Shown in pieces: positions 1 through 41,934 of a stretch of 41,934 nucleotides of DNA. Made by a program: the position numbers and the translations under genes. The DNA is taken from the IMG/VR virus record IMGVR_UViG_3300005326_000076, positions 1 to 41,934 of that record. The stretch is one strand, 5' to 3'. The stretch's first letter is position 1. The number at the start of each line of letters is the position of its first letter. This stretch comes from a virus (Duplodnaviria > Caudoviricetes). Below the pieces are notes generated by a model, which searched no databases, was not told where the DNA came from, and saw only the letters and a list, made by a program, of their open reading frames with translations.

Positions 1-8
1 ATGTAAAC
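1..8. repeat. 8-bp terminal direct repeat ATGTAAAC (left copy)
   Basis: Positions 1-8 are identical to 41927-41934. Either a circular-assembly overlap or a cohesive-end remnant next to terS. Confidence 0.75.
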
Positions 9-61
9 CATGCCCTCCAGCCAAACACGTGCAATCAACGAAAAACAAAGGGGACGGTTTG

Positions 62-511
62 ATGCCGAAGACAAGCACGCCTTTAGCACTAATTAAGGGA
101 AATTCTAGCTCTGCGCTACGTTCTAAGCGTAAAAACGCGGTACGGGTTGAAGCTGAGCCGCCTATATGCCCAACGGAGCTGTCGGAACGCGCTAAAGTCG
201 AATGGAGATACATTACACCATTGCTTGCGGCGAATGGATTACTGACAAAGCTAGATCGTGCGGTGGTGGCTGAATATTGCGAAGCATACGCATTGTTTAT
301 CAAGATGGTTGAGGTTTTAGCGGATAAAGACGAAGTAACGTTTGAGACTGGGAGCGGATACGCTCAACAACGACCAGAGATCGGGATAATGCACAAAGCG
401 GCTGAAAGAATGATGAAAGCGGGGGATAAGTTGGGACTATCACCGTCCGCGAGATCGGCAATAAATGTGAACGGTGGTGGTAGCACCGATGGAGAAGATT
501 TACTCGATTGA
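62..511 (+). CDS. terS: Terminase small subunit, P27 family
   Basis: Motifs PxxLSxxAKxEW, LLTxLDxAxxxxYC and LGLSPSARS are typical of P27-family TerS. It lies directly before terL. ATG at 62 follows an AAAGGGG RBS-like sequence (the ORF track extends to GTG 29). Confidence 0.9.
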   Translation: MPKTSTPLALIKGNSSSALRSKRKNAVRVEAEPPICPTELSERAKVEWRYITPLLAANGLLTKLDRAVVAEYCEAYALFIKMVEVLADKDEVTFETGSGYAQQRPEIGIMHKAAERMMKAGDKLGLSPSARSAINVNGGGSTDGEDLLD

Positions 512-3164
512 CGAAGCAAGGGTTGATCGAGTTGTGCGGTTTATCGCAAACCTACGGCACACAAAGGGACGCTGGAAAGGCACACCGTTTGTATTGCTCG
601 ACTGGGAGAAGAAAATCATCCGCGATGTGTTCGGGACGGTAGACCAAGACGGAATCAGAAAGTATCGAACTGTTTATATCGAGATTCCCAAGAAGAACGG
701 TAAGGCACTGGCACTCGATACGCCGATTCCGACACCTGACGGATGGAAACTCATGCAAGACATTCATGTTGGTGATGTTGTTTTCGACAATAACGGAAAA
801 CAATGCACAGTGCTGAATGAAACCGATATTATGTACGGACGCAAGTGCTATCGCGTAAAGTTTTCGGATGGCGCGGAGATCGTAGCGGATGCGGAACATA
901 TATGGGTGACAAACGCATGGGTTGATCGACCGAACCGAAAAGAAAGCACAACCGTAAATAGCGGGGAACGCCGTTACAACGGATCAATCAGGCGAGAAAG
1001 AACAACCGAAGAAATCAAACAGACGTTAAAGGCAAGCGGAAATATTAACAACCATTCCGTGAACCTTTGCGGAGCGATTGAAACACAAGAAGCAGACCTG
1101 TTAATACCGCCTTATGTTCTCGGCGCGTGGTTGGGTGATGGAGATAGCGATGCTGCTAGAATCACATGCCACGAAGATGATACAGAGATAATCAGGAACA
1201 TTGAATCTTACGGGATTCCGACTAGAGAACAATCAAAGAGCGGAACAACTGGAAGATTCGCACTTTCAAATGGTAGCAGAAAGCAAGAAGATCGCGATAA
1301 TTCTTTGCAAGTAAAATTGCGGACGTTAAACTTGTTAAAAAACAAGCATATCCCGCAAGAATATCTAAGGGCATCGATAAAGCAGAGAATAGAACTGTTG
1401 CGCGGACTTATGGACACGGACGGATACGTTTCAAAAGCTGGTCAGTGCGAATACACGACGATTAGCACTAGCATTCGTGATGGCGTTGTTGAATTACTCC
1501 ACTCGCTTGGTTATAAGCCTGTAGTTAAAGAGGCAATTTCAAAATGCAATGGAAAAGACTGCGGGAGTAAATACAGAATCATATTTACAGCGTATTCCGA
1601 TAGCCCATGTTTCAGCCTTACGCGCAAAGCGGAGCGGTTGAAGGAAAAAACAAAGAACACACGCGCAACCGTTCGTCATATTGTAGCGGTTGAGGAAACA
1701 GAAAGCGTTCCGGTAAAGTGTATTGAGGTAAGCAGCGAGGATCACCAGTATCTGTGCGGAACTCACATGATACCGACGCACAACTCGCCTTTCGCATCCG
1801 CACTCGCAGCATATCTTCTAAGCGCAGACGGAGAGCCGTCACCAGAAGTTTACTCTTGCGCAGTGGATAAGACGCAAGCGGGAATCGTTTACAAATACGT
1901 GTTCGGAATGACGAACCAGTTCCCCGCATTGAAAAAGAAGCTGCGGTACACGGACAGTCAAAAGCTAATCCGCAACATGTCGAATGATGGCGAGTTTGTA
2001 TCTGTATCGGCAGACGTGCCAAATAAACACGGCATCACGCCGAGTGCGATCATCTTTGATGAGCTACACGCGCAACCGTCCAGAGAGTTTCACGACGTTA
2101 TGACTTCGGGCGTATTCGCCGCAAGAGAGCAACCGTTATTGATTTACATCACTACGGCGGGAAATGATCCAGACAGAACGTCGATTTGCTGGGAAATTCG
2201 TCAAAGAGCGCTACGAGTGTTGAACGGCGAGAGCAATGAGAACGATTTTTATGCTTGTATTTACGGTTTAGGCGAGGATAGGGACTGGGTAGAGCAAGAT
2301 TACTGGAAGAATGAAGAAAACTGGTATAAAGCAAACCCATCACTCGGTCAAACGATAAAGATTGAGGATATGAGAGCCGATTTCAACAAAACAATCGGCA
2401 ATCCAACAAATGAGGAACTGTTCAAGCAGTTTCGACTCAATATCTGGACGGTGCAGCGTAGAACTACGTGGTTGCCGCTGCAAATTTGGGACAAGGGCGA
2501 TATTGCGTTTGATATTGCCAAGCTCAAAGGGAAAAAGTGCTATGGCGGGTTAGACATCGCGTCTACGATGGATTTATCCGCGTTTGTGCTACTTTTTCCA
2601 GAAGCGGGCGACGATAATAGAGATATAGTCCTTCCGTTTTTCTGGATTCCAGAAGAAAACATGTTTGAGCGAATCAAAAACGACCATGTTCCATATGGCG
2701 AATGGGTCAAAGAGGGGCTAATTACTGCAACGCCGGGCAATATTATTGACCAAGATTACATCGAAAAGCAGATAATCGCCCTCTCAAAACAGTATCAGAT
2801 TGAGGAAATCGGGTACGACAGGCACGATACAACGATGCTAGTAACGCATTTATTGAATGCAGGATTGACGATGGTTGGCGTAAATCAGTCGATTGGACAG
2901 CTTTCTTCGGCAATTAAGGCAACGGAAATTGCAATTATGGAGGAAAAGCTCCAACACGGCGGGAATAAGATACTTAGATGGAACTTCCGTAACATCGTCG
3001 TGTATCGGGATGTCAATGAGAACATCAAGTTAAACAAAGTTGGAGATGCACACCGTATCGACGGTATCGACGCGCTAGTAGACGCGGAACACCGCAAACT
3101 TGCGAACTGGAAAACGGGCAAGGGCGTGTACTATGGTGGAATTTCAAGTATTGAGGTTGAATGA
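489..3164 (+). CDS. terL: Terminase large subunit (intein-containing)
   Basis: Walker A IPKKNGK/S is split by an intein. Walker B IIFDELH, ITTAG coupling motif, KANPSLG, and nuclease motifs GGLDIASTMDL and RIDGIDA. Likely ATG at 489 (ORF track starts at 474). Confidence 0.95.
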   Translation: MEKIYSIDEARVDRVVRFIANLRHTKGRWKGTPFVLLDWEKKIIRDVFGTVDQDGIRKYRTVYIEIPKKNGKALALDTPIPTPDGWKLMQDIHVGDVVFDNNGKQCTVLNETDIMYGRKCYRVKFSDGAEIVADAEHIWVTNAWVDRPNRKESTTVNSGERRYNGSIRRERTTEEIKQTLKASGNINNHSVNLCGAIETQEADLLIPPYVLGAWLGDGDSDAARITCHEDDTEIIRNIESYGIPTREQSKSGTTGRFALSNGSRKQEDRDNSLQVKLRTLNLLKNKHIPQEYLRASIKQRIELLRGLMDTDGYVSKAGQCEYTTISTSIRDGVVELLHSLGYKPVVKEAISKCNGKDCGSKYRIIFTAYSDSPCFSLTRKAERLKEKTKNTRATVRHIVAVEETESVPVKCIEVSSEDHQYLCGTHMIPTHNSPFASALAAYLLSADGEPSPEVYSCAVDKTQAGIVYKYVFGMTNQFPALKKKLRYTDSQKLIRNMSNDGEFVSVSADVPNKHGITPSAIIFDELHAQPSREFHDVMTSGVFAAREQPLLIYITTAGNDPDRTSICWEIRQRALRVLNGESNENDFYACIYGLGEDRDWVEQDYWKNEENWYKANPSLGQTIKIEDMRADFNKTIGNPTNEELFKQFRLNIWTVQRRTTWLPLQIWDKGDIAFDIAKLKGKKCYGGLDIASTMDLSAFVLLFPEAGDDNRDIVLPFFWIPEENMFERIKNDHVPYGEWVKEGLITATPGNIIDQDYIEKQIIALSKQYQIEEIGYDRHDTTMLVTHLLNAGLTMVGVNQSIGQLSSAIKATEIAIMEEKLQHGGNKILRWNFRNIVVYRDVNENIKLNKVGDAHRIDGIDALVDAEHRKLANWKTGKGVYYGGISSIEVE
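705..1784 (+). mobile_element. Intein (360 aa) with LAGLIDADG homing endonuclease, Ala1/class 3-type
   Basis: Begins ALALDTPIPTPDGW after KKNGK and ends IPTHN before Ser+1. Block B ADAEHIW, block F VKCIEV. Endonuclease motifs LGAWLGDG and LLRGLMDTDG. Confidence 0.93.
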
Positions 3165-5146
3165 TGAAAATACCGTTCTTTAATCGGGAAAAACGCTCTG
3201 CGGCAAACTATATCTCGCAATGGCTGTATGGGTTAGACGTTTCCGACTTTGAAATCTCCGCTGATGAAGCTGTGCAGATCGCTACGGCGTTCCGTTGCAT
3301 CGTTCTGCTTGCGGAAAACACCGCGTCTATGCCTCTGCCCGTCTACGAGGACGCACAAGGCGGCAGAATCAAGCGCAGGGACTTGCCCGTATATAACGTT
3401 CTAAACCATCAGGCAAACCCGTACGTGACCGCTATGGACTTTCGATCCGCTATGATGTGGCAAGCGTGTCTGTACGGTACGGGGTACGCGGAGATCGTGC
3501 GCAGCAAAATGGGCGAACCCGTTGAGTTGTGGATCATTCCGTCTCACCGAGTGCGTCCTGTTGTCGGGATGGATGTCAAGTTTGAGATCACAATGCCCGA
3601 TAATTCAAAACAGACTTGGGCGCAGGATAGAATCTTTCGTGTAAACTGGATGACAGACACGGGCATCACTGGAATCAGGCCGCTTAATCTATTCAAGAAA
3701 GTTTTTGAAATCGCGGTAAACACGGACACTTACGCAAACTCGTATTTTAAGAACGGCGGTGCGCCGAGTGGCGTTTTAGAGCACAACGTAAAAGATCCCG
3801 AAATGCAGAAGCAGATGAAAGCTGATTTCAAGTCGGCTTACACTGGCAAGCCGGGGGCGCATCGTTTAATTTTTCTTGAAGAGGGCATGAAGTACATCCC
3901 CATATCGATCCCGCCGAATCAAGGGCAGATGATCGAGAGCCGGAAGTTTAACGTTATCGAAGTTTGCCGAATCTTCAACGTGCAACCGCACAAAGTGTTT
4001 GAGATGGAAAACACCATCAAGAGCAACATCGAGCAATCTTCGCAGGACTTCATCACGACCACTCTTTTACCGTGGGCGGTCAGATGGCAACAGTCAGTCT
4101 ATCGTGACTTGATTACGAAAGACCAGAAGAAAAAGCTATACGCCGAGATGATGTTTGATTCCCTGTTGAGGGGTGACATCGAGACAAGATACAAGGCCTA
4201 CGCGACTGGTAGAATGTGGGGTTGGTTATCCGCTAACGATGTGCGACTGAAAGAAAACGAAAGCACGATTGATGGCGGCGACAACTACCTAACCCCGATG
4301 AACATGTTTGATAGTCGGGAGCTGACCAACTACTCCGAGAAACTTGCAGAACCTACGGTTAAAACCGAAAGCAAATCGGAAGTCAGGACAGAAACCAGAG
4401 CGTCAAGAGATAAGATACAGCGTAAGCAAGCACAAGCTAGGGCAAAACTCGCAAGCCGCAACCGTCCAGTGTTTGCAAGCGCGGGAGCGCGAATCGCAAA
4501 GCGTCAGGCAAACGAAGTCAAGAAAGCGGCGAAGAAGTTTTTGCCAGACGGTCAGACGCGACAGTTTCTCGAATGGGTAGATGACTACTTCGGTAAAGCG
4601 CCAGATTGGATTCAGCGTGACATCAAAGCCGAGGCGTTGAGCCTTGCGAACGCAATCAGCGACCTTGCCGCGTCACAGGTTGATGGGGAAACGTTGCCAG
4701 ATGAAGATGTTCGCACGATGATCGATGATTACTCGTTAAACTTCGGAACGCGCACGGCAGAAAGCAAGAAAGCGCAGTTAAACAAGATCGTCGAAGAAAA
4801 CATTAACTCGGAAGAGCTGCAAGCGGTAATTGAAGAACGTGCAACCGAGTGGGAAGAAAAAGACGGCGATAAGATATCCGCAAACGAAACTGTTTTCATC
4901 GCGTCAATGGTTGCGAGAGCGTTGTTTCGACATAACGGATACACGAAACTGAAATTCATCAACACAAGCGGTAAGTCGTGTCCGTTCTGCTCTCAATTGG
5001 ACGGTCAGATAGTCGGAATTTCCGAACCACTGATAGCAGAGGGCGAGAGCATCACCGCATCGGACGGTAGCGGCATGAAAATCTATGGTGCGAAAATGCA
5101 TACGCCAATTCATCAGGGTTGCCAGTGCGACATAGTACCAGAATAA
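3161..5146 (+). CDS. HK97-family portal protein fused to a C-terminal MuF/SPP1 gp7-like head morphogenesis domain
   Basis: The first ~385 aa carry portal motifs (FKNGGAPSG, EVCRIFNV, LLRGD, GWLSANDVR). The C-terminus has CPFCSQLDGQ...PIHQGCQC, typical of MuF. Confidence 0.85.
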   Translation: MMKIPFFNREKRSAANYISQWLYGLDVSDFEISADEAVQIATAFRCIVLLAENTASMPLPVYEDAQGGRIKRRDLPVYNVLNHQANPYVTAMDFRSAMMWQACLYGTGYAEIVRSKMGEPVELWIIPSHRVRPVVGMDVKFEITMPDNSKQTWAQDRIFRVNWMTDTGITGIRPLNLFKKVFEIAVNTDTYANSYFKNGGAPSGVLEHNVKDPEMQKQMKADFKSAYTGKPGAHRLIFLEEGMKYIPISIPPNQGQMIESRKFNVIEVCRIFNVQPHKVFEMENTIKSNIEQSSQDFITTTLLPWAVRWQQSVYRDLITKDQKKKLYAEMMFDSLLRGDIETRYKAYATGRMWGWLSANDVRLKENESTIDGGDNYLTPMNMFDSRELTNYSEKLAEPTVKTESKSEVRTETRASRDKIQRKQAQARAKLASRNRPVFASAGARIAKRQANEVKKAAKKFLPDGQTRQFLEWVDDYFGKAPDWIQRDIKAEALSLANAISDLAASQVDGETLPDEDVRTMIDDYSLNFGTRTAESKKAQLNKIVEENINSEELQAVIEERATEWEEKDGDKISANETVFIASMVARALFRHNGYTKLKFINTSGKSCPFCSQLDGQIVGISEPLIAEGESITASDGSGMKIYGAKMHTPIHQGCQCDIVPE

Positions 5147-5155
5147 GGAGCTAAC

Positions 5156-5758
5156 ATGAAAGAGACTAGAACACTCGATACAAACTTTGAAGTTAGGGAA
5201 GATGGAGAGCATCCCGTCATTGAGGGATATGCGTCAACTTACGAAACGTGGTATAACTGCGGTTGGTATCAAGAGCGAATCGCAAAAGGTGCATTTGATA
5301 AGTGCGTTACGACGAGCGATGTCAGAGCGTTGATTAATCACGATCCGAATCTGATTATCGGGAGAAACACGGCAAACACACTTATGCTGCGAACCGATGA
5401 ACATGGGCTTGGATATATTATTGATCCGCCGGATACGTCTTATGCGAAAGACTTGCTTGTCAGTATGAAGCGCAAAGACATTACGCAATCGAGCTTTGCG
5501 TTTACGGTTGATCCGAGCGGCGAACAATGGGAAATGGATTCTAACGGGGCGTATAAGCGCACAATCAAAGAGGTTTCGTATCTCTATGATGTTTCTCCCG
5601 TGACGTATCCTGCAAACGCTGACACGAACGTCTACGCGAGATCGAAAGACGAGATCGACGCACAGCTCAAAAATCCGGACGTTGATAAAATAATTCGCGC
5701 AAGAGCCGAGCAGGAACAGCTCGAAAATGAATTAATGGTTGACGGGATCAGCCTTTAA
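5156..5758 (+). CDS. HK97-family prohead protease
   Basis: IEGYA, ALINHD, SSFAF and LYDVSPVTYPA motifs; sits between portal and capsid; AAGGAG RBS. Confidence 0.93.
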   Translation: MKETRTLDTNFEVREDGEHPVIEGYASTYETWYNCGWYQERIAKGAFDKCVTTSDVRALINHDPNLIIGRNTANTLMLRTDEHGLGYIIDPPDTSYAKDLLVSMKRKDITQSSFAFTVDPSGEQWEMDSNGAYKRTIKEVSYLYDVSPVTYPANADTNVYARSKDEIDAQLKNPDVDKIIRARAEQEQLENELMVDGISL

Positions 5759-5808
5759 GAAGATACGGGTTATCTAAACACACACAGAACAAGAGAGGAT
5801 TTTTCAAA

Positions 5809-7050
5809 ATGAACTACACTGAACAGCTCCGTCAGGCAGTTGCCGAGCGTCGTAAATATCTCGACGCGGGCGATATGGAAAAGTATGAGAGCCTGAAAGT
5901 CACTATTGACGAACTCCGCGCAAAGGTCGAAGCGGAAAAGGAACAGAGCGAGATTGAATCCGCTTTCACCGATCCGGCAACCAAGCGCGCGTTCGTTGGA
6001 ACGCCCGAACCCGAAAAAGCCGAAAAGCGCTTTAGCACGCTTGGCGAACAGCTCACCTCGATCAAGCGGCATCAGGACGGCAACATCGACAATCGGCTTA
6101 TCGAAGCCCGTGCGTCTGGCATGAATGAAACCATCGGTTCCGAGGGCGGTTTCCTCGTTCAGAGCGACTTCTCTAACGAACTCTGGAAGAGAATGTATGA
6201 AACTGGCGCGCTGTACTCCCGTACTCGTCGTGTGGGCGTTAAGGGCGACGGTATCACCATTCCGACCATCGACGAGACTTCCCGCGCGAACGGCTCTCGC
6301 TGGGGCGGCGTTCAGGCGTACTGGGCATCCGAAGCTGGCACCGTTGCGGCAAGCAAGCCGAAGTTTGGGCAGCTCGAACTGCGCCTCAAGAAGCTCATGG
6401 CGCTCTCCTACGCGACTGACGAACTGCTTGCAGATTCCGCTGCACTCGAAGCAATCGTTGCGGACGCGTTCAATGAGGAAATGGGCTTCAAGGTTGACGA
6501 TGGCATCTTCAACGGAACCGGTGCGGGTCAGATGCTTGGTATTCTGAACTCCGACGCGCTTGTCACTGTCAACAAAGAAGCGAATCAGGTTGCGGCGACC
6601 ATTCTCACGGAGAACATCATCAAGATGTGGTCGCGCATGTATGGTAAGAGCCGCGCAAACGCTGTATGGTTCATCAATCAGGACATTGAGCCGCAACTGT
6701 TCACCATGAGCCTTGCGGTTGGCACTGGCGGCGTTCCGGTCTACATGCCCGCGAATGGGCTTGCTGGTTCCCCGTACGGCACTCTCATGGGTCGTCCTGT
6801 TATCCCCGTGGAACAGTGCGCGACGCTTGGCACGGTTGGCGATATCATGCTTGTTGACCTTAGCCAGTATATGACCATCGACAAGGGCGGCGTTAAGGGC
6901 GACAGCTCCATGCATGTTCGTTTCCTGTATGATGAGATGGCGTATCGGTTCATTACCCGCATTGACGGTCAGCCGCTTTGGAAGTCGGCTCTCACGCCGT
7001 TCAAGGGCAGCAACACGCAGTCGCCGTTTGTGGCGCTGCAAACCCGATAA
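5809..7050 (+). CDS. Major capsid protein, HK97 fold
   Basis: N-terminal coiled-coil (delta-like) region, GGFLV, WASEAG, DELLADS, TLMGRPV and RIDGQP motifs. Strong codon bias of a highly expressed gene. Confidence 0.93.
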   Translation: MNYTEQLRQAVAERRKYLDAGDMEKYESLKVTIDELRAKVEAEKEQSEIESAFTDPATKRAFVGTPEPEKAEKRFSTLGEQLTSIKRHQDGNIDNRLIEARASGMNETIGSEGGFLVQSDFSNELWKRMYETGALYSRTRRVGVKGDGITIPTIDETSRANGSRWGGVQAYWASEAGTVAASKPKFGQLELRLKKLMALSYATDELLADSAALEAIVADAFNEEMGFKVDDGIFNGTGAGQMLGILNSDALVTVNKEANQVAATILTENIIKMWSRMYGKSRANAVWFINQDIEPQLFTMSLAVGTGGVPVYMPANGLAGSPYGTLMGRPVIPVEQCATLGTVGDIMLVDLSQYMTIDKGGVKGDSSMHVRFLYDEMAYRFITRIDGQPLWKSALTPFKGSNTQSPFVALQTR

Positions 7051-7065
7051 GGGAGGAAGTAGAAA

Positions 7066-7545
7066 ATGAAGCATCTCATTGAGAACTATAAACTGGTGCA
7101 GCTTTCTGCGCCTGTCACCTCCAACGGTGGTTTCACTTCGGACTACGTTTCGCTGAAAAACTGCAACATGGCGTATGTCGTTGTGAACGCTAATCAGGCG
7201 GTTGGTCATGCAACGGCGTTTGAAGTGTATCAGGCGACGTCGGTTGCGGCTGGTGGTGCAAAAGCGATTGCGAACGCTGTTCCGATTTGGAGCAACGCGG
7301 ACGTTGCGGCAACTGATACGTTGGTTGCGCAGACTGCGGCGGTTTCTTTCACGGTTGCGGCTGATGTGAAGAAAAAGCAGTTCGTTTTCCAGATCGATCC
7401 GTCGCTGCTCGACGTTGCAAACGGTTTCGACTGTATTGCAATCGTTGTGGCAAACAGCGGTCAGGCGACAAACTTTGTCTCCATCGACGCATGGCTTGAC
7501 GCGCGGTATCAGGGCAATCAGCCTCCCGCCGCGATCACTGACTAA
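7066..7545 (+). CDS. Probable virion structural / capsid decoration protein
   Basis: Immediately after the capsid gene, strong GGGAGG RBS, same codon bias, Ala/Val-rich and beta-like. Confidence 0.6.
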   Translation: MKHLIENYKLVQLSAPVTSNGGFTSDYVSLKNCNMAYVVVNANQAVGHATAFEVYQATSVAAGGAKAIANAVPIWSNADVAATDTLVAQTAAVSFTVAADVKKKQFVFQIDPSLLDVANGFDCIAIVVANSGQATNFVSIDAWLDARYQGNQPPAAITD

Positions 7546-7556
7546 TTAGGACAACT

Positions 7557-7598
7557 GCGGGGAGGGTCACTCCTCCCCGCGTAGCGGAACCACCGCTA
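7557..7598 (+). other. Tandem intergenic hairpins
   Basis: GCGGGGAGG-gtcact-CCTCCCCGC (7557-7580) followed by TAGCGG-aacca-CCGCTA (7582-7598). No U-tract. Confidence 0.6.
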
Positions 7599-7618
7599 TG
7601 AACTGAAAGGAGTATGGA

Positions 7619-8203
7619 ATGCCTCTTACGAAGATTAAATCCAAATGGGAATCTGACGGCAGCTTGAGTTTCAGCGATGGAACGAACGAGCTTGCTAAAT
7701 TTGACGCTACTACGGGAAAACTTGTGGCGGCATCTGGTGTTACTGGTAATGTTACGGGCAACGTAACGGGCGCGGTTCTGACATCTGGCGGTGACGGCGT
7801 TGTGTATGCAACTGCACCGCTTACGCGGGTTGCAGCGGCAACCGCACAGGCAACGGCGATTGTTGTTCCTGCTGGCTCTGTGATTGAAGCGGTTTACATC
7901 GACGTTGCAACGCAAGAAGCAACGGGCGCGAATAAGACTGTTGATATCGGCATCTCTGGCGGCGATGAGGACGGTTTCCTCGACGGCGTGTCCGTTGCTG
8001 CGGCTGGTACTATCAAGGGAACGCTCGTTAACACGGGGCAGACGCTTGGCTCTCTCTTGTCTGTTGACGAGAGCGGCGCGGGTGTGCTCGTGCCGGAACC
8101 GTACGTATGTGCGGCGGCAACGACTATCTGTTACACGCTCAAGAGCAACGACTTTGCAGAGCTTGTGGGACGTGTCGTGGTCAAGTATAGCAAGATCGGC
8201 TAA
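7619..8203 (+). CDS. Probable head fibre/decoration protein
   Basis: In the head module with AAGGAG RBS; GNVT x2 repeat (VTGNVTGNVTG) resembles fibre shafts; Gly/Ala/Val-rich. Confidence 0.55.
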   Translation: MPLTKIKSKWESDGSLSFSDGTNELAKFDATTGKLVAASGVTGNVTGNVTGAVLTSGGDGVVYATAPLTRVAAATAQATAIVVPAGSVIEAVYIDVATQEATGANKTVDIGISGGDEDGFLDGVSVAAAGTIKGTLVNTGQTLGSLLSVDESGAGVLVPEPYVCAAATTICYTLKSNDFAELVGRVVVKYSKIG

Positions 8204-8210
8204 ACGAAAT

Positions 8211-8233
8211 AAGGGGAGAGCAATCTCCCCTTT
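8211..8233 (+). terminator. Probable weak intrinsic terminator / stabilising hairpin
   Basis: AAGGGGAGA-GCAA-TCTCCCCTT with a short T tail after the capsid gene cluster. Confidence 0.6.
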
Positions 8234-8242
8234 GGGGGAACT

Positions 8243-8440
8243 ATGAGAATCAGATTAATTCAAGCCGTTGACGATCCCGAAATTAAACGGGGAAACGGCG
8301 AAGTGCTAGAGGTTGAGGATGTCAAGGCAAACGCTCTAATCAGGGCGGGAATTGCAATTCCGCATATCGAGACAACGACATTAGAAATTCCGCGAACTCA
8401 TTACAAGGGAAAAGGCAAAATCGAAACGCCGGAGGGATGA
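8243..8440 (+). CDS. Small hypothetical head-region protein
   Basis: 65-aa ORF with GGGGGA RBS that fills the gap before the connector gene. Confidence 0.6.
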   Translation: MRIRLIQAVDDPEIKRGNGEVLEVEDVKANALIRAGIAIPHIETTTLEIPRTHYKGKGKIETPEG

Positions 8441-8443
8441 TAA

Positions 8444-9085
8444 GTGGCTATAAGAGTTATTGCGAGTGCGCGCGCGCTGGTCACGCTTACAGAAGCAGAA
8501 GTATCTATATCCGGCTCTGACATCGCGATAACGACAAGTGACCAGATGAAGGACAATATCCAGCGCACGATTAACTATGTCTCCGAACTGTTTGAAACTA
8601 GACTAGGACGCAAGTTAATCAAGAAGAACATCACTGAGTATTGGAACGGTGGATTTAATCACAAGTTCACAAAATACTCTCCTGTTTGGGCATACAAGAC
8701 GAGCGGAAACAAGGTTCTGATTCACGACAACGAATACGACTTTGTAACGGGTGACATTGAATTCACGGTCACGAACATGGACGATAACACGGTTTTGTCA
8801 ACGGATGATTACGGCATCGATCCAGACACGGGCGAGTTTATGTGTGATTACACGCTTGCATTCGATTATCGTCTGTGGAAGGTGCAATACACAACTGGTT
8901 ACTGGGTAAGTTCCGCGACTGTTTCCGAACTCTGGAAAGAGCAAGCACTGACCGCAATTCGCTATCTGTACGACAAAAACATCAGCGTGTTTTCGCGCGA
9001 GGGAGAATCAATCCCGAACTATCCGAAGAATCTCCCGCACAGCGTCGAACAATTTCTGAACGAGCAAAGGTGCGTGAGAGCGTGA
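8444..9085 (+). CDS. Head-tail adaptor (gp6/phiE125 gp8-like)
   Basis: LVTLTEA N-terminus, E..LGRKLI, VQYTTGY, AIRYLYD and LPHSVEQFL; position after the capsid genes. Confidence 0.7.
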   Translation: MAIRVIASARALVTLTEAEVSISGSDIAITTSDQMKDNIQRTINYVSELFETRLGRKLIKKNITEYWNGGFNHKFTKYSPVWAYKTSGNKVLIHDNEYDFVTGDIEFTVTNMDDNTVLSTDDYGIDPDTGEFMCDYTLAFDYRLWKVQYTTGYWVSSATVSELWKEQALTAIRYLYDKNISVFSREGESIPNYPKNLPHSVEQFLNEQRCVRA

Positions 9086-9561
9086 GCGTAACGTACAAGT
9101 GGCAACCAGCCGACTACGAAAAGCGGATGGAACGTCACTGGAAACACCTCAAAGAGCCTGTTGGCGATGTTATGAAGCAAGGCATGCAAATGACGGCTAA
9201 CGAGGCGGCGGGTAACATGAAGAACTACATGGGCACAGGACGCGCTAGCGTGGCGCAGGGCGGCTCACACTCGCTAACACAGCAATACGGTTCAACGGGT
9301 TTCAAAGTCGGCTCTTATTCGATCTCCGCAAACATAATGGAGTTTGGACGCGCTCCGAACAAACGAATGCCGCCGCCAGATTCAATCGCTTCATGGTTAG
9401 GGTCGAGCGATGACGCATTTGTTATTGCAAGGGCTATTGGAAAATCGGGCATCAAGAAAACGCAACCGATTCTGAAAGCAAAGCAGACAATGTTTGACAA
9501 AGTGAATGACATGGTAGCGGCGGCGATGGAGAAAGTACTAGATAGATTGGGGTTGAAGTGA
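9082..9561 (+). CDS. HK97 gp10-like neck/tail completion protein
   Basis: ANIMEFGRAPNKRMPP and IARAIGKSG motifs. GTG start overlaps the previous stop (ORF track starts at 8875). Confidence 0.65.
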   Translation: MSVTYKWQPADYEKRMERHWKHLKEPVGDVMKQGMQMTANEAAGNMKNYMGTGRASVAQGGSHSLTQQYGSTGFKVGSYSISANIMEFGRAPNKRMPPPDSIASWLGSSDDAFVIARAIGKSGIKKTQPILKAKQTMFDKVNDMVAAAMEKVLDRLGLK

Positions 9562-9984
9562 ATGGCGCAGACGGTAAGCACTGGAACAAAGGGAATCGCG
9601 GAGGCCATACTGACGCGCCTTACCGCGCTAACTGGAATCGCGTCTGGTTACGACTATCCGATTCGCGACATTCGATCCGCTCTCCCGTGCGTCGTGGTTT
9701 TCTACAATGGCGACAGGAACGAGCCAAATACCAATCACACATTCATGACCGAGTACACCTACAAAGCGATGATATACAAAAGTGTGTATGATGGCGGAGC
9801 GACAATGTGGGATGCCGTGCAGGACTTGAGGGATTTGGTCGTTGACAGCATACATTCAGACCGAAGTTTAGGCGGGCGAACGCTTGAGATGTTTGTAACA
9901 ACTGCTTCACCGTTTATAGACGATCAGGAGCGGTGCGGCGTTGAGTTCACACTACAAATAATGAGATATGAGGAGTACATCTAA
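9562..9984 (+). CDS. Tail terminator-like protein
   Basis: 140 aa, just before the major tail gene; LPCVVV and DRSLGG motifs. Confidence 0.6.
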   Translation: MAQTVSTGTKGIAEAILTRLTALTGIASGYDYPIRDIRSALPCVVVFYNGDRNEPNTNHTFMTEYTYKAMIYKSVYDGGATMWDAVQDLRDLVVDSIHSDRSLGGRTLEMFVTTASPFIDDQERCGVEFTLQIMRYEEYI

Positions 9985-11328
9985 ATGGCTAGGTACAACA
10001 AAAACGCGGGCTACATTGGAGCCGGAATCCAACAGGCGAAAGGTACGGCGGTTGTGCCTGAGCTGTTTATTGCCGCAACCGACGCAACCACGCTCACGCC
10101 GACGATGGAATTTGACCAGCAGAACGAGCTAGGAGACGGAATCTATCCCGGTCACACCGTAAAAACGCTTCACAAGATGGACGGTTCGTTCAACGCGAAC
10201 GCAAAAGCAGACTTGATTACGTTCCTGTTTGATGCGTTCTTTGGTTCGGACACGATCAGCGGCGCGGCGGCACCGTACACGCATGTTATTATCCCGAACG
10301 CGACACCTGCCAACGTTCCGTGGATTACATTAATTCGTGACGTTGCGGGGCAGATCAAAGAGGAATTCACCGATTGCCGCATCAAAGAGTTGACGGTAGC
10401 GGGCGAAAAGGGGAATCGGATCACGGTTGCGGTATCCGTAATTGGACTGACGAGCAAGCCTGCGACTTTCACCTATTCCCCGACCTATGAAACCATCAAC
10501 AACATGTTCATGTTCTATGATGGAACATACACCAAAGACGGCACGGCAATCGGCACGATTAGCGCGTTCTCGATCACGTTTAGAGCGGACGTTGTGGAAG
10601 ATGACCAGACAACGGGAATTGAACTCGCAGACGCGCCTGTTATCGGGTTTACGATTGAAACCACGTTCACGCTTGACGTAGACGCAACGAACCAAGCCGA
10701 ATACGATCTTGTATACTACGCTGGTGGCGCTGCTGCAACGGCGTTGGACGATGGCACGATGACGCTGCTGTTTGACAACGGGCTGGCAACTACGGACGAG
10801 CGCGAGTTAAAGATTGAGCTGCACAAACTGATTTATACTGCGCAACCGCTTGAAACCGACGCATCGAGCAAAGAGCAATTGCAGTATGAAGTGACCGCGC
10901 ATTGTGAGAAGCATTCCTCGAACGGGCTTGCGACGATCACCACGAAGTCGGGCAGATTGACGGGGCCAGCGGCAACACGGGCAACGGGTACGCTGACATT
11001 CATGGGCGTTTCGGCGGATACGCAGCTTGTTACGATTAACTCGCGCGTGTATGAATTCACGACAGACGGCGTTCTTGAGGCTGGATCACACGTTGCGGTT
11101 GACATCTCTGGTGGCGCTACCGCTGATCTGAGCGTTACCGGGCTTGCAGCGGCTATCAATGCGGATGCTTCGGCATCGGTTACGGCAATTGCAAACACTA
11201 CCGCTGATACGGTTGTGGTGCTGGCAAAGGTTCCCGGTGTTGTTGGCAACGCTTACAACTCGACTACGACTTGCGCGAACGCGTCTTGGGGCGCGGCAAC
11301 TCTCGCGGGTGGAACGAACAACGGTTAA
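9985..11328 (+). CDS. Major tail (tube) protein with extra C-terminal domain
   Basis: Upstream of the chaperone and tape measure genes. Tube-like motifs (YTHVIIP, ITLIRDV, FTDCRIKELTV). About 120 aa of Ala/Thr/Gly-rich extension. Confidence 0.8.
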   Translation: MARYNKNAGYIGAGIQQAKGTAVVPELFIAATDATTLTPTMEFDQQNELGDGIYPGHTVKTLHKMDGSFNANAKADLITFLFDAFFGSDTISGAAAPYTHVIIPNATPANVPWITLIRDVAGQIKEEFTDCRIKELTVAGEKGNRITVAVSVIGLTSKPATFTYSPTYETINNMFMFYDGTYTKDGTAIGTISAFSITFRADVVEDDQTTGIELADAPVIGFTIETTFTLDVDATNQAEYDLVYYAGGAAATALDDGTMTLLFDNGLATTDERELKIELHKLIYTAQPLETDASSKEQLQYEVTAHCEKHSSNGLATITTKSGRLTGPAATRATGTLTFMGVSADTQLVTINSRVYEFTTDGVLEAGSHVAVDISGGATADLSVTGLAAAINADASASVTAIANTTADTVVVLAKVPGVVGNAYNSTTTCANASWGAATLAGGTNNG

Positions 11329-11336
11329 GGAGAATT

Positions 11337-11627
11337 ATGAATAAGATCAATCTTGACGCAGCGGCGATTGGTGATGTTGAAGTGGTTATCGGCGGGGAAT
11401 CGTATATTGTCCCCGCTGACCTTGACATGGACGAAACCATCAAGCTAATGGAGCTTTCCGAACAAGCTCAAAACGGAGATATGAAATCGAGCATTGAAGT
11501 GCTCAAGTTTGTCAAGGGATTATTCTCGATCAAAAATAGCGAGGAACAGGTGAAGAAACTCCGCATCAGCATCCAGCAAGCAACAGAACTGCTCACGGAA
11601 CTGATGAGCGCAGGAAAAAACGCCTAG
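11337..11627 (+). CDS. Tail assembly chaperone (gpG-like)
   Basis: AAGGAG RBS, ATG 11337; between the tail tube and tape measure genes; ends in a slippery sequence. Confidence 0.8.
   Translation: MNKINLDAAAIGDVEVVIGGESYIVPADLDMDETIKLMELSEQAQNGDMKSSIEVLKFVKGLFSIKNSEEQVKKLRISIQQATELLTELMSAGKNA
11615..11621 (+). promoter_or_regulatory. -1 ribosomal frameshift site A AAA AAC
   Basis: In-frame GGA AAA AAC GCC TAG. The -1 frame (CGC CTA GAG CCA ...) is open into ORF 11663..11869. Confidence 0.8.
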
Positions 11628-11662
11628 AGCCATCTGACACGAGACTTCGCATCTACTCCGCG

Positions 11663-11869
11663 ATGGTATCTATTATGAGATTTACTTATGGTGGAATTAC
11701 CTTCGCGGACATGATGCGGATGCCGCGAACCGAGTATGAAACGTGGATGATGGCATGTGAAGAACTAGCAAGCGCGGACAAGCCGAGCAGAAAAGCATAC
11801 CAAGATAGAGGTTTGGACGCGGAGTGGCGAGAAGCTAAAGCCACTGTTGAGAAGAATCAGAAGAGGTAA
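11663..11869 (+). CDS. Tail assembly chaperone frameshift extension (gpT-like)
   Basis: Reached by -1 slip from the upstream ORF; lacks an obvious RBS of its own. Confidence 0.75.
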   Translation: MVSIMRFTYGGITFADMMRMPRTEYETWMMACEELASADKPSRKAYQDRGLDAEWREAKATVEKNQKR

Positions 11870-11874
11870 AACAG

Positions 11875-13725
11875 ATGGCAAGAGCAACAATCTATATCGG
11901 CGCGGATACGGCTAAAGCTAACTCCGCGCTGAAATCTACCTCTAAGTCGGTTACTGCATTTGGCAAGGCGACGGTCAAGGCGGGAGCGAAAGTTGCTGGC
12001 GGTTTATTGAAGATGACAGCGGCATTCACTGCGATGGCGGTTGCTGTCGGCAAGAAAGCGGTTGATGCTTTCATCGAGAGCGAAAACGCGCAAATGCGAT
12101 TAGTCACGGTCACTAAGCAAACACTCAACGCGACGAAAGAACAAATACAAGCGTTTAACGATCAGGCAAAAGCACTCTCTAAGGTTACCACGGTTGAGGA
12201 TGACGCTATCACCGTTGGTCAGTCGCAGTTAGCATCGTTCACAAGATCGGCAGAGGTTGTCAAGATTCTCACGGGCGACATGCTCGATCTTGCCGTTGCG
12301 CAGTACGGCGCGAACGTTTCCGGCGACCAGATGCAACAGACCGCTAACATGATCGGTAAAGCGATGAGCGGTCAACTCGGAGCGATGACGCGAGCAGGCG
12401 TTCTCGTTTCGGAAGATCTAAAAAAAGCATTTGAAGCGGCGAACACCGAAGAAGAACGAGCGGCGGTTATCAGCGAGATTCTCACATCGAACTATGGAGG
12501 ACTGGCAGAGGCGGCATCGAAAACGGCGCAGGGCGGGTTGCTGCAACTTAAAAATAGAATTGGAGATATAGGCGAGGAAATAGGCGCGGTTATTGTTCCC
12601 GCAATTCTTGACCTTGTGCCGAAAGTTGACGAAGCATTGCCCGGAATCCTCAAAGGATTCAAAAACATCTATATCGGTATCACTGAAATACTTAGCGGAA
12701 CGGGTACGGGCGGGTCACGGCTTGCAACGGGTATCACAGAGCTAGTCACTCCAATCATTGAAGGACTCGCCGCCGCAGCTCCGCAATTAATCGAAGCGTT
12801 CACGCAGATCATGGTCACGCTAGTCAACAGCATCATGGAAAACAAAGAGCCGATATTTGAAGCGGCCAAGGCGTTGATTGAGACTTTAGGGATTGCGCTG
12901 ATTCAGCTTATACCAGAAGTTGTTGCGATGGGCATCGAGTTATTTACGGAACTGTTGCAGAGCTTTGCGGATGCAGACATTGCGGGAGAAATTACAAACG
13001 CTATCGTTTTGATCGTTGAAGCGATCACGGAAAATCTTCCGACAATCGTTGAAGCTGGCATGGAAATAACAATCGCGTTGACCGAAGGATTGATTGAGGC
13101 ATTCCCGCAGATACTTGACGCTATAATTGACATGATGCCGCTGCTTGTTCAGAAGATCATTGAAAATCTACCGCGATTCATTGCGGTTGGTATGCAACTT
13201 CTCGCGGCAATTATCATGGGTTGGACAGCAAGTATTCCGAGACTGCTAACGGCAATTTGGGAAGGCATCAAGGCGGGAGCATCTACTGCATATGAATCAG
13301 GCAAGAATATTGTCCAAGGCATGATAAACGGACTTGTTGACGCGGCAACAAATCTATATAACGAAGTCGAGAGGATTGCAAACAACGTCATCCGCAAGTT
13401 CAAGGATATCTTTGGAATCAAGTCACCTTCGCGTGTGTTTGCTGGTTTCGGCAAGTACATCATGGAGGGTTGGGCAAACGGCATGCTCGACAATCGCGGA
13501 TTGCTTGAAAGCGCGATGGGTCAGTCAATCAACAGTCTCGGTCAACCATTGCTTGCAAGCGGTGGCGGCGGTTCAGTCAATAATTATTCGTACAGCACCT
13601 ATGCGCCGCAAACCAACATGAGCGTGAACTCTCTGTTGACCGATAAGGGCGCGTTGCTACAGCTCAAAAGACTACTTGACAACGCAAGCGCATTAGAGAA
13701 CGTACGCAGAGGGGTGAGCGCATGA
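11875..13725 (+). CDS. Tape measure protein
   Basis: Ala/Ile-rich helical repeats and a C-terminal FGIKSPSRVF motif; follows the chaperones. Confidence 0.92.
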   Translation: MARATIYIGADTAKANSALKSTSKSVTAFGKATVKAGAKVAGGLLKMTAAFTAMAVAVGKKAVDAFIESENAQMRLVTVTKQTLNATKEQIQAFNDQAKALSKVTTVEDDAITVGQSQLASFTRSAEVVKILTGDMLDLAVAQYGANVSGDQMQQTANMIGKAMSGQLGAMTRAGVLVSEDLKKAFEAANTEEERAAVISEILTSNYGGLAEAASKTAQGGLLQLKNRIGDIGEEIGAVIVPAILDLVPKVDEALPGILKGFKNIYIGITEILSGTGTGGSRLATGITELVTPIIEGLAAAAPQLIEAFTQIMVTLVNSIMENKEPIFEAAKALIETLGIALIQLIPEVVAMGIELFTELLQSFADADIAGEITNAIVLIVEAITENLPTIVEAGMEITIALTEGLIEAFPQILDAIIDMMPLLVQKIIENLPRFIAVGMQLLAAIIMGWTASIPRLLTAIWEGIKAGASTAYESGKNIVQGMINGLVDAATNLYNEVERIANNVIRKFKDIFGIKSPSRVFAGFGKYIMEGWANGMLDNRGLLESAMGQSINSLGQPLLASGGGGSVNNYSYSTYAPQTNMSVNSLLTDKGALLQLKRLLDNASALENVRRGVSA

Positions 13726-14066
13726 CACTAGGAACGTGGACAATCCCTGCGGGATCACGGCTCACAACGACGCTACAAACAATCGAGACAACGAAGCGCA
13801 CGTATGGCGGAACGTTGAAGCGGGACATTAGAGCGCAAAAGCATTTTCACACGCTTGAAATCCCGATTCAAACGGGTACGGAATTTGATAGCTTGAAAGC
13901 ACTCAAAGAAACCGACGCAAACGTTTCGTTTGTCTACGCGGACGAGGACGGAACAGGAAACAACACAGAAACGGTATCGATTGGAAGCCTCACGTATATT
14001 CGTATGAAAGAGTATGCGTCGGGTATGTACATCGATAAACTTAGCTTGACGTTAGAGGAAGTATAA
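13722..14066 (+). CDS. Distal tail (Dit-like) protein
   Basis: 114 aa directly after the tape measure gene, ending LSLTLEEV. Confidence 0.6.
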   Translation: MTLGTWTIPAGSRLTTTLQTIETTKRTYGGTLKRDIRAQKHFHTLEIPIQTGTEFDSLKALKETDANVSFVYADEDGTGNNTETVSIGSLTYIRMKEYASGMYIDKLSLTLEEV

Positions 14067-15905
14067 ATGCTATTAGGAACAGCGGGACGCGCCGCGTTTG
14101 ACGCGGATGTGCGAAAACTGTATATCGAAAGCACGTTGAATTTGACTTCATCGTTTCTTGATACGTCGTTCACGTTTACTGCGCTTGCGGGTGGGGATTA
14201 TTTCTCATCCGCAAGTCAGACCAGTAATGATGTTTTGACTTCGCCGTTTAAGCGGTGGCACATCGGAGAAAGCAAGATTTCAGACAATCACGGGCTAATG
14301 GGTCTTAGCGCTGAATGCGGCTGGACTTCTAACGAGATATCGGGCGCGGGCGGCGCATTCTCCACTTCTCCCGTTTTAGAGCAAGAGTTTTCATCCCGAA
14401 CAATAGAAAAGATCACGATATACGGCGACGATCAATGGGGTGATTATCCTGTTGATTTCGTCGTTGCGCTATATTATTCTGGATCATATACCGATGTTGT
14501 AACGGTTACGGGCAATACGGCGGTTGGGTATGAGTATGATATGCCGTCCGCGCAAGCAGGAGTTACCAAGGCAAAGCTGACCGTTTCCAAGTGGAGCGTC
14601 GCGGGTAGACCTTCAAAAATCATAGAGTTTAACATTTCAAGAATCCTCAAACTTGACGAAGAAGATATATATGATTTTTCAGTACTGGAAGAAGATAACT
14701 ATGACGGCGGCACGTTGCCAATTGGCAAAATTTCCGCGAATCAATTAACGCTTTCGTTTTATGACGATGGCAGTATCACACTTCCCGAAATGCGCAGAAA
14801 TAAGATCGTCAGTTTGAATCTGATTGCAGAACTATCTGGCATTGAATATCCCGTTACGATGGGGCGATACTATGTCAAGGATTGGCAGATTGACAGATTA
14901 AACAAGACTATTACAGTAACGTGTTTCGATCTTATGTCGATTCTTGCGGAGGATACGTACTCGGCGGTTTTGCAGACAAACAAGACCGCGAAAGAACTTG
15001 CAGAAGCGATTTTAGCGGATAGTCAGTTGGAATCTTCCATGTACATTGTGGATGATGAATTGTCTAGCTTTGTTGTGCCATATTCTCTATTCAATCAAGT
15101 GACACATCAAGAGGCTTTATCGCAAGTGGTTTCGCTGGTGCTTGGTAAGGCTTACGTAGACCGCACTACGGGCGTTCTGGTGGTCAAGGGGGCAACGTCG
15201 GCAGCAAGTGACGGCGTGTCGCTGAAAACGTTCACAAACGCCTCTCACGTCCTGCAAACGGATACTCCGATTGAGCTTAACGACATTGCAACTGTCATCG
15301 ATGTGAATTGGTATGAGATCGTGATTGCGTCATCGGCTCTGGATGTGATAGAATCAACGGAGGAAATCACCGTTGCGGCGGGTGGAACGGCTCAAGCTAT
15401 TCTATCGTTTCCAGAAGATTATCTGACCGTATCGAATGTGGCAACTCCAACGTTCACGCAGAGCGGATCAGATATCACAATTTCGTCGTACACGGTTTAC
15501 GTTTGGGGCGTTGTAATCAATTTTGCGAACGCTGGAGGCACGGATCAAACCGTGGACTCGATTACAATCAACGGCAAACCAGTAACGCAGATTTTACACG
15601 CTTATGAAACCGCCGATAACACGGCAATCAGTAAATATGGGCGCGTGAAATATACCTATGATAATTTGCTGGTTCAAAGCAGAGCGCGCGCAGAAGCGAT
15701 TGGAACGGCTATCTTGACGGACTACGCAGATCCAACTGATACGATTGTATCTGATTTATGGGGCGCGCCGTATGCTTTGGTTGGGGATACCGTAACCATA
15801 CCAGACAGGGATGGAGCGAACCAGATTACACAGGTTGAACGAAGCGAGTTTGCATTTAACGATAGTGGACTCTCACACAGAATGACTTCAAAGATTGTGA
15901 GTTAA
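14067..15905 (+). CDS. Tail tip / baseplate hub protein
   Basis: LPIGKISANQL, MGRYYV, TCFDLMS, AYVDRTG and ISKYGR motifs; position after Dit. Confidence 0.7.
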   Translation: MLLGTAGRAAFDADVRKLYIESTLNLTSSFLDTSFTFTALAGGDYFSSASQTSNDVLTSPFKRWHIGESKISDNHGLMGLSAECGWTSNEISGAGGAFSTSPVLEQEFSSRTIEKITIYGDDQWGDYPVDFVVALYYSGSYTDVVTVTGNTAVGYEYDMPSAQAGVTKAKLTVSKWSVAGRPSKIIEFNISRILKLDEEDIYDFSVLEEDNYDGGTLPIGKISANQLTLSFYDDGSITLPEMRRNKIVSLNLIAELSGIEYPVTMGRYYVKDWQIDRLNKTITVTCFDLMSILAEDTYSAVLQTNKTAKELAEAILADSQLESSMYIVDDELSSFVVPYSLFNQVTHQEALSQVVSLVLGKAYVDRTTGVLVVKGATSAASDGVSLKTFTNASHVLQTDTPIELNDIATVIDVNWYEIVIASSALDVIESTEEITVAAGGTAQAILSFPEDYLTVSNVATPTFTQSGSDITISSYTVYVWGVVINFANAGGTDQTVDSITINGKPVTQILHAYETADNTAISKYGRVKYTYDNLLVQSRARAEAIGTAILTDYADPTDTIVSDLWGAPYALVGDTVTIPDRDGANQITQVERSEFAFNDSGLSHRMTSKIVS

Positions 15906-15907
15906 GT

Positions 15908-16570
15908 ATGGCAATTTTAACACCTAAAAGAAACTTCATAAGCGGGGACACGCCTTCACCAGATCACTTTAATTATGCGTCGGGCTTGATCGAATCATCT
16001 CCGACGATGAGTGGTACGGCGGCAGCGGGTGATTGCGTTATTTCTGTTGGCGGCACATGGACGGAATCGCAATCGGGTATTGCCATCTATGACGGTACAA
16101 ACGTCATTGGGAGCGGTGAGATTTGCGTTCTTACTGGACTGACCGCGTACGCGAAATATTACGCACAAGCTGACGGAGCAATTGGAACAACTATATCTTA
16201 TTATCCTGTTGGCATCGCGCTGTCAACTACACAGTTGTATGTATCGATTCCGGTAGAGCCGTATATTCCAATCGTCACCTATAACTCCGATCATACCGTG
16301 CTTTCAACCGAAAACGGAAACGATATCTGGATAACGAGCGCATCAAACTACACGCTCACAATTCCAACACAGGCGGTTGGCGGTTTCGCCGCTCAAACGT
16401 GGTTCCTAGTAACACGAGGGGGAACTGGTACTGTTACCATAGCGGGTGCTGGCGGCGTTACAATCGTATCGGCGGGAAGTCGATTAAAGGTTGCAGAGCA
16501 ATACGGATCATTACTCGTTACGAAAACGTCCGATAACAACTGGATTGTTAGGGGGGCGACGGGATCATGA
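15908..16570 (+). CDS. Minor tail/fibre protein
   Basis: Beta-rich; C-terminal GTGTVTIAGAGGVTI...QYGS...WIVRG resembles fibre/baseplate domains. Confidence 0.6.
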   Translation: MAILTPKRNFISGDTPSPDHFNYASGLIESSPTMSGTAAAGDCVISVGGTWTESQSGIAIYDGTNVIGSGEICVLTGLTAYAKYYAQADGAIGTTISYYPVGIALSTTQLYVSIPVEPYIPIVTYNSDHTVLSTENGNDIWITSASNYTLTIPTQAVGGFAAQTWFLVTRGGTGTVTIAGAGGVTIVSAGSRLKVAEQYGSLLVTKTSDNNWIVRGATGS

Positions 16571-17121
16571 TTAACAAACTCGAGGCGATACTTAGTGCTC
16601 CGAGAAAGTCCGTTAGCTTGACGAACATGGTTGTGGACGGAAACTTTCCGAACAGAGATAACTGGATTGACAACGGAACATATCTTACCACGTCGTCAAA
16701 TGAGGCATATTTCTTAGCAAACTCATCGAGCGACCGTGTTTATCAAAATAAATCCGTAGTAGCTGGTCGCAAATATTACGCTTGTGTTTGGATAAAGGCG
16801 ACCTCCGGAGCGAACGTTGTAATGGGTGCGGCTGATGGGTTTGGGACTTCCGCTAACACCTCTTATACGGGAGCCGGTTTGTATCAATTTTTAAGCTGTA
16901 TTTTAACATCTGCAAATACAACGGCAGCTGGATATATAAATGCGATCCGAGATGAGCGCAATTCCGGCTGGGATGTTGTAAACGCCAAGTACGCATCGTT
17001 CATCGATCTTACTACGGCATTCGGAGCAGGAAACGAACCGAATAAACAAACGATGGACAACATCATGGAACAATGGACTGACAAATGGCTCAACGGTACG
17101 CAAACGGCGTACTACTATTAA
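16567..17121 (+). CDS. Tail protein with probable carbohydrate-binding (CBM-like jelly-roll) domain
   Basis: NMVVDGNF...W, GRKYYACVWIK and IDLTTAFGAGNEP motifs seen in phage tail CBM-like modules. Confidence 0.6.
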   Translation: MINKLEAILSAPRKSVSLTNMVVDGNFPNRDNWIDNGTYLTTSSNEAYFLANSSSDRVYQNKSVVAGRKYYACVWIKATSGANVVMGAADGFGTSANTSYTGAGLYQFLSCILTSANTTAAGYINAIRDERNSGWDVVNAKYASFIDLTTAFGAGNEPNKQTMDNIMEQWTDKWLNGTQTAYYY

Positions 17122-17122
17122 C

Positions 17123-17251
17123 ATGCAACGCGCAGAAGTACTAGCGCTCCGTGATAAGTGGGAGCACAACGAAATAACGTCATGCGATGTATGGGATTAT
17201 GTCAACCGTGGCTATATTACGCGGCGCGAGGCGCTCTGGATTCTGCGCTGA
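17123..17251 (+). CDS. XkdX-like small protein (42 aa)
   Basis: Translated by eye: MQRAEVLALRDKWEHNEITSCDVWDYVNRGYITRREALWILR. V..G.IT..E motif after tail fibre genes; below the ORF-track cutoff. Confidence 0.55.
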   Translation: MQRAEVLALRDKWEHNEITSCDVWDYVNRGYITRREALWILR

Positions 17252-17252
17252 A

Positions 17253-17281
17253 TTGACACGAACAACAATATGTTGTATAAT
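17253..17281 (+). promoter_or_regulatory. Consensus sigmaA/sigma70 promoter
   Basis: TTGACA-17 nt-TATAAT. The spacer carries an inverted repeat ACAACA-ata-TGTTGT. Confidence 0.85.
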
Positions 17282-17312
17282 CGTTACAGTAAATACAACA
17301 TATGGAGGGCGA

Positions 17313-18614
17313 ATGGATTACAACTGTGTATGGCACGTTGAAGCAGAAAGACTAAAATTTGACGAACATCTAAGTTGGCGAGAAGTTGCGCGAGGCGTTG
17401 AGCAGTATCTTCCAGACATGGACGAAGCAACGCGAATGGAAAAAGTGAGGCGCGTGTTGCGTCGATCACCGAGATACGGACAGATAGAACAGCAGGACTT
17501 CCAGCGTGGAAGTGTAGAGTATAAATCAGACGGTCAGATAGTTTCGGAGAAGTTCATCACTTGTCGTGACGGAATCGACATGACACCTGAATACATCCTG
17601 TTTGCGCATGGACTTGATATTGAAAAGTGGGAAGTCGTTTCGTATAAAAACAATTTCTGGAATAGTCAAGTCAAGGGCGGCGCGAAACAAATCAGCTATC
17701 AATCGAAGTTGACCGCGAAACCGAAATCAGGTAGCGTCACATTCTCGGACTTCGACAGATACCTAAACGCAAAGACCTTTACAAATGACAAGCCGCTCAC
17801 CACGGCGTTGCAATATGATCCGAACGGTGAAACGCTTGAGATTGATCTTCCAGACCTTCACGCGGGGTTGCTTGCGTGGCGAATGGAAACGGGCGGAGAT
17901 TACGATTTGACCATAGCGCGAGATCGGTTTTTCTCCTGCATCAATGACGCAACAGACCGATGCAGTGGCAGAAAGTTTAAGAAGATTCTTTTCGTCACGT
18001 TGGGCGATCTCCTGCACTTCGACAATGACAAGCAGGAAACGACAAAGGGAACTTTCCAACAGGCAGACGGACGCACCGCAAAGATATTTGATTGCGTGTT
18101 GGATATGCTCATCGACGGAATTACGATGCTAGCAAACATCGCGCCCGTTGAAGTGATCTACTTAAGCGGAAACCATGACAGGGTTATGGGCTATGCGCTC
18201 ATGAGAGCGGTTGAAAAGGCGTTCGTCAAAGATGAGAACGTGCAATTCGACACCGCGCCGGATCCGCAGAAGTATCGGCTCGTCGGCGTGACGCTCATCG
18301 GGTTCACGCATGGCGATATGCCAACGAAGAACATGCCGAGTTGGTTGCAGCATCGAGCGCGCAAGGAATACGGCGAGAGCAAGTTTGCCGAGATTCACGC
18401 GGGGCATTTCCATTCGATCAAGACGGTTGAGGCGAAGCGCGATTTCAACCAGACAGATGATGTCGGTGGTATCGTTATTCGGTATCTTCCAACAATCTGC
18501 AACGCTTCATACTGGGAGCATCAACAGGGCTATGTGAGCGGCATGCAATCGGTTATGTCGTTTGTGTGGAGTGAAACGGTAGGCCTGCGCGAAATGTGGT
18601 ACAGTAGTTTATAG
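17313..18614 (+). CDS. Calcineurin-like metallophosphoesterase with N-terminal HTH-like region
   Basis: DLH, LGDLLHFD, GNHD, HGD and GHFH motifs in canonical order. GGAGG RBS before ATG 17313 (ORF track starts at 17187). Confidence 0.85.
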   Translation: MDYNCVWHVEAERLKFDEHLSWREVARGVEQYLPDMDEATRMEKVRRVLRRSPRYGQIEQQDFQRGSVEYKSDGQIVSEKFITCRDGIDMTPEYILFAHGLDIEKWEVVSYKNNFWNSQVKGGAKQISYQSKLTAKPKSGSVTFSDFDRYLNAKTFTNDKPLTTALQYDPNGETLEIDLPDLHAGLLAWRMETGGDYDLTIARDRFFSCINDATDRCSGRKFKKILFVTLGDLLHFDNDKQETTKGTFQQADGRTAKIFDCVLDMLIDGITMLANIAPVEVIYLSGNHDRVMGYALMRAVEKAFVKDENVQFDTAPDPQKYRLVGVTLIGFTHGDMPTKNMPSWLQHRARKEYGESKFAEIHAGHFHSIKTVEAKRDFNQTDDVGGIVIRYLPTICNASYWEHQQGYVSGMQSVMSFVWSETVGLREMWYSSL

Positions 18615-18629
18615 AAAGAAGCTGAAACG

Positions 18630-21017
18630 ATGACAAACCTATTCAAAGTTGAAGGGCAAACGCTCACGCCGATTGAGATCTATCCGGCGGTATCTGATAC
18701 CGTCAATTATCTGACGTTTCTGTTTACGTTTAGCTATGATTGGGACGGATTAACCAAGAGCGCGATTTTCACCAAAGGCGATGACGTGTTTGAGGTCGAG
18801 CTGACCAACGATGCGATTGCCGCTGACGAGCATGTGAATCTATCCGCTGGCGTGTGGGAAATCAGCGTGGTAGGTGATACGGTTGTTGACGCAGTAGTCA
18901 CGCGGCAGATTACTACTAGCTCTTACAATTACACGGTCACACAAGCAAGCGCGACGAGCGGCGGCGTGTTTCCTCCGTCGATTGCAAGTCAAGTCTACGT
19001 CAACGTCAACCAAGCAACGCCGCAAAGATTCGTCGGCGGGATTCCGAAACTCGCGGCCGACCGTGAGATATCCGACGATAACGATCTTACTGACAAAAAG
19101 CATGTAGAAGAAACGACCTTGCAACTTGACCAGACCACACCACAGGAATTAAGCGAGTCTCCGTTGGTAGCAGAAGGTGCTGCGATTGACGATCGGCGTA
19201 AGCTCGCAACTAAAGAGTACGTCGATCAGTATGCGTTGGGCGGCAGCGGATTCGCGGCAAATCTGTACTTCACCACGATCGACTCCGGCGTGACGGGGTA
19301 TAAGAAAATCTCCTACATCGCAGAAGCGTCAGAAACCGAACTGTCGATTGCTGCGACTACGGTTGAAGCACTCGCGAGAACGTATCTATATGACGATGGC
19401 TTGGGCGTTACCGTCATTGATGGCGGCAAGTGGAGCGCAACCTATCGCGCAAAAGTAAGCTCGGCACAAGGCGCGACAATTCGGCTTGTTGCTTTCCTGC
19501 GTCACGTAGGCGGCACGGAAACCGAACTGTTCAGCGCGAGTTCTGACAAGATCGTCAACACAGCGTATCAGACGCTTGACTTCCAAATCACTCAGCCGAG
19601 TTTTGAGTGCGCCACGACTGACCGGCTGGGTTTCAGACTGTATGTGTCGACCACGCACCCCGCAGGCGTGACGATCTACACCGTCGTCGGTGACGGCAAT
19701 GCGTCCTACGTCAACACGCCCATTGCGTTGCGGCATGCACAGTTGCGCGATAAGAACGGCGAAGCAGATGTTCAGCATATGACCGCTGCACAAATGTCGG
19801 CTCTCCACGCGCACTCAAACAAAACCGCGCTTGACGCTGTTAGCGGCACGAACACGGGCGATCAGGACGTTTCCGGCGCGATCTCCACGCACAACACCGA
19901 CGCGGGAGCGCATGCGGGGCTGTTTGGGGCGGTGAATGCCTCGATTGACGAGATGCTAAAAGACTTTGATGTTTATAACGCCAATAGTTTATATCACTGG
20001 AGATTATTGCGCGCAAAACAACGCGCCGGCATTCCAACTATCGGGAACATCGGAGTATTTGCTGATTCCGTAGGTTGCGGATATTACGCAAACGCAAGCA
20101 TGACTGACGCTTATATGAACTCTATTGGGTACGGCGGGCTATTGCTTGAGTATTACAAGACCGCGATTGGTGATGTTGGAATTGGCTGGAAAAGTTGCCT
20201 AAATGCAACAGGCAGTGGATATTGGACGTTCTCTGGAACATGGGGAGACAGAGGGACGCGGGTTATTGGCGGGCGGCAGACATATGAAAACGGCGCGTAT
20301 TGTACGTGTGATTTCATGGGTACTGCCGTTGATTTATGGTTAGTTAAAGACCCATTTGGTTCGTCTAGCGTAGAGATTTACATCGATGACAGTTTAAACC
20401 AAACCGTAAGTCTTGATCTAGTAAACACTGCAACGGTTTTAGCGTTTAAGGTTGCTATTACAGGATTGGCAGATTCCGTGCACACAATAAAAATTATCAA
20501 TAAGACAACTGCGTATTGCGTGGTTTTGGGGCTCCATGAAAAAATCGGCACAAACGGCGTGAGCGTTTTAAACTTTTCAAGATCTGGCGCAACAACGGCT
20601 TATTTGTATGACAGCTCCGGATCACCAACCAACATAAAGCAGTCATTAGAAATGTACGCTTATGATCTTATCATTATAGGATACATGATAAATGACGCTG
20701 GCGCGGCTCTAGACGTTGCAACGTTTAAGACTAGATATGAGGCGTTTGTTGATGAGGCGAAAGGAAACGGGTCTGATGTTGTTTTGTTAGTACAGCGCGG
20801 AAAAGCAACTACTTATTCTGGCACAGAGGTGAATTATATCAATGCAATGAAAGAAGTTGCGGTTGCTAAAAATGTTTGCTTTATCAATATTGCAAACAGG
20901 TGGAAACCAATAATCGACGCATCGGCAACGGCGCAATATTTGTACGATACGGATCATCCAAATCTGTACGGACATCGGGATATTTACCATACGATTATTG
21001 ATGTTCTTGAATCGTAA
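18630..21017 (+). CDS. Tail fibre/spike with BppU-like N-terminus and C-terminal SGNH hydrolase
   Basis: N-terminal SDTVNYL..F.FSYDWDGLTKSAIF; HAHSNKTALD fibre motif; SGNH blocks FADS, FSRSG, GYMIND and DTDHPN. Confidence 0.75.
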   Translation: MTNLFKVEGQTLTPIEIYPAVSDTVNYLTFLFTFSYDWDGLTKSAIFTKGDDVFEVELTNDAIAADEHVNLSAGVWEISVVGDTVVDAVVTRQITTSSYNYTVTQASATSGGVFPPSIASQVYVNVNQATPQRFVGGIPKLAADREISDDNDLTDKKHVEETTLQLDQTTPQELSESPLVAEGAAIDDRRKLATKEYVDQYALGGSGFAANLYFTTIDSGVTGYKKISYIAEASETELSIAATTVEALARTYLYDDGLGVTVIDGGKWSATYRAKVSSAQGATIRLVAFLRHVGGTETELFSASSDKIVNTAYQTLDFQITQPSFECATTDRLGFRLYVSTTHPAGVTIYTVVGDGNASYVNTPIALRHAQLRDKNGEADVQHMTAAQMSALHAHSNKTALDAVSGTNTGDQDVSGAISTHNTDAGAHAGLFGAVNASIDEMLKDFDVYNANSLYHWRLLRAKQRAGIPTIGNIGVFADSVGCGYYANASMTDAYMNSIGYGGLLLEYYKTAIGDVGIGWKSCLNATGSGYWTFSGTWGDRGTRVIGGRQTYENGAYCTCDFMGTAVDLWLVKDPFGSSSVEIYIDDSLNQTVSLDLVNTATVLAFKVAITGLADSVHTIKIINKTTAYCVVLGLHEKIGTNGVSVLNFSRSGATTAYLYDSSGSPTNIKQSLEMYAYDLIIIGYMINDAGAALDVATFKTRYEAFVDEAKGNGSDVVLLVQRGKATTYSGTEVNYINAMKEVAVAKNVCFINIANRWKPIIDASATAQYLYDTDHPNLYGHRDIYHTIIDVLES

Positions 21018-21111
21018 TACGACGCGCTCCCGAAACCCTTGCAAAAAGAGCTAAAAGAATTCAGATAACCACCCATTCCCGCCTAGTGGCGGAAACAGAA
21101 AGGCGGCTTGT

Positions 21112-21888
21112 ATGGCTGTAAAGATAGGACACGCGGTTCACTCTGAATCAGGTGGACGCGAGGGCGCAAGCGGCGACCAAATCCAGCAACAGGGCAAGCG
21201 GAACGAGGAAGTCCAGCTTTCGACGTGGTACGTGAGCGGCGACGGTTGGGGCTGGTACATCGAAGCGAAAGACCACGCGTTGCTTGAGCGCATGGCGGTT
21301 CTCATGGAGCAAGCGTGCGCAAATCCGAATATCGGGTACTCGCGCACGAACCGCTACAAGTGGTACGCATCGGTAAAAGCGAACGGCGGCGACATAGCGC
21401 TTGCATCCGGCGATTGCGATTGCTCGTCACTGGTTTCTGGCATCGCGAATCTTGCGGGGGCGGGCGTGACAAATAAACTCGCGACTGCATCTATGCTATC
21501 AGCGTTCAAGAAATCTGGCAACTTCAATATCTACACGGACGCCGAACATTTGCAATCAGATAAACTCGCCAAGCGCGGCGGTATCTATCTACGCGTTGGA
21601 CATACGCTCATGGTTCTAGAAAACGGCTCTGGAGCGGTTCAATCGCCCGTTGAGCCAATCTATCCCACTGGCACTGTAAAACCGCCCTACGTGGCTGTAA
21701 TTGGCGCTAGAGTGAACGTGAGAGCGGGCGCTGGTACGAACACGCCGATTCTGTACGAGGAAAAGAAAGGCAGCAAGTTAACCTTACTCGATATCGACGC
21801 TGCAACGGGTTGGTACTGCATTCACACCGCGTATGGGTTGGGGTATATTTCCAACAGGGCAGATTTGACAAGGCTGGTGGAATCGTGA
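21112..21888 (+). CDS. Endolysin (NlpC/P60-CHAP-like amidase plus SH3b cell-wall binding domain)
   Basis: NIGYS, DCSSLV (catalytic Cys) and GHT; C-terminal VNVRAGAGT...GWY...GYIS SH3b pattern. Confidence 0.85.
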   Translation: MAVKIGHAVHSESGGREGASGDQIQQQGKRNEEVQLSTWYVSGDGWGWYIEAKDHALLERMAVLMEQACANPNIGYSRTNRYKWYASVKANGGDIALASGDCDCSSLVSGIANLAGAGVTNKLATASMLSAFKKSGNFNIYTDAEHLQSDKLAKRGGIYLRVGHTLMVLENGSGAVQSPVEPIYPTGTVKPPYVAVIGARVNVRAGAGTNTPILYEEKKGSKLTLLDIDAATGWYCIHTAYGLGYISNRADLTRLVES

Positions 21889-22148
21889 AGCGGTTTATGA
21901 ACGAATACAGCAAGGCGGTTTTGATCGTGCTTTTGAGCATGTGCGCCATCCCGATTCTCGGATACGAGGCGCGGGCGTTCATCGCTACGATCATGCAATC
22001 AGCGCCGCCGGACACGACCATTGCATCACTCGCGCTCACTAGCGGACTTCTCGGCACGTGCTTTAGTTTCGTCAAGACCTACATGGAGAAAAACAGCTTG
22101 AACAAATACGGGCTTTACGTGGACGACAAGAGCATAAAACGATTCTAA
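21885..22148 (+). CDS. Small two-TM membrane protein (holin-like)
   Basis: Two hydrophobic segments; GTG overlaps the endolysin stop (ORF track starts at 21810). Confidence 0.55.
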   Translation: MKRFMNEYSKAVLIVLLSMCAIPILGYEARAFIATIMQSAPPDTTIASLALTSGLLGTCFSFVKTYMEKNSLNKYGLYVDDKSIKRF

Positions 22149-22152
22149 CATA

Positions 22153-22181
22153 TTGCGCACAAACTCTGTGCGTGGTATAAT
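22153..22181 (+). promoter_or_regulatory. Extended -10 sigmaA promoter
   Basis: TTGCGC-17 nt-TATAAT with TG at 22173-22174; overlapped by inverted repeat CGCACA-aactc-TGTGCG. Confidence 0.7.
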
Positions 22182-22205
22182 ATAAGAAACGAAAGGCGGT
22201 GCAAA

Positions 22206-22601
22206 ATGAAAGATTTTCTCATTGAACAAGCCGTTGGAATCTCTGCGTATCTACTCGTTACGCTGATTGGTTTGCTCGGCGCGTGGCTATCTTCCAAACT
22301 TGCGAAGAAACTAGAGCTTGCGAACATCAAAGCGGCAACCGAAAGCGTTATCACGGCAACACAGGCAACCGTCCACGAACTGCAACAGACTACCGTTGAA
22401 AAGCTGAAAGACGCACACAAAGACGGCAAGCTGACCGAAGCAGAAATTGACGAACTGGGTGAGATGCTGCTTGACATCACCGAATCGAAACTCGCTGATT
22501 CCGTCAAGGGTCTACTCGTTGGCGCGAAGATCGACCTTGAAAACCTTATCAAGAGTACGGCAGAATCGTACATTGACAAAATGAAAGGATATGATTTTTG
22601 A
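22206..22601 (+). CDS. Holin-like protein (LL-H type, one N-terminal TM)
   Basis: N-terminal TM followed by VHELQQT.VEKLK...DGKLT; located in the lysis cassette. Confidence 0.7.
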   Translation: MKDFLIEQAVGISAYLLVTLIGLLGAWLSSKLAKKLELANIKAATESVITATQATVHELQQTTVEKLKDAHKDGKLTEAEIDELGEMLLDITESKLADSVKGLLVGAKIDLENLIKSTAESYIDKMKGYDF

Positions 22602-22828
22602 TGTTTGGACGAAAAGCAAAGCGCATCGCGGAACTAGAACAGCAGTTGGAACTTGCTCAGGTAATGCGGAATGATTTTGAATTTGATCTTCTCCGCGCAC
22701 GTATCGGACTAGACGAGGAAACAAACGCCTACTTTCGCAACCATCCCGTGTATGTTGAACCAGAACAGGCGGCAGACGCAGGAAAGAAACCAAGCGTGGA
22801 GAGAAAAGCAAAATCGAAAACAAAGTAG
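22598..22828 (+). CDS. Hypothetical protein
   Basis: 76-aa ORF with AAAGGA RBS, coupled to the holin gene. Confidence 0.55.
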   Translation: MMFGRKAKRIAELEQQLELAQVMRNDFEFDLLRARIGLDEETNAYFRNHPVYVEPEQAADAGKKPSVERKAKSKTK

Positions 22829-22865
22829 TAAACGACTACCAATAAAGCGATAGGAGCATACGGCG

Positions 22866-23111
22866 ATGGCGATGACAGCGGCAGACAGGCTTGAACTACA
22901 GAAAGCGTTCGTTACTCTTGACGATTATGTCAACGATAAGAAAAAGATTGATGAACGACTAGATAAGGTCGAGAAGTGCAACGAGGCGAACAACCTCACA
23001 TTAGTTGAGATCAAAACACAACTTAGGCTCGTTCTCGGCGTTCTGGCGGCTGTCGGGCTTGCGGTGTTGAGTCTCGTCGTGAAGCAATTTTGGGGAATAC
23101 CTCTACAGTAG
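22866..23111 (+). CDS. XhlA-like membrane protein (coiled coil plus C-terminal TM)
   Basis: IDERLDKVE coiled coil, then the hydrophobic segment LVLGVLAAVGLAVLSLVV; AGGAG RBS. Confidence 0.6.
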   Translation: MAMTAADRLELQKAFVTLDDYVNDKKKIDERLDKVEKCNEANNLTLVEIKTQLRLVLGVLAAVGLAVLSLVVKQFWGIPLQ

Positions 23112-23114
23112 AAA

Positions 23115-23563
23115 TGTCTCGTGGGCATGAACACGCTAAACTCATGCCAAACCGGAGTAAACCGTGAAAAATCAGGTGTTCCGCTACCGATAAATGCGGG
23201 GCTGTAAAATCAATCCGGTGGCTTACTTGGGACGCTTGTGACCGCAAGCGTTAAATCCGAACAATGCTTGCCGCTAAAAACCATGCGGCATATAAGTGGG
23301 TTTACGGAGAAGATTGTTTCCGCGTCGGAACTAAAACAGCGCATCGCCACTAAGCATGGGCGGTTCGGAGAACAAACACGCTTCGCGATGTGCGGCACAG
23401 AAACATCGCTTAAGAAAACTTGCTCTTTACGAGCGGCGAGATGTTATCTCGCATACCAATACTTGGCGTTTGACAAACGCTCTTTTGCCAGACAGCGACG
23501 CTCGACGCTTTGTATCGAGCAACTATTTCCAGTTTGTCCTGCGTGTTCGTTCGCGACCGTGGG
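23115..23563 (+). ncRNA. Candidate large structured non-coding RNA (~450 nt)
   Basis: More than 12 local and long-range complementary segments forming nested multibranch domains. No credible ORF. Followed by an intrinsic terminator. See findings. Confidence 0.7.
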
Positions 23564-23565
23564 CT

Positions 23566-23597
23566 AGGGCGCATCTTAACGGGTGCGCTCTTTTCTT
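23566..23597 (+). terminator. Intrinsic terminator
   Basis: AGGGCGCATC-ttaacg-GGTGCGCTCT (G-U pairs on the + strand) followed by TTTCTT. Confidence 0.8.
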
Positions 23598-23772
23598 GCA
23601 TTCACGCTCTTTTCGTTCGCGATTAGGGCGTGAAAGTTCGATCTTTGCGGTAAATATTCTAAGTATGGTTATAATTAATGTGTGATTTTAATAACAATCA
23701 CGATAGGGTTTAATATCAAATCCTCTTGATACTATTCCTAAAAAATAATTCTCAAAAACTTGCAAAAAAGTA

Positions 23773-23801
23773 TTGACATGCGCGCATTGCGGTATTATAC
23801 T
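23773..23801 (+). promoter_or_regulatory. Early sigmaA promoter
   Basis: TTGACA-17 nt-TATACT with A-tract UP-like region upstream; palindrome ATGCGCGCAT at 23778-23787. Confidence 0.8.
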
Positions 23802-23835
23802 TATGTCAAGAAGTAAAACAAAGGAGAGCAAAAAC

Positions 23836-24048
23836 ATGACGCGCGAACAACACAACGAGGAATACGAACGGCTTTATAAAATCGCTATGGAACATCTCGA
23901 TAAAGCAATCGAAAACAAGGACGGTTGCAACCGCGCGGAATATCAAGAATATAAATCCAACATGAAACAAGCAAGAAAACATCGTGGCATTGCAAGCGCA
24001 ATGATGACGCGCTCAATCAACAAACTGGCGGGATACAAAGTAATCTAA
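23836..24048 (+). CDS. Hypothetical early protein
   Basis: AAGGAG RBS, ATG 23836; first gene after the promoter. Confidence 0.7.
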   Translation: MTREQHNEEYERLYKIAMEHLDKAIENKDGCNRAEYQEYKSNMKQARKHRGIASAMMTRSINKLAGYKVI

Positions 24049-24102
24049 CTAGCACACGCGCCGCTCCCGTCCGGCAAAAGGCGGGAAGAAAGAGAGGATC
24101 AC

Positions 24103-24279
24103 ATGGGCAAGTCTTGTTTTGATGGATATTTGACACCCGAATGCGCACAGTGTCCAGATTGGTCAGACGGTGTTGATGGAAGACCGCTTGGTTGCAATAC
24201 GTCAATGCCAATCATGTGGTGCAAGTCTTTTGAAAAAATGTTCAGCGAAGACCCGCGAAATAAAAAAGAGGAGGACTGA
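24103..24279 (+). CDS. Small Cys-rich hypothetical protein (58 aa)
   Basis: Translated by eye: MGKSCFDGYLTPECAQCPDW...; GAGAGG RBS. Confidence 0.6.
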   Translation: MGKSCFDGYLTPECAQCPDWSDGVDGRPLGCNTSMPIMWCKSFEKMFSEDPRNKKEED

Positions 24280-24282
24280 CAC

Positions 24283-24414
24283 ATGCCTATCATTTTCAAC
24301 AGCCGACACACGGCGCAGCAACAGGTTCACGGCAACCAGCGCGTGGTGAAATGTCAGGGCGGGTACATCATCATGAGCGCGAGAGAGTATCAGATTTTGA
24401 GGTCGAAACGATGA
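24283..24414 (+). CDS. Small hypothetical protein (43 aa)
   Basis: GGAGG RBS; MPIIFNSRHTAQQQ... Confidence 0.55.
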   Translation: MPIIFNSRHTAQQQVHGNQRVVKCQGGYIIMSAREYQILRSKR

Positions 24415-24530
24415 GCGACGGTTGGAAGAAGTTCTGGGCGTGGTTCACGGTGATGGTGATGGTAGCGGGTGCAGTTACGTGCATCGCGATGGGAACGGTT
24501 GGAGCGTTGGAGGTGCTAGGTGGTAAGTAA
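24411..24530 (+). CDS. Small single-TM peptide (39 aa)
   Basis: ATGA overlap; MSDGWKKFWAWFTVMVMVAGAVTCIAMG... Confidence 0.5.
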   Translation: MSDGWKKFWAWFTVMVMVAGAVTCIAMGTVGALEVLGGK

Positions 24531-24703
24531 GAAGAAGTTTGTGCGCGACATGATGCGCATGCAGGACGAACGCAGATACGACGAGAAAGAAACAGAAGCA
24601 AAGGCAATGATCGAGCAACCGTGCGGCTACTATTCCGAAAAGACATACTCGCACGGGAAGAAGTACACGAAGCAAGTGTATCAGTGTTGAGAAAGGAAAG
24701 AGT

Positions 24704-25000
24704 ATGAAAGAAATCACTTTGAAGTTCCGCGAGGTTGCGGTGGATGGGTTGCCCAAAAAGACTGGAAACTATTTTGTAATTCAGTCGTTCCCGATTTCCG
24801 AACAGGCAAACGATCTTCATTTTTCTGCGGTTCACGGATTATGGAATGCGTTTGATTATTCGACGCTAGAAGATGCAAAAAAAACTGCAATCACAGAGAA
24901 AGACGATCCGCATTCAGGCGAGATAACGCATTGGATACCGCGTGAAGAATTTGAAAGAACGCTCATGGAGGACGCGCAAGATGTTCAAACTCTGGATTGA
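24704..25000 (+). CDS. Hypothetical protein
   Basis: AAGGA RBS; LPKKTGNY...ITHWIP resembles DUF551-like phage proteins. Confidence 0.6.
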   Translation: MKEITLKFREVAVDGLPKKTGNYFVIQSFPISEQANDLHFSAVHGLWNAFDYSTLEDAKKTAITEKDDPHSGEITHWIPREEFERTLMEDAQDVQTLD

Positions 25001-25238
25001 CCGCAAAGGCGCGGTACGTGACCGTTCAAGCGGCAGTATGGCACAGCGGCACAAAGATATGGTTAATGTGCTAAAACATCTACAGGAGCGCGTGAGCGAA
25101 TCAGAGCGCATCGTGGACAGTGCAAACGCCGCGTACATCAATGCGCTGGCCAAGAAAGACGCACAACACGCTGCCGCAGTCCGGCGCGAGGCTGCCGAGA
25201 TGGGAATACTGCAAAATCGAAAGGAGAATAAAAAATGA
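24981..25238 (+). CDS. Hypothetical coiled-coil protein
   Basis: GGAGG RBS before ATG 24981. Confidence 0.55.
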   Translation: MFKLWIDRKGAVRDRSSGSMAQRHKDMVNVLKHLQERVSESERIVDSANAAYINALAKKDAQHAAAVRREAAEMGILQNRKENKK

Positions 25239-26170
25239 GCAAGTTCAAGGTTGGGGATAAGGTGCGCGTGAAGGTGTTTGATAAACGACCTGTCACATGG
25301 AACTCGTATGGAAAAATGGACAAGTGGATGGGAAAGGTTGTAACAATTTTAGAATGTTTTAATGAAAAAAGTTACAGAATTAAAGAAGACCCTCAATGGG
25401 CGTTTAATGAATCGCACCTTGATGCAGAACCCCGCCGCGAGTTCATCGTGATCCGGCGTTCTGGCGCAGAAACGATTGCGGAGTTGCGGCATGACCGCGA
25501 AGTCATTAAGTCGGCAAAAGCGACGTGCGCGCCTTCGGACACGTTCGACTTTGTCAACGAGGGAGCACCGCGCGCGTTTGATCGGCTGATGGGGCGAGAA
25601 GAACCCAAGCCAGCACCGAAGAAGTTTTTCAGCGTCGGTGATCGCGTAGTCACGTTGATGGGATCGGGTATGATTGATACGGTCGATAAAAATAGCGACT
25701 TAATGCCGTATTTGATTTTATACGACACTGGCGAGCGTCATTGGATTAAGAGCAACACGGCAAAGCTAGAGCCGCAGCCCGCACCGCAGCCCGCGCACAG
25801 GTTCAAGGTGGGGGAGCGGGTGCTTCATGAAGAATACGGGATTGGAACGATAATCGGTTATGTCAATCATGTTGCGGGCGTTCCGTACGAGGTTAGACCC
25901 GATAATGTGTTTTGCTCGATTTATTGTTGGGCAGAGTCCCGCGTTTCCCCCGCGCCCGCTCCCGAACCGCCGAAGTTCTACACGGGGAAGGTGGTTTGTA
26001 TTAAGGACTGGCGCCAACCAAGTCGAGTTGGAATGGTGTTTGAATTTGTAGACGGACAGTTGCAAGGCGACAACAAGAGAATGAGCAATGTCACTGTTCC
26101 TAAATACGAGTCGTTTGAGCAATTCAAAAACGCAAGAAACGCCGTGGAATGGATCGAGGTCAAAGACTGA
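25235..26170 (+). CDS. Multi-domain protein with repeated KOW/SH3-like (FKVGD-V) modules
   Basis: KFKVGDKVRV, FFSVGDRVVT and RFKVGERVLH modules, with Pro-rich linkers between the later ones. Confidence 0.7.
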   Translation: MSKFKVGDKVRVKVFDKRPVTWNSYGKMDKWMGKVVTILECFNEKSYRIKEDPQWAFNESHLDAEPRREFIVIRRSGAETIAELRHDREVIKSAKATCAPSDTFDFVNEGAPRAFDRLMGREEPKPAPKKFFSVGDRVVTLMGSGMIDTVDKNSDLMPYLILYDTGERHWIKSNTAKLEPQPAPQPAHRFKVGERVLHEEYGIGTIIGYVNHVAGVPYEVRPDNVFCSIYCWAESRVSPAPAPEPPKFYTGKVVCIKDWRQPSRVGMVFEFVDGQLQGDNKRMSNVTVPKYESFEQFKNARNAVEWIEVKD

Positions 26171-26562
26171 TGTGCACTGAATGCGGACACCTCAAAGGAC
26201 ACGCGACCATGTGCCCGAACGGTACGCCGATGGTCGATGTGATCCATGTTGACTGCGCCATGTGCGGCGCGGAAGTGGACGAGGAAACAACCACTTACGG
26301 CATCTGCGAGAAGTGCTGGGCGGACGCGCACACGTTCGATAACGCGATCAAATACGGCGCGGTCAGTCAATTCCCAGTCAAGATAAATGGGCTGTTCGCG
26401 AAAGTACTTACGCCGGAACAAATTGATGAAGTGTTGCGCAAGTTGTTTTTTGAAATCAAAAAAAACAATCACATCAAAGCAATTAAGTTGACGAGTAGTT
26501 TTCTCGCAGACGATGACGGCGACTTTGCGGACTGGCTGAAAGAGCAGAAAGGGAAAGAATGA
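26170..26562 (+). CDS. Zinc-ribbon hypothetical protein
   Basis: CTEC...H...C, CAMC and CEKC motifs; TGATG coupling. Confidence 0.6.
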   Translation: MCTECGHLKGHATMCPNGTPMVDVIHVDCAMCGAEVDEETTTYGICEKCWADAHTFDNAIKYGAVSQFPVKINGLFAKVLTPEQIDEVLRKLFFEIKKNNHIKAIKLTSSFLADDDGDFADWLKEQKGKE

Positions 26563-26735
26563 GTATTTTCTACATGGTTGCATTCTGGATTCTAGTGGTT
26601 ATCGTGATTGCGCTTGTTGTCGCGGTAATCAATCTCGGACTGTGCATTCTCGCACAAGATAAGGTGACAGATTCAATGGTCAGCTACGCGAGAGCGGTTG
26701 ACGAGTGGATAAAAAAGCAAGCAGAAAAACATTGA
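26559..26735 (+). CDS. Small membrane protein (58 aa)
   Basis: Translated by eye: MSIFYMVAFWILVVIVIALVVAVINLGL...; ATGA overlap. Confidence 0.55.
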   Translation: MSIFYMVAFWILVVIVIALVVAVINLGLCILAQDKVTDSMVSYARAVDEWIKKQAEKH

Positions 26736-26760
26736 CTAGCGCGTATTATCATGCTACAAT
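26732..26760 (+). promoter_or_regulatory. Extended -10 sigmaA promoter
   Basis: TTGACT-17 nt-TACAAT with TG at 26752-26753. Confidence 0.75.
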
Positions 26761-26781
26761 TATTACAAAGGTGGTGACTAA

Positions 26782-26976
26782 ATGAACGACAAATTAACAT
26801 GCGTCCGCGTTCTGCGTGAGGCGCGAAGCAAGGCACAATCCAATCAGATGCTGTTGGGAATCCCGCGAGAGCATCAGGACGCGCTTGGTTGGAAAACGGG
26901 CAACAAGGTATATATCACGACAGACGCGAAATCGGGAACGATGACGCTAAAGAAGGTGCCGGATGGTGAAAACTGA
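26782..26976 (+). CDS. AbrB/MazE/SpoVT-like DNA-binding protein
   Basis: LGIPREHQDALGWKTGNKVYI...MTLKKV matches the swapped-hairpin pattern. Confidence 0.7.
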   Translation: MNDKLTCVRVLREARSKAQSNQMLLGIPREHQDALGWKTGNKVYITTDAKSGTMTLKKVPDGEN

Positions 26977-27229
26977 TTGTTTCGCTTACGGTAACGACGG
27001 TTGCGATACGTTTTGCTGCGCACGAAATACGATGTTGTGCAGACACGGAGATCACAAGTGTGCATCGTTCAAACCGCGTGACGAGTATCTAGCGGAATTG
27101 CAGCGCATCCACGGCACAACGGATATGCCAACAATCATCGCCGCGTATTCTGCGGCTGATCCAGACAAGCGGCGCGAACGGTGGCTGGCTATCGTGAAGA
27201 GAGTGGAAGGAGAGAATAATGGAAAGTGA
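26963..27229 (+). CDS. Cys-rich hypothetical protein
   Basis: DCFAY...C...C...C.SFK pattern. Confidence 0.6.
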   Translation: MVKTDCFAYGNDGCDTFCCARNTMLCRHGDHKCASFKPRDEYLAELQRIHGTTDMPTIIAAYSAADPDKRRERWLAIVKRVEGENNGK

Positions 27230-28055
27230 AATCATCGAGGTCGTGAACGAGCAAACGGAACTCATCACTATTCAGCAACTTCCTGTTATCGTCGAGCAAC
27301 TTCATAGCATCAAAGCGGCGGTAACGGAAAAGGTAACAAAGATACTCGCAATGGCCTGCACGGATACTACAATTCAAGAGATAAAGAAAGCGCGAGCTGA
27401 TCTCAATAAAGACTTTAAGGAATTCGAAGCGCGACGCAAGTTCGTCAAGAACGAGATTCTAAAGCCCTACGAAGCGTTTGAGGTAGTATACAAAGAATGT
27501 GTCACCGAGATATTCAACGACGCGGAGAATAAGCTAAAAGAGGCTATTACTGACGTTGAGAATGCAATCAAACAAGGCAAGGCAAACGAGGTGTCAGAAT
27601 TTTACCGCGCTGAACTCGCGTCGCGTGGACTTGATTTTCCATCATTCGGCCAGTCTGGTATCAAGGTTGGGTTGAGCGATTCAATCACGGCACTCAAAAA
27701 ACAGGCAATCGATATCATATCGAAGACCGCTGATGACGTTGCTATGATTATGAGTTTGCCATTCAACGACGAAATCATGGTTGAGTATCGTAACTCGCTC
27801 AACGTTTCGCGATCTGTCTCAACGGTAAACGATCGGCACAAGGCTATCGAAGCGCAACGCGCCAAATCAGAAACGGTTGCACCGACTACGTTTGAACCGA
27901 TTCCGATTGCTCCCGAAGTTCCGCGCATTATCGTTCCGATGAAAACAGATGACGAGATCGTGAAAGTTATCCGCGTGACGGGAAGTCAACGCAAGATTGA
28001 TTCTTTGATGACGTTCTTAGAAGACGGCTGGTTTAAGTATCAGGTGGAGGAATAA
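27219..28055 (+). CDS. DUF1351-like coiled-coil protein (recombination module)
   Basis: KKARADLNK...RRKFVKNEILKPYEAFE; adjacent to the SSAP gene. Confidence 0.7.
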   Translation: MESEIIEVVNEQTELITIQQLPVIVEQLHSIKAAVTEKVTKILAMACTDTTIQEIKKARADLNKDFKEFEARRKFVKNEILKPYEAFEVVYKECVTEIFNDAENKLKEAITDVENAIKQGKANEVSEFYRAELASRGLDFPSFGQSGIKVGLSDSITALKKQAIDIISKTADDVAMIMSLPFNDEIMVEYRNSLNVSRSVSTVNDRHKAIEAQRAKSETVAPTTFEPIPIAPEVPRIIVPMKTDDEIVKVIRVTGSQRKIDSLMTFLEDGWFKYQVEE

Positions 28056-28057
28056 AC

Positions 28058-28786
28058 ATGGCTGACAATCTTAAGCTATATGAACAATTCCGCAAGGTTC
28101 CCGAAAACGCACAGCGTGAGATCAAAGGCGGCAGACTGAACGGAAAAACCGATATCAACCCCATGTGGCGCATTAAGGCGCTCACGGACGCGTTCGGCGC
28201 TTGCGGGTTTGGCTGGTGGTATGAAATCACCGACAAACACTTAGAGCGCGCTGAAACGGGAGAGGTTGCCGCGTTCGTTGATATCGCGCTATACTACGTC
28301 ATCGACGGTCAAACATCCAAACCCGTTTATGGCACCGGTGGCAGTTCATTCATCGCCAAAGAAAAGGCGGGGCTGTATGTTTCGGACGAGTGCTACAAGA
28401 TGGCGCTCACAGATGCTATCAGCGTCGCTTGTAAGGCGCTAGGCGTTGGCGCGGATGTGTACTGGAACAAAGATGCTACGAAGTATACAAACCCAGCTAG
28501 CGGGCTGTTAGGCGGTCAGAACCAAGACGAGAGCGCGGAACTCAAGCCGGATCGCACGGAAGAAGATTCCACCGCTATCATTGATGCAATCGACAAGGCA
28601 AAAATAGAGATTTTACAGATCGCGCAAGCAGCGGGACGTGACGAAAAAGCGGTTGCCGCGTTCGCTGAAAAACTTGTGCTCGACAATTTCAAAACCGCTG
28701 TCAAGTACAAGGATATGAATCTCGGCTACCTCATCACTGTTAAAAATGCTCTTGTGAAGCGCATCGACGCGGAGAGTGGAAAATGA
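28058..28786 (+). CDS. Sak/Rad52-family single-strand annealing recombinase
   Basis: INPMWRIKALTDAFG..G.GW, GTGGS and KMALTDAISVACKALGVGADVY motifs. Confidence 0.8.
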   Translation: MADNLKLYEQFRKVPENAQREIKGGRLNGKTDINPMWRIKALTDAFGACGFGWWYEITDKHLERAETGEVAAFVDIALYYVIDGQTSKPVYGTGGSSFIAKEKAGLYVSDECYKMALTDAISVACKALGVGADVYWNKDATKYTNPASGLLGGQNQDESAELKPDRTEEDSTAIIDAIDKAKIEILQIAQAAGRDEKAVAAFAEKLVLDNFKTAVKYKDMNLGYLITVKNALVKRIDAESGK

Positions 28787-29322
28787 ATCTCCGAACGCGT
28801 AACTGGCGAGTGTTCAATATCTCGCAAGACGTATGCCGCGTAGAGTTTGAGATTGGAGCGGATCAGAAAAAACCGCTCCTCTCATTCTTGGAAAGATGGC
28901 GCGGGCTTGACATCGGCGCGGAGTTGTCGAAGTGGACGAAGAAACGCTCACAAGACGCTAACGCCTACGCATGGGTGCTGATGACAAAGATTGCGGACGC
29001 GCTGACAGCATCAAAAGCAACCATCACGAAAGACGATGTGTATCTCGACATGCTCAAGGCATACGGTCAAGGCGGCGTGGTGAAGATTAAAGACGCGGAC
29101 GCGGAGAAGTGGAAACGCGCATGGAAGTATACCGAGCCGCACGAGAAGCTCACGCAGGAGAACGCGCAATACTGGCGGTTCTGGGTTGGTTCATCCGAGT
29201 ATGATTCCGCTGAAATGTCCGTGTTCATCAATGGCATCATCGAAGAAGCAAAAGAACTCGGCATCGAAACGCTTGCGCCGGATGAGTTGGAAAGGATGAT
29301 GGGTCAATGGCAAAAAGTATAA
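28783..29322 (+). CDS. NinB/Orf-like recombination accessory protein
   Basis: KKRSQDANAYAW and GSSEYDSAEMSVFI...AKELGIET motifs. Confidence 0.65.
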   Translation: MNLRTRNWRVFNISQDVCRVEFEIGADQKKPLLSFLERWRGLDIGAELSKWTKKRSQDANAYAWVLMTKIADALTASKATITKDDVYLDMLKAYGQGGVVKIKDADAEKWKRAWKYTEPHEKLTQENAQYWRFWVGSSEYDSAEMSVFINGIIEEAKELGIETLAPDELERMMGQWQKV

Positions 29323-29645
29323 TGCAGAACGACAAAGAATCCATCTTTTCTGGACGCACTGACAACCTAGAATATCATCACATCTTCGGCGGTTCAAATC
29401 GCAAGCACTCGGAGAAATACGGCTTGACGGTTTGGCTGACGCACGACGAACACAACGAGCCGCCGTTTGGCGTACATCACTGCAAAGCGGCTAACCGTTC
29501 ATTACAACGCGCCGGGCAGATCAAGTTTCAAGAAACATATCCAGAACTTGACTTTATAAAAATCTTTGGAAGGAATTATTTAGATGCAGACGATACAGAT
29601 AATCGGAAATTTGACAGCTTCGCCGGAGACGAGATCGACTCCTAA
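29307..29645 (+). CDS. HNH-like (His-Me) nuclease-family protein
   Basis: LEYHHIFGG.NRK.SEKYGL.VWL...H...GVH and F..IFGRNYL; the usual Zn-binding Cys residues appear replaced. Confidence 0.6.
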   Translation: MAKSIMQNDKESIFSGRTDNLEYHHIFGGSNRKHSEKYGLTVWLTHDEHNEPPFGVHHCKAANRSLQRAGQIKFQETYPELDFIKIFGRNYLDADDTDNRKFDSFAGDEIDS

Positions 29646-29985
29646 CGGCGTAACGGTTTGCACGTTTACAGTTGCGGTAAGTCGCAAGTTTGCAGACCAG
29701 AGCGGCGAAAAGAAAGTTGATTATTTTAAGTGCAATGCGTGGAGACAACTCGGAGAGATTTGCGCTCGCTATCTTGATAAGGGACGCAAGGTTTATGTGC
29801 GCGGTGAGCTTCAACCAAGATTGTACGACGCGAAGGATGGAACAACGCGCCTTTCGCTTGACGTTCAGGTTGATGAATGCGAATTTTTATCGCCTCGCAC
29901 GGACGCGGAGAAGCACGACGATCCTAAAGAGGAAGTTGACGCGAGCGGGTTCACGGAGATTACGAGCGACATGATCCCATTTTAA
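29584..29985 (+). CDS. ssb: Single-stranded DNA-binding protein
   Basis: IIGNLT..PE.R.T, FTVAVSR, YLDKGRKVYVRGEL and an acidic tail ending DMIPF. Confidence 0.95.
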   Translation: MQTIQIIGNLTASPETRSTPNGVTVCTFTVAVSRKFADQSGEKKVDYFKCNAWRQLGEICARYLDKGRKVYVRGELQPRLYDAKDGTTRLSLDVQVDECEFLSPRTDAEKHDDPKEEVDASGFTEITSDMIPF

Positions 29986-30035
29986 TCGAATAGCATAGCG
30001 TACGGAGAGCCGCGTTAGAGATGGCGCGGCTTGAC

Positions 30036-30064
30036 TTGACGGATTGTTTTCAACGTGGTATAAT
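30036..30064 (+). promoter_or_regulatory. Extended -10 sigmaA promoter preceded by a hairpin
   Basis: TTGACG-17 nt-TATAAT with TG; upstream hairpin AGCCGCG...CGCGGCT (30008-30031). Confidence 0.8.
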
Positions 30065-30094
30065 GGGTTATAACAATATGAAAGGAGATAATAA

Positions 30095-30247
30095 ATGCTG
30101 ACCGTCGAAGAAGTAGCAAAAGAATTGCACGTTACAAAGCAGAGTATCTATAATTGGATAAACGCAGGCAAAATCAATGTCGTGCGTATTTTCGGTTTAT
30201 TGAGAATCGAACAAGCAGAAGTTGACAGAATTAAGCGAGGCGAATAA
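30095..30247 (+). CDS. HTH_17 / excisionase-like DNA-binding protein (50 aa)
   Basis: Translated by eye: MLTVEEVAKELHVTKQSIYNWINAGKINVVRIFGLLRIEQAEVDRIKRGE; AAGGAG RBS. Confidence 0.8.
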   Translation: MLTVEEVAKELHVTKQSIYNWINAGKINVVRIFGLLRIEQAEVDRIKRGE

Positions 30248-30777
30248 TGCTAGATCGGAACTACATGCGCATTCCATCTGATTTGTTTGATTATGAAAAA
30301 ATCATTCAAATAGAATTATTAGAAGATGGAGACAGGACGTTAAACACTTGGCTTTACTTGGTTACAAAATCAAAGAAGCTCAGCGGAGGTTATCGCGGTT
30401 TTATTATTTGTAAAGGTTTTCATCTTAGCGATGAAGTAATAAACAACGTCATATATCCGAGACTAGAAAGAGACACCGTTAAACACATTGAACGACTTGA
30501 ATCATTTGGTTTGGCTGAAAGAAAACACGATTGTGTTATTATTCATTATCCGTGGGAGCGCGACCGAAGCACGTCAGAATACAAGGCGTGGAGAAGTGCA
30601 GTTCTCATTAGAGACGAGTATAAGTGTCGGTCGTGCGAAACTCGCGCAGATTTACAAGTTCATCATATTGTGCCTTGGTCGAAAAATCGCGAGTTAAGGT
30701 TTGATGTAGAAAACGGAAAAACTCTTTGTGCAAAATGTCACTTAGTAGAACACGGAGGATGTTGGAGAAATGGCTGA
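30247..30777 (+). CDS. HNH endonuclease with replisome-organiser-N-like N-terminal domain
   Basis: C-terminal WR.AVL.RD.Y.CRSC...VHHI...N..TLCAKCH. N-terminal RIPSDLFDYEKI.QIE.LEDGD....W..L. Confidence 0.75.
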   Translation: MLDRNYMRIPSDLFDYEKIIQIELLEDGDRTLNTWLYLVTKSKKLSGGYRGFIICKGFHLSDEVINNVIYPRLERDTVKHIERLESFGLAERKHDCVIIHYPWERDRSTSEYKAWRSAVLIRDEYKCRSCETRADLQVHHIVPWSKNRELRFDVENGKTLCAKCHLVEHGGCWRNG

Positions 30778-31501
30778 AAGACGAATGTTTGCAAAGACGA
30801 TTATTGACAGTGACGCATTTATTGACATGCCGATGTCGGCAAGGTTGCTCTATTACGATCTCGGAATGAGAGCGGATGATGATGGTTTTGTAAACTCACC
30901 ACGAAAGATCATGAAGTTTGTCGGCGCGAGTGAGGACGATATGCGCATTCTGTCTGGCAAGAAGTTTGTTATACCATTTGATAGTGGAATCGTTGTTATC
31001 AAGCATTGGAAAATCCACAACTATATCCGTAAAGACACGTACACGGAAACGAAATACAAGGGCGAAAAAGCGCAACTTTACACCGACGAAAACAACGCAT
31101 ATTCTACAACAAAACCACTATTAAACAGCGCAGAAGAAACACCGTCAACGATCCGTGGACGAGACGTGGACGATCCGTTGACACAGGTAAGGTTAGGTAA
31201 GGATAGTATAGTTAAGGATAGTACGGATAGCGCGGACAAGCCGCGTCGTTTTGTTAAACCTACGGCAGAAGAAGTCGAGGAATATTGCACCGAGCGCGGG
31301 AATAAAGTCAACGCTCAAAACTTCGTAGACTTCTACGAGAGTAAAGGTTGGAAAGTCGGCGGTTCACCAATGAAAGATTGGAAAGCTGCTGTCCGCACAT
31401 GGGAGCAACGCGACAAGGCAAAAGCACCTGATAAGAAAATGGTCAGATACATACACCCAGACGAAAACGGAAATCCAACAGAGGGATGGAGAGAAGTATG
31501 A
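30770..31501 (+). CDS. Replisome organiser / replication initiator
   Basis: MAERRMFAKTIIDSDAF.DMP, ADDDGFV and IKHWKIHNYIRKD; C-terminal FVDFYESKGW...MKDWKAAVRTW. Confidence 0.85.
   Translation: MAERRMFAKTIIDSDAFIDMPMSARLLYYDLGMRADDDGFVNSPRKIMKFVGASEDDMRILSGKKFVIPFDSGIVVIKHWKIHNYIRKDTYTETKYKGEKAQLYTDENNAYSTTKPLLNSAEETPSTIRGRDVDDPLTQVRLGKDSIVKDSTDSADKPRRFVKPTAEEVEEYCTERGNKVNAQNFVDFYESKGWKVGGSPMKDWKAAVRTWEQRDKAKAPDKKMVRYIHPDENGNPTEGWREV
31142..31230. repeat. Putative replication origin: four 11-bp iterons plus a 5-bp periodic tract
   Basis: CCGTCAACGAT/CCGTGGACGAG/ACGTGGACGAT/CCGTTGACACA, then GGTAA GGTTA GGTAA GGATA GTATA GTTAA GGATA, inside the initiator gene. Confidence 0.65.
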
Positions 31502-32235
31502 AAAGTCCGATTTACGAACCAGCTGGAAAAGCAAAGGAATATGGAGATCTCGCGATCAATATTTATACTGGATGCACTCATGGTTGCTATTACTGTTTTG
31601 CGCCGAACGTGCTGCACAAGACGAAAGAGGCGTTTTCAGCAAACGTAATGCCGCGCAATGGAATCATTGAAGAAGTTAAAAAGCAACTTGATAAAGAAAA
31701 AATTACGGGTAAGCTCATTCACTTGTGTTTTACATGCGATCCGTATCCAGCCGATATTGACACAACCTCAACACGAGAAATTATAAAGCTTTTAAAAAAT
31801 TCAGGAAACAACGTCCAGATTCTTACAAAGGGGGGAGAGAGAGCAAACCGAGATTTTGATTTACTTGACGAAAACGATTGGTTTGGAGTGACGTATTGCG
31901 GATACGATGACGGAACACTGTTTATTCAACAAGAATCAGAACCATTTGCCGCGCCAGAAATCGAGAGACTTGCATCTCTTTCAATAGCTCACAAGCAAGG
32001 TATCAAAACTTGGATGTCGATTGAGCCTGTGTTGAACGAAGTATCTGTTTTGAATTTTTTGGAATTGAATCCATATTACATTGACAGATACAAGATCGGA
32101 AAACTAAATTATCACCCATCTGCAATAGATTGGAAAAGGTTTGGTAACAGGGCTGAGCAGATTTGTAAAGCAAACAAGATGGATTACTATATCAAAGACG
32201 GTTTGCGAAAGGAAATGGAACGAGATGAACCATGA
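31498..32235 (+). CDS. Radical SAM protein (SplB-like)
   Basis: NIYTGCTHGCYYCFA (CxxxCxxC), DPYP, ILTKG and SIEPV motifs. Confidence 0.85.
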   Translation: MKSPIYEPAGKAKEYGDLAINIYTGCTHGCYYCFAPNVLHKTKEAFSANVMPRNGIIEEVKKQLDKEKITGKLIHLCFTCDPYPADIDTTSTREIIKLLKNSGNNVQILTKGGERANRDFDLLDENDWFGVTYCGYDDGTLFIQQESEPFAAPEIERLASLSIAHKQGIKTWMSIEPVLNEVSVLNFLELNPYYIDRYKIGKLNYHPSAIDWKRFGNRAEQICKANKMDYYIKDGLRKEMERDEP

Positions 32236-33481
32236 ACACGCGGTACTTGGTGCGGCGTTTCTCGATCCGTCACTTATACCGATTATCTGCGGAGAACTAA
32301 CAGCAGATGATTTCTATACGCCGCAAGCCGCGACCGTGTTTATCTCAATCAACGCGCTATGGCAAGCTGAAAAGCCTATCGACCTTGCAACAGTCACGGC
32401 AGAACTTGAGCGCACGGGCGATTTAGAGCGCGTGGGCGGCGTTATGTATCTGTGCGACATTATGGCTTACACGCCTACAACGGCGAACACACGGGCTTAT
32501 ATCGAACTCCTGCACGATTCCAGACGGCGCAGAACGTTTGAGCGCGGAATGCGTGAAGCGGTTGAGCAAGCGGAACAGGGCGATGAGGGTTATATCGCAA
32601 AAGCCAACGACACAATGGACGCGGTGAACGTGATCGGAGCGTCCGGCGTTGAAACGGTGATCGACATCATGCCGACTGTCATCAATCGGTTGGGCGATAC
32701 GACGCGCGGAATATCGACAGGGTTTCACATGCTTGACTACATTTGCGGCGGGTTTGGCAAAGGGCATCTAATCATCATCGCGGCGCGTCCGGCAATCGGA
32801 AAAACCTCCTTTGCTTGCAATATTGCGGCGAATATGGCGCGGGTTGGGTTGGTTGTGCCGTTCTTCTCAATCGAAATGAGCAAGGAAGAAATCACCGAGC
32901 GCGTTATGCTGTCCGAAGCGCAAACGGATAAATACGCGGCAATGCAAAGCACAAAAGCGATGCAAAGCGTACAGGACATAGGCGACAAAATGAAAGATTG
33001 GAAACTGTACGTAGATGATCGCGGCAGTCTTTCGGTTGGTCAAGTGGTTTCAACGGCGTACAAGATAAAGCAACTAGAGCGCAACCTCGATTGCGTGTTT
33101 ATCGATTACTTACAGTTGATGCAGATGGATAAAAAAGAGAACCGCAATCAGGCGGTTGGCGCGATGACGCGACAGCTCAAACAAATGGCGAAAGAGATTA
33201 AATGCCCGGTGGTTGTATTATCGCAGTTGAACCGCGAGGCAGATGGACGCAGACCCGCTGTGTCAGACTTGAGGGACAGCGGAGAGATCGAGCAGAACGC
33301 CGACATGGTTATTCTGCTGCACCGCGAAAATCCAGAGGACACGCAGACGCTTGTAATCGTAGGAAAGAATAGACACGGTAAAACGGGAGATATCGACTTT
33401 GTATGGCATCCAGAATACACGCGGTTTCTAGAACCGCCGATGAAAAACGTACAAGTGCCGAAAGGAACATTTGATAGATGA
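32225..33481 (+). CDS. dnaB: Replicative DNA helicase, DnaB family
   Basis: AARPAIGKT, FFSIEM, IDYLQLM, LSQLNR, DLRDSGEIEQNAD and KNRHG; likely ATG 32225. Confidence 0.95.
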   Translation: MNHEHAVLGAAFLDPSLIPIICGELTADDFYTPQAATVFISINALWQAEKPIDLATVTAELERTGDLERVGGVMYLCDIMAYTPTTANTRAYIELLHDSRRRRTFERGMREAVEQAEQGDEGYIAKANDTMDAVNVIGASGVETVIDIMPTVINRLGDTTRGISTGFHMLDYICGGFGKGHLIIIAARPAIGKTSFACNIAANMARVGLVVPFFSIEMSKEEITERVMLSEAQTDKYAAMQSTKAMQSVQDIGDKMKDWKLYVDDRGSLSVGQVVSTAYKIKQLERNLDCVFIDYLQLMQMDKKENRNQAVGAMTRQLKQMAKEIKCPVVVLSQLNREADGRRPAVSDLRDSGEIEQNADMVILLHRENPEDTQTLVIVGKNRHGKTGDIDFVWHPEYTRFLEPPMKNVQVPKGTFDR

Positions 33482-33993
33482 TAATTCAAGAAGACACGAG
33501 GGAAAAGCCTGATAAAAAGTTGCATATTCTGAAATACTTTTCTGATAACGGGATTGTCGTTGTTCGGTCAAAGCTGTATGTCGGAGATTGGACGCGATTA
33601 GACAAGCAGGATGTAATCGTAGATACAAAATTTTCGCTACAGGAAGTGTACCAAAACATCGTTCAACAGCACGTTCGTTTCCGAGATGAGTGCATCCGCG
33701 CTCAACAATGCGGCATCAAACTTATCATCTTGGTAGAGGAAGAAAGTATAACGGACTTGCGCGGCGTTGAACACTGGAAGAACCCGCGATATATTCAGTG
33801 GTGCAAAATACGGAGCATGCAGAGCGTCGGCAAGGCGATGAAGATCAAGCAACCGAAGCAACCGCCGCTCTCATCCATCCAGCTCATGGATCGCATGAAA
33901 GTCATGTCCGAGCGTTACGGGATCGAGTGGCAATTCACGACGAAAGCGGAGTGCGGGAAACGGATCGTGGAGATACTGGGAGAAAGCGCATGA
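33478..33993 (+). CDS. ERCC4-domain nuclease (possible resolvase)
   Basis: IQEDTREK, KLYVGDW, RFRDEC.RA...IKLIILVE and YGIEWQF. Confidence 0.8.
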   Translation: MIIQEDTREKPDKKLHILKYFSDNGIVVVRSKLYVGDWTRLDKQDVIVDTKFSLQEVYQNIVQQHVRFRDECIRAQQCGIKLIILVEEESITDLRGVEHWKNPRYIQWCKIRSMQSVGKAMKIKQPKQPPLSSIQLMDRMKVMSERYGIEWQFTTKAECGKRIVEILGESA

Positions 33994-34211
33994 ACAACAA
34001 AGAAGCAGACCGCCTATCGCTTGAAACAGGATGTATGCCGATTGAGTTTGACTGTGAATCGCTATTCGTGTTCTTTGAGCCGCACTATAAAAAGCGCATC
34101 GTGATAGCGGGCATTCACGGCGCGACTGATCTCAACTACGACATGGCAATCGCGCTGGCTGACAACTTGCGCGGGATTGCGGAAATGTATTTGGAGGGGA
34201 AAGATGCTTGA
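33990..34211 (+). CDS. Hypothetical protein
   Basis: ATGA-coupled ORF with GGAG RBS. Confidence 0.55.
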   Translation: MNNKEADRLSLETGCMPIEFDCESLFVFFEPHYKKRIVIAGIHGATDLNYDMAIALADNLRGIAEMYLEGKDA

Positions 34212-34875
34212 GTCTGGTTTTTACAACATGGATTGTCTCGAAGCGATGCGCGAGTTTCCTGATAAGTTTTTTGAACTTGCTTGCGTCGACCCGCCGTATG
34301 GTTTAGATCGAATGAGCAAGGGAACGGCAGAAAATAATAGAACAGGATTTGCTCACGGAATATGGAACGACACGAAACCAACGCAAGAGTATTTCGATGA
34401 ATTATTTCGTATTACGAAATGTGCGATTATATGGGGAGCAAACAACTTTACGCTACCGAGCACGGAGTATTTCATAATTTGGGACAAGTTTCAGACGGTT
34501 GATAATTTTGCGAGCGCGGAATTTGCTTGGACAAACTGCGCGATTCCTGCAAGGGTTTTTAGATACGCTGCGCATCAAATGATGCAAGACAGGAAAAAGG
34601 AAGGTGGGAAAATCCATCCCACCCAAAAACCCATCGCGCTCTACACATGGCTACTACAAAACTACGCCCATCGCGGAGACAAGATTCTCGATACGCACGT
34701 TGGCAGCGCGTCAAGCCTTATAGCGTGTCACAGGATGGGTTTTGAGTATTGGGGCTATGAACTTGACGCTGATTATTACAAAGCCGCCTCAGAGCGTCTA
34801 GCGCGGGAGAAAGCCACAACGCCGCTATTCGAGCCGCAGGAAATCTACAAGCAACAAGGACTAACATTCGACTGA
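34204..34875 (+). CDS. DNA adenine/N4-cytosine methyltransferase (beta class)
   Basis: DPPY catalytic motif precedes HPTQKP and ILDTHVGSAS (SAM-binding). Confidence 0.9.
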   Translation: MLESGFYNMDCLEAMREFPDKFFELACVDPPYGLDRMSKGTAENNRTGFAHGIWNDTKPTQEYFDELFRITKCAIIWGANNFTLPSTEYFIIWDKFQTVDNFASAEFAWTNCAIPARVFRYAAHQMMQDRKKEGGKIHPTQKPIALYTWLLQNYAHRGDKILDTHVGSASSLIACHRMGFEYWGYELDADYYKAASERLAREKATTPLFEPQEIYKQQGLTFD

Positions 34876-34894
34876 AAATAATTTCAAAAACATA

Positions 34895-34923
34895 TTGACA
34901 TACGCGCACGCACGCGGTATGAT
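34895..34923 (+). promoter_or_regulatory. sigmaA promoter
   Basis: TTGACA-17 nt-TATGAT with A-tract upstream; closely resembles the promoter at 23773. Confidence 0.8.
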
Positions 34924-34951
34924 ACTGGTATGACAGGAGAGGAGAATTTGC

Positions 34952-35362
34952 ATGGATTATAACGATGTGAGAGAAAACATCAACAACGACATGTATACGG
35001 CGAAACACACGGATGATTTGCGCCCGCAAGTCCTCGCAAAAGGATTTGTGACAGATCGTGAGAAAAGCGTTGCGTGGAACGAGGATCAAGTTGCGCTCAG
35101 CATCAAGCGGGAAAAGGCGTGGCACACAAAGCGCAGAAACGCAGAGAACAAAGCGCGAGATGCGTTCCGTAGTGACCTGATCGATTCAATCATGGACGAT
35201 CTCGGATGCAACCAAGACCAAGCCGCCATCATATACAGCGAGGCGTGGGAGGACGGGCACTCATACGGGTATCACGAGGTCGTGTCGCACGCGGATTCGC
35301 TATGTACGTTTGTCGCCGGGTACGTGAACGCCGGAAAGATGGGTCAGAGTGATGACACGTAA
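34952..35362 (+). CDS. Hypothetical protein
   Basis: Strong AGGAG RBS; KSVAWN and AWEDGHSYG motifs. Confidence 0.7.
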   Translation: MDYNDVRENINNDMYTAKHTDDLRPQVLAKGFVTDREKSVAWNEDQVALSIKREKAWHTKRRNAENKARDAFRSDLIDSIMDDLGCNQDQAAIIYSEAWEDGHSYGYHEVVSHADSLCTFVAGYVNAGKMGQSDDT

Positions 35363-35435
35363 CGAATTCAGATTCTTAGTTGGGTTTTTAATTGCATTTG
35401 TGATCGCGGGCTTGTGGCTTGCGGGAAAGATTTGA
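35352..35435 (+). CDS. Small membrane peptide (27 aa)
   Basis: Translated by eye: MTRNEFRFLVGFLIAFVIAGLWLAGKI. Confidence 0.4.
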   Translation: MTRNEFRFLVGFLIAFVIAGLWLAGKI

Positions 35436-35503
35436 GGGGAATATGATATACAACATCGCCGCCGCAATCGCGGAGTACGAGCGGGCGCAGGAGGGGAAAG
35501 TAT

Positions 35504-35806
35504 ATGGACAAAGATAATCTGCTTAAGTTGGCTATCGCGCTTTGGGGTGAACCCGCACAAATGCTTATGGCAATCGAAGAGATGAGCGAGTTGACTAAGG
35601 CAATATGCAAAGCGTTTCGAGCGGAGGATATGAAGGAAGTGACTGTGCGCGAGCGCATAATGGACGAAATCGCGGATTGCAAAATTATGATTCGTCAAAT
35701 GGAAATTATATTTGGCGATGCGGATGCATTTGAAGCATATAAACTACAACGCCTCGAAGATCGCATTAATGCACATATTGCAAGTCATGAGGTCAACCAT
35801 GAGTGA
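35504..35806 (+). CDS. MazG-like nucleotide pyrophosphohydrolase
   Basis: AIEEMSELTKAICK...DEIADCKIM (EExxE...ExxD). Confidence 0.8.
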   Translation: MDKDNLLKLAIALWGEPAQMLMAIEEMSELTKAICKAFRAEDMKEVTVRERIMDEIADCKIMIRQMEIIFGDADAFEAYKLQRLEDRINAHIASHEVNHE

Positions 35807-36098
35807 GATCGAACGGAAAAAAGAATATCACGCTCTCAAAGCGGAGCGGCTTACGCGAAACGACATAATTCAAGGCAACATCAACATGCTTGATTCTGGA
35901 GCGCTTGAGTGCCGAAGAGTCGGAAAACTAGCATCGGCAGAGGAAAAAGAGATCATAGCGGAAATCTTGACCGCCGAGCTAGGGCGCGAGAAGAACCCGC
36001 TGACGATGGAAGGTGTCGTTTCGGAAGCATACGACAGGGGATACAAACTCGGATATTCAGACGGGTATCAAGACGGAACGAAAGGAGTAATCATATGA
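35799..36098 (+). CDS. Hypothetical protein
   Basis: GAGG RBS; C-terminal AYDRGYKLGYSDGYQDG repeat. Confidence 0.6.
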   Translation: MSEIERKKEYHALKAERLTRNDIIQGNINMLDSGALECRRVGKLASAEEKEIIAEILTAELGREKNPLTMEGVVSEAYDRGYKLGYSDGYQDGTKGVII

Positions 36099-36397
36099 CC
36101 TACGCAGGACTGACCACCGCCGACAAGGGCGCGCTGCTGGATGCAGAAGAAATCGGAGTTGAATGGATCGTTAGGGATTACACAAATGAGTTATGGGGAT
36201 TTGATAAGAAACCAAGAAAACGCAAATGCGATAATGGTGGATTTCTATATTGCCATTCTTTGGATAATTGTGACCTAGGAGCGTCGCCGCTTGATGCTGA
36301 TACTTTACTTTTCATTCCTCGCGAGAGCAAACCAATAAGCGTATCTGCGTCACTAAGAAAAATTGATAGGATGGAAAATAATGGAACGGTTTTTTAA
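36095..36397 (+). CDS. Hypothetical protein
   Basis: AAGGAG RBS; WIVRD...LWGF..KP motif. Confidence 0.6.
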   Translation: MTYAGLTTADKGALLDAEEIGVEWIVRDYTNELWGFDKKPRKRKCDNGGFLYCHSLDNCDLGASPLDADTLLFIPRESKPISVSASLRKIDRMENNGTVF

Positions 36398-36770
36398 ACT
36401 CTATCCACAGCTAACAATAGAAGATAAGGCTGCACTGGAAAAAGGTAAAGACGATGGACATATTTATGAGTTTTTAACGCATGACGGAATCCGATCACAG
36501 TTCAACATCGACCTCGCCCTTGCGCAGATCGCGGAGATGGAGAGCAAGCATAATAACTTGCTATCTGAAAAAGCAAGCGAAAAAGGTTGCATGACGTGGA
36601 ACGATCGCATCAACCAGATGACGGTGGAGGAAAAGGCAAAGTGGCTTTATGATCTCGATGTTTGTAGGGTTAGTTCAATATCGATAGACGAGTGTAATTC
36701 ATATAGGCATTGCACGGAGTGTATGCGAAACATGCTCAACAGCCCGTACACGGAAGGAGAGACGGTATGA
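36381..36770 (+). CDS. Hypothetical protein
   Basis: Overlapping ORF; C-terminal TWNDRINQMTVEE.A..L...C...C..C..LNS. Confidence 0.55.
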   Translation: MERFFKLYPQLTIEDKAALEKGKDDGHIYEFLTHDGIRSQFNIDLALAQIAEMESKHNNLLSEKASEKGCMTWNDRINQMTVEEKAKWLYDLDVCRVSSISIDECNSYRHCTECMRNMLNSPYTEGETV

Positions 36771-37273
36771 AAATTTGCAGATTTAGTTACAAGCAGTCAG
36801 ACGGACGTTGTGTTTTGAACGGTAAAAAGTGCGACGAAAATTGCGCATCAATCGTCGAGGTTTCCCCGCCCACTCACAAGGACGTTCTGCTGAAACGGTG
36901 GGCGCAGGACACGGAGGCGATGGCGCGACAGACCGTTTGGAGACATTACTGGATTTCAAAAACGTGTTTCATCTTTCCCGACGGATTCCAAACAGACGTG
37001 CTGAATATCGCGGTCGAGCACGAAGCCGCCTACCTCAACAGCGCTGCGGAGGTGGGAAAAGTGAGCACACAAAACCTTATGAAGATTGTTGACGCAATCG
37101 AATCGGAAGTCGTTCAGAGCTACCTGTCTGGAAATATCGACGAGCTGATAACCGAATGCGAGAGCGTCACAGAAACAAACTGCTATTGGAAAATTTACGA
37201 GGTATCGAAGCTCGTGAAAGAACACGCTATCGATCTGCGCGACCAGATGCAGGAGGACACCGATGAAGGTTGA
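36767..37273 (+). CDS. Hypothetical protein
   Basis: AAGGAG RBS with ATG 36767; an internal GGAGG + GTG (37061) suggests a possible second start. Confidence 0.55.
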   Translation: MKICRFSYKQSDGRCVLNGKKCDENCASIVEVSPPTHKDVLLKRWAQDTEAMARQTVWRHYWISKTCFIFPDGFQTDVLNIAVEHEAAYLNSAAEVGKVSTQNLMKIVDAIESEVVQSYLSGNIDELITECESVTETNCYWKIYEVSKLVKEHAIDLRDQMQEDTDEG

Positions 37274-37484
37274 GAAGTGCCCGACCGTAGACGTTGCGCC
37301 GAAAATTGAATGCTTTTCTGGCGGGCTGTTTAAGTTTGAAGCTAAGAGATTAACACAAGACGAAAGATGGATGGTGTTTTCAAGATTTATTACTGCGAAA
37401 AACGAACGACAGGCAATCAGATTTTGGAACCGCTGGGCGCGGCGTGAAGCGAGACGCATTGGAGAGGAAGGAGACGCTACATGA
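37263..37484 (+). CDS. Hypothetical protein, weakly Lar (restriction alleviation)-like
   Basis: N-terminal CP and C-terminal AI.FWNR pattern. Confidence 0.45.
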   Translation: MKVEKCPTVDVAPKIECFSGGLFKFEAKRLTQDERWMVFSRFITAKNERQAIRFWNRWARREARRIGEEGDAT

Positions 37485-37939
37485 GACTGATTGATGCGGA
37501 TGCGCTGAAGGAAGCTATAAAGAATCAGCACTGGAAGCCCGACACACGAATGCAACTTACGCTGAAGTGGATCGACATGCTAATCAACGAAGCGCCGATC
37601 ATCGAATCCCCGCGCCCCGACTGGACACCGTGCGCCGATGGGATGCCGGAGGAACACGAGCAGGCGTATCCAGTATATGACGAAAAAACATTTGCCGTGA
37701 TTGACGCGAGGTATGAAATGGTTTCAGACGTTTGCGCTGTAACTGTTAAAAATCCTAACGGCGGGATATTTTCAGCGACAGACCTCACCGTGAACGGAAA
37801 ATGGGAAACGTATGAAAGGATGGAAGAAGATCATACAGTCCTCGCGTGGCAACCGCTACCCGAACCCTACCGCGCCGACGACACCACGGGAAAGCCAGAC
37901 CATATTGTTGACGCCAACAAAAAGGTGCAGGAGGACTAG
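37481..37939 (+). CDS. DUF551-like phage protein
   Basis: MRLIDADAL, WTPC..GMPE and VLAWQPLPEPY. Confidence 0.7.
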   Translation: MRLIDADALKEAIKNQHWKPDTRMQLTLKWIDMLINEAPIIESPRPDWTPCADGMPEEHEQAYPVYDEKTFAVIDARYEMVSDVCAVTVKNPNGGIFSATDLTVNGKWETYERMEEDHTVLAWQPLPEPYRADDTTGKPDHIVDANKKVQED

Positions 37940-38025
37940 ATGGAAAGTGAAAAGCTGATGCCGTGGATATTTGCGGATTTGGAAGATTTGATTGACGGAA
38001 TATACGAAACGGAGAGTGATCGCCG

Positions 38026-38244
38026 ATGACCACAAGTGAGCCGACCACGGGCGAGATCGTGCGGGATTTACGGCTTAAAACGAAATATGGAATGGAATTA
38101 ATGAAAGGACATTTTTCAGAGAAAGATTTCGTTACTACCATTGCCGCCGACCGCCTCGAAAGCCAAGAGCAGAAGATAGCCGCTCTGACCGCCCGCGCAG
38201 AGCAAGCCGAGAACAAATTAAGAGAGCTGAAAGGGTGTTTATAA
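38026..38244 (+). CDS. Hypothetical coiled-coil protein
   Basis: GGAG RBS; EIVRDLR...AADRLE. Confidence 0.55.
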   Translation: MTTSEPTTGEIVRDLRLKTKYGMELMKGHFSEKDFVTTIAADRLESQEQKIAALTARAEQAENKLRELKGCL

Positions 38245-38685
38245 ATGCCAACAGATACATGCGTTATTGAATCAAGAGAGCGTGAGCATGAACAGATAGC
38301 GACAAAAGCCAACGCCGAAAAAGAAATCGACAAGGCTATTAAGTGGGTGCGCGAAGAAGATAAAAAAATGGACGAAAAATATTCAAGAGGACCGCAACCC
38401 GAACAAAGCACGCACTATCATATTGTTCGTTCGCTAATCAAAGCACTACAGCAAGCCGAGCGGGAACGGGATGCGGCAGTTGCGGACTTGGATGCATTAA
38501 AGGATAGCGGGTTTTGCAATTCGTGTGTTGGGTGTAACGCGCCACATTCCGAATCAATAACCTATTGCACAGACTGGAAACGGCGCGGACTGCCGCAGGA
38601 CGGAGAGGGGAATGAAACAGAGAATCGTATCACTGTATGCAGGGTCGCTTGCAGAGATTACGGACAAGATGTGGTTGAGTTTTGA
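38245..38685 (+). CDS. Hypothetical protein
   Basis: ERERDAAVADL followed by a Cys-rich segment; its 3' end overlaps the next ORF. Confidence 0.5.
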   Translation: MPTDTCVIESREREHEQIATKANAEKEIDKAIKWVREEDKKMDEKYSRGPQPEQSTHYHIVRSLIKALQQAERERDAAVADLDALKDSGFCNSCVGCNAPHSESITYCTDWKRRGLPQDGEGNETENRITVCRVACRDYGQDVVEF

Positions 38686-38794
38686 GGACGGAGAGCGCAT
38701 TTCATCGCACTCGATAACGACCGACATCAGAAGCGATCGCGATGAATACTTTCAGGCTGTCGTGATCTACGAGCAGGACGGAGGCGCAGAATGA
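38612..38794 (+). CDS. Hypothetical protein
   Basis: GGAGAGG RBS, 60 aa. Confidence 0.55.
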   Translation: MKQRIVSLYAGSLAEITDKMWLSFEDGERISSHSITTDIRSDRDEYFQAVVIYEQDGGAE

Positions 38795-39057
38795 AACGCC
38801 TTGTGAAGTATCTGGAATCAATCGGATTGAAACCATACCGACTATTTATACAGCACGAAAACGGGGTTGTTTACTCGGACGGTCAAGCAGGCTGGGTAAG
38901 CGTTGACAGGTGGCGCGGGAAAACATACTACGCACAGCGCGTCAAGGTGTATACGGAAAACGCAATAAGTAGGACGAGTTTTGAATCAACGCGCATGAGT
39001 GACATAATAGGCTGGATAGACGCACAGTTAGGTATTCGGAAAGGAGAACTAAAATGA
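38791..39057 (+). CDS. Hypothetical protein
   Basis: GGAGG RBS, ATGA coupling. Confidence 0.6.
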   Translation: MKRLVKYLESIGLKPYRLFIQHENGVVYSDGQAGWVSVDRWRGKTYYAQRVKVYTENAISRTSFESTRMSDIIGWIDAQLGIRKGELK

Positions 39058-39428
39058 AATCACGGCGCGATATAACGCTGGGCGAGATGCAGGACGAGTG
39101 CAAGCGGGTTGATCGGAAATGCGAGAAGTGTGACAGGAGAATCAGCGTGGTTTGCGGGAGCATGGTCAACTCTAACGGATACTTCGAAACGCCGAAAGAT
39201 TGGGATTTGACCGATCCACCGCGATTCAACGAGCAGCAGATGGCGTTGCTGAAAGGGTTGTACGCGAACGGAGTAATGAAACTAAGAAGCGATTGTGCAA
39301 TTACCTCGCTTTTCAGGGAGGATCACGAATACATCGGAAACCTGATAAACTCGCAAATAGGGATTGAACTATCAGACGGTGAAACGCTCGACCTAGCGGA
39401 GCTGCTTGGAAAGGACGGTGAAAAATGA
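39054..39428 (+). CDS. Cys-containing hypothetical protein
   Basis: AAGGAG RBS; DITLGEMQDEC...CEKC...C...P..W. Confidence 0.6.
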   Translation: MKSRRDITLGEMQDECKRVDRKCEKCDRRISVVCGSMVNSNGYFETPKDWDLTDPPRFNEQQMALLKGLYANGVMKLRSDCAITSLFREDHEYIGNLINSQIGIELSDGETLDLAELLGKDGEK

Positions 39429-39598
39429 ACCTAATCTGCAAGCTATTCGGTCACAAGTGGCGCGATACATCGTACTGGGAGTTTAAGCGCGAGAACGGGA
39501 AGAAACTCAAAAGAAACATTATTCAGCAGACGTGCCAAAGGTGCGACAAAGAAGAAGTTTGTATAATTTGCGAGTGGCAACCGGACGAATACTATTGA
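39425..39598 (+). CDS. DUF1660-like small phage protein (57 aa)
   Basis: Translated by eye: MNLICKLFGHKW...CQRC. Confidence 0.65.
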   Translation: MNLICKLFGHKWRDTSYWEFKRENGKKLKRNIIQQTCQRCDKEEVCIICEWQPDEYY

Positions 39599-39624
39599 CA
39601 ACCACTTGTAAACCGTGATACAAT
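39595..39624 (+). promoter_or_regulatory. sigmaA promoter
   Basis: TTGACA-18 nt-TACAAT with TG extension. Confidence 0.65.
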
Positions 39625-39730
39625 ACCATCACAGTGACCGCTAGAAACTAGCGGGAAAAACACAGCCGCGATGTTCTCCTTTCGGCGGGAGTTTTGTAGC
39701 GGTAACGAGAAAAAAAAGAAAGGAAGCACA

Positions 39731-40006
39731 ATGAAAGAAGTAAATGAAAATATTGATCCGTTGTTTGGGAAAAAAGCAAAAGATCAAATCACTGGATTTG
39801 AGGGAATCATAACGGGAAAGTCGGTTTGGATGTATGGTTGCAACCAATACTGTCTTACGCCGCCCGTTGACAAAGACGGAAAACTTCCAGATGGAAAATG
39901 GTTTGACGAAGGAAGGCTCGTAGTGATTTCATCTTCAATTAATCCGGAAAGCGTAAAAGCTAAAAAGAACGGTGCGGATTGGGATAACATGCCGACACCG
40001 CGATAA
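39731..40006 (+). CDS. Conserved-looking phage hypothetical protein (SH3-like)
   Basis: AAGGA RBS; GKKAKDQITGFEGIITG....YGCNQY.L.P...WFDE.RL. Confidence 0.7.
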   Translation: MKEVNENIDPLFGKKAKDQITGFEGIITGKSVWMYGCNQYCLTPPVDKDGKLPDGKWFDEGRLVVISSSINPESVKAKKNGADWDNMPTPR

Positions 40007-40015
40007 CTACAAAAC

Positions 40016-40038
40016 AAAGCACTCGAAGGGGTGCTTTT
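40016..40038 (+). terminator. Intrinsic terminator
   Basis: AAAGCACTC-gaag-GGGTGCTTTT directly after the 39731 gene. Confidence 0.7.
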
Positions 40039-40046
40039 CATGTATC

Positions 40047-40075
40047 TTGACTAAATAACAAATTTGTGGTAAAAT
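40047..40075 (+). promoter_or_regulatory. Promoter of the packaging/late operon
   Basis: TTGACT-17 nt-TAAAAT with TG extension, upstream of the HNH gene. Confidence 0.7.
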
Positions 40076-40163
40076 GCATTAAGAAAACACAATATGTAGG
40101 TGGACGGAGCGGAGGGAAATAACGCTAACAGGTGGATGGAGCTGGGCGTTAAACGAGGTAATT

Positions 40164-40526
40164 ATGCCGACAAGACCGTTCAGAGCGTGTCCGAGATGTG
40201 GGAAGACAATCGCAGGAACCGCGACATATTGCGTTTATTGCGACAAGATAAGACAACAGAGCAAACAAGAATACTTCAGACAGCAAGACGAGAAGCGCGG
40301 AACATCAACGGAGCGCGGATATAACTACAAATGGCGAATTATACGAGCGGCGTTCCTAAAGCAATATCCATTTTGCGATATGTGCGGCGAGAAAGCAACG
40401 GAAGTACATCACATCATCCCGCACAAGGGAGATAGTGCACTCATGTGGGATAGATCGAATCTATTGCCTTTGTGCAAAGCGTGTCACTCAATGGTTACTA
40501 TGACTACTACGAATAAGGAGAGATAA
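40164..40526 (+). CDS. Terminase-associated HNH endonuclease (HK97 gp74-like)
   Basis: RGY..KW...R..FL..YPFCDMC...VHHIIPHKGD..L.WD.SNL.PLCKACHS. Confidence 0.9.
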   Translation: MPTRPFRACPRCGKTIAGTATYCVYCDKIRQQSKQEYFRQQDEKRGTSTERGYNYKWRIIRAAFLKQYPFCDMCGEKATEVHHIIPHKGDSALMWDRSNLLPLCKACHSMVTMTTTNKER

Positions 40527-40528
40527 TC

Positions 40529-40909
40529 ATGGCTGCAACTGTAACGAAAACCGAAGAAACGTTTGGCACAATCAAGAAGATTACATGGGCTTGGGTATCT
40601 CACACAGACGGCGCAGTTGCAACCGCGACAGCGAACGCGCAAACCACAAGCGCATACTCTGGCGAGATTCTGCGGCTTATTACGGTTCCTGCTGGCGCAC
40701 CAAACGCGCCGACTGATGACTATGATGTTTATGTGTATGACGGTAATAGCGTTGACGCTCTGATGGGCGCAGGATTGAACCGTGACACAGCGAACACTGA
40801 ACAGGTGCTTGCATCTAGTCTTGGCATCGTAGCAAACAGCAAACTAACACTTAAGGTTGAGAACGCAGGAAATACTAAAGGCGGTACGGTTTATCTGTAC
40901 TTGAGGTAG
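40529..40909 (+). CDS. Hypothetical beta-rich, possibly structural protein
   Basis: AAGGAG RBS; Thr/Ala/Val-rich. Confidence 0.65.
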   Translation: MAATVTKTEETFGTIKKITWAWVSHTDGAVATATANAQTTSAYSGEILRLITVPAGAPNAPTDDYDVYVYDGNSVDALMGAGLNRDTANTEQVLASSLGIVANSKLTLKVENAGNTKGGTVYLYLR

Positions 40910-40912
40910 TAT

Positions 40913-41722
40913 ATGGCAGAGATTGGCAGATACGGAGACATCAGCGGGAGATTTGTGCCAGATGATGGAACAGCCGCTGTCAACGTCGTGGTCAAGGATA
41001 AGAAAGCGATTAGGATAAACGCGGCAGAGACAACCAATGAGACTGTTGATCTATATCTAACAATCGATGTTATCACGCCTAATATCACAGTAAACACGGC
41101 AATAGATGACAAGGCTATAACGGTTAATAGTGCGGTTGGTGCAGTAGCGGGACATGCAGTTACAATCACAGAGGGGTCACGGCACTTTCAGACGATCATT
41201 AAAAGCGTGGTTGGAAACGTGCTAAACCTTGCAAGCGGACTAGATTATGCCTATACAACAGCAGCAAGGGTACGAGTGGGGTTGTGGAATCTCAACGCAA
41301 ACGGATCAGTAACGAATCGGCTTGCGTATATCGAAGCACCGCCTAACGCAATACTAGAACTGCATGAGTTTAGAATATCAATTTCAGATGATACGGCAAT
41401 GGATAGTTCAAAGTTTGGCGGGATCACGGCACTCACAAACGGTATAGTGTTTAGAGTGACGGATGGTATGAAGAAGAATGGTCCGCTCATTGTAAATAAC
41501 ATTGGATTTGCAGAGCAAGGATTTGTAACACAATATGATGACAAAGCACCTACGGGGTTATATGGCATAAGGGCAGTGCGCAACCTCAAGACAACATCAG
41601 GCACGGTACTGCACATAGATGGAAGTGATAGTGGGACGGTAGTGCTGCGCATACAAGACAACCTAACGGGACTATCACAGATGACATGCACAGTAAGCGG
41701 AAACGTACATCCAATCGAGTAA
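40913..41722 (+). CDS. Hypothetical beta-rich, possibly structural protein
   Basis: GAGG RBS; 269 aa, FGGITALTNGIV motif. Confidence 0.65.
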   Translation: MAEIGRYGDISGRFVPDDGTAAVNVVVKDKKAIRINAAETTNETVDLYLTIDVITPNITVNTAIDDKAITVNSAVGAVAGHAVTITEGSRHFQTIIKSVVGNVLNLASGLDYAYTTAARVRVGLWNLNANGSVTNRLAYIEAPPNAILELHEFRISISDDTAMDSSKFGGITALTNGIVFRVTDGMKKNGPLIVNNIGFAEQGFVTQYDDKAPTGLYGIRAVRNLKTTSGTVLHIDGSDSGTVVLRIQDNLTGLSQMTCTVSGNVHPIE

Positions 41723-41934
41723 GGGCGGCACATAGTATCTGCACACAGCGCACGGTATGACAACACAGGGGCGCGGTAGTACATGCATCACAGTATCACA
41801 TAACAACCTCACACGGGGCAGGGCGGGTATATATATGCGGGAATATGTGGCAACGCGCAATATATCAGTCACGTGGTGGAGATAGGGCGATAGGGTATGC
41901 GGTGCGAAAAATCGAACACCTCCGCGATGTAAAC
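41723..41934. other. Putative cos/packaging region including the right copy of ATGTAAAC
   Basis: Non-coding and contiguous (circularly) with terS. Degenerate repeats ACAC..GC..GGTA at 41743, 41763 and 41811, and GATAGGG x2. Confidence 0.5.

Follow-up and report, generated by a model that had tools for sequence, protein, structure and literature searches.

A swappable cassette of small RNA pseudoknots in a phage genome as a likely mimic of several type III antitoxins

The insert that lies between an 81-aa ORF and an intrinsic terminator in a 41,934-base virus record (the whole stretch of DNA analysed, hereafter the window; estimated completeness 85%) is mostly a string of about seven small pseudoknot units rather than one ornate RNA. 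We consider it likely that this swappable cassette would serve as a multi-specific antidote, keeping host ToxN and CptN ribonucleases inactive during infection. Two of its units (Units 2 and 5, Table 1) very probably derive from or mimic type III antitoxins, and by sequence at least two units, probably three, appear to be type III antitoxin-like: one ToxI, one divergent CptI and one weaker, canonical CptI. [quoted passage not shown]

The terminase, portal, head, tail, lysis-like and replication genes of the window all lie on the + strand, and ARAGORN found no tRNA or tmRNA genes over the window. Within the tail region, a 475-aa nuclease/phosphoesterase-like ORF (PHROG 704) occupies 17187-18614. 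The promoter recognised by eye upstream of the holin-like gene was left out by the promoter scan because its -35 element has just three of six matches; elements like it stand at the equivalent place in three of four sister loci (L011, L013 and L014; not L012). Transcription from this candidate would take in the holin-like gene, a pair of small ORFs and the RNA cassette. Relatives of the holin-like protein were found in Clostridia genomes, which suggests a clostridial host for the phage.

On the far side of the slot, the ORF 3' of the terminator had no PHROG match. The terminator is followed (23600-23740) by a conserved motif of ~35 nt, common to sister phages, and by an AT-rich stretch that is absent in L002 and L003 and holds a second promoter-like element near 23646-23675; a strong promoter then stands at 23773-23801. 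Further along, a GC-rich hairpin motif at 24050-24095, 5' of an early gene, is conserved in sister phages, occurs at very high depth in wastewater contigs, and is possibly a repeated regulatory element.

Table 1 Features of the variable slot and its surroundings (positions in the window).
Feature	Positions	Strand	Description
Candidate sigma-A-type promoter	22153..22181	+	-35-like hexamer, 17-nt spacer, extended -10; by eye
Holin-like ORF, 131 aa	22206..22601	+	PHROG 36209 holin, E 4.2e-5
81-aa ORF	22866..23111	+	Stop codon (23111) is the left border of the variable slot
Unit 1	23112..23148	+	H-type pseudoknot, core 23120-23148; descriptor score 29, the highest
Unit 2, ToxI-like antitoxin repeat	23166..23207	+	Pseudoknot core 23175-23202
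Hairpin	23231..23252	+	No family match; stretch ending at 23250 shared with an X4 contig
Unit 3, CptI-like repeat, weaker assignment	23263..23308	+	Pseudoknot core 23270-23303
Unit 4	23316..23342	+	Small H-type pseudoknot, A-rich loop; descriptor score 21
Unit 5, divergent CptI-type repeat (Fusobacteriales-1-like)	23372..23416	+	Pseudoknot core 23379-23409
Unit 6	23436..23469	+	Possible H-type pseudoknot, G-U-rich second stem; descriptor score 24
Unit 7	23495..23520	+	H-type pseudoknot, 3-bp plus 6-bp stems, loop not A-rich; by eye
Intrinsic terminator	23566..23599 (scan: 23566-23591)	+	Right border of the slot; kept in sisters whatever the slot contents

We counted the units with a descriptor of an H-type pseudoknot with an A-rich loop, which was written after seeing the sequence. 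It found six pseudoknots in the insert, compared with a mean of 1.0 and a maximum of 3 in 60 shuffles and a maximum of 3-4 in 180 genome windows, and it recovered 36 of 42 CptI, 11 of 18 ToxI and 1 of 6 TenpI arrays; Unit 7 was missed by it. The units are mutually unlike, and the ToxI and CptI models each match one place. Units 1, 4, 6 and 7 matched none of the families tested (ToxI, CptI, TenpI, AbiF). Unit 1, with no match to the ToxI and CptI models, has an A-rich leader resembling CptI leaders, and a loose contig end in X17 reads by eye as a variant of it in which stem 2 has changed in a compensatory way. A resemblance between Unit 1 and the 5' half of pistol ribozymes found no support in Rfam and was dropped.

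The first-pass annotation had read the same region as a single large, ornate non-coding RNA, and much of what it listed is present in the DNA. All 16 helix pairs tested were found where it had placed them, CTAAA recurs three times (23136, 23274 and 23331), mostly at the start of an A-rich loop, the helix list includes a possible 5'-3' closing helix (23118/23563) containing three G-U pairs, and the terminator was found on the + strand. Folding was better than in shuffles (z = -3.10 including the terminator, a level reached by none of 100 shuffles), and no Rfam family reached its gathering score in the region. With the terminator removed, the + strand gave folding z values of -2.3 to -2.9 (40 shuffles each). 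A non-coding, structured + strand region was upheld, but minimum free energy alone does not settle the strand of the 3' half, which folds no worse on the - strand (z -3.9).

The helices divided according to their span. Local Watson-Crick helices of at least 6 bp were enriched (9 vs a mean of 3.2, which 0 of 100 shuffles reach), whereas long-range helices stood at the chance level, both at 7 bp or longer (5 vs a mean of 4.6; 50 of 100 shuffles as many) and at 6 bp or longer (22 vs 17.8; 17 of 100 as many). The stems that had been described as hairpins exist, but several are one stem of an H-type pseudoknot. Both arms of a crossing pair (23157/23299) are likewise present, but there is a rival pairing, of 23299-23303 with the loop 23278-23282, as in CptI. 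The nested set 23256/23363 with 23264/23352 may be real, one contig keeping both arms around a different interior. For the helix 23370/23541 the arms are present, but a relative carries 23371-23406 near the terminator without the far arm.

Searches with the region as one RNA gave few matches. The ROOL, GOLLD, OLE and raiA covariance models did not match it up to E 10, and a BLAST search of phage and plasmid collections with the insert returned nothing. Among 399 and 241 Clostridia-related genomes there were 1 and 7 weak matches, respectively, which were short, in unrelated contexts and taken as chance. Three search patterns derived from the single-RNA model gave 0, 27 and 3 matches, all chance; the pattern with 27 matches was a poor test, its gap range of 100-130 excluding the window's own spacing of 134.

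We then compared the slot between sister phages, identified via flanking proteins. The slot is empty in L002, and five sisters (L003, L007, L009, L010 and L013) carry inserts of 170-240 nt unrelated to that of the window. The L007 insert had no match in phages, and Rfam returned nothing useful on the sister inserts. The ToxI and CptI models matched neither the inserts of five sister phages nor five whole phage records, so the slot may not be specific to antitoxins.

Contigs of all four sequencing runs compared share pieces of the insert separately (23108-23180, 23155-23212, 23251-23275 with 23334-23370, 23371-23406, and 23492-23525). X3 and X4 contigs carry Unit 1 as a separate piece, the stretch 23328-23370, which overlaps Unit 4, is common to contigs in X4 and X23, and 23492-23525 (Unit 7) recurs in other contexts in X3 and X23. 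One contig joins 23174 almost directly to the terminator, and another does likewise with 23406. In an X23 contig, the flanks 23251-23275 and 23334-23370 are kept around 93 different letters; Unit 3 lies within a possible clamp (23256-23369), and the stretch around it (23251-23370) may be part of a larger scaffold. The shared pieces are short, at 80% likeness and with 25-30 letters on the short side, and single joints may be those of other organisms. As far as these contigs reveal, the sharing pattern is one of exchangeable modules. Such piecewise swapping speaks against a coding role for the ORFs that overlap the insert (109 aa at 23238 and 23356). X23 consists of RNA-library contigs, in which short pieces of the insert are covered, in assembled form only, so they are uninformative on expression.

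Several contig ends and sister inserts carry elements of their own. A loose end in X17, 5' of the terminator, contains a 13-nt stretch that by eye is typical of canonical CptI repeats. In an X23 contig, the loose end before 23251 has 30 letters that read as the reverse complement of the 5' half of canonical CptI, in a comparison made by eye against a primer printed in the available part of PMC4627078. This end may be an inverted unit or an artefact. A structured module of ~60 nt is common to three sisters (L003:2248-2310, L007:1462-1524 and L009:2738-2797), directly 3' of the stop codon of the relative of the 81-aa ORF, and had no match in Rfam. We take the L009 copy to resemble an HDV-like ribozyme core, a region in which the L003 and L007 copies differ; a loose end in X3, before 23120, presumably resembles an HDV-like 3' end. 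Two H-type pseudoknots with A-rich loops, one of them differing between L007 and L009 by a paired change, occupy L007:1525-1592 and L009:2801-2870.

Unit 5 shares 42 of 45 nucleotides with a repeat in L079. A pattern taken from 23382-23409 of the window led to 17 viral loci, comprising seven three-repeat arrays (L065, L069, L070, L075, L077, L078 and L079), seven single copies in large phage contigs (L063, L064, L067, L071, L072, L074 and L076, around positions 790-840) and three apparent chance matches. The array loci have a common layout, in which a promoter-like sequence is followed by three 42-nt repeats, a terminator and an ORF of ~162 aa that is CptN-like. The ORFs scanned, at four of the seven arrays, all match NF047359 (E 4e-15 to 3e-13) below its 90-bit cut-off, which indicates a divergent CptN relative, and one array ORF matches the CptN crystal structure PDB 4RMO (E 1.7e-9). 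Across 21 repeats, pairing of the pseudoknot is kept at 99%, and 5 of its 10 base pairs have changed on both sides. Unit 5 combines identity to toxin-adjacent repeats with this covarying pseudoknot. At all six single-copy loci scanned, tRNA genes lie near the single repeat.

The divergent repeat is also related to an Rfam motif. RF02920 (Fusobacteriales-1) aligned to 23332-23452 with 27.6 bits (E 0.26), below its gathering score of 52.1; it is the middle repeat of the three-repeat consensus to which Unit 5 aligns, whereas the window has one repeat only. On this likeness, Fusobacteriales-1 may be a CptI-type antitoxin array.

Because the search with Unit 5 had started from the window, loci for the ToxI and CptI models were fetched by toxin alone and the repeats then extracted, both models being built without the window. 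The ToxI model comprises 20 toxin-adjacent repeats (4 of 24 candidates dropped) and the CptI model 28 (2 of 30 dropped), the grounds for dropping being that a candidate was out of phase, not a repeat, or a near-duplicate. In 81,746 bases, the ToxI model had a single match, which was Unit 2 on the sense strand (29.1 bits, E 5.8e-5), a score higher than those of all seven other matches listed in nine held-out ToxN loci (best 26.9). Over 43 nt, Unit 2 is 74% identical to a repeat that precedes ToxN in L096, and none of 100 shuffles and none of 180 genome windows scored as well in the ToxI alignment. Unit 2 has both the ToxI sequence and the pseudoknot, with both stems formable.

Unit 3 was the top match of the CptI model, on the sense strand, with 19.9 bits (E 0.09; by nhmmer, E 0.011), at the low end of the 15-45 bits of genuine held-out CptI matches. 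In its alignment, 1 of 100 shuffles and 6 of 180 genome windows were as good. From these scores, its assignment as a canonical CptI repeat is plausible but not secure. Just 5' of the Unit 6 core, 23410-23446 has a marginal likeness to TenpI, with 2 of 100 shuffles and 19 of 180 genome windows as good. Profiles of TenpI (8 units; 6 of 12 candidates dropped and 2 added from L120) and AbiF (6 units), both small samples, had no match in the insert, and three further TenpN loci compared by eye added nothing.

We searched for the toxins that would accompany such antitoxins. Models of CptN, ToxN and TenpN, which do match in bacterial genomes, found nothing in the window's record and three sister records (four of four, one of them 97% complete); for the window, this absence covers the assembled 85% of the genome, and the missing part could hold a toxin gene. 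The CptN-like protein of L079, which finds the control record G641, had no match in the window's record or in three of three large phages with single repeats. Directly after the terminator there is no toxin, and the insert has no tandem near-identical repeats. In all the native loci fetched, the repeats have a promoter of their own and immediately precede the toxin, and whole CptIN loci are carried by prophages. A bacterial genome (G200:C1, about 1,761,800-1,763,000; L089 and L120) has TenpIN and CptIN back to back, showing that more than one type III system can coexist in a host.

According to the available parts of PMC5086642, PMC4627078, PMC13682666 and PMC13728456, the toxins of type III systems are ribonucleases: they cleave their own repeat RNA within A-rich stretches, the pseudoknots so produced keep them inhibited, and ToxN is freed when a phage shuts off host transcription. 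In the portions of PMC4627078, PMC5086642 and PMC13682666 at hand, one repeat can suffice and pairing is toxin-specific. A phage counterpart is described in the accessible text of Blower et al. 2012 (PMC3475682), where the pseudo-ToxI of Pectobacterium phage TE suppresses abortive infection by ToxIN.

In the explanation that we favour, host polymerase would make a ~1.4-kb RNA from the candidate promoter to the terminator, with the cassette as its 3' tail. As the host's own unstable antitoxins decay, its toxins would be freed, cleave the phage RNA in its A-rich linkers and remain complexed with the pseudoknots so released, as happens in native ToxIN and CptIN. Because toxin-antitoxin pairing is specific, the phage would collect a single unit for each type of toxin, not several copies of the same one, and mixed units would cover different toxins in different hosts. 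Units would be gained from toxin-antitoxin loci of hosts or prophages, and recombination in the interval from the conserved ORF end to the terminator would exchange them. Two observations in the literature speak against the proposal: in the available part of PMC3475682, the single pseudo-ToxI of TE failed to rescue an over-expressed toxin and escape needed 4.5-5.5 repeats, while each unit of the window's cassette is present singly; and a 2016 review, in the portion available (PMC5086642), gives two tested CptIN systems as having no anti-phage activity. More tentatively, with the odds in our judgement lying slightly against it, clostridial phages in general might keep such exchangeable single antitoxin pseudoknots as a 'key ring' against several unrelated ribonuclease toxins, in which the unmatched units, here and in the sisters, would be antitoxins or decoys of undescribed RNA-controlled defences.

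Four other explanations were weighed against this one. Units captured from toxin-antitoxin loci could serve the phage transcript itself, as toxin processing sites or as a shield of its 3' end against exonucleases, and not as toxin inhibitors; the cassette does occupy a 3' untranslated position before the terminator, four units have no antitoxin match and the pseudoknots of the sister slots match neither model. A generic shield, however, needs no sequence-specific likeness to two or three antitoxin families, and the L002 slot is empty, so that we regard this reading as unlikely. The single ornate RNA of the ROOL or GOLLD kind, or else a functional scaffold of 120 nt, with the antitoxin likeness being partly coincidence, draws on the folding z of -3.1, on one X23 contig in which the arms 23256/23363 and 23264/23352 are retained and enclose a different interior, and on a 12-bp helix with one mismatch that can close 23370-23552. 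The first-pass claim of such an RNA nevertheless found no support: the ROOL, GOLLD, OLE and raiA models are silent to E 10, no full-length homolog was found, the long-range helices are at chance and the pieces travel separately in relatives, while an identity of 42 of 45 to a toxin-adjacent repeat is not coincidence. We judge this explanation quite improbable.

Equally small, and a shade below that, is the weight we give to each of the two remaining readings. If the units were non-functional recombination relics of toxin-antitoxin loci in a tolerant intergenic slot, the high variability of the slot, its being empty at times and the single occurrence of units would be accommodated; but the stems of Units 2 and 5 are intact, stem 2 of Unit 5 showing a paired change, every match is in sense orientation, units come up again in other samples and singly in unrelated large phages, and no remnants of toxins or promoters were seen between them. 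It is also hard to credit that the cassette is the antitoxin half of a system whose toxins lie elsewhere, in the missing part of the phage or on a co-resident element, and which maintains a defence or addiction module. A genome 85% complete and the whole CptIN loci of prophages allow for it, whereas in all loci fetched native repeats are always directly upstream of a toxin with their own promoter, and the three toxin families are absent in four of four related records, one 97% complete.

The multi-family antidote would, if true, mean that phages collect RNA antidotes as they do anti-CRISPR genes. It would also provide indirect evidence for CptIN acting against phages, suggest a function (type III antitoxin) for the orphan Rfam motif Fusobacteriales-1, and turn the unmatched units into baits for new RNA-controlled defences; under the wider 'key ring' reading, the solitary repeats in the tRNA regions of large phages would make RNA antitoxin mimicry a common natural counter-defence. 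In the literature searched, which left subscription papers mostly outside its scope, we found no account of a natural multi-family phage array of antitoxin RNAs, and one worked example of RNA mimicry of a type III antitoxin, that of phage TE, with one repeat type, laboratory-expanded, in the part of the source available.

Among known systems, ROOL and GOLLD are similar as large, pseudoknot-rich non-coding regions in Firmicute-type phages, with lengths of about 580 nt (ROOL) and over 800 nt (GOLLD) compared with about 450 nt for the window's insert, according to the available parts of PMC5737381 and PMC12286853. Unlike them, the insert has no Rfam match, no tRNA in its genome and no sign of a conserved multi-junction fold. 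The Racr or Cracr RNA anti-CRISPRs are solitary CRISPR repeat mimics in phages. They are alike in being a phage copy of a host defence RNA without its protein partner, but they target CRISPR-Cas, whereas the proposed target here is type III toxins, and no CRISPR repeat was identified. Native toxI and cptI arrays share with the cassette H-type pseudoknots of 35-50 nt with A-rich loops and flanks, followed by an intrinsic terminator, in the portions of PMC4627078 and PMC5086642 at hand; the cassette differs from them in having no tandem repeats, no promoter directly upstream and no toxin after the terminator. The pseudo-ToxI of phage TE is, in the accessible text of PMC3475682, likewise intergenic, toxin-less and antitoxin-repeat-like in a phage, with RNA mimicry proposed against ToxN, and consists of 1.5 copies of one repeat that expanded to 4.5-5.5 under selection. 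Mimic function is demonstrated for TE, whereas the cassette of the window, a putative mimic, is natural and brings together single units of different families in an exchangeable slot.
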